Positions 1-57,473 of a stretch of 57,473 nt of DNA are shown piece by piece; position 1 is the stretch's first letter, and each line of letters opens with the position of its first letter. The stretch is taken from the IMG/VR virus record IMGVR_UViG_3300036985_006568, positions 1 through 57,473 of that record, one strand, 5' to 3'. The notes beneath the pieces are model-generated. The model did no database searches. It had not been told where the DNA came from and was given only the letters and a program-made list of their open reading frames with translations. The DNA is from a virus. Lineage: Duplodnaviria > Caudoviricetes. A program made the position numbers and the translations under genes.

Positions 1-127
1 TGGTTTCAAGTTCATAACAACGGTCACAGCGCTTTGTACCTGTATAGATAGTGCTATCACCGCATAGTTCACAAGGAACACTTTTTCTAATGTCTGGCAT
101 CTCTTACCTCTGCTCTAATGCGGAACG
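1..127. repeat. Exact 127-bp terminal direct repeat, copy 1 (circular assembly overlap)
   Basis: 1-127 is identical to 57347-57473; 127 is a common assembler k-mer length. Confidence 0.95.
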
Positions 128-394
128 GAGCGCCGATTCCGAAAACACAAGCAGCGCCCCCCCCCTATACGAGCAATCCTCAAACGCCTCAGGGTCTGTG
201 CGGAGCAGTATTTGGATGATCCTTTCCCTCTCTTGTTTCTGAATTTTAGGAACCGACTTTGCGCAATGATAGCAAAGATCAACGCCTGATTTCAGTGGAT
301 TATAGTCACTCATACCTCACCTCTAATCAGTGCGCCCAACATCCCGAGCGCGAGGAACAATACGACTGGGTAAATCTGCTGATACATGATCACC

Positions 395-943
395 TCAAAA
401 AGGTTGAATTCCACCCGAAGGCTTGCGGTAGTCTCGGTAGCCCTTTGGTGCGGGAGAAATGGCCCCCTTAAATCCCAGGACCGAGAAAAATGGACGACCC
501 GTCGCATCGCACAATGCAAAAGAGATGTCAGACCCTTCCTGAAAGACCTTTACGGAATAAAGTTTACCGTCCATAGGGAAGTCCGCAAGTGGCTCGGTGC
601 CCTCGAGAAACCCATCAGGCGCATATGATAAGCGAAAGGCGAATTTTACAGACGGCATGGAGCAGATAGCCAGCACATGATCGAGGCTGTTGTAAAGTAT
701 GATCACTTGTCCCGCTGCACGGACGGTGTATTTCTCTTTCCCAACTGTTTCACTCCCAACGTAGGCAGCCTCTGTCATCATGCGGTCGGAAAGGGCCTGA
801 CTCTCGGGTTTCAGGCCCGGGGTAGGTGAAATGACCACCACAGGGACGACCTGCGCGGCCTCCGGGATCGGCACGTTTGATGGCGGGGCAGATGGCGAGA
901 GCCCAAGCAGGGCGGTGGTGATGAGGGTGAAAATGTAGTTCAT
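395..943 (-). CDS. Hypothetical exported protein (signal peptide, Pro-rich linker)
   Basis: AGGAG RBS; hydrophobic N-terminus MNYIFTLITTALLGLSP followed by a Pro-rich segment. Confidence 0.6.
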   Translation of the reverse strand: MNYIFTLITTALLGLSPSAPPSNVPIPEAAQVVPVVVISPTPGLKPESQALSDRMMTEAAYVGSETVGKEKYTVRAAGQVIILYNSLDHVLAICSMPSVKFAFRLSYAPDGFLEGTEPLADFPMDGKLYSVKVFQEGSDISFALCDATGRPFFSVLGFKGAISPAPKGYRDYRKPSGGIQPF

Positions 944-957
944 GGTTTGCTCCTAGG

Positions 958-1212
958 TTAAATACGGTTTAATGAGATTATAACAAAATCCTCGTTAGTT
1001 ACAGGAGGGGAGAATGTTGAACCTATATATTTCAACATTTCAGGAAGATTATCTTTTATGTTCCCTTTTATAGAAAAGATACCTGAAGTCGACAAAGTAT
1101 GCCCAAAGGTTTCTTTTGCCTCCATTCTTGCAGAAAAAAAGTAATCGACTTCTTTTGCCGTGGTCATTTTGACTCCTTTAGTTTGTGGGAATTGAGAATT
1201 TAAGTTCGTCAT
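958..1212 (-). CDS. Hypothetical protein (start may be internal, MTTAKEV); possible paralog of 6570-6761
   Basis: ORF within the operon; C-terminus EDFVIISLNRI resembles DNFVITSLTRL. Confidence 0.55.
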   Translation of the reverse strand: MTNLNSQFPQTKGVKMTTAKEVDYFFSARMEAKETFGHTLSTSGIFSIKGNIKDNLPEMLKYIGSTFSPPVTNEDFVIISLNRI

Positions 1213-2347
1213 GCCTTACTCCTAGAAGATTACTCAGGTCCCTTATGAGCATCTCCTTTTGATTAAATCGCATGGCGTAACTAGGGTGGCATGTTTTGTA
1301 TATCTCGGGGTATACTGCGAGAGATTGTAGATAACCTTGACACCGTGTCTTAACCCCATCTAAAGCCTCATTCCCGAGACAAAGTATACGTAGATTTGGT
1401 TTTTTCTTCAGTGCCTCAGTTATTCCGATCGCACCATAATGATCGTTGACATTAATGTAGATGGCCCGTGTTTCATCAAACCCGATCTCATGGAGACAGG
1501 TAGAAAGAAACAAAGATGAGTGTGAATAATCAAGGAATGGATATCTAATGGCCCTATATTTAGGATTGCACATGTCCCCAACAATGAGCCATTCAGCCGT
1601 ATCTAGGAAACCCCCAAAATTATGGTTGTATCCATTTGTTTCACCGTTCTGTGGTTGACCTCGTTTTGTTACAAATGCGGGTTGTGACTGCCAGCGGGCA
1701 TCCACCTTGTCGAGGGTTAATAGGGCGAAATCATTAACTGTTGTTTTATTGGCAATGTTCTCCGGAAAACAATACCTTAGAAAATCATCTCGGTCCTTTA
1801 CCCCACCAAGTCTGGTCAGTTGTGAGACGTAATCATTGCCTGTACTATCTTTATTTCCATCCCAGAAGTCTAAAAATCTTTTTGCAACATTCCTCTGGTT
1901 ATCATACATCTCATAACGAGTATTTTTCATCTTATTAAATAAGATATTGTGGTCATCGATATTTTCTGGTATACAAACAACGTTTACGGTTCCCATGCCG
2001 CGAAAAGCCCTATCCATCATACGTCCCATGTGGGGCCACTTAGATCCACCACGATAGACACTAGCGTAAACTCCTTCCGACATCCACTGTCTATCTATGA
2101 CCACTATCCCGAAATGAGACCACTTATCTGCTAGGTGTAGGGCTGCAAGCTGATACAGAAACATGTTGTCGGGATATTTGTAGGATAGGTGGTAGTACTT
2201 ACTATATTTCGGTCCGGCTATCTTTAATAGTTCCTTTGCAAGGGTTGTTTTACCTGTTGCATCAGGCCCATCTAAGATAACAACTCCATGGTACGGGATG
2301 AGTCTTTGTTTTGCATGAACCATTCCGTTACTTACTCCGTAAGGCAT
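1178..2347 (-). CDS. Thymidylate-kinase-like P-loop dNMP kinase fused to a uracil-DNA-glycosylase-like domain
   Basis: ILDGPDATGKTT Walker A and IDRQWMSEGVY (TMK DR motif); C-terminal WLIVGD..., ILCLGNEA and HPSY resemble the UDG superfamily. Confidence 0.8.
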   Translation of the reverse strand: MPYGVSNGMVHAKQRLIPYHGVVILDGPDATGKTTLAKELLKIAGPKYSKYYHLSYKYPDNMFLYQLAALHLADKWSHFGIVVIDRQWMSEGVYASVYRGGSKWPHMGRMMDRAFRGMGTVNVVCIPENIDDHNILFNKMKNTRYEMYDNQRNVAKRFLDFWDGNKDSTGNDYVSQLTRLGGVKDRDDFLRYCFPENIANKTTVNDFALLTLDKVDARWQSQPAFVTKRGQPQNGETNGYNHNFGGFLDTAEWLIVGDMCNPKYRAIRYPFLDYSHSSLFLSTCLHEIGFDETRAIYINVNDHYGAIGITEALKKKPNLRILCLGNEALDGVKTRCQGYLQSLAVYPEIYKTCHPSYAMRFNQKEMLIRDLSNLLGVRHDELKFSIPTN

Positions 2348-2350
2348 AGC

Positions 2351-2845
2351 TTACTCCTCAAAAAGGTCATCAAAACAAGGTGGTTGCCAACCTTCCGGTT
2401 TACAAGCATCAAAGAGCGTCCCTCGTTTAGATTGCTCTACACGATCAACACGCACTTTTGCCATATTTGCCTGTTGAACACGAGCAAATCCCTCGTTCCA
2501 AATCGACCAGTGTGGGTCGGTGTTATTCGCTGGTTCACTAAACCCCATTAGATTGGCCGTGCCTAGAACGACGTACACTGTATCTAGAAGACCATCAAAC
2601 GCCTCATGTAGGTTTCTTGTCGCCATCATCTCCCCTATAGGGAGAGGAACAAAAGCAAGATCTCCTCCTTGACCATCGTCACCTTGTTCAATAACGAGTT
2701 CAAATCCACAGGCAATAGCTGTTTCTATTAGTTCCTCCAGTATGAAATTTAGTCTTACCTTCATGTGATCGGGAGGTAAAAAACCCGGTTGATCTAGGGT
2801 CTTGAACCCAAACTTCCTGTGAAAAACCTCTACAAATTCTATCAT
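2351..2845 (-). CDS. MazG-like / PRA-PH nucleoside triphosphate pyrophosphohydrolase
   Basis: VEVFHRKFG, FILEELIE, DGLLDTVYV, VQQANMAK, KPEGW motifs; start placed at MIEF after AGGAGAG. Confidence 0.85.
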   Translation of the reverse strand: MIEFVEVFHRKFGFKTLDQPGFLPPDHMKVRLNFILEELIETAIACGFELVIEQGDDGQGGDLAFVPLPIGEMMATRNLHEAFDGLLDTVYVVLGTANLMGFSEPANNTDPHWSIWNEGFARVQQANMAKVRVDRVEQSKRGTLFDACKPEGWQPPCFDDLFEE

Positions 2846-3054
2846 TTTTCTCTCCTGTATGGTCGATAGGCATAATCCCATTCATTACAAAGAAAATTTA
2901 TTGCACTGTGATCTATATTCGTAGGCACATATCCACTCATTGGAGTAATCATTCCGTCATCATCTGTAAAATGTTCACCGAATTTTAACTGAGCAAAAGC
3001 GAGATCTGTATCTACTCCCCATATTCTGCGCAACTCATTTGACGCCATAGGCAT
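2842..3054 (-). CDS. Hypothetical protein
   Basis: RBS and ATGA-type coupling to the next gene. Confidence 0.55.
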   Translation of the reverse strand: MPMASNELRRIWGVDTDLAFAQLKFGEHFTDDDGMITPMSGYVPTNIDHSAINFLCNEWDYAYRPYRREK

Positions 3055-3065
3055 TGAGATATCTC

Positions 3066-3647
3066 CTAGTTAGCTCGTATGATAAATTGATAATACCCAA
3101 CCATAGTGGTGATTGATCTAGTATTTTTCAACAGAAACTCGTCTATCGCTTTTTTAACCCCAGGGCAATTTGGCCATTCATAGTCGTCAAAAATTAATAT
3201 CCCACCAGTAGAAAGTCTTGGGATAATTAACTCAAGAGTCTTCCTCGTACCGATATAGGTGTCTGTATCACTATGGACGAAAGAAAATTTCTGGTATCGT
3301 TGTGTAAATGTATCTGGAAACTTACCAACCCTGTATACAACCAGACTGAATCCAATAAGACGACTCACTGCCTCAAAACTAGTGTCACAGAACTCGCCAT
3401 CCTTGTGAACATCGATAGATGGATCGGAGTTAACAAGCCCTGTGAATGTATCATATAGATAAAGAGTTTTTTCTGGTATGGTGAGTCTCATTAACTTTGC
3501 AGTATTTCCCTTATAGACTCCTATCTCAGCCATCACACCAGGTACATTTTTTGTTTTGAGTAGTTCCTGATATAATGATTGGGACTTAGTTCTACCTAGG
3601 ATTGCTCCATTACCCATCATAGACCAGATCTCTGAAAATTCCGTCAT
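3066..3647 (-). CDS. TylF/MycF (macrocin O-methyltransferase) family methyltransferase
   Basis: VPGVMAEIGVYKG, LYDTFTGL, FSFVHSDTDTY, GGILIFDDY..PGVKKAIDEF. Confidence 0.9.
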   Translation of the reverse strand: MTEFSEIWSMMGNGAILGRTKSQSLYQELLKTKNVPGVMAEIGVYKGNTAKLMRLTIPEKTLYLYDTFTGLVNSDPSIDVHKDGEFCDTSFEAVSRLIGFSLVVYRVGKFPDTFTQRYQKFSFVHSDTDTYIGTRKTLELIIPRLSTGGILIFDDYEWPNCPGVKKAIDEFLLKNTRSITTMVGYYQFIIRAN

Positions 3648-4639
3648 GGTTTCCTCACATCATAAATTCTAACCACAGGGACCCCTTCGAGTTCACCCCA
3701 GGGTAGACCATTTAAAACAGCAGTCGCCATCCACTTTCCAACCGGCGCTAAAACACAACGAGATAGGAACCCAGAGATAGCTGACTCGGTGTAGGATTCA
3801 AGTTGCCAATTTTGTGGGAGACCACACAATGCAAGTAACTCCCCATAGGTAAGTTTCCTCGGTTCATGTGGGTGCCAGGCATTTATTGGAAAAAGAACCG
3901 GACATGGCTCATCTGCACGTAATCTTTGTGAGAGGAATCCGGGTTTTGTGCCGGTCTTCTTATCTTCTGGTAGTGCTTGATAAGCAGCCAGGAACTTACC
4001 TTGATGATCCTTAGATATATCCCAAATAACCTCGTCAAAGGGTCTCCTTGCAAAAACCTTCTCATTTTCAAGTACCTCTACCTCAGCTAGGACTTCATCA
4101 ACGGTCCTTTGGTTGGTGAATTCGGGAAAGATGAGTGGTGTTTGGTGAGCAATAAAGAACATGCGCTTTCTGTTTTGAGGGGCTCCTAGATACATGTTGT
4201 TTTGAAGGATGATTGACACATGGTAACCGGCGTCAATCCACTTTTTTGCTTGTAGGTCTACAAAAGTTTTTCCTTTAGTGAAGCACGTGATGACAGATTC
4301 CCACATCCAAACATTGGGTCGTATGGTTAACCCAGCCTCTACTAGCGTCGTGATGCAGTCTAATCGTGGATCATCTTGCCAGTCTACACCCTTATTACCA
4401 GCAGCTGTAGACCAAGGGGCGCAGGGTGGGTTTGTAAAGAAAAGATCAATCTCTTTGAAGTCTTCCAGGTGCCATGCTTCCTTTCCAACCCTTATGTCGA
4501 GCCCCGGGAAGTTAAGCTTGGATGTCTTTACACCATAGTCATTGTGTTCAAGCTGTGCAAGGACGTTGAACCCCGCGTCCTTGACTCCTTTAATAAAAGG
4601 TCCCCCAAATACATTACCTGCCAAGGCCGTAGGTTTCAT
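3644..4639 (-). CDS. Divergent C5-cytosine DNA methyltransferase
   Basis: Catalytic PPC (TNPPCAPWS), motif VIII PQNRKRMFF, HPHEPRKLT..E, CGLPQNW; motifs I and VI are atypical. Confidence 0.8.
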   Translation of the reverse strand: MKPTALAGNVFGGPFIKGVKDAGFNVLAQLEHNDYGVKTSKLNFPGLDIRVGKEAWHLEDFKEIDLFFTNPPCAPWSTAAGNKGVDWQDDPRLDCITTLVEAGLTIRPNVWMWESVITCFTKGKTFVDLQAKKWIDAGYHVSIILQNNMYLGAPQNRKRMFFIAHQTPLIFPEFTNQRTVDEVLAEVEVLENEKVFARRPFDEVIWDISKDHQGKFLAAYQALPEDKKTGTKPGFLSQRLRADEPCPVLFPINAWHPHEPRKLTYGELLALCGLPQNWQLESYTESAISGFLSRCVLAPVGKWMATAVLNGLPWGELEGVPVVRIYDVRKP

Positions 4640-4640
4640 G

Positions 4641-4928
4641 TTAGTGCCATCTTTCATAAAATTCACCTGGTCTTGGCAAGTTGTCCTCACCATAGACCTT
4701 TTTAAGTTTACCTGAAGCGATATCCTCTTTAAATTTAAACTCCGCTTGAACTAGTCGATTCATAAGTTCTTTCACATCCCCGACTAGTAAAGTATCTTTA
4801 CCATGTTTTAATAGCAAGTTATCCATGAATCTACAAGCGGGTCCTTTTATACCAAAAATCTTTATGACGGTTAAAACCCACGTCTCGAGGGTTGAATTTT
4901 CTGGTGGGATGTGGTCATCTAGATTCAT
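4641..4928 (-). CDS. Hypothetical protein
   Basis: Tightly coupled ORF in the operon. Confidence 0.55.
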   Translation of the reverse strand: MNLDDHIPPENSTLETWVLTVIKIFGIKGPACRFMDNLLLKHGKDTLLVGDVKELMNRLVQAEFKFKEDIASGKLKKVYGEDNLPRPGEFYERWH

Positions 4929-5827
4929 AAGTTCCTTTCCGCGATCTCATAAATAAATTCGGACCATTTATCTGAACTGGAATGACTGGTCGCACCATAG
5001 ACTATTAAACTACCAAAGTGGCAAGAGCCGATGGATGATCCGTCTTCATTAATTGTTACTCGCCTAACCTTCCAAAGACAGTTCCTGGAGTAGGCTGGGA
5101 ACAGGGGGGCAAAGATAGTTGCTAGATAGTTACTGTCGTAGTATTCCTGCAGCTGATTAAATACGTCTCTTTGAGATGGCGTCATGTAAGGTTTGTAATC
5201 CTTCATTGAGGCAAATGTCCCATGCGAGTCGACGATATCAAGTCCGGTATATTCCAACATGGCCCCAAATGCTTGATAACTCATCTCATTCACATGGTTC
5301 CCTGCAGCCCCCGTTTCGGCATTATAGCAAGGTGTGGAGATGAAGGCAACACCTTCCTCTGTCAGGTGATCATGGATCCCCCTGAGGAGTTTCAGTGTTC
5401 CTTCTGGCTCCACATGCTCAGCAACCTCAAAACAGATGATCACATCATACTTATCGGGGATCTTTTCTGACGGTGTGAATTGATCTGGGAACACACAATT
5501 CTGAATCAAACGTAGTGGGAATTTACCACTTCGCAGCATCTCAGGAATTGTAAGGGCATTGTAGTCAACACCTACGTAGCATCCCCCTTCTTCTGGTACT
5601 GGGATCAATCTACTCGAATACATGAGCTTTGCCAGGGGGACTTCTCTCCCACAACCCACATCTAGGATCTTTAGAGACTTGTATCGTCTACTTGCACTCA
5701 TGTATTTTACCACATGAGTCCAACGAAGACAGTGGGCAATATAGTCCCTATGCAAAAATCCACGAGCCTCAGCTTGATCAATACTAAGATGCGTGTTGTC
5801 GATCTCTTTGCCTCTGATGTTTGTCAT
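4925..5827 (-). CDS. Class I SAM-dependent methyltransferase
   Basis: ILDVGCG, YVGVD, YDVIICFEVAEHV, FISTP motifs; start placed at MTNIRG. Confidence 0.85.
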   Translation of the reverse strand: MTNIRGKEIDNTHLSIDQAEARGFLHRDYIAHCLRWTHVVKYMSASRRYKSLKILDVGCGREVPLAKLMYSSRLIPVPEEGGCYVGVDYNALTIPEMLRSGKFPLRLIQNCVFPDQFTPSEKIPDKYDVIICFEVAEHVEPEGTLKLLRGIHDHLTEEGVAFISTPCYNAETGAAGNHVNEMSYQAFGAMLEYTGLDIVDSHGTFASMKDYKPYMTPSQRDVFNQLQEYYDSNYLATIFAPLFPAYSRNCLWKVRRVTINEDGSSIGSCHFGSLIVYGATSHSSSDKWSEFIYEIAERNL

Positions 5828-5862
5828 ATAACCCCTTTGGAATATTTTACAAAGTGTAAAAA

Positions 5863-6099
5863 TCAATCCCCTGTATTTAGGCGAGAGGTCACAATATTGG
5901 TTTCAGGATCAAGGATATAGATTCGATTATCTTTGCCATGTTTTTCTAGGAAGTCTCTTTTTGTGGCTACATGCCACCACCAATAGGCGTCATTATAGCC
6001 GGTCCATGTTATTTTACCTGCAGCCTTTGTATAGATGGACCAGTAGATATCATTACTATATTGAGCGAAGACTGCTGTTCCAACTAGGGTAGGGCTCAT
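5863..6099 (-). CDS. Hypothetical protein
   Basis: ATGA overlap with upstream gene. Confidence 0.5.
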   Translation of the reverse strand: MSPTLVGTAVFAQYSNDIYWSIYTKAAGKITWTGYNDAYWWWHVATKRDFLEKHGKDNRIYILDPETNIVTSRLNTGD

Positions 6100-6560
6100 G
6101 ACTGGACCTCCTTTATAAATTTGATAATTTTACGAGTGTCGTTATATCCGGGTTCACCTTCACGTTGTTCTAGCATTATCATAGTTGGACTATCAGTCAA
6201 CCCAGACCTCTGTACAACCACAACATGCTTAAAAAGATCTTTGACCCATTTTAATTCATTTTCTGCACCCCATTTTTCGCCCCATGTTTTCCTCAGCTCT
6301 ATATTCTTACTTTCTAATTGACGAACCAAATCAGCTTCTGTAGTCAACTTGAATCCTTCTAGGATCCTTTCTCGCATATTAGCGAGAGTCGAACTACATG
6401 GATAGGAATCTTGATTTGTATATCCATCGATAAGCAGTGTTATGAACTCATCCATGAAGCCGGAGTCACAAACTAGTTGGTCATACAGCTCCTTCTTTGC
6501 TTTTGGATTATTCATTATGTCTGACAGATCAAGTGCAACCTTAACTTCCAGGTTTGCCAT
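6096..6560 (-). CDS. Hypothetical protein (coiled-coil segment)
   Basis: GGAGAG RBS, 154 aa ORF. Confidence 0.6.
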   Translation of the reverse strand: MANLEVKVALDLSDIMNNPKAKKELYDQLVCDSGFMDEFITLLIDGYTNQDSYPCSSTLANMRERILEGFKLTTEADLVRQLESKNIELRKTWGEKWGAENELKWVKDLFKHVVVVQRSGLTDSPTMIMLEQREGEPGYNDTRKIIKFIKEVQS

Positions 6561-6569
6561 TTGTCTCTC

Positions 6570-6761
6570 CTATAAACGGGTGAGCGAGGTGATGACGAAA
6601 TTATCATCTTCCCAGGCTGAGGCCTTGGAGATATAATTCCTGGCATCAACATAATCACTAGCAGTGAGTGGCTTGCCAGACTCTAGGATTCCATCTGAAT
6701 AGTCCGTGTAACCACTGGGGGAGTGCTTTTCAGCACAGTAATGGTAGGTAATCAAGGGCAT
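6570..6761 (-). CDS. Hypothetical protein
   Basis: AGGAGA RBS. Confidence 0.55.
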   Translation of the reverse strand: MPLITYHYCAEKHSPSGYTDYSDGILESGKPLTASDYVDARNYISKASAWEDDNFVITSLTRL

Positions 6762-6769
6762 GGTTTCTC

Positions 6770-6949
6770 CTAAGGGTTAAATGACATGGCAACGACGTTC
6801 AGGATTAGATCTAGCGTAAAGAAGGCAACGAAACCCCACACAACATACCACGTGATTGTTTTTTCACCACTTGTGTTACTTCGTTTTCGTGGACGGCGTG
6901 AGGCATGAACGAATATTGCAAAGTTTTCGAGGGGGGTAAAGTTGCTCAT
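6770..6949 (-). CDS. Small membrane protein (59 aa, not in the ORF track)
   Basis: Hand translation MSNFTPLE...TWYVVWGFVAFFTLDLILNVVAMSFNP; ATGA overlap with upstream gene. Confidence 0.5.
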   Translation of the reverse strand: MSNFTPLENFAIFVHASRRPRKRSNTSGEKTITWYVVWGFVAFFTLDLILNVVAMSFNP

Positions 6950-7224
6950 GACAACTCGTCTAAAGGTAATGAGATTGATTCGGTTCCATTTGACGAGGCC
7001 TCTATACGAGATTCTTCATTTGCCGCCTTAACATATAACTCAGCATCTCCCCTATTCGTAAACTTAAAGATGGAGATGACTTGTCCATATTGCTGACCGA
7101 ACCAGGTCTTCGCTTCGTAACTCCAAATGCACCCTGTCACCCGACCCCCCACTGTCTTAAACTGAAATCCAGGGGGGACACACTCCCATGCTCCTCGGAA
7201 GCAGAGATACGCTTTTGTTATCAT
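6946..7224 (-). CDS. Hypothetical protein
   Basis: AAGGAGA RBS. Confidence 0.55.
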   Translation of the reverse strand: MITKAYLCFRGAWECVPPGFQFKTVGGRVTGCIWSYEAKTWFGQQYGQVISIFKFTNRGDAELYVKAANEESRIEASSNGTESISLPLDELS

Positions 7225-7263
7225 ACTTTCTCCTTTTTATGATATCCCCTTCCTGGGGAGGGT

Positions 7264-7641
7264 TTATTTGGTGCACGTTGGATGATGTCCCCACTCATGC
7301 CTGTTAGGGATCCATATCCCCTTGCAGCACGCGTGTGGGTTAGGAAAATCAGGATGATGTAACGCCCAGAGGTTATTTAGGCGTGTTGCCACCTTACGGG
7401 CCTCCTCTTCTATCAGATGGTCTGATTGAAAGATGTAGTCACCATTATCTTCACGCATGAAGATAAACCACAGTTTTCCCATAGAGGGGTTGACTTGGTC
7501 TACTCTCTTGTAGAAGTATTTACTCTTAACAGGTGTTCTCTGGCTTTGAGAGTTGACCTCTAAGTCCATTGAATTGTCTTTGTCATTGGTTATCATAGAC
7601 TCCTCTTTCAAATTATCTAGGAGAGTGAGATTCCATATCAA
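7264..7641 (-). CDS. Hypothetical protein (start uncertain)
   Basis: ORF in the minus-strand gene run. Confidence 0.5.
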   Translation of the reverse strand: MIWNLTLLDNLKEESMITNDKDNSMDLEVNSQSQRTPVKSKYFYKRVDQVNPSMGKLWFIFMREDNGDYIFQSDHLIEEEARKVATRLNNLWALHHPDFPNPHACCKGIWIPNRHEWGHHPTCTK

Positions 7642-7826
7642 TAATACTCTTCATCGATTGGAGTGCATCCTTCATGTTGGTAGATAGAGCAAAATCCCCA
7701 ATCATAACCTACGTTTACCTCTCGGATCGCGGGTGATCCTTCCACTATCATCAAATCACAAACACAGCATTGATGCTGCTTTTTTGTCTTTTTTACGTTC
7801 CGTCTACTAAGCACAACACCCATCAC
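7638..7826 (-). CDS. Small Cys/His (Zn-finger-like) protein
   Basis: HQCCVC...HEGC; AGGAGG RBS. Confidence 0.55.
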   Translation of the reverse strand: MMGVVLSRRNVKKTKKQHQCCVCDLMIVEGSPAIREVNVGYDWGFCSIYQHEGCTPIDEEYY

Positions 7827-8055
7827 TACTTACCTCCTGAAGGAATTACGTTTTGATCGTATCCAATCCTACAAAATCTCCTATTCCTCGTTTCTGTGGT
7901 GATTCTTGATCACACCTATGTAGGCACAAACACTCACTATACGGGTTTTCTTTTTCATCAACAACTTCACCACTAAAAATTTGCCCGCATCTTCTACATT
8001 TATACACACGCTGAAATGTTGGACTTGCCATATTACTTACCTCCTGAAGGAATTA
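7827..8055 (-). repeat. 22-bp direct repeat containing an RBS (7827-7848, 8034-8055)
   Basis: tacttacctcctgaaggaatta occurs twice, flanking ORF 7846-8031. Confidence 0.85.
7846..8031 (-). CDS. Small Zn-ribbon protein
   Basis: YKCRRCG...HRC; AGGAGG RBS. Confidence 0.6.
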   Translation of the reverse strand: MASPTFQRVYKCRRCGQIFSGEVVDEKENPYSECLCLHRCDQESPQKRGIGDFVGLDTIKT

Positions 8056-8171
8056 AGGCATAAGCACAAGCCTTTAAGATGGTTAGGAACAGGAATAATA
8101 GTCCGGAACCAAGAAGGATAAAGATTGACCATATCACCATCAAAGCCTTTACCTCAGAGCTTATTGTCTTG

Positions 8172-8393
8172 CTAGTCTTTTTTTGCACGGAGGGCACCTT
8201 TCTTTGTTAGCCAGAGGTATTGTCCAAGTTGTTCTACAAGACCCTCTAATATAAGGCCACGGAGAATTACCTTAAGACTGCCCTCAGTTACCCCCTCCCT
8301 CTTGTAAGCGAGTAGGAAATCTTTGACGAATAATCCCGGTCCCCGGACCGCTAGACAGGATAACAGTCGTTTTTCTAGGTTGAATTGATCCAT
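8172..8393 (-). CDS. Small winged-helix-like protein
   Basis: LRGLILEGLVEQLGQYLWLTKKG is a typical wHTH wing; AGGAGG RBS. Confidence 0.55.
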   Translation of the reverse strand: MDQFNLEKRLLSCLAVRGPGLFVKDFLLAYKREGVTEGSLKVILRGLILEGLVEQLGQYLWLTKKGALRAKKD

Positions 8394-8643
8394 TAACTAC
8401 CTCCTGATTGATCTTCTTTCTATACTTCAGTGTAATGCCTTATTCAGCGCTGATTCCCCAGTGCGCCATAAGTCGACGGTCCACTTGTGTAAAGACCAAT
8501 GAAGTTGGTTGCGGTTTAGGACCAACACAATCAGTGCCATCGACCCATGCCCAGAAGGCCTTTGGATCATCATCCTTCCACTTACACTGTTCCTCAGGGG
8601 TCATGCCGGACCAGGTTGCTTCGTCCATAACTGCCTCCGTGTA

Positions 8644-9156
8644 TCAGGCGTTATATTCAAAGGTGTTTGTAAATTCACCGAAGAACCAAGAGGGTAGGAC
8701 GTCTTGGTTTTCCAAGAAGTTGTAGTATTGTGATAGAGCTAATGCAAATTGAAAGCCGAAGGTCCTAATGATGCTAGAACCTGGAAGGGTGTCCACTCCA
8801 GCGTGCATGCTAAACAGCAGGCTTCCTTTTTTCTCCCTGACACTGCAAAGAAGCCACTGTGTCCCATGTTTCGTAAGCAAAAGTGGTGTGCAAGATAGCA
8901 AGTTCTTTTCTTCACAAGCAGCGCAGTCATGATCGCAAGCTTGCACCCTCTCCTGATTGATAAAGAATAAGGTCAAACTTGGTTGGTCTATGATCATCAG
9001 GGAGGCCGCTGCATCTTCCTGCTTCGTCCTACTGAGCACCTCTAGTCGCACCGCCTCTAAAAATATACTATCTGGTAAGGCCTCAAGCATTACACCCTCC
9101 TCTTTTTTCCAGAAGGAACTTGTTGTATTGCATGAGAGAATCGACGATTGCCTCAC
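8644..9156 (-). CDS. Hypothetical protein (probable start MLEALP)
   Basis: ORF with Cys cluster CDHDCAAC; GAGGAGG upstream of the internal ATG. Confidence 0.5.
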   Translation of the reverse strand: MRQSSILSCNTTSSFWKKEEGVMLEALPDSIFLEAVRLEVLSRTKQEDAAASLMIIDQPSLTLFFINQERVQACDHDCAACEEKNLLSCTPLLLTKHGTQWLLCSVREKKGSLLFSMHAGVDTLPGSSIIRTFGFQFALALSQYYNFLENQDVLPSWFFGEFTNTFEYNA

Positions 9157-9619
9157 ACTTATTTGCTGGGATCTCTCTTCCGTTCAGGGCATAGTAGAAT
9201 AAGGTCTTACCAACAGGTATTGGACAGGTGGGGCCTAGCATGCACCAGGCCATCCTCTTACTTCCAAACAGTCGGTATATGCTACGGATAACTGCTTGAT
9301 CTAGGCACTTTAATTCGTTGCACCCCTTTATGGTCATCTTGTTATTGAAGGACAGGGGAGATAGGTTGTCATCCTCTATCGTGATCAACCCAAGATCTTT
9401 GACCACGGCCCTTATCATCTTAATCTTGTCGAGTGAAAGCATTAGCCCATTCACTGCATCAAGTAAGTCTGAGGGGCCTATCTTTATCTCTAGAAGCTTT
9501 GTCCTGCTTCCAAATTCCCAATATAGGGCAGCTGAGTTACCTTTACAGTATCTGTACAAGGTAGAGATCTCAGTCTTAGTTAGTGAATCAACCCTTGTGT
9601 CGAGCATGGCTACATTCAA
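9083..9619 (-). CDS. Hypothetical protein
   Basis: 178 aa ORF in the operon. Confidence 0.55.
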   Translation of the reverse strand: MNVAMLDTRVDSLTKTEISTLYRYCKGNSAALYWEFGSRTKLLEIKIGPSDLLDAVNGLMLSLDKIKMIRAVVKDLGLITIEDDNLSPLSFNNKMTIKGCNELKCLDQAVIRSIYRLFGSKRMAWCMLGPTCPIPVGKTLFYYALNGREIPANKCEAIVDSLMQYNKFLLEKRGGCNA

Positions 9620-9639
9620 CCTTTCTGTCTACTGGGTGG

Positions 9640-9873
9640 TCAGATGACATCCGTCAACTTTGCATAGCACCAGTAGCCACCTCTGCCCGCCCAGGAAATC
9701 TCTGCGTGATGGAGGTGACCATCCTGGCTCCACTTTATAAGGAAGAGACATACCTTTACTTTCTGGTTTCTCGTCAAGGTAAATGTATCTCTTCCCGGGT
9801 AAGAGGATCTTACTTCCGCCCCTTTCTTTACCACCACAATGTCCCCAAGCTTAATCTGCCGCTCAGTGCTCAT
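9640..9873 (-). CDS. Hypothetical protein
   Basis: ATGA coupling, GGAGG RBS. Confidence 0.5.
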   Translation of the reverse strand: MSTERQIKLGDIVVVKKGAEVRSSYPGRDTFTLTRNQKVKVCLFLIKWSQDGHLHHAEISWAGRGGYWCYAKLTDVI

Positions 9874-10226
9874 ACCGCCTCCTCAAAATGCTTGTTCAAC
9901 ATGTTAATCAAACTTGAGAGATTCTCTTCCAAGTACTTAACCCTAAGGGAAAGGTCCTGAACTACTAAAGACATATCTGATACCACCTCTTTATCACTGC
10001 CCAACGGGGCTAGACCTTCACTGGGTAGTTGGACTAAAGTCGATTCCGGTAGGCTAATAACCTTACAGACATGGCCCTCTAACTCCCATAACCATACTTG
10101 AGTGCCACCAAAATCATGACCCCTCACTATAAGAGTTGGATCACCATTGTCTAAAAGTACTGTTGCTTCCTGGCCTCTGTAGGCAATCACAGTGCCTTTT
10201 GGTAAAGAAGATCTGTTGGGATTCAT
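9870..10226 (-). CDS. Hypothetical protein with C-terminal coiled coil
   Basis: AGGAG RBS. Confidence 0.55.
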   Translation of the reverse strand: MNPNRSSLPKGTVIAYRGQEATVLLDNGDPTLIVRGHDFGGTQVWLWELEGHVCKVISLPESTLVQLPSEGLAPLGSDKEVVSDMSLVVQDLSLRVKYLEENLSSLINMLNKHFEEAV

Positions 10227-10235
10227 GGCCTGCTC

Positions 10236-10760
<525 letters not shown>

Positions 10761-10761
10761 C

Positions 10762-11016
10762 TTACTCTCCGAATAGAAGGCTGATTGATTTGTACGTTCC
10801 ATCCTTCATTAATTGCTTGTCTAGGTCCTCGAATCGCTTCACATTGATAGCAGTTCCACAACCACCACGCATAATCTCGTAGAAGGTCTGTATCCCTAAC
10901 CCTCTAAATTCTACATTGGATAAGAACAGTCCACCTAGGTCGCCGTTGCAGTAGACTTTTAATCTCATCATGACGTCGTTTGAGATATAATCTATCTTCT
11001 CTGTCCTTCGACCCAT
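10762..11016 (-). CDS. Hypothetical protein
   Basis: AGGAG RBS; lies between the two pentapeptide genes. Confidence 0.55.
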   Translation of the reverse strand: MGRRTEKIDYISNDVMMRLKVYCNGDLGGLFLSNVEFRGLGIQTFYEIMRGGCGTAINVKRFEDLDKQLMKDGTYKSISLLFGE

Positions 11017-11018
11017 GA

Positions 11019-11597
<579 letters not shown>

Positions 11598-11627
11598 GGC
11601 TAGTGTCCTTTCTAGATGCCTTTATAC

Positions 11628-11656
11628 ATTATAGGTCTTTTGGGTATTGAAGTAAA
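11628..11656 (-). promoter_or_regulatory. sigma70-type promoter
   Basis: TTTACT-17 nt-TATAAT upstream of the pentapeptide gene. Confidence 0.65.
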
Positions 11657-11859
11657 TAGTGTTTGTAAAATATATCTTGCCTATTACCGGGGTGCTTCTC
11701 TACCACCAACGGCAGGTTTTTAGTCCTAAATTACATGGCGTCCTCCTATGCCTCCTTGTTGGCGGCGTTTGAGTAGATGATCCTATCGTTTCGATATCAT
11801 CCCCTCTTCTCTCTTAACCCCAAAGGCCCGCCGATGCGAGCCAGAGGTGTGGGTATTGT

Positions 11860-11985
11860 TATTTGTATAGAGAGCGAATTGAGCGCAAAACTATATGAGG
11901 TATCAAAGTGTTTTTGTCGAGATATTACTATTTGTATAGAGAGCGAATTGAGCGCAAAACTATATGAGGTATCAAAGTGTTTTTG
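11860..11985. repeat. Tandem 57-bp direct repeat (11860-11916, 11929-11985) in a non-coding region
   Basis: tatttgtatagagagcgaattgagcgcaaaactatatgaggtatcaaagtgtttttg occurs twice, period 69. Confidence 0.9.
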
Positions 11986-12611
11986 AGATATGGTGGTATT
12001 TTTGAAGAAGTCAATAATTCAATAACGTGGAATGTAACGTCAAAGGTATTAATGTATGGGAGTATTGAGGATTAAATTTTAGGCAATAACAGGTGGTCTG
12101 TAGGCAATAATCCTGAATCATGAGGCCGGGCTCGTTTTCGTAAAGAATAATATCTCATAGAGTCTGGTGCTTAATCCTTCCCTTATACGTAAAGGAGAAA
12201 AAATGCACTTTTACGAGCTTGCAGTCTCATGCTTCAAGGTTATCGCTGGATTGCGTTGAGGACAACCTCGCCACTCATTGGGCGAGCGAAGTCCAGGGCA
12301 TTTGCCAGGTCTGCCGTAATCTCTGGCCCGATTGTAGTTGTCCGGATCCAGATACTAATACAGTTGGCCGTGCTCTTGTCAAAGTAGGAGACCCTCTGGT
12401 GTAGAGATGTGATCTTCGTCTTAGCCGCGTAGAGGATGAGGATCACCAGAGGTCCTCCCAGTAATCAGACAGCTTACACCTAAGGGAAAGTTCAACCTTG
12501 CAAGCAACAACATTAAGACCTGCACGGATAGCTCTCTTGAGTTGCTTCCTAGTAAGAAAAGTGGGGAAGCCATATAAAGAACTCTTTCTGACTCGCATAT
12601 TATGGTATCCT

Positions 12612-12887
12612 TTAGAGCATGTTTTCGGGGGAGTTATCATGGTGGATATCATCTTCATACTCACCACAGTCTAGGTCGCATTCTATCTTTCCAGTGAGGT
12701 CAATAAGTTCTTCGAGAAAGACCTCCCTGGCCTTTTTGACCTGCTGACGCATCGACTCCTTGGCTTCAGGACTGAGATCTTTCATTACCTCAGGACCGTT
12801 AAAAGCACTTTCCCAGTGGTCCAATGCCTTATCGAAGGTGTGCTCAAAAAGAGCGTGGTAGAATTCGAAATAGGTTTGAGTTGCCAC
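12612..12887 (-). CDS. Hypothetical acidic protein
   Basis: AAGGAG RBS, GTG start. Confidence 0.6.
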   Translation of the reverse strand: MATQTYFEFYHALFEHTFDKALDHWESAFNGPEVMKDLSPEAKESMRQQVKKAREVFLEELIDLTGKIECDLDCGEYEDDIHHDNSPENML

Positions 12888-12904
12888 GTTTTACTCCTTT
12901 AGAC

Positions 12905-12944
12905 AACTATGGGGTCCCTAGTTTAATCCTGGAACCCCATAGTT
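12905..12944 (-). other. Long intergenic hairpin without a U-tract
   Basis: AACTATGGGGTTCC / GGGACCCCATAGTT 14-bp stem on the minus strand. Confidence 0.7.
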
Positions 12945-12961
12945 ATTAGTTGGAAGAGTTA

Positions 12962-13348
12962 CTAACTTGTGACGATTTCCTTTGTGATCAAACCATTCTT
13001 GATGAGGAGGGGGATGTAGTAGAAGATGACACGGCTGACTTCCTGCCTGGTCTTGAGCTCTTCGATGGTGATACTATTGACGAGGGCCTGGCGATCGCAC
13101 ATGCCGAACTCTCCACAGATCATAGAGATGTGGGAGTAGATGACTGAACACTGAGAATTCAACTTGTCTTCCTCGGTGACCTCACGGCCAAGGAGGTAGG
13201 CAATGCTCTTCGTCACCTTGGCGACGGGAGCAACCTTTTCCTTCTTCACGCGGGGGGCCTTTACCACGGCAGCAGTAATCGCCGGACTAATGACCTCCTG
13301 GCCGTCAGAACCTTCGATGATCTCGGCAACCTTACTCTTCTTAGCCAT
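12962..13348 (-). CDS. Putative DNA-binding protein (Lys/Ala-rich N-terminus plus winged-helix-like domain)
   Basis: LKTRQEVSRVIFYYIPLLIKNGLI; paralog of 15704-16003; AAAGGAG RBS. Confidence 0.6.
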   Translation of the reverse strand: MAKKSKVAEIIEGSDGQEVISPAITAAVVKAPRVKKEKVAPVAKVTKSIAYLLGREVTEEDKLNSQCSVIYSHISMICGEFGMCDRQALVNSITIEELKTRQEVSRVIFYYIPLLIKNGLITKEIVTS

Positions 13349-13365
13349 TGCTGGCTCCTTTCTGA

Positions 13366-13385
13366 AAGACCTATCGATAGGTCTT
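13366..13385. promoter_or_regulatory. Perfect 20-bp palindrome (operator or hairpin)
   Basis: AAGACCTATCGATAGGTCTT directly upstream of the RBS. Confidence 0.6.
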
Positions 13386-13472
13386 AGTGGTTATTGTCTC
13401 AATGCAGGAGAAGTTCCAGCATTAGAGTGTGGGGCATTTGTTCTTCTTTCGAGTTGTAGATTTACTCTACAT

Positions 13473-13506
13473 CTATAATTATAGTCCAGATTTCACTCCA
13501 GGACAT
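13473..13506 (-). promoter_or_regulatory. sigma70-type promoter with CTGGAC-TATAATTATAG motif
   Basis: ATGTCC-17 nt-TATAAT; motif shared with 52035-52067. Confidence 0.55.
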
Positions 13507-13723
13507 ACTTTTTTGAGATATTCCTGATAAATTTTACGATTAATATACCCTGTTTCTTAACCCATCTTCTTGAAAGCTTTCTCCCAGGCTTTCCTTGCAG
13601 AGTAATCAGGCAGCTTCCTCGCAGGAATGAAACCCCGTCCATAACAGACCTGGCATTTGTAATCATTGATGGCTCCTTCACCATTACACTCAGGGCAGGT
13701 TATGATGTAACGAATCAGGCGTC

Positions 13724-13852
13724 TCATACCGCACCTGGGAGGACGCCGAAGATCATCAGGTAGAGCTTGTAGATGAACACGAGCATGAGACCAAGCACTG
13801 ACAGTTCAACAACACGAACCAGAAGATCGAGGATTTCATTGAGGCGGTTCAT
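13724..13852 (-). CDS. Small membrane peptide (42 aa, not in the ORF track)
   Basis: Hand translation MNRLNEILDLLVRVVELSVLGLMLVFIYKLYLMIFGVLPGAV. Confidence 0.45.
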   Translation of the reverse strand: MNRLNEILDLLVRVVELSVLGLMLVFIYKLYLMIFGVLPGAV

Positions 13853-14091
13853 TGGACTGTCAACTTAAAGGTGCACTCGAAGAACTCAGGTGCGTAGGTG
13901 GTATCAAACACGCTGGGATCAAGGGCGCGGACTGAATTTGCCTCCTTAGAGGTATACGCGGCCACTCGTCCAGTTGAATTTTCACTGCATGGAGGAAAAA
14001 GGCCTGTCAGCCTGTAATAGACACCGGTTCTCGTCCTTAACCAGTCACCTGGTATGAGGGGAGTTCCATACTTGTTGTAGAGTTTATACAT
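13849..14091 (-). CDS. Hypothetical protein
   Basis: GGAG RBS before MYKLYNK. Confidence 0.55.
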   Translation of the reverse strand: MYKLYNKYGTPLIPGDWLRTRTGVYYRLTGLFPPCSENSTGRVAAYTSKEANSVRALDPSVFDTTYAPEFFECTFKLTVQ

Positions 14092-14159
14092 GTTTCGCTC
14101 CGTTCCTGCAGGATTGCAGGCTGGAACCACCTATACTGTGGGGTGGCTCCCGTCTGGAA

Positions 14160-14354
14160 TCACACTAAGCATGTTACCCTATTAAGATTCTTTGCGACTT
14201 GAAGTTGATCTTTAATTTCATCTCGTTCTTTAAAAGCAGAAATCATTGCCCACTTATATGCACGGGCGGCATGCTCCCAGCAGTATTTGCCTTTGCTGAA
14301 TTCAAACTCGTCGAATGTGAGTTGGATGTTGCACTTGTTACAGAAGGATTTCAT
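14160..14354 (-). CDS. Small Zn-finger-like protein
   Basis: CNKC...CWEH; AGGAGA RBS. Confidence 0.55.
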   Translation of the reverse strand: MKSFCNKCNIQLTFDEFEFSKGKYCWEHAARAYKWAMISAFKERDEIKDQLQVAKNLNRVTCLV

Positions 14355-14395
14355 CTGGATTCTCCTGTCTTGATGAAGGATAGATTTATTTCCTA

Positions 14396-14558
14396 TATAA
14401 TTATAATTCCAGATTTTACGGAGTGTAACCTTTGCCCGGAATAATAGTTAAAATAGCTTTTTGCCTGGAAATTGTTTTCGCGTGGTGGGTATCTTTTGAA
14501 AACCATTGTCGTCCGATGGCACTTACTCGTGTACAAATGCTCAATCAGGTTGTATAAT
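14396..14558. promoter_or_regulatory. Divergent promoter pair
   Basis: Minus strand: GTTACA-18-TATAAT (14400-14429); plus strand: TGTACA-17-TATAAT (14530-14558). Confidence 0.55.
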
Positions 14559-14583
14559 TCTAAAGGCACAGGGGGCAAAGAAC

Positions 14584-15240
14584 ATGGGATATGGTGGAAT
14601 TGAGAACAAAGGTAAGGAAGAACTGAAAGTGATCTATAAGGCAATGATCTTAAATCTGCGTAAGAAGGGGTATCCGTTTCAAAAAATTGCAGATGAGATA
14701 GGCATACCGATGCAGACGGCATACCTTTATTATCGTGAGGAGATGGTAGTTGCGGCGAAACGTCGTGATGAGGACCAACCCATATTTTTAGAGCAGACCA
14801 TTGCTGGATTCGATCAACTTGAGGAAATAATCCTGGCCCGGGGTCGTATCAACCTGGAGGCGAGTCTAAGGCGGGCGGAGATGCACCACAAGGAGTCACT
14901 TGGGAAGGCAGGTCAGGTAGCTGGTCGCAACACCCGTGAGTGGGAGATAGAACTCAGTCGACTTAGTCAGTTATCCGAATGCACCCTTGGCATGGAGAAT
15001 GAGGACATTGATAGGTTGCAAAAGATCCGTGATCGTAGAGCCTCGTTCCTTGGTGTAGAACCACCACAGAAGATTGCTGTTGAGCATGTAATCGTGACGC
15101 AGGCTAATGCTGCTCAGTCACGGCTACGCATGAAGTTAGGGATAGACGAAAAAGTGCCCGAGGCCGAGGTTGTTGAGCCGGTTGAAGTTGGGGATGGTGG
15201 GGTCGGTATTGGTGAGAGTGGGATTGCTGAGGGTTCCTGA
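14584..15240 (+). CDS. Putative terminase small subunit (N-terminal HTH)
   Basis: LNLRKKGYPFQKIADEIG HTH and IDRLQKIRDRRASFLGVEPP.KI motif typical of HTH-type TerS; same strand as and upstream of TerL. Confidence 0.65.
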   Translation: MGYGGIENKGKEELKVIYKAMILNLRKKGYPFQKIADEIGIPMQTAYLYYREEMVVAAKRRDEDQPIFLEQTIAGFDQLEEIILARGRINLEASLRRAEMHHKESLGKAGQVAGRNTREWEIELSRLSQLSECTLGMENEDIDRLQKIRDRRASFLGVEPPQKIAVEHVIVTQANAAQSRLRMKLGIDEKVPEAEVVEPVEVGDGGVGIGESGIAEGS

Positions 15241-15399
15241 AGATGGTGGAAGCGGGATGTCATAGTCGTAGTCGGCATGATGTGGATCATTCTCAAAAAG
15301 GTAGGAAGGGTCGTTGGCACGCATGTTGGACTCCGTTTCAGAGTGGATCCCTACCCGTGAGTAGGAACCAGATGAAGTAGATGAACTCCCAAAGGTAGT

Positions 15400-15621
15400 T
15401 CATGAGTTGGTTAAGCACAAGATGTTCTCGTCGGTATTCGTAAGAGCACGTTCGAGACGATTGATGACAGGTGTGTAGGGATCCGCTTGAAGGGGTCGCG
15501 TACCGTTCGCAGTCGCAGGTAACTGATTCCGGTAGATTGCCCGCAGGTTACAGAGCCGGTCGAGATCCTTTTCGAGAACGTAGGAAAGAGTTATGAGTAA
15601 AGGTAGATATGCTTGAGTCAT
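15400..15621 (-). CDS. Hypothetical early protein
   Basis: Follows 69-bp repeat copy 1 with AAGGGGG RBS. Confidence 0.55.
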   Translation of the reverse strand: MTQAYLPLLITLSYVLEKDLDRLCNLRAIYRNQLPATANGTRPLQADPYTPVINRLERALTNTDENILCLTNS

Positions 15622-15703
15622 AAAAGACCCCCTTTGTGATTAATCACTCATGAGTAAGTGATTAATGAAATGCTCATTGAAGAGCACTTCACTAATGACT
15701 TAT

Positions 15704-16003
15704 TTAAAGAAGGATTGAAAAGGTGGAACCTCGCATGGATTCATAATTAATTAATTCACATGCTTTGAGAAGTGGCAAATAATAATTAACAATTCGCTTT
15801 ACACTTTGTCGCGTATGAAGGTCCTCTTGAATGAATGACTTAATGATGTCTTCGCGTGCACACTCACCATTCACTTCTTTGCAAGCCTTTGCAATGGCTT
15901 GCATTACAAGCGCTGCCTGAGGAGGAATGCTCCTCTTGCATGATGTATTCATGAGTGTAATTTTACACTCACATGATGTATGGTTAGTTATATTGATAGA
16001 CAT
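15704..16003 (-). CDS. Winged-helix-like early protein, paralog of 12962-13348
   Basis: LHTRQSVKRIVNYYLPLLKACELI; GAGGTGA RBS. Confidence 0.65.
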   Translation of the reverse strand: MSINITNHTSCECKITLMNTSCKRSIPPQAALVMQAIAKACKEVNGECAREDIIKSFIQEDLHTRQSVKRIVNYYLPLLKACELINYESMRGSTFSILL

Positions 16004-16080
16004 GTTATCACCTCTTGTGATTAATCACTCATGAGTAAGTGATTAATGAAATGCTCATTGAAGAGCACTTCACTAATGAC

Positions 16081-16326
16081 TTAATCATAATGAATGGTGA
16101 GGCCAACCATTCCTAATTCATTTAAATTAATCATAATAACGTTAAGTACTTCGTATTCAATGTTTGGAAAATGATTTACAAGATCATTCATTGACACTTC
16201 ATCACGCTCGTTTTTATGTTTTTTAAGGACTTTTATAAAAAACTTTTCAACATCGTTTAATTCATCTAAATGAATGAATTCTTCATCATTGATTTGAATA
16301 TCTATAATAGTAAATTCTCTTTTCAT
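16081..16326 (-). CDS. Acidic helical early protein
   Basis: GAGGTGA RBS adjacent to the repeat; stop codon overlaps the next repeat copy. Confidence 0.65.
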   Translation of the reverse strand: MKREFTIIDIQINDEEFIHLDELNDVEKFFIKVLKKHKNERDEVSMNDLVNHFPNIEYEVLNVIMINLNELGMVGLTIHYD

Positions 16327-16425
16327 GACTCACCTCTTGTGATTAATCACTCATGAGTAAGTGATTAATGAAATGCTCATTGAAGAGCACTTCACTAATG
16401 ACTTACTAATTATGTGTTGTTAATA

Positions 16426-16506
16426 CTAAGAAGTAATGAATAACACATAACCAAAGATCATCAGTGCTGGTAATGAGTAAGCAATGACTACTACGATGTA
16501 TCTCAT
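16426..16506 (-). CDS. 26-aa hydrophobic peptide
   Basis: AGGAGA RBS; MRYIVVVIAYSLPALMIFGYVLFITS. Confidence 0.45.
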   Translation of the reverse strand: MRYIVVVIAYSLPALMIFGYVLFITS

Positions 16507-16599
16507 GTTATCTCCTATGTATTAAGTGTAATCTATTAGTGTTAATAACCATCATTTTTTATTAATAAACAAAAATATATTTTTATTATTTTCTTATTA

Positions 16600-16856
16600 A
16601 GAAAGAACTATGCCATATAGATTATACATTAAGATATATATCATGCCAATTAGTTATTAATAAAGTAAATGATAGCAAGAACTATGCCATATTAACTATC
16701 TATAATATATCATCAAATATAGCGTTATATGATAAATGATACATAATTTTAATATATTATTTATTATATTATATTTATATAATTATATTATATATATCAT
16801 TTATTAAGCAATATCAATGCCATTATGAATGAATAATGAAGATATATTCTATGCCA
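16600..16856 (-). promoter_or_regulatory. Cluster of sigma54 (-24/-12)-type promoters in a very AT-rich region
   Basis: TGGCATAGTTCTTGCT (16674-16689) and TGGCATTGATATTGCT (16807-16822) match GG-N10-GC; three more TGGCAT sites nearby. Confidence 0.6.
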
Positions 16857-17039
16857 ATTAACCATTGATAATAAAGATATGTGTAAATTATTAGAACTTA
16901 TGATAAATGCGTATACTACCAGCCAAACATGCAACGGGGAAAAAGTTGAGGTTGTTCGTTTGAGGTTTGTGAATTGAGACATCACTATCTAACATCCTCA
17001 GAAAGGTCCGGGAGCCGTGAGTAAAAAACCAAACCCCTA

Positions 17040-17068
17040 TTTACATCTCTTCACGCACGACCTATAAT
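17040..17068 (+). promoter_or_regulatory. sigma70-type promoter for terL (probably leaderless)
   Basis: TTTACA-17 nt-TATAAT, 6 nt before the ATG. Confidence 0.65.
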
Positions 17069-17074
17069 AGATCT

Positions 17075-18385
17075 ATGAAGCGTGCATCCTCTGAAGAAAG
17101 AACCCGAGTCCTTAAACTAGCCGCCATGTCCTCTGACCCCATGGACGCGCTTGTAGCGTCCTATATGTGGCGGGACCTGATCGCGCGTGATGATCAGTTG
17201 TGCCCAGATATACATTCACCAGACTGGACCTACTGGATCCCACTGGCAGGACGCGGGTGGGGTAAGACGCGTTCGGGAGCCGAGTTTACTCGTGAGATGA
17301 AAGACATCGTCTCCCGTATAGCTTTGATAGGCCCTACGGCGTCAGATTGCCGGGATACGATAATAGAGGGAGAATCAGGCATCCTGGCTACAGCGCCTCC
17401 CTGGGATCGTCCCTTATACGAACCGAGTAAAAGAAAACTAACCTGGCTGAATGGGAGTGTAGCTTATACTTATTCCGCAGAAGAACCAGAACGACTTAGA
17501 GGACCACAGCATGGCGCGGGTTGGTGTGATGAACTTTGTGCATGGAAATATCCTGAAACATGGGATATGTTCCTATTCGGTCTGCGATTAGGCAAATCAC
17601 CAAAAGTTGCTATTACAACCACGCCTAAACCAACCCCTTTAATTAAACAATTAATCAAAGATAAGCTAGCAGTGGTCGTAAGAGGATCAACGTATGACAA
17701 CCTTGAAAACCTAGCAGGAACCTTCCGGAAGACGGTTGTAGAAAAATTTGAGGGAACGAGGTTAGGGCGCCAGGAATTACATGCCGAGATCCTAGAAGAT
17801 AACGAACGTGCCCTCTGGACCCGGAAGATGATTGATCCATACCGGTTACAGAAAAAGGAACTTCCAGACTTCGAACGGGTAATTGTAGCAGTTGATCCAG
17901 CAATCACGTCGAATGAACTCTCTGCAGAGACAGGGATTATTGTGGCGGCAAGAGGGATTGATAAACGATTGTATGTGTTAGACGATTTCAGTTGCAAGCT
18001 ATCCCCCGACCAGTGGGCTCGACGTGTAAAGATTGCCGCGGAGGTTTGGCATACAGATAGAGTTATCGGTGAGATAAACAATGGTGGAGATCTAGTAGAG
18101 GCGGTAATACGTCACGTGATGCCAAATGCTTCATACAAATCAGTTCGTGCCTCTAGAGGAAAGATCACCAGGGCAGAACCGATAGCTGCATTATATGAAC
18201 AAGGTCGGGTAAGTCATCTCGGTGCCATGCCCACCCTAGAAGATCAACTTTGCGATTATGATCCGGTTAATAGTGATAGGAGTCCAGATAGATTAGATGC
18301 TCTTGTTTGGGCGTTAACAGAACTCTCAGAACAGGGGTTTAATTCAACTGAGATCATTTCATTGGGAAGGCGTTTGCATAGATAA
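17075..18385 (+). CDS. terL: Terminase large subunit
   Basis: AGRGWGKTR Walker A, LRGPQ..WCDE Walker B, ITTTPKP, VAVDPA nuclease, SPDRLDALVWA. Confidence 0.97.
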   Translation: MKRASSEERTRVLKLAAMSSDPMDALVASYMWRDLIARDDQLCPDIHSPDWTYWIPLAGRGWGKTRSGAEFTREMKDIVSRIALIGPTASDCRDTIIEGESGILATAPPWDRPLYEPSKRKLTWLNGSVAYTYSAEEPERLRGPQHGAGWCDELCAWKYPETWDMFLFGLRLGKSPKVAITTTPKPTPLIKQLIKDKLAVVVRGSTYDNLENLAGTFRKTVVEKFEGTRLGRQELHAEILEDNERALWTRKMIDPYRLQKKELPDFERVIVAVDPAITSNELSAETGIIVAARGIDKRLYVLDDFSCKLSPDQWARRVKIAAEVWHTDRVIGEINNGGDLVEAVIRHVMPNASYKSVRASRGKITRAEPIAALYEQGRVSHLGAMPTLEDQLCDYDPVNSDRSPDRLDALVWALTELSEQGFNSTEIISLGRRLHR

Positions 18386-18393
18386 AATAATAA

Positions 18394-18426
18394 TTTACCT
18401 GGACTGGATTTTGACCTATAATTATA
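18394..18426 (+). promoter_or_regulatory. sigma70-type late promoter
   Basis: TTTACC-17 nt-TATAATTATA with CTGGA motifs. Confidence 0.6.
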
Positions 18427-18432
18427 TATGAG

Positions 18433-19815
18433 GTGCCTATGGGCTGGTGGCCTTTTGCAAGAAAAGGTAGTGACGTTTCGGAAGCACCAAAACCGGCAAC
18501 TGCCTCCCTGTATACAGATGTCGCTGTCTCTCAACTAATAGGATTGATGACCTCACTTCCTGAGATGGACCAAGTATTACTGGCTGCGGGGATTACTAGG
18601 GCGTCCCTGTCAAAGTTAGAGACTGATGATGAGATATTTCAGGCGCTGCGCACGCGCCGGGATGCGGTGATCGCGACACCATGGCGTTTGGAACCAGGGA
18701 CAGGGAACGTAACAGAATTCATCATTGAAGAACTTACCCCGATAATGGATACATTGGTGGGTAATGCCTGGCGTGCGATCTCCTACGGGTATAACGTCCA
18801 AGAGGTAATATACAAGGAACGGCAAGATGGTAAGATTGGCCTTGCAAGGGTGGTTACGAAACCTTTACAATGGTTTGAACCACAACCGGACATGACATTG
18901 AAATACTACCCTCCTCAGGGGTTAGGGGCCCTAGGAAAACAGGTGGACACGACATACAAATTCCTATTGACGCAGCATGACGCAACGTATGAAAACCCAC
19001 GCGGGGAAGCAATCCTTTCCAGGTTGTACTGGCCATGGTTTTTCAGGTTTAATAGTTGGAGATTTTGGGGCCAGTTCCTGGAAAGGTTTGGAACACCAAT
19101 CCTCGTTGGAAAATCAGGTGATCCAAAGAAGATGGCAGAAGCTCTGTTAGCAGCACATCAGGATGCAGTAATTGCTCATGGACCTGATGATGAGATCACG
19201 ATGCTGGACAATAAGGGAGAGGGACGGGCATTTGCTTCAATTGAACAAGCGATCATCATGCGAATTCAGAAACTGATCCTTGGACAGACCTTGACCTCAG
19301 GTTCAGGAAATGCTGATTCAGGTGCCTCATATGCACTTGGCGTTATCCATAATACAGTTCGTGATGACCTTAGAAAAGCTGACCTGAGACTGATCCGAAA
19401 GACGGTACAGGTACTAGTCGATGCTCTCTGCGCCCTGAATTTCCCAACACGTATCATTCCTAAGTTCATGTTTGATGATGGTACTGGACTGGCCAAGGAC
19501 AGAGCAGAGAGAGATACACTCCTGTGGAAGTTGGGAGTGACCTTCACGAAGCAGTACTATACAGATCGTTATGATTTGACTGACGTAGACTTTGATTTAG
19601 ATCCCGCCATTAGACTGAAGACACAAATGATTCAAACAGATAGTTTGGATACCCCTAATGATGGGAAACCGCTTCCTCAGAATACTCAGGGATTGAAGAT
19701 CAATACACCTACACAAGCAAAAGGACGTGGAACTACCGATTCCAAGAGTGATAACAACAAACCAGATGAAACGAAGGGTGCGCCTAAGAGTGCTACCGGT
19801 GGGAGTGTGAAATGA
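18433..19815 (+). CDS. Portal protein, Mu gp29 / DUF935 family
   Basis: NPRGEAILSRLYWPW, FLERFGTP, KLILGQTLTS, SYALGVIHNTVRDD. Confidence 0.9.
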   Translation: MPMGWWPFARKGSDVSEAPKPATASLYTDVAVSQLIGLMTSLPEMDQVLLAAGITRASLSKLETDDEIFQALRTRRDAVIATPWRLEPGTGNVTEFIIEELTPIMDTLVGNAWRAISYGYNVQEVIYKERQDGKIGLARVVTKPLQWFEPQPDMTLKYYPPQGLGALGKQVDTTYKFLLTQHDATYENPRGEAILSRLYWPWFFRFNSWRFWGQFLERFGTPILVGKSGDPKKMAEALLAAHQDAVIAHGPDDEITMLDNKGEGRAFASIEQAIIMRIQKLILGQTLTSGSGNADSGASYALGVIHNTVRDDLRKADLRLIRKTVQVLVDALCALNFPTRIIPKFMFDDGTGLAKDRAERDTLLWKLGVTFTKQYYTDRYDLTDVDFDLDPAIRLKTQMIQTDSLDTPNDGKPLPQNTQGLKINTPTQAKGRGTTDSKSDNNKPDETKGAPKSATGGSVK

Positions 19816-20774
19816 CCTTTGATATAGATAAGATCAAATCAGAAGATCTTGAGTTTAAGATCTCATCAACAGTTGAAATAGGGGTAGTAGGTCAAGGACC
19901 AAGACGTTTTTCAGGCATAGGATATTCAGGTGAACCTATTATAGGTCATCCCTATTGGGGGACTGTTGCCTTTGATCTGTCTGGTATGCAGATTCCAAAT
20001 CCGATGCCCATCCTACTTGGGCACGATCCAGATAAGATTGTTGGGCATTCCCAAAGTTTTTCAACAGCAGGAAGTTTAAAACTTGAAGGCATACTTTCAA
20101 GAGTTACGGAGTTTGGTTCTCATGTAGAAAAACTTTCGGATGAAGGTTTCCCCTGGCAAATGTCAGTAAGGATAAAGCCATCTGTAATTGAAGAACTTAT
20201 GCCAGGTGTTACTGCGGAGGTTAATGGAAGAACACTACAAGGTCCGGCAGTTATTTTCCGCAAGTCTAAGGTCTCAGAAACTAGTTTTACGCCGATCGGT
20301 TGGGATGATAAGACTTCCGCAACGGCTTTGAGTCTCACAACTATCAAAAAGGAGGACGACATGTCCGCTGAACTTGAAGCCAAGGTCAAACAATTGACCG
20401 AAGAACTCCTGGCTTCCAACACTCAACTAGAAGCTGCTACGGTGGCTATCTCTTCCCTAAGTGATCAAATTGCCTTGTTTAAGGAGGCAGAGCAAAAGGT
20501 AGTTAAGGAAATTCGTCTATCTAAGGTAAAAGAACTCTTCACTAAAATGAAGAAGGAAGCAACGGATGATGCCATTATTCCTTTCCTGTCAATGGATGAG
20601 ACTACTTTCGCCTTGGTTCTAACCAACATTGACGAGATGTCACGAACCCTCGTCCCTAAGACATTGTTTGAAGAGCAGGCTGCCGGAAATCCAAGAGAAG
20701 GAGGAACGCAAAATAAACCGGCTATTGTACAAGATGCTGAACGAAGAGCAGAAGCCTACTCTCATCGTAAATAA
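19812..20774 (+). CDS. Prohead protease / scaffold protein
   Basis: PILLGHD..IVG, GFPWQMSV; C-terminal coiled coil with an internal RBS and ATG (MSAELE) for a possible scaffold. Confidence 0.8.
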   Translation: MTFDIDKIKSEDLEFKISSTVEIGVVGQGPRRFSGIGYSGEPIIGHPYWGTVAFDLSGMQIPNPMPILLGHDPDKIVGHSQSFSTAGSLKLEGILSRVTEFGSHVEKLSDEGFPWQMSVRIKPSVIEELMPGVTAEVNGRTLQGPAVIFRKSKVSETSFTPIGWDDKTSATALSLTTIKKEDDMSAELEAKVKQLTEELLASNTQLEAATVAISSLSDQIALFKEAEQKVVKEIRLSKVKELFTKMKKEATDDAIIPFLSMDETTFALVLTNIDEMSRTLVPKTLFEEQAAGNPREGGTQNKPAIVQDAERRAEAYSHRK

Positions 20775-20852
20775 AAACGATACTTTGTTAAAAAAGCGAT
20801 AAATCGTATGTATAATTAGATAGTACACTTATACTCTTTCAAGGAGAAAAAC

Positions 20853-21239
20853 ATGACTACGCTGAGTGAGTCCGCCCGACAAGGTGATTTCCTTCGTTGG
20901 GAGTTGGAACCTAATTTTTGCCGTGAAGAAGTTACAACTGTTGCAGTAGCCGCCCTTAAAAAGGGTCAGGTCCTAGCCATTCTTACCTCTGATGGTAAAT
21001 ACTATCCGTCAGTGGATGGTGTATCTTCAGGGTTGGAAAATCCTGTTGGTATCCTACTTGAGGATATGGCTATTACTACAGGTCGACTTGCCGTTGTTCT
21101 TCTTCGCTTTGCAATCCTAGTCCCAGGAGATATGATCTGGGGTGCTTCTTATGATAGTGCTGGTAAGATTGCTGCTGGCGTCGCTAAGTTGAAGTCCGCG
21201 TCCAACATCCTCGTGGTTCCCGCCGCGAAATACGTGTAA
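20853..21239 (+). CDS. Head decoration protein (lambda gpD-like)
   Basis: Position before the capsid gene; FCREEVT...GQVLA...GILL. Confidence 0.8.
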   Translation: MTTLSESARQGDFLRWELEPNFCREEVTTVAVAALKKGQVLAILTSDGKYYPSVDGVSSGLENPVGILLEDMAITTGRLAVVLLRFAILVPGDMIWGASYDSAGKIAAGVAKLKSASNILVVPAAKYV

Positions 21240-21251
21240 GGAGAGACCCAG

Positions 21252-22268
21252 ATGCCGCCCATCGATCCCTTTAATGCTACCGGGTTTAATCTTACGACCC
21301 TCACCCAGTCGATCAATAAGCTACCCAATCAGTATGGACGATTGGAACAACTTGGTTTGTTCCCAATTAAGGGTATCTCCACTAGAACGCTTGAAGTTGA
21401 AGAGCGTAATGGTGTGCTTGCCCTTGTTCCTACTCATGGATGGGGCGCACCTGGTGCGCAGAATAAATCAGGGAAGCGTATCCTTCGCACCTTTAGCATT
21501 CCTCAGATGACCCTTGAGGATGCTGTTCAGGCTGCTGATGTTGTTGGCATCCGCCGATTTGGCTCCGAAAATGAACTTGAAACGGTTGAGATGCGCGTGA
21601 ACGATAAGCTGCAGGAGATGCGCAATAAACTCGACCAGACCCTAGAGTATCGACGTTTTGGTGCTCTTAAGGGTATCATGTATGATGCTGACGCTTCTAC
21701 CGTGCTTTATAACCTCTACACGGAATTCAGTGTCTCTCCGATGGCGATTGATTTTGCTCTCAACGTGACCACGACTGAAGTGTTGACCAAGTGCTTGACT
21801 GTTAAACGTCATGTTGAAGATAAACTCATGGGCGAGCGTTGTTCAGGGTATCTTGCCCTTGTGTCCTCCGAATTCTACGACAAACTTACTACCCACGCAG
21901 TTGTCAAGGATGCCTATAAGTATTGGGCTGCTGCACAGCGCAATCTGACTGAAGACCAACGTTCCGGTTTCACTTTCGGTGGTATCACTTTCGAAGAGTA
22001 CCGAGCGACCGTGACCAACACCGGTGGGACCCAGACGAAGTTGATCACTGCTCTCGACGGCCATGTCATTCCTCTTGGAACCAGTAGCACATTCTCTACT
22101 TTCGCTGCTGCTGCAGATTTCGTTGAGACCGTGAACACCATCGGCCAGCAGTATTATGTTAAGTCTGAAGTCCAGAAGTACAACAGAGGTTTGGACATGC
22201 ACGTTCAGTCAAACGTACTTCCTATGTGCATGCGTCCTGAACTTCTTGTCCGCATCTACACGAGCTAA
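21252..22268 (+). CDS. Major capsid protein (phage capsid E family)
   Basis: LTQSINKLP, TLEYRRFGALKG, FTFGGITFEEY, QSNVLPMCMRP. Confidence 0.92.
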   Translation: MPPIDPFNATGFNLTTLTQSINKLPNQYGRLEQLGLFPIKGISTRTLEVEERNGVLALVPTHGWGAPGAQNKSGKRILRTFSIPQMTLEDAVQAADVVGIRRFGSENELETVEMRVNDKLQEMRNKLDQTLEYRRFGALKGIMYDADASTVLYNLYTEFSVSPMAIDFALNVTTTEVLTKCLTVKRHVEDKLMGERCSGYLALVSSEFYDKLTTHAVVKDAYKYWAAAQRNLTEDQRSGFTFGGITFEEYRATVTNTGGTQTKLITALDGHVIPLGTSSTFSTFAAAADFVETVNTIGQQYYVKSEVQKYNRGLDMHVQSNVLPMCMRPELLVRIYTS

Positions 22269-22271
22269 TCA

Positions 22272-22697
22272 ATGGCGTATTCTGCTAAAACAGATATGAT
22301 ATCTCTGTTCGGTGAGACGGAAATAATCCAACTCACCGACAGAGATTCTCTCGGTGTAATAGATGATGTCATCTTAAGCCGAGCGATCTTATCAGCAGAT
22401 GGAGAGATTGATAGTTATATCGGCGCTGTATACGAGTTGCCACTTCCATCAGTTTCCGATATGCTTGTGACAGCCAGTTGCAACATCACTCGTTTTCGTC
22501 TCTATTCAAGTAGGGCGACTGAAGAGGTAAAGATACGTTATGATGATACTATTCGTTGGTTGAGAGATGTTTCAAGAGGCATAGCAACCCTCGGATTAAA
22601 GATAACGGATGATCAACCAACAAATAATCTCGTAGTTGTATCAACAAGGACACAAATTTTTACTGATGACATCTTTAGTAAGATGGATTTGACATGA
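22272..22697 (+). CDS. Head-tail adaptor, Mu gp36 / DUF1320 family
   Basis: FGETEIIQLTDR, ADGEIDSYIG..YELPL, RYDDTIRWLRDVSRG. Confidence 0.9.
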   Translation: MAYSAKTDMISLFGETEIIQLTDRDSLGVIDDVILSRAILSADGEIDSYIGAVYELPLPSVSDMLVTASCNITRFRLYSSRATEEVKIRYDDTIRWLRDVSRGIATLGLKITDDQPTNNLVVVSTRTQIFTDDIFSKMDLT

Positions 22698-23278
22698 GTA
22701 ATAAGATCATAGGCCTCAAGATGAAAGCCACTCCTGAAGGGTTATACCTTCAGAATTGGAAAAAACTTGTTGCCTTGATCGAGCACCCTAGTCCAATGTG
22801 GGGTGCAATTGGTAAGTTCATGGTTGAATCTACAATGGATAGGTTTTATACCCAGTTGGATCCTAGTGGAAGAAAATGGCGTCCTTCTGGAAGAGTTCTT
22901 GGTTTCAAATCAAAGTTTCCAGCTCATCGTGTGATGGAGATTGTAACAAATCTAGAGGCCTATACACGATCGACCCTCACCCTTGTAAAATCCGGTAAGA
23001 TGGCTAGTAGGACAAGTTTCCAGTACAGAGCCGCTGATAGCGGTGTTGAATGGGGTTCAAAGACTGTTTACGCAATGAGACACCAATTTGGAGCCGTTGT
23101 AAAAGCAAAGAAAACTTTTATGCGGTTTAAGACCGATAATGGTTGGGTGACAGTAAAAAAGTTCATCACACCTAAAAGATCTTTTCTTGGCATGTCTACA
23201 GCCGATCGTGAAACTATCCGTAAGGTTGTAAAAGATTATATCTATATTTGTTTTAATGATGTGGTACAACCATCATGA
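22694..23278 (+). CDS. Virion morphogenesis / tail completion protein (Mu G-like)
   Basis: RFYTQLDPSGRKW, YAMRHQFG, PKRSFLGMS. Confidence 0.85.
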   Translation: MSNKIIGLKMKATPEGLYLQNWKKLVALIEHPSPMWGAIGKFMVESTMDRFYTQLDPSGRKWRPSGRVLGFKSKFPAHRVMEIVTNLEAYTRSTLTLVKSGKMASRTSFQYRAADSGVEWGSKTVYAMRHQFGAVVKAKKTFMRFKTDNGWVTVKKFITPKRSFLGMSTADRETIRKVVKDYIYICFNDVVQPS

Positions 23279-23703
23279 ATGATTACTTTGTAGCAGAAAA
23301 ACCAATAGTAGACCGTCTAAAGGTAGAGGTCCCTGAAGTTAATGGACGAGTCTTTACCCTGAGTAACATTGAGCAAGTGACAGAAGAACAGCAAACTACT
23401 CCAGCTCTTCATGTATTGCATGGAGGGGACATCATAGGAAAATCTTCAAGTGATGGACAAGCTCAGACATTTGATCAGATCTGGATAGTTGTAGTAGCCG
23501 TAAAGAATGCAAAAGCACAAAAATCCGGTGAGTTACTTCGTGAGATAGCCGGACCAATCATCTTTAAACTCCTACGAGCGCTTCAGGGTTTTCAGCCAGA
23601 TGTCTCTTGCGCACCTCTTCATCGAATGGAATCAGCAGAACCAGAGTATAAATCGGGATTTGCCTTTTTTCCGTACGCTTTCACAACCAAGATTGTCATA
23701 TAG
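23275..23703 (+). CDS. Tail terminator (Mu gp37-like)
   Basis: Position; QIWIVVVAV...AGPIIFKLLRALQGF. Confidence 0.75.
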   Translation: MNDYFVAEKPIVDRLKVEVPEVNGRVFTLSNIEQVTEEQQTTPALHVLHGGDIIGKSSSDGQAQTFDQIWIVVVAVKNAKAQKSGELLREIAGPIIFKLLRALQGFQPDVSCAPLHRMESAEPEYKSGFAFFPYAFTTKIVI

Positions 23704-23712
23704 GAGGCTCCC

Positions 23713-24483
23713 ATGCCTTATTACCGCGGACAAGGAAAACTATACGTGGCGGAAAGAAATCTTACCACCAGTTACCCTCTAGCCTTTCGATATGTGGGTA
23801 ACGTGCCCGAGTTGAAGGTGGCTTTTGAAGTCACTAAGCTCGAGCACAAAGAATCATTTTCCGGAAATAACCTAACTGATCTCCAGTTGATCACTGAAAA
23901 GAAATCCTCCATGAGCTGTATCTTGGAGAATTTTACCAAGGAAAACCTAGCTCTTCTGTTCAATGGCACAGATACCTCTCTAACTGGTACAACTCCTGTA
24001 ACGGCCTATCCACTACTTGGATCTACCACTCCGGCTGTGGGACAATGTTTCATGCTCCCGCGTAAGAATGTTTCTGCTGTTGTGATTAAGGATTCAACTG
24101 GTTCGCCTAAGACCCTAGTTTTGAATGTCAATTATACTATCGACCTAAAGGCCGCTATGATCGAACTCATTGACGTCACCACAGGGGCTCCCTGGGTTGG
24201 TCCTCTTACTGCGGATTTTACTCCTGCTGTGAGTGTTGAGGTTGCTATGTTTAATGCCGCGGCCACGGATAAGTGGTTCCGTTTCATTGGTTTGAATACA
24301 GCGAATAACAGCATCCCTTGCGTCGTGGATCTATTTAAGGTTCAACTCGATCCAACGAAGGAATTTGCAATGATCGGTGATGAAGTTGCCAAGTTCGCTC
24401 TTGATGGTGCTGTTCTAATGGATCCTTTGCGACTCTCCAGTGATACCCTCGGTCAGTTTGGTTCTGTGACGCTTCTAGCCTAA
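23713..24483 (+). CDS. Major tail tube protein
   Basis: YYRGQGKLYV, YVGNVPEL, LEHKES; no sheath gene present. Confidence 0.85.
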   Translation: MPYYRGQGKLYVAERNLTTSYPLAFRYVGNVPELKVAFEVTKLEHKESFSGNNLTDLQLITEKKSSMSCILENFTKENLALLFNGTDTSLTGTTPVTAYPLLGSTTPAVGQCFMLPRKNVSAVVIKDSTGSPKTLVLNVNYTIDLKAAMIELIDVTTGAPWVGPLTADFTPAVSVEVAMFNAAATDKWFRFIGLNTANNSIPCVVDLFKVQLDPTKEFAMIGDEVAKFALDGAVLMDPLRLSSDTLGQFGSVTLLA

Positions 24484-24511
24484 TAACGACATCTAGCAAG
24501 GAGAAATTCAG

Positions 24512-24931
24512 ATGTCAGATCTAGACACTCTAGTCCCGATAAATCGTACAATTATTTTGCAAGGAGAGACCTTAGTAATTGAGCAGTTTAGGTTTACTCA
24601 GTTTTCTAAGGTCGCTAAGATAGTTCAGCGAGTAAAGAAAAATGTAGGCGATTTCGATGTTAAGATTGACACAGATGAAGATGGAAATAAAAGTCTTGAC
24701 ATGGATTATCTTAAATTAATTGCTGAGTGTGAAGAAGAGATCGTAGAGCTATGCATCCTAGCTACCAATAAAGATAGGAACTTTATTGACAAGTTAGAAG
24801 GAGATGAGGGTATCGCCTTGTTGACCCTTATCTTCGAGGTAAACATGGATTTTTTTTCCCAGAGAATACTACCCCAACTGCTATTAGCGATTCAGCGCGT
24901 GTCAAAACAGACGATGGGTGGTGTTCTATAG
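24512..24931 (+). CDS. Tail assembly chaperone
   Basis: Between tube and tape-measure genes; EVNMDFF slippery site. Confidence 0.8.
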   Translation: MSDLDTLVPINRTIILQGETLVIEQFRFTQFSKVAKIVQRVKKNVGDFDVKIDTDEDGNKSLDMDYLKLIAECEEEIVELCILATNKDRNFIDKLEGDEGIALLTLIFEVNMDFFSQRILPQLLLAIQRVSKQTMGGVL

Positions 24932-25149
24932 TTTCTAGGTTGATTCATTTTGGTCACACTTGGTCGGAAATAAACCAGTACACCTTGAAGCAAATTCTCT
25001 TGTTCCATGAGCATTCTTTTCGCGTGCAATGCTTAGATAGGGCGGAGGAAATTAATGACCGGGCTCTTGCTCAGAATGGTACTGTTGAGCAACGAGCCCG
25101 AGTTACATCAACGCTATATGACATATCATTAGGGTTGTATCATGGCTGA
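24850..25149 (+). CDS. Tail assembly chaperone -1 frameshift extension
   Basis: T8 run at 24850-24857; the -1 frame is open from there into ORF 24940-25149. Confidence 0.75.
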   Translation, partial: FFFPENTTPTAISDSARVKTDDGWCSIVSRLIHFGHTWSEINQYTLKQILLFHEHSFRVQCLDRAEEINDRALAQNGTVEQRARVTSTLYDISLGLYHG

Positions 25150-28100
25150 TATGCGAATAAAGTTGAATCTAGATGCCTCTACAAGTGGGGCAGAGGCAAT
25201 AAAGGCACTAATAGCCGATTTGTTGAGGATTCAATCGGAAGCAAAAGCTGCTGATAAAGCCGCTCAGTCAGTGAAAAAAAGTGGGTCCCCAGTAGCTAAA
25301 TCCGATACGGTTTTCGCTAGGGAAGTCGGAAAGGTTGCTGATGCTGCTGCAGAAAAGAGATTTAAATCTGCTGAAGCGGTAGCAAAAAAGGAATTCAAAC
25401 TTATTAAAGAAGCTGGACAGTTTGCTCAAGCAGAAGAAGTAAAACGAACGAAACTAGCAAATATAGAAGTTGCACAGAGGGAAAAGATTTCTGCCGCTTC
25501 AGCAAAAAGAGATATGGCTTTTGCTAGAGAAGTTGGAAAAGTTGCAGATGCAGAGGCGGCAAAAAGAACAAAAGCGGCAGATGCTGCGGCAAAAAAAGCC
25601 GCGAATATAGGTACTAAGACTGTGCCTCGTGGCCTTATAGAAACTGCTGCCTACTTTGTAAAGATCAGTATCCTAGCTAATATTATTCGTACAGCAGTCA
25701 TGGCTATTCCAAGGGTCTTGGCAGCTGTTGTTACAGAAGGAATTAGAATTAATGCTGAATTTGAGAGTATCAAGTTTGGTATTGCTTCTGTGATCAATGC
25801 TCAGTTGCGTCTTGGGGATGCTAGTGGAAACCAATATGAAGGAATAGAAAAATATAACGCAGCCTTAAAATTATCAGAGGAATGGTTCAATAAGATCCGT
25901 ATCGCAGCTCTTAAAACACAAGCGACCACAGAACAACTTTCATTAGGGTTTCAAACTGCAGTTTCTGTTGGCGCAAGTCAGGGAATAACTGATCTTAAAC
26001 AGATCTTTGATCTGACAATCGGCATAACAAATGCAGCAACGGCTATGAACATTAGTATGGACATGGTCCCAGTTGCTATTCGTGCTGTTTTAACCGGGCG
26101 CATGGCAACACATAACGTTGTTGCTAGAACACTAGGTATTACTCTAGCCCAGAATAATGCTTGGAAGGCTGAAGGAACCCTAGTTGAAAATCTAACTAAG
26201 CGCCTTTCTCCATTTACTGCAGCAGCAGAGATTTCGGCTAAATCATTTAAGGTTATGTCCTCAAACATCCTGGAAGCCTTCCAGATCTTGTCTGCGGATG
26301 TGACCTCCGGTCTATTTTCAAGTCTAAAAGTGTCAATGAATAAATACTTTTGGGATTTATTCGATTTTAAGAATCTATCTTTAGCAAGTCGATTTCAACC
26401 GCTTGTTGACGGTTTGAAAGGATTATTTACCTCATTAGGTGAGATGGTTGCATCCACTGTCGATGGTATTATGTCTGCTTTGGAAAAGATAAACACCTGG
26501 ATAAAGGAACACCCAACTAAGGTAATGGAGTTACAGGTCGCTTGGGATACACTATTAAAAACTATATCTAGTTCAATGGGTGAGATTTTTAGAACCGGAA
26601 CTGATAAAAGTGGGGCATTTACAACTGTTTTATCGAGGGTGATGAATACCATCTCTCTTATAATTGCTGCATTTACAGATGCTTATAGAATAGCCACTAC
26701 CTTCATGGATATGGCTTTCTGGGCTCCTTTATCAGATATTTTTAAGAGTCTTGGAATTTTGTTCAGAGAGGGTCCACTTGCTGCAATAAGGGAATTTGAA
26801 AGAGTTGGAAACGCTGCGACGAATGCTTTTAAAAGTATCTTTACTACCAGAATGGATATGGCAAAAGTATTTGACAATGTAGATGCAACGAATGGTAAAT
26901 TAGCAAATACGAAAAAAAGTATTGATGCTATTGCCGATGCTATTAAAAGAATGGATACTTCAAATCTTGAAGCAAGGGATATAATAAAGCTACCAAAAGT
27001 ACAGCAAGATGAAAGTTTGCTTTCTGCTCGTGAGGTTATAGAAAAGAAAAAAGGTACCGGAACTCAGGTTCTAGGAGCCGCTTGGGCTCCACCCGAAAAG
27101 AAGGTTCCTTCAACAACGAATGCTGAGATACGAGAAGACAACTTAGTTGCGAAACATAAACTTGCTTTATTAAAAGAATACTATGCACTAAGGAATAAAT
27201 TAGAAGCTGATAGTTTGAAACTAGGTGAAATATCAATTGAAGAGTATTATACTCGTCAATTAGAGCGTATTGAGGAAGAAAGTAAAGCCGAAATAGAAAT
27301 AAAACGAGATCAAATAAAAGAGATAGAAAAATCTTCAGCAAAAACAGCAGCTGATGAAAAGAAAAAAGCTTTTGAAGTATTAAAGATCAATCAAGAGATT
27401 GAACTCATACAAGTAAAGACAGATAAAGAGAAAACTCTTAGTGGATTAGCTCAGCTAGACGCCCTTAAAACGTACAGAACCGAAGCACTTAACTTGGCTG
27501 ATGAACTAGCAAGGAAACAAGTCACAGATCCAAGAAGTTCTAAGGATAGGGTTGCAGCTCAATATGAGGCAACAATAGCTAAGTTAAAGGCTAATGCAAC
27601 TCCAGCTGATGAGGCTTTGTTAGTAAAACTTTTAGGGGCTTGGGAAGCGGAACAAGACCTTGAAGATTTTACCCTTCTATATACAACAAAACTCTCCAGT
27701 ATGGAGGCTCAACTCGCTATAGTTGAACAAAGTGAAGCGTCAGGAGCTATTAGAAGTATTGAGGCTAATAGGCAAAGAATTGCTGTATATCAGCAATGGA
27801 TTCCCGTTCTTCAAGAGATAAATGATAAGCAAATCCAGGCAGCTGCAACTTCTGAAGAACCTGGATTGATGGAAGCAGCGGAGAGGACAAGACTTAGCAT
27901 TGTAAAACTTAAGGATAGTCTCATCATTTTAAAAGATAAGTATGCTGAATTAAAGCAAGGAGCTTATGACTCTATATCGGAAGGGCTTATAGCCGCTTTA
28001 GACTCTATTGGTAATCATACATCGTCAGTATCTGATGCTTTTAGAAATATGGCTCTTTCCATTGTGGAATCAATCCAACAAATTATTACTAGAATGATTG

Positions 28101-28534
28101 TCATGCGCATGATGCAGGCAGCAATGAGTATGTTCTCCGGGCCTAGTAATGCTAGTAATTGGGGTTCAGGTAAATCCCCAGGCATGGCAGGAGGGGGTCT
28201 TGTAGAAGGTCCGGGAACAAGTACCTCTGATTCTATCCCCTGTAGACTTTCCGATGGAGAGTACGTTGTGAGAGCAGTTGCCGTTCGCAAATTAGGTCTT
28301 CCTTTCATGGACGCCATTAACGGTTTAAAAAGTAGGCCAAATATAGCTTTTGCAGAAGGTGGACCAGTTCAAAGTACAGTAACCCCCACCCGCGCGGAGC
28401 CGGGAACAACAAAAATGGAGATAGGATTAGAAGAAGGACTCTTCGTGAAGCATCTACAAACCCCTAAAGGTGAACGAGCCATACTTGAAGTCCTTGGCCG
28501 TAATCCAAACTACCTAAGGAGTATGACCACATGA
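25142..28534 (+). CDS. Tape measure protein
   Basis: 1130 aa Ala-rich helical protein; C-terminal GGLVEGPGTSTSDSIP..LSDGEYV. Confidence 0.95.
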   Translation: MADMRIKLNLDASTSGAEAIKALIADLLRIQSEAKAADKAAQSVKKSGSPVAKSDTVFAREVGKVADAAAEKRFKSAEAVAKKEFKLIKEAGQFAQAEEVKRTKLANIEVAQREKISAASAKRDMAFAREVGKVADAEAAKRTKAADAAAKKAANIGTKTVPRGLIETAAYFVKISILANIIRTAVMAIPRVLAAVVTEGIRINAEFESIKFGIASVINAQLRLGDASGNQYEGIEKYNAALKLSEEWFNKIRIAALKTQATTEQLSLGFQTAVSVGASQGITDLKQIFDLTIGITNAATAMNISMDMVPVAIRAVLTGRMATHNVVARTLGITLAQNNAWKAEGTLVENLTKRLSPFTAAAEISAKSFKVMSSNILEAFQILSADVTSGLFSSLKVSMNKYFWDLFDFKNLSLASRFQPLVDGLKGLFTSLGEMVASTVDGIMSALEKINTWIKEHPTKVMELQVAWDTLLKTISSSMGEIFRTGTDKSGAFTTVLSRVMNTISLIIAAFTDAYRIATTFMDMAFWAPLSDIFKSLGILFREGPLAAIREFERVGNAATNAFKSIFTTRMDMAKVFDNVDATNGKLANTKKSIDAIADAIKRMDTSNLEARDIIKLPKVQQDESLLSAREVIEKKKGTGTQVLGAAWAPPEKKVPSTTNAEIREDNLVAKHKLALLKEYYALRNKLEADSLKLGEISIEEYYTRQLERIEEESKAEIEIKRDQIKEIEKSSAKTAADEKKKAFEVLKINQEIELIQVKTDKEKTLSGLAQLDALKTYRTEALNLADELARKQVTDPRSSKDRVAAQYEATIAKLKANATPADEALLVKLLGAWEAEQDLEDFTLLYTTKLSSMEAQLAIVEQSEASGAIRSIEANRQRIAVYQQWIPVLQEINDKQIQAAATSEEPGLMEAAERTRLSIVKLKDSLIILKDKYAELKQGAYDSISEGLIAALDSIGNHTSSVSDAFRNMALSIVESIQQIITRMIVMRMMQAAMSMFSGPSNASNWGSGKSPGMAGGGLVEGPGTSTSDSIPCRLSDGEYVVRAVAVRKLGLPFMDAINGLKSRPNIAFAEGGPVQSTVTPTRAEPGTTKMEIGLEEGLFVKHLQTPKGERAILEVLGRNPNYLRSMTT

Positions 28535-29733
28535 GTTATGAGATTGGGACAGCTACTAATTATGCAGATTTACTTAACAAGCTTAATACTTTTTTAACAG
28601 CAAAGGGAACAGCCTACTACCCTACGTACACAGGTACTGGAAATGGGATTATTTCTGCGTGGGATGGAGGAGTTTCTTCTATTGCTGAAACTTTCACATT
28701 AACTGCTACAGGTGCGACAGCATTTGATGTAGTTGGATCTATTACAGGTTCAATAGGTTCAGCGACTGTAGGAACACCTTTCGTACATGCTAATGTAGTG
28801 TTTACCCTTACTGCTGGTACCACCCCCTTTATTGCAGGTGATATTTTCCTGATCAATACAGCTTCCCCATGGGTGAGTATGCGAGCAGTAGCTGGTTCTG
28901 AAATGATTTGGAAGGCAAAGGGAAATGATGACACCAGGGAAATTTACGTAGGGGTTTACTGCTTTTCAGATGGTGGTGGAGATTATTATAATTGGAGACT
29001 TCAAGGATTTACGGCCTATACACCTGGGAATACGTTTTTTAATCAACCAGGTTGTATCGGCGTCCTGAGCGTTCCAAGTCCAGTTTTACCCTTGTGGAAT
29101 GGGTCCATCCCATATTGGTTTGTTGCAAATGGACAGAGGGTTATTATCGTAGCAAAGATTTCCTCAGTGTATGAGCATGCGTATCTAGGATTGATTAATC
29201 CATACATTGCCCCAGGAACGTGGCCCTTACCTCTTTTTATCGGTGGGGGTTTAGCTTACTCATCAGAACCAGCAGTTGGAAGTGTTCTTTGGAAATATTC
29301 CAATAATACAGTTAATGCCGGGGCGTATTGGTGTGGGAGTATGGTAGGAGGTGTTGTTGCTAATGCTTGTCCGGGAAGATTACGAAGGGTTGATGGGGTT
29401 TGGATGGGGTTTAATTATTTTACAAATTATCTAGTAGGATCAAACTATCCAGGTCAAATGTGGCCTTATTCAACTATAGTAAACCCTGTGTTGGTACTTC
29501 GTGAAAATTTAGATGGGACATACCCTCTTCTTCCTATTATTCTTAGTTCAGATGATGGGGTAGTTGCAGGGAATGACGTAAATGTGTGGGGTGAGTTAGA
29601 TGGTGTTAAGGCAACATCCGGATATGTACAATCTTCAGAAAATACAATCACCGAAGGGTTCATAACACAAGTGGTATTTCAAAATATTTTTAGAGTAACA
29701 AATGATTCCTTTTGTGTAGTGGCTTTAGATTGA
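28531..29733 (+). CDS. Virion structural (tail tip) protein, D3112/YuA-like
   Basis: MSYEIGTA start, LWNGSIPYWFVANGQR, WGELDGV. Confidence 0.8.
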   Translation: MSYEIGTATNYADLLNKLNTFLTAKGTAYYPTYTGTGNGIISAWDGGVSSIAETFTLTATGATAFDVVGSITGSIGSATVGTPFVHANVVFTLTAGTTPFIAGDIFLINTASPWVSMRAVAGSEMIWKAKGNDDTREIYVGVYCFSDGGGDYYNWRLQGFTAYTPGNTFFNQPGCIGVLSVPSPVLPLWNGSIPYWFVANGQRVIIVAKISSVYEHAYLGLINPYIAPGTWPLPLFIGGGLAYSSEPAVGSVLWKYSNNTVNAGAYWCGSMVGGVVANACPGRLRRVDGVWMGFNYFTNYLVGSNYPGQMWPYSTIVNPVLVLRENLDGTYPLLPIILSSDDGVVAGNDVNVWGELDGVKATSGYVQSSENTITEGFITQVVFQNIFRVTNDSFCVVALD

Positions 29734-29741
29734 GGTGAGTT

Positions 29742-30743
29742 ATGACCTACGAAACAGGTACCGCTACCAATCCATCTGATCTACTTCAAAAGCTTGCTGT
29801 ATGGGTCGCAGCAAATGGATGGGTTATAGATAGTAGTATTGCAGATGGAAGTGGTTGGCGATTGCACATACATCGAGGAACAATGTATATGAATTTTCGA
29901 GCGGCTGTAGCTGAGACGGCGGCTATAGCTGCTTTTGAACATGCTTATGGTGCTGCTTCCTTTAGTGGTATTGGATTGTACGCTGGAAGTGGTTATAGTG
30001 GGGCAAGCAGTTGGAAATTACAAGCAGGTGGACCGTTGCTTGCAGTCTCATATACAACACTTTTCGGTGTTGGAATGGCTCTAACCTCCGGTTCTATTGC
30101 CTCTTATCATTTTTTCTCAGACGCTAGTGGAGATAACATCTGTGTAGTTGTTGAAAGGTCAAGTGGAATTTTCTCTCATTGCTATTGGGGAGTAGCATTA
30201 AATAAAACAGGAATTTGGACTGGAGGTAATTATTTCGGTGCCAGTCTTGGTTTCTATGAATACTCACAAGCCCTTTCAACAAATTTACCAGGACTGTTAC
30301 TTTCAACTAGTCCACCTGGATACTCAGAGAATACAACACAGTCCCTTATAAAAGTTGATGTAGATTCTTTCACAAGCAAATGGGTGACAATAGGTCCTAC
30401 TACAATTGCATGGTATAATGGGTATACAGGAAAATTAGGTCGTTCTTCACTTTCTTATGGAAGTAATGAAACAATACCAGGATATTATCCTCTATTTTAT
30501 CGGGTAACTGGTAAGCAAAGCACTCAAAGTTTACTTCTTCCTGTAGTTTTTGGCACTGCAAGAGATACATCCGGACATTCTATTATTGGTGATGTTCCAA
30601 ATATCTTTTTCACTAATGCTTGTGTAAAAGGATTTACACCTAAGACCATTTATAATTGGGGATCAGATGAGTATATGGTCTTCCCAGGAAATGCGTATAA
30701 TGCAAATTTAACCCATTGGGGTTTTGCTGTAAAGAAGGTTTAA
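29742..30743 (+). CDS. Virion structural (tail tip) protein
   Basis: MTYETGTATNPSDLL, paralogous start to the previous gene; position. Confidence 0.75.
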   Translation: MTYETGTATNPSDLLQKLAVWVAANGWVIDSSIADGSGWRLHIHRGTMYMNFRAAVAETAAIAAFEHAYGAASFSGIGLYAGSGYSGASSWKLQAGGPLLAVSYTTLFGVGMALTSGSIASYHFFSDASGDNICVVVERSSGIFSHCYWGVALNKTGIWTGGNYFGASLGFYEYSQALSTNLPGLLLSTSPPGYSENTTQSLIKVDVDSFTSKWVTIGPTTIAWYNGYTGKLGRSSLSYGSNETIPGYYPLFYRVTGKQSTQSLLLPVVFGTARDTSGHSIIGDVPNIFFTNACVKGFTPKTIYNWGSDEYMVFPGNAYNANLTHWGFAVKKV

Positions 30744-30744
30744 T

Positions 30745-32454
30745 ATGACTGCCTATCTAGGTACGTCTATGGTCAAAATTCAACAACTTATTAATCCCTC
30801 TAATTTATCTGGGGATATATCTGCTGTAGATAAGACCTTAGGAATACTTAGATTAGTTAGAGGTATATCTATTAATAGCGGGTTACGTACAATTCAAGTT
30901 CCGACAGTGATGCCAAAATTAGCTAGAATTGGTGATTCCATTCCCTGCACTGATCAGGAATTTGCAGGAGATATCACAATCTGGCCATATACTATTGATA
31001 TGGGGCTTGTTTTGACGGCTCAAGTTTATACGCTAGGAGTCTGGAATCTTACCGGACGTGCTCAATACATGGTTAACTGGCTTGTTGTAGGGATTGATGG
31101 GGTAGCGCTAACTAATCTGGAGGGTTATCCTATATGGTACGGCCCAACGCAATACAGAGAGTACAGACTAGATGTAGCAGTGCAAGGACAAGCAGAGATA
31201 AATGGTACCATAACAGTTAACTTTACCGGGTTTGCAGGGCTAGTTACAACAATCACCGGATTACGTTTAATCACATTTTCTTTCGAACCTAATTGGAGAG
31301 AACCTGTCATAGAGAGTTTAGAATGGCTTACGGATGTTCTGACCTCCCACTCCGGAAAAGAACAAAGAATAGCTTTGCGTACTAATCCTAGACGAGCTAT
31401 AAAGTATTTGTATACACTAGATTATCAGAATAAGGTCTCAAATTTCGAATCATATCTCTGGGGCTGGCAGCATCGAGTATTTGCCGTCCCGGTGTGGACT
31501 GATTGGATTAGACCTACCACGTTAATTCCTACTGGAGCTATGACAATAAACGTTGTTACAAGCTTACGGGATTTTGCCAATACTCGTTTAGCGATCATAT
31601 GGCGGGATTTTTTAAATTACGAGGTTGTAGAGATACAAAGTCTGACGGCATCCACTCTTGTATTAGCTAAGGCAACCATTTATAATTGGGAAATAACAGA
31701 TAGAATTATTCCAGTTCGTCTTGCTCGTCTTGATAAAACAATCAGTATCGATCGTCCTACATCAAATATTGCCGAAGCCTCAGTAACATTTACAATGGAA
31801 CCCATTACTGCTACAGATACAACTAGATTAGGGACGTCTATATGGCAACAGTATCAGGGATTGGATGTCCTTAACGTTCCTGTAAATTCAACGGAGAAAG
31901 TTAGCGAAGAATACACACGTGAGATGGTTGTGTTTGATAACAAAAAGGGTTCATGGAATACCTTAACGCTATCCGATGGACCAACTGCTGTAAGACCTTA
32001 CTCCTGGCTTTTAAAAACAAGACAAGAGATTATGAATTTTCTAGCTTTTTTAGAAGTGCATAAGGGAAAACAAGTTCCTTTCTGGATGCCCACATGGAGT
32101 AAGGATATAGAGTTAATGCAAAACATTAGTTCATCTGATACAACAATCTTAATTAAAAAAATAAATTATACTAAGATGATTGATGTTCATCCGAATAGAA
32201 GGGATCTTGCTTTTTATCCAACTAACTCTTCACTGATACCAATAGTAAAGCGGATAACAAGCTGTGTTGAGGTTACAGGTGGAAATGAGCTATTGACTAT
32301 TGACACGTCATTTGGTGTCGCAAAATTGATCACAGATTTTAGAGCTATTTCATTCTTAACCCTTGGTAGGTTTGATCAAGACAACTTTGAATTGACCTGG
32401 CGTAGTGACTCAATTATGGAAGTTTCTACTTCTATTCGTGAGGTACTTCAATGA
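30745..32454 (+). CDS. Virion structural / distal tail protein
   Basis: PNW...ESLEWLTDVL..EQRIALR..PRR; GKQVPFWMPTW. Confidence 0.8.
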   Translation: MTAYLGTSMVKIQQLINPSNLSGDISAVDKTLGILRLVRGISINSGLRTIQVPTVMPKLARIGDSIPCTDQEFAGDITIWPYTIDMGLVLTAQVYTLGVWNLTGRAQYMVNWLVVGIDGVALTNLEGYPIWYGPTQYREYRLDVAVQGQAEINGTITVNFTGFAGLVTTITGLRLITFSFEPNWREPVIESLEWLTDVLTSHSGKEQRIALRTNPRRAIKYLYTLDYQNKVSNFESYLWGWQHRVFAVPVWTDWIRPTTLIPTGAMTINVVTSLRDFANTRLAIIWRDFLNYEVVEIQSLTASTLVLAKATIYNWEITDRIIPVRLARLDKTISIDRPTSNIAEASVTFTMEPITATDTTRLGTSIWQQYQGLDVLNVPVNSTEKVSEEYTREMVVFDNKKGSWNTLTLSDGPTAVRPYSWLLKTRQEIMNFLAFLEVHKGKQVPFWMPTWSKDIELMQNISSSDTTILIKKINYTKMIDVHPNRRDLAFYPTNSSLIPIVKRITSCVEVTGGNELLTIDTSFGVAKLITDFRAISFLTLGRFDQDNFELTWRSDSIMEVSTSIREVLQ

Positions 32455-33293
32455 CATATGATGCCTTTGAAAGAAGTGAATACTCCGGAACCCCAGTTGA
32501 ACTCTATCATTTTGCTTGTGGGACTCAAAATTGGTATCTAACAGATTCAGATGCCGATTTTATATTTGCTGGAATCACCTATTCTGCTGGATGGGCGATA
32601 GAAAGATCAGAACCAGAACTATCAAAGGAAACAACTAGGGCGAGTCTAAAAATTACATCAGCCATAGACATGCCTGTGCCTTGGCTATATAGAGCAGGAG
32701 CACCTTGGGATTCAGTCTGGGTCACAGTACTTCGTGCGCATAGGGGAGATACACAAAGTGTGCTTCTATGGCAGGGACGAGTTAAGGGTGTCATTTTTCA
32801 TCTATCAAAGGGAGAGGCCGAGATCAATTGTGATCCTATAGCAGTCTCAGTAGGTAAGACAGGTTTTCGTCAAAATTGTGGACCCCAATGCAATAAGCAA
32901 CTCTATTCTACTCGATGTGGAATGAGTGAAGCACTTTTTAGTAATGCAGCAGTCATCACGGGTATAGATCCCACAGGTCTTATAATTACATCCGCGACTT
33001 TCGGAACTAGAGCAAATAACTTTTTTAAATTAGGTGAGCTATACGTAAACGCTCTCGGCGCTAGGATGCAGATTGTAGCTCATACAGGCAACAACATCAC
33101 ATTGCGTCGGCCAATAATTGGGTTAGTTCTTGGTATGGCTGTAAGAGGTATAGCAGGTTGTGATCATGTGTGGAAATTATCTGGTGGAGTTACTTACGGG
33201 GATTGTATTACTAAATTCAATAATGGTATTAATTTTTTAGGATTTCCCTTTATCCCCACAAAAAATCCATACACTGTAGGTTTGGAGGGTTAA
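32451..33293 (+). CDS. BR0599-family (lambda gpL-like) tail protein
   Basis: PVELYHF, C...C...C Cys pattern, GCDH...C..KFNN..NFLGFPFIP. Confidence 0.9.
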   Translation: MTYDAFERSEYSGTPVELYHFACGTQNWYLTDSDADFIFAGITYSAGWAIERSEPELSKETTRASLKITSAIDMPVPWLYRAGAPWDSVWVTVLRAHRGDTQSVLLWQGRVKGVIFHLSKGEAEINCDPIAVSVGKTGFRQNCGPQCNKQLYSTRCGMSEALFSNAAVITGIDPTGLIITSATFGTRANNFFKLGELYVNALGARMQIVAHTGNNITLRRPIIGLVLGMAVRGIAGCDHVWKLSGGVTYGDCITKFNNGINFLGFPFIPTKNPYTVGLEG

Positions 33294-33294
33294 G

Positions 33295-35871
33295 ATGTAT
33301 CAAATTTTTTGGTGGATAATCTGTTATTTGGTTAGTGCGGCTCTAACGCCAAAACCAAAAGTTAGTGACGCAGCGGTAGCTAACTCTAATGACACAAATT
33401 TCCCACTAGCTTCTGCAACCGCGCGTATTCCAGTTGTATGGGGTAAAACGAGACTTCGTCAGCCAAATGTTATTTGGTACGGTGACTTTAGGGCTGTTCC
33501 TATTATTAAAACCCAGTCAGGTGGCTTATTTCATAGTGATATCCACCAGACTGTAGGATACCGTTATTATTGGGGACAACAGCTCTTACTTTGTCATGGT
33601 GAAGTAACTCTCTATAAAGTATGGGCTTCTGAGAGAGTTATATGGGGTGGGTCAATAGCTTCAGGTTTGGTTGCGTTAGATATTCCGTTCTTCTATGGTG
33701 GAGATGACCGTGGGGGCGGATATCAAGCAGTATTTGTTTTTTATCCTGGAAGTAATACTCAAGTCCAGGATCCATATTTAACACAAATGTTAGGAGTAGT
33801 TCCAGCTTATCGAGGTGTTGCACATATCGTTTGGTATGGGCCTTCAGGCGGTCAGCATACGGGTATCTCTTATCAGAGATTTGTTCAGCAAGCCGTGTGG
33901 TCTACAGATGTTCCTCCAGTATTAACCTTCACTTGGCGATTAACAACCTTCTATAACATAAGTGGCTATATTGGAACATCACCAACGCCCCAACCTCTAT
34001 CATTTGAGGTAAGTCGTTATCCGCATCAACTTTACGGTTCTAAGCATATTATCGGAGTAGACTCTAATCCAGCAGAGATCATATATGAATTACTCACAAC
34101 CGACGTACTAGGAGCAGATGGAACAGGATTAGGTTTATCTCCATCTATGATTGATATTGCCGCCTTTAATACTGCCTCAGATACATTGTATGCAGAGGGT
34201 TTCGGACTAAGTCATTCCTGGAATCAAGCTTCTTCTGTTGAGGATTTGATTGAGGAATTTTGTAAGATAATAGACGCGGTATGTTATCGAGATTTTAGGA
34301 CGGGACTGTATACGATTAAGTTAATTCGAGGTGGATATGCTGTAGGAACATTACCTGTTCTCGATCAGGACAACATTATTTCTGTTGATAGTTTTACACA
34401 GGCCAGTATTGAGGGTACAACGAATGAGGTTAAGTTAACCTATTTGAATAGATCTAGAGGATACACACAAACTTCGATCCAAGCGCAAGACTTAGCGAAT
34501 ATGAGAACGCAATCAGATATTAATTCTCAAACAGTAACTTATCTACCCGTGACCATTGCTTCTCTTGCCGATCGTATTGCAAATCGTGAGCTACTTGCTT
34601 TATCCACACCCTTAGCTTCAGCTGAGGTCATCGTCAACCGTGAAGCCTATGCTTATGGACCTGGGGATTTGTTCGTACTCAACTGGCCTGATTTAGGGTT
34701 TACCAACCTCGTTATGCGCGTTATGAAATCAGCCATTGGCATGCCTACAGCTAATCAAATTAGATTAAGTCTGATTCAGGATATCTTTGCACTTAATGCC
34801 ACAGCGTATACAGATGGTAATGATACGGATTGGACTGAACCAATTCTATCACCTGCAATTGTGACGCTACAGAAAATAATAGAATTACCTTATGGACTTA
34901 ATTCCGATGAGAGTTATGGAAAAGTGTTAGTTACAGCGGGTCGTCCTAATCAAGGATGCGTCACTTATGCGTGCTGGGAAAAAGAAACAGGTTCGGGTGG
35001 TGACTATGCTTCGTTAGGTAATTGTCAGGAGTATACCCCTACCTCTACTACCATAGCAATATACCCAATAACAAAAGCCATAGATGAGTCCGGCACTCTT
35101 GAATTAACAGGAACAGATGATATTACTTTGTTAATGACCCATTCAGAAGATGCTCAGCGTCAGGGTGCGGGTTTGTTCTACTGGGCAGCAACCGGTGAGT
35201 GGTGCTCGTACAGCACCATTGAGTATGTCATCGGTGGAACATATAAAGTATATGGAGTGTGGAGAGGACTATTTGGAACAGTGCCTACTGCCCATGCATT
35301 GGGTGAGCGGATATATTTTATAGGTGGAGGATGCTTTTTCCCAGAAGGTGTTTTTGATCAAACAGATAACATTAGTGTAAAGATCTGTCCTTCCGGTCCA
35401 TTGGGAACTATAGCCTTAACCAGTGCAACAGCAATGACATTACTCCTAACTGGTGTGAATAAACTGCCTATACCTCCTGGTAGAATCTTAGTAAACAATC
35501 TCATGTATCCAACTTTATTAAGTGTCTCAGCAGATGTAACCTGGGAGCATCGGAATAGATTAACAGATACGGGTCTCATAGTTAGACAAGATGATCTTGG
35601 AGGAACTTCAGCAGAAGGTACTTACACCTGGCAACTGTTGGTAAATGGTGTAGTAAAAGAAACTGCTTCAGGATTAACAAGTAAGACCTGGGCGCGCGGG
35701 GGTCCGTACACAGCCGCGCAACGGATTCAAGATGATGCAAATGGAAATCATCTCGTCGAGATACAGATTCGTCAGACAAATGCATTTGGGAATTCGGTTT
35801 ACAATACATCTGGATTATTCCAGATGACAGGATTTGGAATGTGTTTTGGTCAACACTTTGGAGGTGTCTAA
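33295..35871 (+). CDS. Tail tip / central tail protein
   Basis: IPVVWG..PNVIWYGD, PAYRGV, NPAEIIYE, RGLFGTVPTAH. Confidence 0.85.
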   Translation: MYQIFWWIICYLVSAALTPKPKVSDAAVANSNDTNFPLASATARIPVVWGKTRLRQPNVIWYGDFRAVPIIKTQSGGLFHSDIHQTVGYRYYWGQQLLLCHGEVTLYKVWASERVIWGGSIASGLVALDIPFFYGGDDRGGGYQAVFVFYPGSNTQVQDPYLTQMLGVVPAYRGVAHIVWYGPSGGQHTGISYQRFVQQAVWSTDVPPVLTFTWRLTTFYNISGYIGTSPTPQPLSFEVSRYPHQLYGSKHIIGVDSNPAEIIYELLTTDVLGADGTGLGLSPSMIDIAAFNTASDTLYAEGFGLSHSWNQASSVEDLIEEFCKIIDAVCYRDFRTGLYTIKLIRGGYAVGTLPVLDQDNIISVDSFTQASIEGTTNEVKLTYLNRSRGYTQTSIQAQDLANMRTQSDINSQTVTYLPVTIASLADRIANRELLALSTPLASAEVIVNREAYAYGPGDLFVLNWPDLGFTNLVMRVMKSAIGMPTANQIRLSLIQDIFALNATAYTDGNDTDWTEPILSPAIVTLQKIIELPYGLNSDESYGKVLVTAGRPNQGCVTYACWEKETGSGGDYASLGNCQEYTPTSTTIAIYPITKAIDESGTLELTGTDDITLLMTHSEDAQRQGAGLFYWAATGEWCSYSTIEYVIGGTYKVYGVWRGLFGTVPTAHALGERIYFIGGGCFFPEGVFDQTDNISVKICPSGPLGTIALTSATAMTLLLTGVNKLPIPPGRILVNNLMYPTLLSVSADVTWEHRNRLTDTGLIVRQDDLGGTSAEGTYTWQLLVNGVVKETASGLTSKTWARGGPYTAAQRIQDDANGNHLVEIQIRQTNAFGNSVYNTSGLFQMTGFGMCFGQHFGGV

Positions 35872-36254
35872 TGTCAATTACGAACGGCCCTTATCTCAGC
35901 ATCATGATTGATGCTCTTTCCGGGGATACCCACCCAAACGATTTTAGAAAGGTACTGCGGGCGTTAGATGCTTTATTTTTCTTGTCAGTAAAATCTATGA
36001 CCACAAATGCCCAGCCCCTAACTCCCGCTGATGGTGATCGCTATCTAATGACGGCAACACCGAGTGGAACCTCCTGGGTGGGTAAGGCTCAAGGTACTTT
36101 GGCGGTCTACTCTACCCACATCACAACAACAAGTGGAGGTGTAGATACAACAGTAAGTGGTTGGGAATTCTATACTCCTAAACGAAATTGGGAGGCAAGG
36201 GTCGAAGATAACTCAGACATCATGGTCGTTTATTCTGGAACAGCTTGGGTTTAA
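35871..36254 (+). CDS. DUF2793-like tail-associated protein
   Basis: P..PADGDRYL..SGTSWVG...WEFYTP...VYSGTAW. Confidence 0.75.
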   Translation: MSITNGPYLSIMIDALSGDTHPNDFRKVLRALDALFFLSVKSMTTNAQPLTPADGDRYLMTATPSGTSWVGKAQGTLAVYSTHITTTSGGVDTTVSGWEFYTPKRNWEARVEDNSDIMVVYSGTAWV

Positions 36255-36285
36255 TTACCCACTAAACTAAAGACGGAGGTCTACA

Positions 36286-36561
36286 ATGACGGTAAATCTA
36301 GACAGTCCCTTCTGGAAGGCGATGAGTTTTGTAATGGCTGGTTTGGTTTCAGGAGCCATTTTTATAGCAGTCACATCCCTAAATAAACTGGATAAGGTAA
36401 GTGACGCGCAAATTGAAACGAAGACAATGCTGACTATTTTACTAGCCCAGCAAGATAAAAATAGTGCCCTTTTGTATGATAACATTTCTAATGTGAATCA
36501 ACTTAACATAAGAATGGTTCGCGTTGAGACTATGCTACAGCCACAGAGTATGCCGAAATAA
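36286..36561 (+). CDS. Membrane protein, possible holin or lysis accessory
   Basis: N-terminal TM segment plus coiled coil, upstream of the endolysin. Confidence 0.5.
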   Translation: MTVNLDSPFWKAMSFVMAGLVSGAIFIAVTSLNKLDKVSDAQIETKTMLTILLAQQDKNSALLYDNISNVNQLNIRMVRVETMLQPQSMPK

Positions 36562-36569
36562 AACATAAA

Positions 36570-36603
36570 TTGCCCTGGACTCCTCAGATGATGTATAATT
36601 ATA
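36570..36603 (+). promoter_or_regulatory. sigma70-type promoter for the lysis genes
   Basis: TTGCCC-18 nt-TATAATTATA with CCTGGAC. Confidence 0.55.
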
Positions 36604-36637
36604 CTAGTGGTTAGTACTTACACTTCAGGAGCTATTT

Positions 36638-37123
36638 ATGCTTAGTGAGCTTGTTAAGATTGCAGAGCAATATATTGGAGTAAAGGAACTTGGTGAAAAT
36701 AGTGGTCCTGAGGTTGAAAAGTTTCAAATGGCAGTAGATGGGAAAGCCTCAGGAGAATCTTGGTGTATGGCCTTTGTTCAGTACTGCATTTTAGAACTTG
36801 AACAAAAAACAAATAAGAGAAGTAACATTTTTCATAGCGAGCACTGTCTCACCACTTGGAATAAATCACCTATTGAATTGCGTAGAACTAGTCCTGAACC
36901 TGGATATATTGTAATATGGAAGCATGGGCAAACGGCAAATGGACATACAGGTATAGTTTCAAAAGTTATTGGTTCTGTTAAATTTGAATCGATTGAAGGA
37001 AATACCTCTGACAGTGCCTGTGTTAATCGTAACGGAGATGGTGTGTATCGTAAAATTAGGAATATTGACCCTGCTGGTGAGATGAAAATTATAGGATTCC
37101 TGGTTCCCTTTGAGGAGAACTAA
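36638..37123 (+). CDS. CHAP-domain endolysin
   Basis: SWCMAFVQ, GHTGIV, SIEGNT. Confidence 0.9.
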   Translation: MLSELVKIAEQYIGVKELGENSGPEVEKFQMAVDGKASGESWCMAFVQYCILELEQKTNKRSNIFHSEHCLTTWNKSPIELRRTSPEPGYIVIWKHGQTANGHTGIVSKVIGSVKFESIEGNTSDSACVNRNGDGVYRKIRNIDPAGEMKIIGFLVPFEEN

Positions 37124-37124
37124 T

Positions 37125-37349
37125 ATGCTATTTACTCGCGGTGGATGGGAATTAAAAAAGGTTTCTTTTTTCCTAGTTGTCCTTGCCTCTATTGTTTGGT
37201 TGTCTTGTAGCTTAGCAACGCCCTTTTCTTTCTCGTGGTTCCTTGCTTATTGTGTTCTACTAGCTCTTGTTGGTGGACCATATTTTGCAAGTAAACTTTT
37301 CTTTTTCCTAACTGCTTTTATTGGAGGGAAAAATGATATTAACAAGTAG
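37125..37349 (+). CDS. Holin candidate (2 TM segments)
   Basis: Hydrophobic ORF right after the endolysin. Confidence 0.6.
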   Translation: MLFTRGGWELKKVSFFLVVLASIVWLSCSLATPFSFSWFLAYCVLLALVGGPYFASKLFFFLTAFIGGKNDINK

Positions 37350-38019
37350 AGTCAAGTGGATACTAGGGGGAATATTACTCCTAGTTATTTTTTCTTCGGG
37401 ATCCTGCGTTGGGTACAAGTGGGCCGTAGGAAAAGTGAATGCCGATATTGAAGAGCATGAAACAGAAGCAAATAACCAGCAAGCACAAGCAGTAAGCCAT
37501 AACGAAGAAGTAAAAAAATACGAAGAGATTATCAAGCAGCAAAAGCAAGCTTCCATACTACAAACTGAGACTTTAACGGAAGCAAATAGGAGAATGAAGA
37601 TTAAGGACAGTGAATTCAAAAACCTCCTATCCTCTGCCGCTACTGTAGAGGATAAATTATCAGGGGCAATCATTGTTATTGAAGAAAAAGATATCTACAT
37701 AGAAAAGCAACAAAAACTTCTAACTATGAAAGATGACATTATAGATTCCCAAGATAAAAAGTCAAATGAACTTGAACAAGCTTACGCGCATGAAGCAAAA
37801 CGTTCGGAAGAATTAACAAAAGCCTTAACTAAAGCTAAGACCATCCGTCAATATAAATGGACGATTGGTGGATCCTACGACCCTATCAATAAAGATTGGA
37901 GCATTGAAGGATATAGGAATTTTAAGGTTGCACGAGTCGGACTTTCCATTGATCAAGTTACGGTGAATCAAAATAAAAAAGAGTATAGACCTAGACTTCA
38001 CCTTGGAATAAATTTCTAA
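37333..38019 (+). CDS. Spanin-like protein (N-terminal TM, coiled coil, C-terminal beta strands)
   Basis: Position in the lysis cassette; ends in amphipathic strands ...RLHLGINF. Confidence 0.55.
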   Translation: MILTSRVKWILGGILLLVIFSSGSCVGYKWAVGKVNADIEEHETEANNQQAQAVSHNEEVKKYEEIIKQQKQASILQTETLTEANRRMKIKDSEFKNLLSSAATVEDKLSGAIIVIEEKDIYIEKQQKLLTMKDDIIDSQDKKSNELEQAYAHEAKRSEELTKALTKAKTIRQYKWTIGGSYDPINKDWSIEGYRNFKVARVGLSIDQVTVNQNKKEYRPRLHLGINF

Positions 38020-38105
38020 TATGGAAACTACCATTCTCTATCACTTTGTGTAGTATAACCCTATACTACATTTAAACTCGCACTTCCTAGATGAAAGGAA
38101 TCAAC

Positions 38106-38393
38106 ATGTTAAACACCTTCTATGAAAATCTCCCTACCACAAGGATTGTGCAAAGAACCACTGTCCTTGGTCCGGGTGAGACTAATACCTTAGTCTCTAT
38201 AGCCCCTTTAACCTTAGTCCAGGTTATCGTTGTTAAAGCAACCACGTTAAATGCCACTATGAGAGTAAGTGGAGTTACGGAAGAAGCTATCCCTATCCTA
38301 CTAAATGAGGTTAGAGATGGTCTTGCAGTTGACACGATTCATCTATCTACTACAGCTGCAGGATCAGTTATCCTTGAACTGCAAGGGAGGTAG
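38106..38393 (+). CDS. Small beta-rich structural protein
   Basis: AAAGGA RBS; Thr/Val-rich. Confidence 0.5.
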   Translation: MLNTFYENLPTTRIVQRTTVLGPGETNTLVSIAPLTLVQVIVVKATTLNATMRVSGVTEEAIPILLNEVRDGLAVDTIHLSTTAAGSVILELQGR

Positions 38394-38396
38394 GTC

Positions 38397-39821
38397 ATGA
38401 CATACTATATCCCTCCTGCAGGTGGTGGTGGTCTAACCATAGGGGACGTGAAAGCAGATCCAGATATTGCTGATTCTTTAGCAACTAAGCATACTCAAAA
38501 TATGGATACATATCTCAATAACCTCCCCGGAAATACATTTTATATTGATGTAAAGCGAGTTGATGCCTACACGGAAAATGGATCTATAACTAAACCATTC
38601 AAAGCTATTCAAACAGCGATAAATAAGGTCATATCAAATGGGGATAACACGCAAACTAATCCGTATGCTCTAAAGATAAACCCCGGAACTTATGTAGAAA
38701 ATGTTGTCCTAGAAAGTGCTAAGTTAGTAAGTCTAATAATTATTGGTCTAGGGTCAAGATTACAGGTTCAAATAAATCCGGCTAGTGGGTATTCTATACA
38801 ATCGATGGCGGACAATAGCAATTTAACGGATCTCCATATAGAAAATATCCAATGTATTAAACCAACTATGTTTGTTGGTAGTGCAAATGGAACCTATTTT
38901 GGTTTTAATCATTTCTATGTTGATTGTTATTGGCCTGATACAGCCCAGGCAACTTTCAAAAATATGACTTATCCAACATTTATGGGGTTAGTAACAAAGT
39001 TCTCAGGGGGTTTACTTCTTAGTAATATTACCCAGGTAAGTATTAATAACATCGGGGGATTTAAAACGGGGGCCTTTACAATTGAAACAAATGAAAGTGC
39101 TAATATGCCCTATTTGTTTGGAAATGGTACTGCAGTAATTGTAACTAGTGGAACAATAGCTAATACAACCTGGAGTCTTTTGAATATTGTCACAAAAACC
39201 GGAACAGCTTTACAAGTAAGAGGGGCCAGGCATGGGAGTGCAGGGGAAACTATCCCTGTAAATGCCACACTCCTAGCATATAATTCAACCCTTGTAGGTA
39301 ATTACGTCAATAATGGTTCACTCTCTCTTTATAATTCTTATGTAACAGGGACTGTAACAGGAAATGCTCCTGTACTTTATAACTTTGCTGCGCAAATCAA
39401 GAACGTTCCTGCAGGAACAATTGCCTCAACAACTGTTCAAGCTGCTATCAATGAATTGGATTCTGATAATGCGACTAAGGTTACCCTCGGTGGAGCATTT
39501 GCCATTAACCAAGCCTTCCAATTAGCAGCTGGTGTTACAATTCCGATTACCTCACTAGATGTTGTCTGTCCTGCAATTGACGGAATTATACTTGAGGCTG
39601 GTATACTTAACGCCATTGTTAATGCAGCAATGATACAGGGGAATAGGTACACAACTACAGTCACCCTTCCTACGCAAGAAGAACTTTGGCTTGGTCAAGA
39701 TGGTAAGATAACTGGTACAGTTCCATCCTTATTGGCTGGCGATGTTTGGCTAGTTTCACTCGGGCATCGAGATGATGCCACTCATTTCACATTGGATCCA
39801 CAAGATCCGATTAAGTTATAG
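38397..39821 (+). CDS. Fibre/spike-like protein (beta-helix-like)
   Basis: NGSITKPFKAIQTAIN..INPGTYVE motif; TIASTTVQAAINELD motif. Confidence 0.65.
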   Translation: MTYYIPPAGGGGLTIGDVKADPDIADSLATKHTQNMDTYLNNLPGNTFYIDVKRVDAYTENGSITKPFKAIQTAINKVISNGDNTQTNPYALKINPGTYVENVVLESAKLVSLIIIGLGSRLQVQINPASGYSIQSMADNSNLTDLHIENIQCIKPTMFVGSANGTYFGFNHFYVDCYWPDTAQATFKNMTYPTFMGLVTKFSGGLLLSNITQVSINNIGGFKTGAFTIETNESANMPYLFGNGTAVIVTSGTIANTTWSLLNIVTKTGTALQVRGARHGSAGETIPVNATLLAYNSTLVGNYVNNGSLSLYNSYVTGTVTGNAPVLYNFAAQIKNVPAGTIASTTVQAAINELDSDNATKVTLGGAFAINQAFQLAAGVTIPITSLDVVCPAIDGIILEAGILNAIVNAAMIQGNRYTTTVTLPTQEELWLGQDGKITGTVPSLLAGDVWLVSLGHRDDATHFTLDPQDPIKL

Positions 39822-39828
39822 GTGACGT

Positions 39829-41745
39829 ATGACAGTTAAAAAAGTTCTAGTTAAAAATTTAACAACAGGGGTCACTACCCAAGAAACTGTTAACATCAGT
39901 GAACTAGCTGGTGTTACCGTTACTAATCCAGTCACAGACGAGGTTATGAGATTTAATGGCAGTGAGTTTGTAAATGGACCAGGTGTTGCAACCTCTGCTG
40001 GTAAAGGTGTTGGATGGTATTATAATGGAACGCTTATTATAGGAACTGGGAATGATAACTCAAATCGTGTTGAGACAATTTCAAGTGTTCCATGGGTTGC
40101 AACAGAAAAGGTTGAAGATACAACTGTAACGGATGTTGGTCCAGTACTAGCAGATATCTATTTATATGATGTTGCTGTTGGTAGAGTTACCCTTGAGGCA
40201 GGGGCCTGGATTTTTTCTTGCTACGCAGCAGTGGATGCAACAAATGGTACCACTGAGTGCCTTCATAATATCATGCGCGTTCGTCCTGGAACCGGAACTG
40301 TAACATTCACTGATGGTGTAGATTCAACGCATAAGATCGTTACCTCGACGGATGCCTCTGCATTCCTTGCAGCAACTATTGATGTGGGTGGTACATTAGA
40401 TTCCGACTCATTCCTGCGCACCCCAAAAGGAGTATACAGAATCACTGAAAGAACTGATAACAGTCACTTGATTGTGTTAGTCCCTTCAACCTATACTAAA
40501 GAGGTTACAGTAGCTTTTAGCGTACACAAGAGATTGTTTCAGGTAACAACTGGTGATCTTAATAATACGGCAACATCACCTCTTTATGCTGGGATTCAAC
40601 TTATTACTATACACTCAGTTCAACCGGCTTATACTGTGTTGGCAACTGATAAGGTGGCAGTACATAGATTTGCTAAGACGGATAGTGCTGTTTCAAAACA
40701 TCTTTATTTTGCCTACGGTGGAGTTACTCGTTATTCCCGTATAGATACTCCTTTGGCTACACTTCATGGAGATCTAGCGGGTAAACAAGGCGGGTTGGGT
40801 TCTGTTCCCACTGAAGAATATTACCATATGAGCAAAGCTGAATATGACATAATGCATGCGGTAACAACTATTGGTAGTAACCTAATTAGACTTGCTAATC
40901 CAGGTGCTATAGCCTTCCCTCGTTTTAATGCAGATAATACACTCAGTTCTTTATCCGCGGTAGACTTTCGCGCGGCGATTGGTGGTACTGGAAACTTATT
41001 ATCTCCATTAGCTGATGCTGAGATTGCTATTACGACTACAGCCACACTTACACTTGGTCGCATGCATGTATGTAGTGGTACAACTTCAGACTATACAGCC
41101 ACACTTCCCGCTCTATCTAGTTCTGATCGTGGATTCGTAGGTGTGCGAATGGCTCCAGCTCTAACAAAGATGGTCACAATTCAAGGGGCTAGTGCTACGT
41201 TGATTGACGGAGTTAACACTCGCCCTATGCATAATAATGAAACGGCTTTTCTTCATTGGGATGGTGCCGCCTGGACTAAGTTTATGGGTAAAACCATCCC
41301 TATGAGAGGGGCTCTTGTTCGTTCAGCAGGAAGTGCAACTTTTGCTGTTAACACATGGACTGCTTTGATTAAGCTAAACACCTCTCTTTATAACCATGCA
41401 CCTGGTGCTTTCCAAACACCTTCTACATATAGGCATACAATCCTACGTTCTGGGGATTATGACCTACGTTTAGAATTTACAACTTATATAGATAATGCTA
41501 CTCCTTGTTCAGTATTACCTGGAGTATATAAAAATGGAGTCTTATTGGTTGCAAACTATGACTATGCTTTAGCTTCTTCTTTAACTGGAGGAAGAACGCA
41601 ACGAGTTGGACCTTTGACTATTGGCGATGTGCTAGAACCTTATGGTATTTATACAGGTGGTCTTTTTGGAAATAATTTTTTATATGATGATAGTGCTTCA
41701 CCAACATGCAACTGTTTTATGGTTGAGGAGAGATTCACATGGTAG
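39829..41745 (+). CDS. Tail fibre-like protein
   Basis: Thr/Gly/Val-rich; HGDLAGKQGG...EYYHM motif. Confidence 0.65.
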   Translation: MTVKKVLVKNLTTGVTTQETVNISELAGVTVTNPVTDEVMRFNGSEFVNGPGVATSAGKGVGWYYNGTLIIGTGNDNSNRVETISSVPWVATEKVEDTTVTDVGPVLADIYLYDVAVGRVTLEAGAWIFSCYAAVDATNGTTECLHNIMRVRPGTGTVTFTDGVDSTHKIVTSTDASAFLAATIDVGGTLDSDSFLRTPKGVYRITERTDNSHLIVLVPSTYTKEVTVAFSVHKRLFQVTTGDLNNTATSPLYAGIQLITIHSVQPAYTVLATDKVAVHRFAKTDSAVSKHLYFAYGGVTRYSRIDTPLATLHGDLAGKQGGLGSVPTEEYYHMSKAEYDIMHAVTTIGSNLIRLANPGAIAFPRFNADNTLSSLSAVDFRAAIGGTGNLLSPLADAEIAITTTATLTLGRMHVCSGTTSDYTATLPALSSSDRGFVGVRMAPALTKMVTIQGASATLIDGVNTRPMHNNETAFLHWDGAAWTKFMGKTIPMRGALVRSAGSATFAVNTWTALIKLNTSLYNHAPGAFQTPSTYRHTILRSGDYDLRLEFTTYIDNATPCSVLPGVYKNGVLLVANYDYALASSLTGGRTQRVGPLTIGDVLEPYGIYTGGLFGNNFLYDDSASPTCNCFMVEERFTW

Positions 41746-42110
41746 TCGGACTTTGGATTGATCGCATGGATGGAAATGGCCCACAGCGTAATCCAGCATT
41801 GACAGATGCAGAATATGAGGCCGGTCTTATTTGTCAGATGAATGATAATGTAAAGGCACTCTGGCAGGCAGCTCATGATTATGAGTATGCCGAGATTAGT
41901 GGATCAGCTATCGGGTTAATTGTACTGGGGAATCTGTCTTCTAAACCAAAATGTATTGCTGTTCAAACCTGGATAAGTTCTATTTGGACTTTGTATTATA
42001 CTAGAAAACCTTTAGTCACTTATACGTGGAATAACACTTTGTATGATTTCTCTTCTTGTGGATCATGTCCGCATACTTGTCCGGAATTAATGGAAGAGTT
42101 AGGATTCTAG
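41739..42110 (+). CDS. Hypothetical protein (possible fibre chaperone)
   Basis: Overlaps the end of the fibre gene. Confidence 0.5.
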   Translation: MVVGLWIDRMDGNGPQRNPALTDAEYEAGLICQMNDNVKALWQAAHDYEYAEISGSAIGLIVLGNLSSKPKCIAVQTWISSIWTLYYTRKPLVTYTWNNTLYDFSSCGSCPHTCPELMEELGF

Positions 42111-42111
42111 T

Positions 42112-43164
42112 ATGAAATTTAACCCAATCCAAAAGATATACATCATCGCAACAACAGGGGCGTTAGGTGATACTGTATCCACTTTTCCAACCCTTAAACT
42201 TCTAGTTGACCGTGGGCACATAGAAAAAATATTCGTTGATGGACGATTTTATGCCTTGTATCAATTATTCTTTCCACAAGAAGTTCTTGTTCCACTCTCA
42301 GAAGCCTCTATATTTATCCCGAAAGAAGAGATCACCTCAGATATTCCTAAAGAAAATATCGATCCTACCACTGGTGGAACTACCATCTTTGACTATCCTG
42401 TTAACCCAAACTTACCAATAATTAAAACATTACGTAATTTTCCTACATCAATCCATACCCACTTGGTTGATCACTTCTCAATGTCAATCTGTGACGCTAT
42501 GTTTAAGGAGCATCAAAAAGATTACCCATTAATTGATCCAGGTAAATTACCTATAAATAAGATGCTTGGTAGAAAATATGTAGTCATTGCTTACGGAGCA
42601 ACAACAGAACATCGTAGGATGCTGCCGGAAGTTCTTGCTGGTTTGGTTGATTATTTTAGTTCACGAAACATTGAGGTCGTGCTTATAGGTAAGCGAGATC
42701 ACGCTCTTAGATGCAGTAGCACAATTACTAATCCAACTTTTGATGCTATCCCCGAAGGAGTGATAAACTTTATCGATCAAACCACGATGCCTGAGGCTCT
42801 TGCCATCATACGAGAGTCTGAAATGGTGATAGGCTTAGATAACGGATTAATTCATATGGCTGCCTTGACAGATGTTCCTATTGTTGCTGGATATACAACG
42901 GTTGATCCTTACTACAGACTACCATATCGGCATGGAGTAAAGGGTTGGAATATATACACAGTTGAACCTGATTCAAATTGTAGGTACTGCCAAACTGAAA
43001 CGTTCTGTACATATGCTTTAAACTTTTTGAAATGTCAAACAAGAACTAAGGAGTGCATGAACTCCCTTACCTTAAATTCCTGGTTGTGCAAGATTAAACT
43101 AGTTGGTTCTCAATCTGAGACCATTTTTAAAAGGAGCCAGACATGGCTATTCAGAAGGTTTTAG
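42112..43164 (+). CDS. Glycosyltransferase family 9 (ADP-heptose heptosyltransferase-like)
   Basis: GALGDTVSTFPTL N-terminal motif; IGLDNGLIHMAALTDVPIV. Confidence 0.85.
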   Translation: MKFNPIQKIYIIATTGALGDTVSTFPTLKLLVDRGHIEKIFVDGRFYALYQLFFPQEVLVPLSEASIFIPKEEITSDIPKENIDPTTGGTTIFDYPVNPNLPIIKTLRNFPTSIHTHLVDHFSMSICDAMFKEHQKDYPLIDPGKLPINKMLGRKYVVIAYGATTEHRRMLPEVLAGLVDYFSSRNIEVVLIGKRDHALRCSSTITNPTFDAIPEGVINFIDQTTMPEALAIIRESEMVIGLDNGLIHMAALTDVPIVAGYTTVDPYYRLPYRHGVKGWNIYTVEPDSNCRYCQTETFCTYALNFLKCQTRTKECMNSLTLNSWLCKIKLVGSQSETIFKRSQTWLFRRF

Positions 43165-43682
43165 TAATCAACTCCACCACGGGTGTACGTGAGCAGTACA
43201 CCCCCATCGATACCTCTGCTGGTACCGCCTCCGCTGGGGCAATTGCTGCGTTGAGTGCTGATGGCAAGTGGAATGCTAACATGATTCCTGGTACCATCGG
43301 CCAGACCTCTATCGAGGCTGTTGTTGTTGGTGGGACCATTGGGGTTGGCAAGTTCGTCAATATCACCAATGATGGTACGGTTGCCCAGGCTCAGTTGGCT
43401 GATTGTACTGACGGAACGAAACCTGCGAATGGTTTCTGCCTCGTTGGTGGAACTAACACGGAAACTGTTACCGTGTATCTTGAAGGACGCAATGATGTTA
43501 TCGCGTCTGCAATCGCTGTGACTGATATTGGTGATCGTATCTTCTTGTCTACTGCTGGTGGAGTTACCCTTACTCCTCCTGCGACTACTGGTAACTACAT
43601 GCAGGTGCTTGGCCAGTGTCTTGCTGCTGATGGCACTACCACCAGCCTTGAGTTTGAGGCTGCTGAGGGCGTGATCATGTAG
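43143..43682 (+). CDS. Virion accessory (head fibre / cement-like) protein
   Basis: KPANGFCL, IFLSTAGGVTLTPPATTG..QVLG; AAGGAG RBS. Confidence 0.6.
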   Translation: MAIQKVLVINSTTGVREQYTPIDTSAGTASAGAIAALSADGKWNANMIPGTIGQTSIEAVVVGGTIGVGKFVNITNDGTVAQAQLADCTDGTKPANGFCLVGGTNTETVTVYLEGRNDVIASAIAVTDIGDRIFLSTAGGVTLTPPATTGNYMQVLGQCLAADGTTTSLEFEAAEGVIM

Positions 43683-43707
43683 TGTACAACTGCGAGGTCT
43701 ATCTGAC

Positions 43708-44376
43708 GTGTGTTGGATAGACCTTGCAAGTAATCCTAATTCTGTAACAACACCAGGTGTTGGTGCCACGCAAGGTGGATTTTGTTCAATTTTAGGTTGT
43801 GGTGGATACCATGCCTTAAATTCATTCTCTTTTGTGCAATCATCTGCCGATTTTATTGGTAGATTATCAATCCAGCATAGTAATTTTTATTGTGGAACAT
43901 CTAGGAGTCAAAAAACTGTTGAAGCTGGAAGTGTAAATACTATCGTTGATGTTGATAACAAATCCTTCGGCTTAAATTTTCAACCTGTATATTCTTCAGC
44001 TGGCGCTTCTGGTGGTAGAAGAATAATAGATAGTGCTGAAGAGATTCCCTGGACTCCTACCTTTGCTAACCTAGCTGTTGTTGTTGGCGATGGAGAGGCT
44101 ACATACACGGGGACATGTACAAGGATAGGGAGACGCTATGATTGGACTGCTAGGATAACCACAACAGGAACATGCACGACAGCTTCAACAGGTGGAAATA
44201 CAGCAATAGATAAGGCCCCTTTTCCAATATCTGTTCATTCACCTTTTAACGTCGTTGATAGTACCTTAGCAAATCTAGGTGTTGGTTGTGCATGGGCAGC
44301 GTCCAATTATCTAATGACGCCAACTTGGGCTGCAAATAGTAATGACATCTTTATGTCTGAAACGTGCGTTATTTAA
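43708..44376 (+). CDS. Fibre C-terminal-domain-like protein (start uncertain)
   Basis: WTPTF...GTCTRIGR motif typical of fibre tips. Confidence 0.55.
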   Translation: MCWIDLASNPNSVTTPGVGATQGGFCSILGCGGYHALNSFSFVQSSADFIGRLSIQHSNFYCGTSRSQKTVEAGSVNTIVDVDNKSFGLNFQPVYSSAGASGGRRIIDSAEEIPWTPTFANLAVVVGDGEATYTGTCTRIGRRYDWTARITTTGTCTTASTGGNTAIDKAPFPISVHSPFNVVDSTLANLGVGCAWAASNYLMTPTWAANSNDIFMSETCVI

Positions 44377-44387
44377 TCGAGGTTATT

Positions 44388-44840
44388 ATGGCTGCACCTA
44401 GCGCTTTGATCTTTTTTGAATCTTTCCGTGAATACTTAGTAGATGGCACATTCGATTTGAATGCTGACACCTTCATGTGTCAACTTCAAACGTCAACCTT
44501 CATACCTCTAGTATCTGCCATGACTGTACTTGCAGACCTTACAAATGAGGTTGCAAATGGGAATGGGTATACTACCGGAGGTAATCTCCTAGCTAGCGTC
44601 TCTTTATCTAGGGTGGCAGGTGTGGTTACCTGGAATGCGGCTGATACTTCCTGGACTGCTTCTATTGCCCCTTGGACCGCACGTTATGGAGTGATCTATA
44701 AATTAGGAACAGCAAATAGTAGGGTAAATCCTCTTATTGGGTATTTTCTACTTGACTCAGCACCTGCAGATATAACCTTTAATATTGCCGTTCTAACAAG
44801 TATTGAGTGGAATGCTGTTGGTATCTTTACCCTCACTTAG
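44388..44840 (+). CDS. Putative virion structural protein
   Basis: DTFMCQL..NEVANGNGYTTGG..ARYGVIY..LIGY..WNAVGIFTL. Confidence 0.65.
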   Translation: MAAPSALIFFESFREYLVDGTFDLNADTFMCQLQTSTFIPLVSAMTVLADLTNEVANGNGYTTGGNLLASVSLSRVAGVVTWNAADTSWTASIAPWTARYGVIYKLGTANSRVNPLIGYFLLDSAPADITFNIAVLTSIEWNAVGIFTLT

Positions 44841-45004
44841 GATACAGTTATGCTCATCCTACCTTGTCCAACACCTTCTATCTTAGTTTTGACAACACTA
44901 ATTCCTGTGTTGGAAAATGAGTCGTTCATCCTAGATTACGATGAGAAATTTGATGTAACTGAACCCTCACATCGTTATAACGCTTAGAAAGTAAACGAGG
45001 ATGT

Positions 45005-45325
45005 ATGATGATCCTATCTTTTAGTCCTAAGTCAACGACTGAAAAAATTACCCTCACTTTTAACTTTTCAACAATAGGAGTTATGGGTGGGGCGGAGTTA
45101 ATTATCTCACAAACCACAATTGTTGAAGTACAAAAAGGAATAGACCCTACACCTGCTAATATTTTAAATGGTCCTGCTAGTCTCGATCCAACTCATCCGC
45201 ATAGGATATTGCAAAGAGTTCAAGATGGAATTGAGGATGTGATATATCTTCTTATTATGCGAGTGACCACTAATTTCGGCAATACTTATGAGATGTACCG
45301 TTTACTCCGCATTGACAACCCCTAG
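45005..45325 (+). CDS. Hypothetical structural protein
   Basis: Last plus-strand ORF, convergent with the helicase. Confidence 0.5.
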   Translation: MMILSFSPKSTTEKITLTFNFSTIGVMGGAELIISQTTIVEVQKGIDPTPANILNGPASLDPTHPHRILQRVQDGIEDVIYLLIMRVTTNFGNTYEMYRLLRIDNP

Positions 45326-46833
45326 AGCCATTGTTTCCACCCGTCACCAGTTACAAGATCGGCAATTGTCTTCTTATCTCGTAGAGCTTTGATGATTTTT
45401 TCATCAACAGTTCCCCTGGAGATAAGGTCAATATAGGTTACATTATTCTTCTGGCCTATCCTATGTGACCTATCCTCACCTTGAAGCCTGACTTCGAGGT
45501 TATAATCATTACTGTAGTAAATAACGGTTGTAGCCGCCGTGAGTGTGAGGCCATAAGCTCCCGTACGATTTGCAACGAAGAACCTACAGTCACCGTCTGT
45601 CTGAAACCTCCTAACTGCAAGATCGCGATGTTCCTTAGAAGTTTCCCCGTAATAACTAACCACTGACCGTTCCCCATATTCCTCGCTAATGGCTTTGACA
45701 ATCGCCTGTATATCTGCAATGTATGTAGCGTAGAGTATGAACTTACCTGAACCTTCATCAATTGTATCAAGTAATACGGAGATTCTGTTATTGGGTAAGG
45801 CATGATTTACTCCTTCATCATCTTTAAGATTTCCACAAACTATTTGGTGAAGGCGTAGAATCTTTGTCAAAGCTAATGTTACTGTTGCTAGTTCCCCTTC
45901 CAATTCAGCATACGCGGCAGTCTTCATTGTTGCGTAGGCTTTTATCTGTTCAGGGGTAAGTTCTACCTCACGATATTCATAAAGTTTTTCCGGTAGATCA
46001 AGGCAGTCTTTCTTCAATACTCGAAATGACCAAGGTTTAATCTTCTCTGTAAGTTCATCTAGGTGACAGAATCCTTTTATCTTCCTAAATGATCTCGAAC
46101 CTAATATGACCTGTATCATCTCTGCATACCTTGCTCTAAAGGCAAAATAAGATGTAAATCCAAGTAGATGGTTTCCTAAGAAAGAGGCTTGAGAATATAC
46201 ATCGAGAGGATTATTCGTAACTGGAGAACCTGTCGCAATGCGACGATATCTACATAACCGCCCAATTTCAATCGCCGATTTGGTCCTATGCGCCTTAGGA
46301 CTTTTGATAGAAGTCGACTCATCAATCACCCCATATGTAAGATGCGTCTTACAAAATAACTTGGCAAACTTAGTCGCCTTGTCGTAGGCTAATGCTTCGA
46401 TATTCATAACAAAAATCTTTAACCCGTTAAAAGGTTGCATTAACTTAACATAGCTATGCTGTAATGAAGTTGAGGCGGCAGAATCCCAATACGTCATCTG
46501 ATAGTTGATATGTTCTGGAAGATGAACGGGAAATTCCTGATTAATCCAGTTTTTATAACAACCTTTATTTGCCCAAATAATTACAGCGTTAATCTTTCCT
46601 TTACTATATAATCGAGTAAGTTCATCGATGAAAACCTTTGATTTTCCTGTCCCCATCTCCATGAACAAGGCAAACTCAGCTTGATCTTCACTTTTCTCAA
46701 GAGCTGTTAGTTGGTGTTCAAATGGAGGAAGGTTAAATGAGTACTCACTTAGATTCAGTTTCTTTTTTGGAACTGAGACAGTGAGTGGAACCTCAGTCAT
46801 ATTTTTGTGCGGGACTAAATCAAAGATACCCAT
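45322..46833 (-). CDS. SNF2-family helicase
   Basis: MEMGTGKS, IDES, ATGSP, GLTLT, QGEDRSHRIGQ. Confidence 0.93.
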   Translation of the reverse strand: MGIFDLVPHKNMTEVPLTVSVPKKKLNLSEYSFNLPPFEHQLTALEKSEDQAEFALFMEMGTGKSKVFIDELTRLYSKGKINAVIIWANKGCYKNWINQEFPVHLPEHINYQMTYWDSAASTSLQHSYVKLMQPFNGLKIFVMNIEALAYDKATKFAKLFCKTHLTYGVIDESTSIKSPKAHRTKSAIEIGRLCRYRRIATGSPVTNNPLDVYSQASFLGNHLLGFTSYFAFRARYAEMIQVILGSRSFRKIKGFCHLDELTEKIKPWSFRVLKKDCLDLPEKLYEYREVELTPEQIKAYATMKTAAYAELEGELATVTLALTKILRLHQIVCGNLKDDEGVNHALPNNRISVLLDTIDEGSGKFILYATYIADIQAIVKAISEEYGERSVVSYYGETSKEHRDLAVRRFQTDGDCRFFVANRTGAYGLTLTAATTVIYYSNDYNLEVRLQGEDRSHRIGQKNNVTYIDLISRGTVDEKIIKALRDKKTIADLVTGDGWKQWL

Positions 46834-46846
46834 ATTCTTCTTTCTC

Positions 46847-48337
46847 CTACAGCTCGTAAAATCTAGGTGTTCTTGGTGTTACAATGTGGAGAGATTCTTT
46901 AGCCCGGGTGACTCCCACATAAAATACTCTGTGCTCATCATCGGGGTTTGATTGCATGCCATCATAGACCCGGGAGTAAACGTCAGATATGATTGCAACA
47001 TTATCCGCTTCCCCACCTTTAACTCCATGGATTGTAGATAGGCGAACCCTGGGTTTATTATCTAGATTCTCCCCATTAGTAAAAGCTGTGTTGAAATAAT
47101 CAATGTCATCAATGAACATCTTATCAAGTGTTACAGACCAATCTAAGTTATCTTTTGGTAAGTTACAGTTTATACAAAGCCACGAATAACTGACAAGTGA
47201 CTCATCATCGATATTCTTTAGACTTTTGACTTCCGTTTTTGAGCATAAGGATAGCATATTCTTTGCACTATCCACCCGGATGTCAATTCCTTTTTGAAGA
47301 AACCTGTAAGATTGAATGGCTTTATATTCATCCGACATAACAGGAGATTTATCAAATAATGCATAGTGGTATCCCTCCTGTTTACAAATTAATTCATACT
47401 GATACAACTGACGTCTGGAACGTGCAAGGCATAACCATTCTCCTGAGGATAGATCAATGTCTTCTACGTCAGGGTGATAGGTGAGAGTACCGATCGAGTC
47501 TCTTGGTTTAAATATCTTCTCTGATCTTTTTATAATATTATAGGAGATACTTGTAGCTTGAATATGTACGACTTGTGGTATTCTATATGATTGTGCAAGG
47601 ACCAGGCGATCCCCAGGCATGTTGATGAAGTGGGCCACATCTGCTCCTGCCCATGCAAAAATTGCTTGATCGTCATCCCCGGCGAGGTAAGTAATGCCAC
47701 TGTTCGAGGCCAGTCTTTCAATGAGGAGCCACTGTAGTGGTGATAGATCCTGAGCCTCATCAACAAACAAAACGTCAAGATTAGGAAGAGAGCCTTCCTC
47801 ATAGCATTGACTAAGAATGTCTGTGAAGTCATAGAGAGAGTTTCCCTTCTTGTAGTTATTTATTGATTCAGCAACTTGTTGTAGTTCAAACCAATCCACC
47901 CTGTCATCATTCATCTCTTCCCATTGTTGCCGAAGAGAGACTCTCCGAAGGCGCGATAGTCCCTCGATGAAGATAAGGTTATCCCCGGGAAGCGCCCCTG
48001 AGGAAGATCCTTCGTTGAAGTCGACTGAGGTCGTAAACTCAATTCCCAACTGATTAGCAATCTCACTATAGTTCTCTTTTTGCATGAGCCTGTTATGCGA
48101 CCATCCCAATTGACGAAAGGCGAGAGAATGAAGTGTACGGAAATACGGCGTCTCTTCCTCGAGAAGATTAAAACGCGATATGGCACGATCTCTACCCTCA
48201 TAAGCTGCCTTCCTTGTAAAACTGATAAAACCTATCTTACTAGGATGTATTCCCTTCTCCAGGTAACTCTCCATTTGATTCAGAAGATAGGTTGTCTTCC
48301 CCGTCCCAGGGGGGCCCAAAACAATATGTATCGGCAC
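46847..48337 (-). CDS. UvrD/Rep-like SF1 helicase
   Basis: GPPGTGKTT, VDEAQD, GDDDQAIF, STIHGVKGGE, YVGVTRA; GTG start after GGAGAG. Confidence 0.93.
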   Translation of the reverse strand: MPIHIVLGPPGTGKTTYLLNQMESYLEKGIHPSKIGFISFTRKAAYEGRDRAISRFNLLEEETPYFRTLHSLAFRQLGWSHNRLMQKENYSEIANQLGIEFTTSVDFNEGSSSGALPGDNLIFIEGLSRLRRVSLRQQWEEMNDDRVDWFELQQVAESINNYKKGNSLYDFTDILSQCYEEGSLPNLDVLFVDEAQDLSPLQWLLIERLASNSGITYLAGDDDQAIFAWAGADVAHFINMPGDRLVLAQSYRIPQVVHIQATSISYNIIKRSEKIFKPRDSIGTLTYHPDVEDIDLSSGEWLCLARSRRQLYQYELICKQEGYHYALFDKSPVMSDEYKAIQSYRFLQKGIDIRVDSAKNMLSLCSKTEVKSLKNIDDESLVSYSWLCINCNLPKDNLDWSVTLDKMFIDDIDYFNTAFTNGENLDNKPRVRLSTIHGVKGGEADNVAIISDVYSRVYDGMQSNPDDEHRVFYVGVTRAKESLHIVTPRTPRFYEL

Positions 48338-48465
48338 GTTCTCTCCAACGAGGAGGGTTGTATTCACAAATTGTTTCCCATGTTTCACAATTAAGTTGAA
48401 GCATACAAAATGCAGTAAAATAGTGACATGTCCCACATGTCCTTCCTCGCGGAAGAGAATATAGG

Positions 48466-49977
48466 TTAGAAGTCACCGTTAACCTCTACCTTTAAGGGTT
48501 CTTGTGAACCTGACTGATCTGTATATTCTGGCACAGACCAGGTATTTACACCTTTTCCTTTAAGGATAAAAAATTGATGTTCTGCCCCATTATCCTTCAA
48601 GATAGAGGTTACACGATTTAATCCGGGGTGTTGGATTCTTTTCCTCTCTAGAAATCCAACGAAGTCTACAAGTCTAAAATAGTGACGACCCTTATCTCTC
48701 CATGGTTTTCCTAGGAGTATTTCATCTCTATTTCTAGCTTGAACACGAGAAGTACAAAACAGTTCAATCTGTTCTAGTAACTGTCCTGTTGGAGTAGCAT
48801 CGATTGGAACCTCAATGATGACAAGACCTTCAAGTAGATTTTGAACTATTGCTTGCCAAACCTGTTTCTGTTGTAAAGGGGTCATTAGATTAAGCGTATC
48901 CATACATCGACGTTGAAACCTAATCTGATTTTGAAGGTCCTCAGTCGACAATTCAATGCGTCCTCCACCATCAACATCAAGAAACCAAATCGGTGGCTGG
49001 GAATCATACTTGGTAAGTCCCGTAAGGACTGGCATCCCTTGACTCGGACCCACCCCAAACTTCCGTAGACGGCATTTAGAGGCTTGACAATGAGACTTAA
49101 TTGGCGACTTGTGACACGTGTAGCCATAATCTTTTTTCTCCACAGATCTTTGAATTGAAATAACTTCTGAAGCAGATAGTGGAGGTGAAAGATATTTTAG
49201 GTTGTAATTTTCGAGTTCTACTTCCCACTTATCTGGGAATGCTTTACGAAGGAATACTCCAATATTAAACAAGCCATCGTTTCTCGTTCCGGCTGGAAGT
49301 CCATGTGAAAGCAGATGTTCAAGGCAAGGAGGACCATCTTTTAATTCTTCAACTGAATTAAGTCCTATTGTTTCTAATTCCTTTTCCGTTACTTGTAATG
49401 AGGTAGCGTACTCTAGGAATTCATCAACCAGCATCCTTTCACCGGTTCTTTTTACTGCCCATCTATCTGTTGTATTCATGCCAAAATATGGCATGTTAAT
49501 CCAGTTTCCTGCATCTCCACGTTCAGTTAGTATCCGGGTTTGTTTTGGAAAAACCTCAACAGACCCATGTCCTAATGCGGCAGCAAACTCTCTCAATTTT
49601 CTTTGGACTATTGCTGATGATACTGCTTCTTTCAAAAACATATAAAGATGACAACCCCCCGACTTTGATCTAATTGGAACTAGGGGGAGCTGTAGATCAT
49701 AGACCTTAAGAGCAAGTTCCTTAAGATCTAGGTCGTAGATGTCTACATCAATTGCTCCAAAATATGAAACCCCTTCATCATTGATGGGTATGATTCCAAC
49801 ACCTTGATCTCCATTCAGGTGTCTTTCCCAAACCTTCTCTGTCACCGGTTTACTCATCGTGACGGCTTTACCAACTTGTTTTAATGAACCATCTTTTGAT
49901 CCAGTAACATCATATGTTCCATAGGCTCTATCAAGACCCTGGAATAGCCGCATGAACTGGATAACGTAAGACTCCAC
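48466..49977 (-). CDS. AEP-superfamily primase with PriCT domain
   Basis: GAIDVD, RSKSGGCHLY, GNWINMPY, GTRNDGLF. Confidence 0.85.
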   Translation of the reverse strand: MESYVIQFMRLFQGLDRAYGTYDVTGSKDGSLKQVGKAVTMSKPVTEKVWERHLNGDQGVGIIPINDEGVSYFGAIDVDIYDLDLKELALKVYDLQLPLVPIRSKSGGCHLYMFLKEAVSSAIVQRKLREFAAALGHGSVEVFPKQTRILTERGDAGNWINMPYFGMNTTDRWAVKRTGERMLVDEFLEYATSLQVTEKELETIGLNSVEELKDGPPCLEHLLSHGLPAGTRNDGLFNIGVFLRKAFPDKWEVELENYNLKYLSPPLSASEVISIQRSVEKKDYGYTCHKSPIKSHCQASKCRLRKFGVGPSQGMPVLTGLTKYDSQPPIWFLDVDGGGRIELSTEDLQNQIRFQRRCMDTLNLMTPLQQKQVWQAIVQNLLEGLVIIEVPIDATPTGQLLEQIELFCTSRVQARNRDEILLGKPWRDKGRHYFRLVDFVGFLERKRIQHPGLNRVTSILKDNGAEHQFFILKGKGVNTWSVPEYTDQSGSQEPLKVEVNGDF

Positions 49978-49993
49978 GAAAACCTCTTAAGAT

Positions 49994-50019
49994 AAAAATG
50001 CGAGGGATTCTTTCCCCTC
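49994..50019 (-). terminator. Possible intrinsic terminator at the end of a structured intergenic region
   Basis: GAGGG/CCCTC stem followed by GCATTTTT on the minus strand. Confidence 0.45.
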
Positions 50020-50140
50020 TGTCAACTCGACTGAAACTTTAGTGGGCTATCGAGTGTGCAGGTATTACCTGGTGCATATGATCCCCTCAGTCATAGGATC
50101 TCCCCAGACGAACTGGGGCCCTACATAATGAGGCGATATC

Positions 50141-50950
50141 TTAGTAGTCAGTCACCCCGGAGGTATCTGCAACTTCAATATCGTCAGACACTGAAGGAGC
50201 GAGATCCAAACCGTCCTTGACTACCTCATGGAACTTCTTAGCCGCCTTGTAAAGATCTGGGGATGTAATGATAGTAGGTCGAGTGAAATCCCAACCAAAC
50301 CAAGAATTAGCATCCTTAGTCTCCATCACAGTTTTCATATCAAAAGTATGAGAGAACATGGGAGCATCTAGAGTCTGTTCCCCACGCTTCAACTTTAGAG
50401 ACATCAATTGAGACATGAGACGACGACTCTTTTTCAACTGAGTACTTGACATAGAGATAACAGCTTGTTCATAAGATCCATCATCCGCAACAAGAAGTAC
50501 AAAATGGTAAGCTGTCTCAATAACTAGATTTCCATTGGAAAGTAGGAACTTACCTTTTTCATTCTTCGAACACTTACGCAAGATCTCATCTGTTTTATAT
50601 ACATTGACAAAACCTCCACCAAGATCACGATCTTTCCATTCAACCCAACGTTTCTGGAACCCACAATTGACCACGCGTACATGGATTTTTTCAGGGTTAA
50701 TGGTCATCTGCTTTACAGTGTGCAGGATGTTACCTTCTTCAGCCCCATCAATATGGGCAGCACCCTTCTTAACCTGTGGACTATTAGATTGAAGGATTGC
50801 AAGATAAGGAATGGCAACGTCCTTGATTGAGACGTTCTCGAATCCCTGACCTGAATCGGCACCCATCATATCAATGAGTTCTGCTTGCTCAGTGGTCATT
50901 AGACCACTGACTTCTTCCTGACTAACCTTGATTACTGCTTCTTTTGCCAT
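50141..50950 (-). CDS. Putative ssDNA-binding / annealing protein
   Basis: Replication-module position; IPYLAILQSNSPQ, MSSTQLKKSR, acidic C-terminal tail. Confidence 0.6.
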   Translation of the reverse strand: MAKEAVIKVSQEEVSGLMTTEQAELIDMMGADSGQGFENVSIKDVAIPYLAILQSNSPQVKKGAAHIDGAEEGNILHTVKQMTINPEKIHVRVVNCGFQKRWVEWKDRDLGGGFVNVYKTDEILRKCSKNEKGKFLLSNGNLVIETAYHFVLLVADDGSYEQAVISMSSTQLKKSRRLMSQLMSLKLKRGEQTLDAPMFSHTFDMKTVMETKDANSWFGWDFTRPTIITSPDLYKAAKKFHEVVKDGLDLAPSVSDDIEVADTSGVTDY

Positions 50951-51531
50951 CACTTGCTCCTTGTAATTTTTGCCTTTTGGCCTATGAAGACCTTAAAGGT
51001 ATCGAGCGGGAAGTTAGGGTTACCGGACTCAACCTGTTCCCGCACGAAGGCAGAGAGAGTCTGGGGATGAACGGATTTTTTATTAGTACAGGGTATATGC
51101 ATAGTTGCAAGGACCTCAAGAACCTTATTAGCAAGGGTATCTTCACCCCTACCGAATGATGTTTTTATCTCGTTCTTGATGATGTCGTCATGCTTATTGT
51201 TTATGAGCCAGTTGAAGCAGTCAACCTGGTTATCTTCCTTGATTGAGGCTGAGTAGTAGGGTTTAACTTGGATAGAAAAACCGTCCTTTGTAGTGAACTT
51301 ATTAATCCCTACCCCCTGCATTGCCGTTGGTAGCTTCATCTCCTGAACTGACTTTAACTGTTCTTTCTTTTCTGCTAGGGTTAACTCAAGAGCCTCAACC
51401 TCATTTTCAAGTTGAATCTGCTCAAAAGCAAGTTGTGAGACAATATCCAAACCAGACATGGCTGTTGTTGCCGCGACTGTATCCATAATCTCTATGGAAT
51501 CAGACATCATCTCATTAAGTAGATCTGACAT
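50950..51531 (-). CDS. Conserved phage replication-module protein
   Basis: WL..N.H.DIIKNEI..SFGRGED, VHPQTLSAFVRE. Confidence 0.65.
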   Translation of the reverse strand: MSDLLNEMMSDSIEIMDTVAATTAMSGLDIVSQLAFEQIQLENEVEALELTLAEKKEQLKSVQEMKLPTAMQGVGINKFTTKDGFSIQVKPYYSASIKEDNQVDCFNWLINNKHDDIIKNEIKTSFGRGEDTLANKVLEVLATMHIPCTNKKSVHPQTLSAFVREQVESGNPNFPLDTFKVFIGQKAKITRSK

Positions 51532-51701
51532 TAATGGGTCTCCTTATAGTATTCTACACAATCATCGATGGATGCTCCATCATTATATAGGTCAAAAGCT
51601 TCTTCAAGGTCCTCTATTTCTGCCCCAAGTTCTACTTGGACGTCATGAATCCATTTCATAAAAAATGGAGTATACTGCGATTTACACGCTTTTTCCGACA
51701 T
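51531..51701 (-). CDS. Small acidic protein (56 aa, not in the ORF track)
   Basis: AAAGGAGA RBS; hand translation MSEKACKSQY...VEYYKETH. Confidence 0.55.
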   Translation of the reverse strand: MSEKACKSQYTPFFMKWIHDVQVELGAEIEDLEEAFDLYNDGASIDDCVEYYKETH

Positions 51702-51713
51702 TATATCTCCTTT

Positions 51714-52016
51714 CTATATTGCCGATTGAACTACGTAGTAACGCTTTTCCTCTCTGTCCCATTTAAGAAACTTTACCTTCCCATGATTATTACGCGCGGC
51801 GACGGCTGAAGCAAGACCAATTGCCACAGGATCACCGATAGTTAGCAGATAATCTTTATCTGAGAAAGTCTTAAGTTTCTCATTCAATATCTCTATCGCT
51901 GCAACGGATGAAATTACAATCTGCATACCTAGGGGGAGAAGAGAGATCAAAGGGCCGTAGGCCTCAGCAGAGAGAATATTCCTCCCCTGGACCTCTTGTA
52001 TTACATAGACAGCCAC
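51714..52016 (-). CDS. Conserved hypothetical phage protein
   Basis: DYLLTIGDP, LKWDR; AAAGGAGA RBS. Confidence 0.6.
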   Translation of the reverse strand: MAVYVIQEVQGRNILSAEAYGPLISLLPLGMQIVISSVAAIEILNEKLKTFSDKDYLLTIGDPVAIGLASAVAARNNHGKVKFLKWDREEKRYYVVQSAI

Positions 52017-52034
52017 TTTGATCTCCTTTCTCTA

Positions 52035-52067
52035 CTATAATTATAGTCCAGGTTTGACATTTGTAAA
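52035..52067 (-). promoter_or_regulatory. sigma70-type promoter
   Basis: TTTACA-16 nt-TATAAT within CCTGGACTATAATTATAG. Confidence 0.55.
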
Positions 52068-52445
52068 TACAGTTTTTAAAAATAATTTTTCAAGTAATCC
52101 CTCCCAATTAAATGGTTTTGATGTCTCAAATACTCTAAAGAAACCACTTACATCAAACCAGTGCACGTAGATTGTATCATTAACCCGGGTTAAAACTAAT
52201 GACCATCCACCATTTTTATGATGCTTTATGTGCCAATTTCTTTGACTAGGATGTAAACCCAAATGGAGGATCTCTAGATTTTCTAGTCTAGTTAGAGATT
52301 TCAATTCAATCCAAGTTGAAACCCCATTTGTACAGTTGTATACATCTGGGGTTCCGTTCGCAACACCGTTCTCTATTCGTTCAGACATCCCAGGTAGGTG
52401 TCCTTTTAATAGATTCCATAGATCAACTTCGGACATCCTCCTCAT
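52041..52445 (-). CDS. VRR-NUC / Holliday junction resolvase-like nuclease
   Basis: RIEN...GTPDV..WIELK...Q..WH PD-(D/E)xK pattern. Confidence 0.8.
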   Translation of the reverse strand: MRRMSEVDLWNLLKGHLPGMSERIENGVANGTPDVYNCTNGVSTWIELKSLTRLENLEILHLGLHPSQRNWHIKHHKNGGWSLVLTRVNDTIYVHWFDVSGFFRVFETSKPFNWEGLLEKLFLKTVFTNVKPGL

Positions 52446-52881
52446 CCTCCTTCAAGATATAGCGCGTTCCTCGTTTCTCTCCGGTTTTTATCAAGATACT
52501 GCCTTCCTCTAGATCCGTAAAGATAGCACGAAGAGCTGCTCCACCCCAAACCTCGTTACTAATCTTAAGAGCGTAGGCCGTTTCTGTCATAGAGATATCT
52601 TTACGCTCATTAAGAAGAGCAATTACTTTACTCTTCAGTTCCTCTTTATCATAAACATCTTTACGTGGACTACCCAATCTTTTACCAGCAAAATGAACGG
52701 GTTTCATATTTTCCGGGGCAACGTAACCCGTATTTACCGTGAAGAGTTCGGACTTCTCTTCCTGAAAAATGATTGCTATAGTCCTAGGATCCCACCCTTG
52801 ACCAACAAGAGCATCAACTAGTACTCCTCCTAGAATCTCACGGTCCAGGATATTATTCGCTTGCACAATTACAATTGGCAT
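52423..52881 (-). CDS. Tautomerase-like N-terminal domain fused to a winged HTH
   Basis: Pro-1 MPIVIV..LVDAL..IAIIFQE; C-terminal ILIKTGEKRGTRY wing. Confidence 0.55.
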   Translation of the reverse strand: MPIVIVQANNILDREILGGVLVDALVGQGWDPRTIAIIFQEEKSELFTVNTGYVAPENMKPVHFAGKRLGSPRKDVYDKEELKSKVIALLNERKDISMTETAYALKISNEVWGGAALRAIFTDLEEGSILIKTGEKRGTRYILKEDEEDVRS

Positions 52882-52890
52882 GTTTTCTCC

Positions 52891-53826
52891 TTAAAAAGGC
52901 CACTCTAGTGACCAAAAGTTTACGGTCTGCTTGATATATCGTGGAAGGTGAGTCCTTACCCGGCGTATCTTGTCTATCACCCTGCCATGTTTTACTTTCA
53001 TGGATTCATACTTTCTAAATTCACAGAATCCATCCTCCATCGCTTTTATATCAAAAGGGTTTCCATTGAAGTCAAACAAATCTAATTGTTCGAGGTCCAT
53101 TAACCTACAAAGGATGTGGTCCTTTAAATCGCACATCTCTTGAAGTGTTGGGGAGTGACCAAAGATTCCTTCTGCTATGCTCTTTGACCCCGGACCTATG
53201 AATAGGTAGTCGTTACTAGTGAATGGGAACTGAGGGTATAGGTAACAAAGAGAGGTGAACACCTCATATACCCTGAATGGTCCTAGGAGAGGGTATGAAT
53301 CCAACAGATGATGTATGACTCCTTTTGGTTTCTTCATCAACTGAATTAGTTGCACTGTTTGTTCGTAATTTTCCTCTACCATTTTGTAATGATCGAGGAG
53401 GTTATCTTCCCGTGTTTTACCCTCCCTAGTATGTATGAATGGCCACATGATCCCTGTATAGATATAAGTACTTGGATGTTTTTTCTGTACCTGTAGTAAT
53501 CCTTCTTTATCGAAGGGAATACCTACGGTATCAAAGTAGTTCATTATTGACGGGGACCAATGCTGTCGATAAAATAAGATAAATTTAACTTGTTCTGGAA
53601 AAGGGAGCCCTCTTATACCTCCTAACTCATACTTAGTTAGATGATTCTGTCTCCTAAATATATCTTCAAGTCGTCCAGGTCCATTTCTACGGTCCTCAAG
53701 TATAATCGGATCTGTTATCTTGTCTGATTGACCTGTTAATTCCAACATCCGGATCCCCTGGTAATATACCAGGAATTCGATATATCTCTCAAGGAGATCC
53801 GGATCCTTAATGTCGGAGGGGTTCAC
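52891..53826 (-). CDS. aGPT-Pplase1 / 5-hmdU DNA kinase helical-domain-like DNA modification protein (divergent)
   Basis: DPII, GPFRVYEV, IGPGS, EDGFCEFRKY match the family pattern. Confidence 0.7.
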   Translation of the reverse strand: MNPSDIKDPDLLERYIEFLVYYQGIRMLELTGQSDKITDPIILEDRRNGPGRLEDIFRRQNHLTKYELGGIRGLPFPEQVKFILFYRQHWSPSIMNYFDTVGIPFDKEGLLQVQKKHPSTYIYTGIMWPFIHTREGKTREDNLLDHYKMVEENYEQTVQLIQLMKKPKGVIHHLLDSYPLLGPFRVYEVFTSLCYLYPQFPFTSNDYLFIGPGSKSIAEGIFGHSPTLQEMCDLKDHILCRLMDLEQLDLFDFNGNPFDIKAMEDGFCEFRKYESMKVKHGRVIDKIRRVRTHLPRYIKQTVNFWSLEWPF

Positions 53827-54167
53827 TTCTTTCCTTTCTTCACCTTCTTAGTTGGAACCTTCTTTGCTGGGGGAACTACCAACTTCTTTGAAGTTTTCTT
53901 GCTTTTTGCACAAACCTTGGGCGTGATGTAGGTAGCAAATTTGATACTTTCACCACTCAAGATCGTACAGGTGTCTTCTCCTCCTACTGATCGTTTGCCA
54001 TATACAAGGCGATCGAGAACTACAGCTTGTTTTTTCAATAGCTTAGATGCAGCATTAAAGAAAAAATTCTCGGCCGTTTGCTTATTAGACAGGCTTACAC
54101 TATTAACCTGACCATACTCAAAAAATCTAACGCGATACCTCACACCGGCTTCAATCGGCTCGTTCAT
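53823..54167 (-). CDS. Hypothetical protein with Lys-rich tail
   Basis: ATGA coupling to the polymerase gene. Confidence 0.55.
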   Translation of the reverse strand: MNEPIEAGVRYRVRFFEYGQVNSVSLSNKQTAENFFFNAASKLLKKQAVVLDRLVYGKRSVGGEDTCTILSGESIKFATYITPKVCAKSKKTSKKLVVPPAKKVPTKKVKKGKK

Positions 54168-56032
54168 AACTCTACCTCCTTAGCTTCGCCCCAACTTGGT
54201 CCGAGTTCTACGTCGAGTTTAAGTGGGACTTCGAGTTGTACTGCATTAAGCAAGATATCCCGGACGATCCGAGCATCCTGCAGAGTTTCAATTGGTGTGT
54301 CAACCTCATCATGTAGCGTGATGTAGGGAATATAGTCAGCATCATACATGTCTAGCATAGCTAACTTGATCATGTCAGCAGATGTTCCCTGAATAACAGA
54401 GTTCATTGCTTTATGGATGAAATACCTTGTTACAGGTGGTCCATACTCCTTGAGCGCTTCTACTTTAGGTAATGGGATGCATCCATCCGTCCATTTCCTT
54501 GGACCGAATAGTATAAAACGTCTTTTTCTTCCAAGTACTGTTTTGACGTATCCTCTGTCATTAGCAACGTGCATACATTCATCCCCGAGTAATTTGATAA
54601 AGGGGACCGCGGCATGGTATTTGTCATAGAGTATAGTCGTTTCACCCGCCGTCTTTCCAAGTTGTTCAGCCATCTTTTTCTTTCCCATTCCATAAGCCAA
54701 TCCCAGGTTGAGACCCTTGGCCTCCTTTCTTGTAATGTCTGCCATGTCGGCGATAAGTTGGTGATAGTCTGTTGATGGATCTTTGATATACCTATCCCGA
54801 GCTTCTTCTGCTCCCTTAAATCCTCGTTTATACGCGTAATGCACAGTGACTCTGGGTTCTTGCTGTGAGTAATCGAACACTCCCCATTGTGTCCCAGATT
54901 CAGGAACGAATATGGATCGTATAAGTGGGGCCAGATACTCATTTTTTGCTGGTACCTGCTGCATATTAGGGTTCGCGGAGGCAAAACGCCCTGATTTGGT
55001 GCCCCCATCATCTGATCTAACCTGTCGATACGTTGGGTATATCCTCCCATTTGTAGCCATCTCCAGGATTTTCTTTTGTATGAAGACTGATCCACCACGA
55101 TCAAGTTGCCTGGTGAATAGTAACTTCTTAAAGAAGGGATCTTCACATGAGTGAAGCCATTCTGCCTCAAAACTTGGGTTTCCTTTTCCTGTTCGTGGGT
55201 AGATAAGTCCCAACCTGTCACAAGCCTTGGCAATATCCGTCCCAGACCAGATGTCAATATCTCTTCCTGCGAGTTTACCCAATTCTGAAAGTGATTGTTT
55301 ATGCTCCTTTGATAGGCGTTCATGAATCTGTTCTCCTTTAGCATAGTCTACGGGTATCCCTAATAGTCTCATTGCTAATAGGAGTCTAGTCATGCGTGAT
55401 TCTATTTCAAATACATTCCACAGACCTTCCTCCTTCAACCGTGGAATTTGTAAGTTGAATATTTGCAATGTTAAGGCAGCATCATCTTCGCCATAAGGTC
55501 CTACAAATTTAGCTGGAAATTTCCACATGTTCTCTTTGATTTTACTCTCAGGAATTCCCATGCACTTTCCCGCTTCTTTTAATAGGCCCTCATTTTTATG
55601 AACGCCACAGTATTCAAGTGCAAGAACGTCCAACTTATAACTTCGTTTGTTCTCATCTAGTAGAGGTTCAGCAATTTGAACGTCGTAGACGGGGCCATTG
55701 ACCTTAACATCTTCAGTTAAAAGCCACTCTAGATCATATATAGTGTTGGCCCCAACCTTCGCCCCCGGTCCACTAAGTTGATCCCGCAACCAGGCGAAGA
55801 CATTAGGTGCGTCCAGATTTCCTCCACCTTCATGTCGAACAGGATAGTAGCCCTTGAAACCGTCATCTGTAGCGACGGAGATTCCAATAATATAGCCACC
55901 TCCTCGCTTACAAGAAGGTCCCTTCGTGAGTAGGTCTGGGTCTTTAGTCTCTGTGTCGAGTCCGATGAGTTTTGCATCTCGTATATCCGGAAATGTTGTT
56001 GGCGCAATCCATGTCGATTCTGGAAGTATCAC
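54164..56032 (-). CDS. polA: Family A DNA polymerase with 3'-5' exonuclease
   Basis: LDTET (ExoI), SGRFASANPNMQQVP, DYSQQEPR, RKEAKGLNLGLAYG, IQGTSAD, HDE. Confidence 0.96.
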   Translation of the reverse strand: MILPESTWIAPTTFPDIRDAKLIGLDTETKDPDLLTKGPSCKRGGGYIIGISVATDDGFKGYYPVRHEGGGNLDAPNVFAWLRDQLSGPGAKVGANTIYDLEWLLTEDVKVNGPVYDVQIAEPLLDENKRSYKLDVLALEYCGVHKNEGLLKEAGKCMGIPESKIKENMWKFPAKFVGPYGEDDAALTLQIFNLQIPRLKEEGLWNVFEIESRMTRLLLAMRLLGIPVDYAKGEQIHERLSKEHKQSLSELGKLAGRDIDIWSGTDIAKACDRLGLIYPRTGKGNPSFEAEWLHSCEDPFFKKLLFTRQLDRGGSVFIQKKILEMATNGRIYPTYRQVRSDDGGTKSGRFASANPNMQQVPAKNEYLAPLIRSIFVPESGTQWGVFDYSQQEPRVTVHYAYKRGFKGAEEARDRYIKDPSTDYHQLIADMADITRKEAKGLNLGLAYGMGKKKMAEQLGKTAGETTILYDKYHAAVPFIKLLGDECMHVANDRGYVKTVLGRKRRFILFGPRKWTDGCIPLPKVEALKEYGPPVTRYFIHKAMNSVIQGTSADMIKLAMLDMYDADYIPYITLHDEVDTPIETLQDARIVRDILLNAVQLEVPLKLDVELGPSWGEAKEVEL

Positions 56033-56033
56033 C

Positions 56034-56462
56034 TCAACTCCTATGAATCCATGAACGTCCAGCAGCTAACCAAAGTAATTTTGATTGGGGATGGGGATAC
56101 TCAGATGTAAATACTATTCGCTGACAGCTCGTATTTAACAGAAGTTTAATACAGGTGATGCATGGAGAGGCTGTGCAGTAACAGGTATCTATTGAATAAA
56201 CGTCATGACATTGGAGCAAGGCATTCTGCTCCGCATGGATTGCCTCACAAAGATCTAACCCCTGACCTGATGGAGCAAATGCTCCGGCACAAGGATTATC
56301 TATGCAATGAGGTAAACCAGCCGCCACGCCATTATAACCCGTTGCAATAACATGATGTCGACTATTTACTAGGACGCATCCTACCTTTCTACGAGTGCAG
56401 GTTCCCCTAGTAGAAACTAACTTTGCCATCTCAAGAAAATACTCATCATGTGAAGGTCTCAT
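56034..56462 (-). CDS. dCMP deaminase
   Basis: ATGYNG, HAEQNA, SPCITC; ATGA-coupled to the TS-like gene. Confidence 0.93.
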   Translation of the reverse strand: MRPSHDEYFLEMAKLVSTRGTCTRRKVGCVLVNSRHHVIATGYNGVAAGLPHCIDNPCAGAFAPSGQGLDLCEAIHAEQNALLQCHDVYSIDTCYCTASPCITCIKLLLNTSCQRIVFTSEYPHPQSKLLWLAAGRSWIHRS

Positions 56463-57268
56463 GTGAAAAGGTCTCCTAGCCAGAGTGGGTTTGGGTTGCA
56501 ATTCTTGTTTTTCGCTACATTCCATAGGTGCTCTACAACCTCGTCATAAGAATCAAAGATATCTGTGTCTACGGATCGTATTGTAAAAATCTCACGTTTA
56601 CTTAGGATTGAGCTAACAATTTCAAATTGTTCTTTATAAAGATGCTGTGAGGCAGCATTGAAATAAAGTTCACCCAATGTTATTATACATTCTTTTTTCA
56701 TAAATGTATTAATTTGTTTCATTATTCCTAATGATAAACAACTAAAATTAAATATATCATAAGGAACACCCATCCAAGCGTCAGATGAACGCATATTCAG
56801 GAAACAATGGAGTTTATCTTCTCTTATCATCCACTGAGCGGATATTGTGCATGGAACATCTTTTGTTATCGGAGGATTCTGTCGCCATATTGTTAGAACT
56901 GCTTGACGTGATTCTCTATCATTCACTAGCGATTTAACAATATGCCCGACCTGATCTATGATCCTCGGACCATAGGCCCCAAAGAACCGTTCCCCGTCAT
57001 CGCTAAAATTTGAGATCATCTTTGAGAAGGGGGCAATCGTCTTTACTCGGTTATCACCACTCATTATCCAAGCGGCTTCTGCGGCCATGAAATGGTATCC
57101 TAATTTGCGTTCCCTTACACAAACTACCGGGTTATTCATATTGATTGTCATACTTCGCCCTAATATCTCCCTAGTTTCCTTTCCTCTAGGATTAACGGGT
57201 CTTCCATTAAAATAGACATCACTTAGTAGATAAAACCAAGATAAAGACGTTGAATTATCGAGTCTCAT
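56459..57268 (-). CDS. Thymidylate synthase superfamily protein, probable dCMP (hydroxy)methylase
   Basis: GAYGPRI, SRQAV, DVPCT, MRSSD..GVPYD (Asp at the specificity position), SQHLY. Confidence 0.85.
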   Translation of the reverse strand: MRLDNSTSLSWFYLLSDVYFNGRPVNPRGKETREILGRSMTINMNNPVVCVRERKLGYHFMAAEAAWIMSGDNRVKTIAPFSKMISNFSDDGERFFGAYGPRIIDQVGHIVKSLVNDRESRQAVLTIWRQNPPITKDVPCTISAQWMIREDKLHCFLNMRSSDAWMGVPYDIFNFSCLSLGIMKQINTFMKKECIITLGELYFNAASQHLYKEQFEIVSSILSKREIFTIRSVDTDIFDSYDEVVEHLWNVAKNKNCNPNPLWLGDLFT

Positions 57269-57278
57269 TTAACGCCTC

Positions 57279-57446
57279 TTACAGTACTGGTTCTGAAATT
57301 ATTGCTAGTAATATCCTGCAAGCTATTCCCGGAGCCTTCTTTATTCTGGTTTCAAGTTCATAACAACGGTCACAGCGCTTTGTACCTGTATAGATAGTGC
57401 TATCACCGCATAGTTCACAAGGAACACTTTTTCTAATGTCTGGCAT
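57279..57446 (-). CDS. Small Zn-finger protein (55 aa; its 5' part is repeated at 1-100)
   Basis: CELCG...CDRC; GAGG RBS. Confidence 0.55.
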   Translation of the reverse strand: MPDIRKSVPCELCGDSTIYTGTKRCDRCYELETRIKKAPGIACRILLAIISEPVL

Positions 57447-57473
57447 CTCTTACCTCTGCTCTAATGCGGAACG
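57347..57473. repeat. Terminal direct repeat, copy 2
   Basis: Identical to 1-127. Confidence 0.95.

Follow-up and report, generated by a model that had tools for sequence, protein, structure and literature searches.

The window, the 57,473-nucleotide viral record IMGVR_UViG_3300036985_006568, carries on the minus strand of positions 56034-57268 two adjoining genes, one for a homologue of thymidylate synthase (TS) and one for a zinc deaminase of the dCMP family. The record is classed as DTR and 100% complete, and a direct terminal repeat of 127 bp (positions 1-127, identical to 57347-57473) marks it as a closed genome. Because of this repeat and the gene order of a related locus (L002), the gene sets at the two ends of the window are one cassette. 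The widespread form of the cassette consists of a SAM methyltransferase, a MazG-like NTPase, a TMK-like kinase, the TS homologue, the deaminase and PolA. No cultured phage matched the region in a near-identity DNA search.

The head of the cassette is a class I SAM methyltransferase (4925-5866, minus strand; PF13489, E 1.9e-12), with homologues in 26 of the 30 related loci and in the phages AXL3, PW916 and ct3Et533. Also on the minus strand is a C5-cytosine DNA methyltransferase homologue (3644-4693; PF00145, E 4.4e-21, with PPC and QNRKR motifs), which among the relatives is shared only with L002, where it is 73% identical. If every cytosine of the phage DNA were C5-substituted, this enzyme would be left without a substrate there. 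Upstream of the TS gene lies a MazG-like NTP pyrophosphohydrolase (2351-2881, minus strand; PF01503, E 1.6e-5; phrog_671), a candidate dCTPase that is kept in 26 of the 30 related loci. The TMK-like P-loop kinase (1178-2347, minus strand; GPDATGKTT) is a candidate 5hm-dCMP kinase, matching phrog_761 (thymidylate kinase, E 9e-6) and TIGR00041 (E 0.0039); its C-terminal domain is weakly UDG-like (PF03167, E 0.0064, below the cut-off). Sequence searches of solved structures with this kinase-UDG-like protein and with the SAM methyltransferase returned nothing useful. Directly downstream of the deaminase is a family A DNA polymerase with a 3'-5' exonuclease (54164-56032, minus strand; PF00476, E 4.3e-50; PF01612). 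The complete genome encodes no ThyX and no second TS, and no glucosyltransferase was found in it.

The TS homologue (269 residues; 56459-57268, minus strand) matches PF00303 with E 2.4e-22 over profile positions 6-226 of 266, and is predicted to be a dCMP 5-hydroxymethylase. A sequence-only reading of this DNA had placed an Asp at the position of Asn177 of E. coli ThyA, and this placement is correct. In phmmer alignments with solved TS chains, the final Asp of the query segment rssDawmGvPyD falls on the Asn of GvPfN, and in a MAFFT alignment with T4 td, Asp171 (GAT codon, 56756-56758, minus strand) stands in the Asn177-equivalent column; T4 td and the other solved TS chains, not the E. coli ThyA sequence itself, serve as the canonical reference. 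The spacing of 31 residues between Cys140 (TGC codon, 56849-56851, minus strand), the equivalent of the catalytic Cys146, and Asp171 equals the 146-to-177 spacing in E. coli numbering. The other key residues are Asp137, which puts an acidic residue at the Leu143 position, Thr141, Met159 and Asp163, which retains the Asp of position 169.

At the six positions 143, 146, 147, 165, 169 and 177 the protein reads D-C-T-M-D-D, identical to T4 gp42. The same positions read L-C-H-Q-D-N in T4 td, D-C-N-N-D-N in the dUMP-type enzymes of SP10, SPO1L4, PaMx11 and Kuttervirus, and N-C-P-L-D-D in the 5mC phage PaMx74. SPO1L4 and KE27 are related to SPO1 and ViI, and of the four dUMP-type relatives the SP10 type is the only one named as characterised in the published text consulted. 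According to published rules, N177D confers dCMP specificity (eLife 2021, PMC8670742; NAR 2026), L143D/E gives a hydroxymethyl product through water access (NAR 2026), and D169N gives a 5-hydroxy product, the Asn marking flavin-dependent 5-hydroxy-dCMP synthases. Asp177 also correlates with cytosine-modified contigs (Yang et al., eLife 2021, PMC8670742). The published Asp177 rule and the match to gp42 support the earlier view that the Asp marks a cytosine-nucleotide enzyme. That view had left the product as either 5hm- or 5m-dCMP; the signature, with Asp at 143, Thr at 147 and Asp at 169, points to the hydroxymethyl and away from the methyl compound.

Three other assignments of the TS homologue agree poorly with its sequence. 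A canonical ThyA does not fit, with Asn177, His147 and Leu143 replaced by Asp, Thr and Asp and a score of 69.1 bits where the cut-off of the NCBIfam TS equivalog is 327. The dUMP hydroxymethylases have the signature D-C-N-N-D-N, not D-C-T-M-D-D, and the 5m-dCMP synthases of the Xp12/PaMx74 type share Asp177 but differ at 143, 147 and 165.

The closest solved relative of the TS homologue is the CMP 5-hydroxymethylase MilA (E 1.8e-17). The identity to the SP10 dUMP hydroxymethylase is 32% (E 1.7e-24), while that to T4 gp42 is 23% (E 7.8e-6), too low to indicate close kinship; the protein thus appears gp42-like in its residues yet of a separate clade. Since it is overall nearer to SP10 than to gp42, the dCMP assignment depends on a small number of residues and on correlations from the literature. 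The deep part of the tree of TS homologues, with its long branches, is unresolved, and the tree was left out of the classification. Asp is found at position 177 in 30 of 30 related IMG/VR loci and in all 150 of the best 50%-cluster representatives, and is therefore not a chance substitution; the full D-C-T-M-D-D is present in 30 of 30 and 141 of 150, respectively.

The deaminase (142 residues; 56034-56462, minus strand) matches PF00383 with E 3.5e-21 and 75.4 bits against a cut-off of 25, and features the motifs HAE (76-78) and PCITC (PCxxC, 100-104). Its best solved relatives are dCMP deaminases (2hvv, 4.8e-18, and 4p9c), and it matches the ComEB model with 6.9e-23. The translational coupling to the TS gene that had been proposed from the letters is borne out: on the minus strand the TS stop codon TGA (56459-56461) and the deaminase ATG (56460-56462) overlap in an ATGA (56459-56462), and a Shine-Dalgarno-like AGGAG (56473-56477, minus strand) lies inside the 3' end of the TS gene, 10 nt before the ATG. 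Although the longest ORF for the deaminase would begin upstream, at 56525, an alignment with 33 homologues fixes the start at the overlapping ATG. A preference for C5-modified cytosine has been found among deaminases adjoining Asp177 TS genes and is polyphyletic (bioRxiv 10.1101/2024.12.05.627091), so that the substrate of the deaminase is not readable from its family membership. It shares with the mSCD deaminases its place beside an Asp177 TS, here with the ATGA overlap; the characterised mSCD deaminases pair with synthases that make 5m-dCMP, whereas the partner here has the hydroxymethyl-type signature. To cd of PaMx74, the one proxy for a tested mSCD, the deaminase is 29% identical.

The gene pair is strongly conserved. 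The deaminase directly follows the TS gene in 30 of 30 related viral contigs, and the two are separated by 1 nt or overlap in 30 of 33 loci. A fusion of TS with MazG occurs in the family (P0046), while TS-deaminase fusions were found neither among six longer hits, nor among the best 120 of 1779 near-length hits, nor among the nine long proteins of the best 150 representatives, which comprise inteins, one TS-MazG fusion and N-terminal extensions of no known type. Among the 18 relatives with a completeness of 90% or more, 15 encode ThyX, as do AXL3 and PW916; dUMP thus has a use in the ThyX-bearing phages. The window genome, unlike most of its relatives, has neither ThyX nor another TS, and so is itself without a consumer for dUMP, a counterpoint to a T4-like scheme.

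Two genes downstream of the deaminase stands an ORF of 311 residues (52891-53826, minus strand), taken earlier for a 5hmU-kinase-like gene. It matches HMUDK_hel alone (PF18723, E 2.2e-12, profile positions 133-277; a partial match of 47.4 bits against a cut-off of 25) and shares family motifs with PaMx11 gp50 and with the C-terminus of SP10 gp186. HMUDK_hel is fused to the P-loop kinase in SP10 and is a separate ORF beside the kinase in PaMx11. As judged from these matches, the ORF encodes not a kinase but the helical domain that accompanies 5-hmdU DNA kinases. A search of the complete genome for the P-loop 5-hmdU kinase domain PF18748 gave no hit at E <= 1, with positive controls scoring at 1.7e-25 (SP10) and 9.4e-5 (PaMx11), and phmmer queries with PaMx11 gp49 and with the N-terminus of SP10 were equally without a hit. 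The one clade model searched for the amino-acid:DNA transferase (ADDT / aGPT-Pplase), PF18724, likewise has no hit at E <= 1 in the genome, and no other turned up in Pfam scans of the ORFs. The HMUDK_hel protein found nothing useful in a sequence search of solved structures, and in the Atlas a 58%-identical homologue has only HMUDK_hel and ADDT clusters as neighbours. The TMK-like protein was considered as the missing DNA base kinase and rejected: it has no similarity to PaMx11 gp49 or to the SP10 kinase domain, and its P-loop is of the dTMP-kinase type, so it stays a candidate dNMP kinase.

The argument that a neighbouring 5hmU kinase requires conversion of 5hm-dCMP to 5hm-dUMP is therefore not supported, since the gene is without a kinase domain; in addition, HMUDK_hel is present in only one of the 30 relatives that carry the TS-deaminase pair. 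The Microbacterium phages Neferthena and Pikmin have HMUDK_hel and an Asp-type TS and no PF00383 deaminase. Mutual exclusion of HMUDK_hel and ThyX, which would have favoured a thymine-replacing lifestyle, is ruled out by G007, a relative that carries HMUDK_hel, ThyX and the ATGA-coupled pair together.

In the T4 hydroxymethylcytosine pathway, gp56 is the dCTPase, gp1 the dNMP kinase and cd the dCMP deaminase. The window shares with T4 the six active-site residues of gp42 and, by prediction, the same set of activities, namely NTPase, kinase, hydroxymethylase and deaminase. The TS homologue is, however, not a gp42 orthologue, the NTPase is of the MazG type and the kinase of the TMK type; the genes are packed into a single cassette that includes a conserved SAM methyltransferase, and no counterpart of a glucosyltransferase was seen. 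T4 encodes a separate thymidylate synthase (td) and most relatives of the window encode ThyX, whereas the window genome has none.

The cultured Stenotrophomonas phage AXL3 and the Pseudoxanthomonas phage PW916 have the same order of methyltransferase, NTP pyrophosphohydrolase, thymidylate kinase, TS and dCMP deaminase. In AXL3 the TS is 47% identical, with the same signature, and the deaminase 54% identical; the two genes are 370 nt apart, in contrast to the overlap in the window. Both phages carry ThyX and lack HMUDK_hel, unlike the window, and the papers on them annotate the enzyme as an ordinary TS or dUMP hydroxymethyltransferase. AXL3 DNA resists 35 of 37 restriction enzymes and is cut by only two, whose sites (AATT and TTAA) consist of A/T only. 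MilA (PDB 5b6d, 5jnh), for which Asp at positions 143 and 177 is stated (NAR 2026), shares the DVxCT and Asp177-type residues in the alignment; it is a ribonucleotide enzyme of bacterial mildiomycin biosynthesis, with no phage cassette and no deaminase partner. The thymidine hypermodification clusters of SP10, PhiW-14, M6, PaMx11 and ViI contain a dUMP hydroxymethylase, a P-loop 5-HMUDK and an amino-acid:DNA transferase. These clusters and the window both have an HMUDK_hel protein near a pyrimidine hydroxymethylase and PolA, but in the window the hydroxymethylase is of the cytosine type and PF18748 and PF18724 are absent.

Metavirome neighbourhoods with an Asp177 TS, an adjacent dCMP-family deaminase, PRA-PH and PolA have been described (PMC8670742; bioRxiv 10.1101/2024.12.05.627091), and 104 of 149 deaminases on modified contigs lie within 3 kb of a TS; C5-modified cytosine nucleotides were put forward as the substrates of such deaminases (same sources). 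The window agrees with the neighbourhoods of Yang et al. in its domains, in the order of magnitude of the spacing and in the Asp177 rule.

Taken together, the TS homologue is probably a dCMP 5-hydroxymethylase in a T4-like cassette, with the deaminase serving the other branch at dCMP or dCTP. The activities in this scheme, like the base that finally stands in the DNA, are predicted. Cys140 would attack C6 of dCMP, Asp171 would read the N3/N4 face of the cytosine, and methylene-tetrahydrofolate would supply the exocyclic methylene; Asp137, whose acidic side chain lies at the entrance to the active site, would let water rather than hydride finish the reaction, yielding 5hm-dCMP. The MazG-like NTPase may convert dCTP to dCMP, the TMK-like kinase may perform the first step of 5hm-dCMP toward the triphosphate, and the phage PolA would incorporate 5hm-dC. 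The deaminase, whose translation the ATGA overlap presumably ties to that of the hydroxymethylase, would act on dCMP (or dCTP), providing dU nucleotides for thymidylate and lowering the pool of unmodified dC. The presence of ThyX in relatives fits such a scheme, in which the deaminase yields dUMP for dTMP and dC is drained. Since the phage has no enzyme for thymidylate synthesis, a host enzyme would supply it.

Alternatively, modification may precede deamination, with the TS homologue making 5hm-dCMP and the deaminase converting 5hm-dC nucleotides (mono- or triphosphate) to 5hm-dU nucleotides, to give DNA with 5hmU alone or together with 5hmC, on which the HMUDK_hel protein would act. We consider this unlikely. 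Some deaminases adjoining Asp177 TS genes do prefer C5-modified cytosine; mSCD-B5 turns 5hmdCTP into 5hmdUTP in vitro, and 7 of 90 candidate deaminases gave 5hmdU in vivo (bioRxiv 10.1101/2024.12.05.627091). In that study, however, all seven positive deaminases had partners of the 5m-dCMP type and none of the hydroxymethyl type. The position of the HMUDK_hel gene so close to the deaminase is suggestive, but of the 30 relatives found by way of the TS, 29 have the pair and no HMUDK_hel, Neferthena and Pikmin have HMUDK_hel without the deaminase, and the genome has neither the P-loop kinase domain nor the ADDT transferase. The lack of ThyX or a second TS also favours this route, and in a ThyX-less lineage the Asp-type TS, through deaminase action on 5hm-dCMP or 5hm-dCTP, would be the sole source of 5hmU nucleotides, which we find equally doubtful; against it, 15 of the 18 near-complete relatives, G007 among them, have both the pair and ThyX. 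The presence of a C5 DNA methyltransferase homologue suggests that the DNA retains some unmodified cytosine, as the route would allow; AXL3 DNA, in contrast, is cut at no site containing G/C. Neither the nearest 150 representatives nor the nearest 120 clusters include a TS-deaminase fusion. If true, the route would be the hydroxymethyl counterpart of the published bypass from 5m-dCTP to dTTP.

An Xp12-like scheme, in which the TS homologue makes 5m-dCMP from dCMP and part of the 5m-dC nucleotide pool is converted by the deaminase into thymidine nucleotides, replacing a thymidylate synthase, has already been proposed in print (bioRxiv 10.1101/2024.12.05.627091). Asp177 is common to the 5m-dCMP synthases, no other TS is present in the genome, and PaMx74, a 5mC phage according to the same source, has the same MazG-TS-deaminase order with overlapping TS and cd genes. 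Nevertheless, positions 143, 147 and 165 are D/T/M as in T4 gp42 and not N/P/L as in PaMx74 and a Bosa-like phage, and the acidic residue at 143 is tied by the published rule to hydroxymethyl products (NAR 2026). The deaminase is only 29% identical to cd of PaMx74, and most relatives have ThyX and therefore do not need the bypass; such a scheme is highly unlikely here. That the enzyme uses dUMP despite its Asp, as an ordinary TS or a dUMP hydroxymethylase fed by a deaminase acting upstream, is scarcely credible. Among the characterised phage enzymes compared, the overall similarity is indeed highest to dUMP hydroxymethylases, and database records name the protein thymidylate synthase. But none of the members examined retains Asn177 or His147 (or Asn147), the score is far below the TS equivalog cut-off (69 bits against 327), relatives carry a separate ThyX, AXL3 DNA resists enzymes with G/C in their sites, and cytosine-modified contigs correlate with Asp177 (PMC8670742).

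The preferred reading of the TS-deaminase pair as part of a T4-like cassette makes it a known kind of phage kit for modified cytosine in DNA and not a new pathway. Both the occurrence of an Asp177 TS beside a deaminase and the deamination of cytosine already modified at C5 have been published before (eLife 2021; bioRxiv 2024); the latter is chemically possible and published for 5mC phages, and hence not new. A literature search on 5-methoxymethyl cytosine in bacteriophage found no paper. The main value of the present analysis is as a correction, in that the reading of the Asp was right and the pathway logic built on a 5hmU kinase was not. Points of interest are the substrates of deaminases paired with hydroxymethyl-type synthases, the role of the always-present SAM methyltransferase, and that of HMUDK_hel beside cytosine-type hydroxymethylases without any kinase. 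The Asp-type TS group very probably marks phages with C5-modified cytosine in their DNA, which bears on restriction evasion, on how these phages can be sequenced and cloned, and on the mining of enzymes as tools for epigenetic sequencing. The group is very large, with 578 clusters at 50% identity found at E <= 1e-30, and public records mislabel its members as 'thymidylate synthase'.

The window is a closed phage genome of 57,473 bp whose first and last 127 bases match exactly; its record (IMGVR_UViG_3300036985_006568) lists direct terminal repeats and a completeness of 100%. On the minus strand, a thymidylate synthase (TS) homologue of 269 residues (56459-57268; PF00303, E 2.4e-22) is joined to a 142-residue deaminase (56034-56462; PF00383, E 3.5e-21). 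The TGA stop of the TS gene (56459-56461) overlaps the deaminase ATG (56460-56462), with an AGGAG inside the TS gene, 10 nt 5' of this ATG. The longest possible deaminase reading frame starts further upstream, at 56525; the overlapping ATG was taken as the start because 33 of 33 homologous deaminases begin at a methionine aligned with it. These features bear out the translational coupling proposed in the sequence-only reading. The gap between TS stop and deaminase ATG is 1 nt in 26 of the 33 loci and 370-547 nt in three, and the genes overlap in four; the window and the related locus L051 use the ATGA overlap.

The same reading had placed an Asp at the position of E. coli Asn177, and this was confirmed with T4 td and further TS chains of solved structure as references. 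In phmmer alignments to the solved chains, the final Asp of the query 'rssDawmGvPyD' pairs with the Asn of 'GvPfN'. Aligned to T4 td by MAFFT, this residue is Asp171, and its distance of 31 residues from the catalytic Cys140 equals the 146-177 spacing in E. coli numbering. Asp at position 177 is reported to accompany dCMP in place of dUMP (eLife 2021, PMC8670742; NAR 2026), an acidic residue replacing Leu at 143 is associated with hydroxymethyl instead of methyl products, and Asn169 is described as the mark of flavin-dependent 5-hydroxy-dCMP synthases (both NAR 2026).

The window protein was aligned with reference enzymes taken from phage records and compared at positions 143/146/147/165/169/177. 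The signature is L-C-H-Q-D-N in T4 td, D-C-T-M-D-D in the dCMP hydroxymethylase gp42 of T4, E-C-T-M-N-D in Acj9 gp42, N-C-P-L-D-D in a Bosa-like phage and in the TS of PaMx74, a 5mC phage (bioRxiv 10.1101/2024.12.05.627091), and D-C-N-N-D-N in the dUMP hydroxymethylase group (enzymes of SP10, SPO1L4, PaMx11 and Kuttervirus). The window protein reads D-C-T-M-D-D and thus equals T4 gp42 at six of six positions. There is good support for the earlier suggestion of a C5 transferase specific for cytosine, which is probably a hydroxymethylase. Orthology to gp42 was rejected, since BLAST gives 23% identity with gp42 (E 7.8e-6) against 32% with the SP10 enzyme (E 1.7e-24). Among solved structures, MilA, a CMP 5-hydroxymethylase, is nearest in sequence (E 1.8e-17), and the deep tree of TS homologues does not resolve. 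Judged from its residues, the window TS would work like a dCMP hydroxymethylase but sits in a clade separate from gp42. Acj9 gp42 itself (335-1039 of its reference locus), annotated as a dCMP hydroxymethylase, has Asn at 169 and by the rule given in NAR 2026 would be a 5-hydroxy-dCMP synthase.

The clade is abundant. A full HMMER scan with the window TS over 1.84 billion cluster representatives gave 8030 matches at E <= 0.001, of which 578 reached E <= 1e-30, and a word-indexed search gave 1779 clusters at E <= 1e-20. Asp177 is present in 150 of the best 150 representatives, and the exact six-residue signature in 141. Source names, where given among the matches listed, are 'thymidylate synthase'. 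No fusion of TS to a deaminase was seen in the 9 long proteins of the best 150 representatives, in 6 longer hits or in the best 120 of 1779 near-length hits. One protein of the family (P0046) is a TS-MazG fusion, and inteins with HNH endonuclease domains interrupt clade members P0029, P0045, P0110 and P0162-P0165. Gp50 of Microbacterium phage Pikmin (3778-4587 of locus L043), labelled 'ThyX thymidylate synthase', matches PF00303 (ThyA fold) and has gp42-type motifs, and the Pikmin genome gave no match to PF02511; the label is probably a mis-annotation.

An IMG/VR scan yielded 30 related loci. A homologue of the window deaminase lies directly 3' of the TS gene in all 30, and homologues of the MazG-like NTPase (window 2351-2881) and SAM methyltransferase (window 4925-5866) lie upstream in 26; the four remaining loci extend less than about 600 nt upstream. 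For the kinase-like ORF 1178-2347, BLAST detects a homologue between the MazG and TS genes in 12 of the 30. In L002, the sole close relative (TS 58%, PolA 77% identical), the order is methyltransferase, C5 methyltransferase, MazG, kinase, TS, deaminase, PolA and HMUDK_hel; the genes at both window ends therefore form one block. Annotations of two cultured phages, AXL3 and PW916, and of a Manatee Spring podovirus give the same succession of methyltransferase, NTP pyrophosphohydrolase, thymidylate kinase, TS and dCMP deaminase.

The SAM methyltransferase (minus strand; class I, Methyltransf_23, weak UbiG-like match) always heads the Asp-type TS cassette, and AXL3, PW916 and ct3Et533 carry homologues in addition to the 26 loci. 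It could act on the 5-hydroxymethyl group or nucleotide; a literature search on 5-methoxymethyl cytosine in phages found no paper. The kinase (minus strand) has two domains, a dTMP-kinase-like P-loop domain (GPDATGKTT) and about 180 further residues in which the uracil-DNA glycosylase superfamily model matches weakly and below its cut-off (PF03167, E 0.0064, residues 250-364); the Manatee podovirus kinase, of only 187 residues, is without this tail. The cassette also holds a TylF-like O-methyltransferase (3066-3647, minus strand) and, in both the window and L002, a homologue of C5-cytosine DNA methyltransferases (window 3644-4693, minus strand) with PPC and QNRKR motifs and ESV replacing ENV. 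The latter is odd in a phage expected to carry C5-substituted cytosines.

Restriction data exist for AXL3, whose DNA is reported to be cut by only 2 of 37 enzymes, TasI and Tru1I, with sites of A/T only; its authors concluded that G or C is altered (AXL3 paper). SPO1 DNA, with 5hmU replacing T, is described as fully resisting just 4 of 30 enzymes. By this comparison the AXL3 pattern fits cytosine modification made by the cassette; with 47% identity between the two TS proteins, it bears on the window phage indirectly.

The sequence-only reading had also counted a '5hmU-kinase-like' gene, which proved to be a misread domain. The ORF (52891-53826, minus strand) matches HMUDK_hel (PF18723, E 2.2e-12, profile positions 133-277). 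The 5-hmdU DNA kinases M6 gp54, PaMx11 gp49 and SP10 gp186 are listed as P-loop kinases (NAR 2021); in PaMx11 the P-loop protein gp49 and HMUDK_hel protein gp50 are separate adjoining ORFs; SP10 carries both in one protein, with the P-loop domain at the N-terminus and HMUDK_hel at the C-terminus. The window protein has the family motifs and lacks the P-loop. The kinase domain model PF18748, which detected SP10 (1.7e-25) and PaMx11 (9.4e-5) as positive controls, had no match at E <= 1 in the window genome; a search of that genome for the ADDT transferase (PF18724) found none, and phmmer with the PaMx11 and SP10 kinases against the window ORFs returned nothing. It follows that ORF 52891-53826 does not encode a kinase and that the genome lacks the thymidine hypermodification pathway.

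HMUDK_hel is present in two of 31 related virus records, G001 and G007, the second itself recruited through this protein. The complete G007 genome combines an ATGA-coupled Asp-type TS and deaminase with ThyX and HMUDK_hel. In the Microbacterium phages Neferthena and Pikmin, an HMUDK_hel-like protein and a TS with gp42-type motifs occur with neither a PF00383 deaminase nor ThyX, and Neferthena gave no match to PF18748. HMUDK_hel thus accompanies hydroxymethylases of both base types, and those of cytosine type even in genomes lacking a deaminase, which argues against a need for 5hmU made by deamination. HMUDK_hel-only proteins, without the P-loop 5-hmdU kinase domain, adjoin cytosine-type hydroxymethylases in at least four lineages (window; L051, 943-2040; Neferthena gp55; Pikmin gp55). 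Their Atlas neighbours, reached through a 58%-identical homologue of the window protein, include clusters of ADDT (amino-acid:DNA transferase) as well as fusions with fungal chromodomains. HMUDK_hel may read, or act as an enzyme on, 5-hydroxymethylpyrimidines in DNA.

The window deaminase carries HAE and PCxxC motifs and is closest to canonical dCMP deaminases (2hvv, E 4.8e-18; cyanophage S-TIM5 4p9c, E 1.7e-11); the ComEB model also matches (E 6.9e-23, under the model's own cut-off). It is 71% identical to that of L002, 54% to that of AXL3 and 29% to cd of PaMx74. ThyX is found in 19 of the 31 related records, in 15 of the 18 with a completeness of 90% or more, and in AXL3, and is listed for PW916 (PW916 paper). 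As in T4, a cytosine-type hydroxymethylase and a deaminase are thus accompanied in most relatives by a separate enzyme for dUMP-to-dTMP conversion. The window genome departs from this pattern: it has no ThyX and a single PF00303 match, and dUMP would therefore have to go to the host enzyme.

The window system belongs to a known kind of phage system. On cytosine-modified contigs, TS domains are found together with those of PRA-PH and dCMP deaminase, and position 177 is the top discriminating TS residue (MetaGPA, eLife 2021, PMC8670742). Deaminases lie within 3 kb of TS in 104 of 149 cases on modified versus 17 of 277 on unmodified contigs, and PRA-PH and PolA are among their top neighbours (bioRxiv 10.1101/2024.12.05.627091). 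The window pair is probably part of a T4-like cytosine-replacement cassette. The MazG-type NTPase would convert dCTP to dCMP, the TS homologue dCMP to 5hm-dCMP, and the TMK-like kinase with host enzymes 5hm-dCMP to 5hm-dCTP for incorporation by PolA; the coupled deaminase would serve the other branch, from dC to dU nucleotides, and the conserved methyltransferase and, in the window lineage, HMUDK_hel might modify the base further. Against the T4-like reading stand chiefly the lack of ThyX in the window genome and the C5 DNA methyltransferase homologue, which implies some unsubstituted cytosine.

The modify-then-deaminate route of the earlier reading, in which the deaminase converts 5hm-dC to 5hm-dU nucleotides, is improbable: its premise was the misread HMUDK_hel domain, and the comparative data, with the pair found without HMUDK_hel and HMUDK_hel without deaminase, give it no support. 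The bioRxiv study (10.1101/2024.12.05.627091) hypothesized that TS-linked deaminases use C5-modified dCMP, and obtained 5hmdU from 7 of 90 deaminases in an in vivo 5hm-dC system. The partners of all seven were predicted 5m-dCMP makers (five of seven confirmed), and none of the positives had a hydroxymethyl-type partner, the share of that type among the 90 not being given in the available text. Enzyme mSCD-B5 was active on 5m-dCTP and 5hm-dCTP and inactive on dCMP, and the proposed biological role is conversion of 5m-dCTP to dTTP in 5mC phages; with this work modify-then-deaminate is already published for the methyl branch. For the window, whose signature has Asp rather than the Asn of PaMx74 at 143, an Xp12-like route from 5m-dCMP to thymidine nucleotides is a still weaker prospect, and use of dUMP by the TS homologue, despite its Asp, is very unlikely. 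The odds left over after these four readings are reserved for unforeseen products.

Between the PolA and HMUDK_hel genes lies a 114-residue protein (53823-54167, minus strand) with a lysine-rich tail, KKTSKKLVVPPAKKVPTKKVKKGKK, and no family match, which may bind DNA. Two pentapeptide-repeat proteins of the early region (10236-10802 and 11019-11597, minus strand; PF00805, E 4e-69 and 1e-40) may be DNA mimics.
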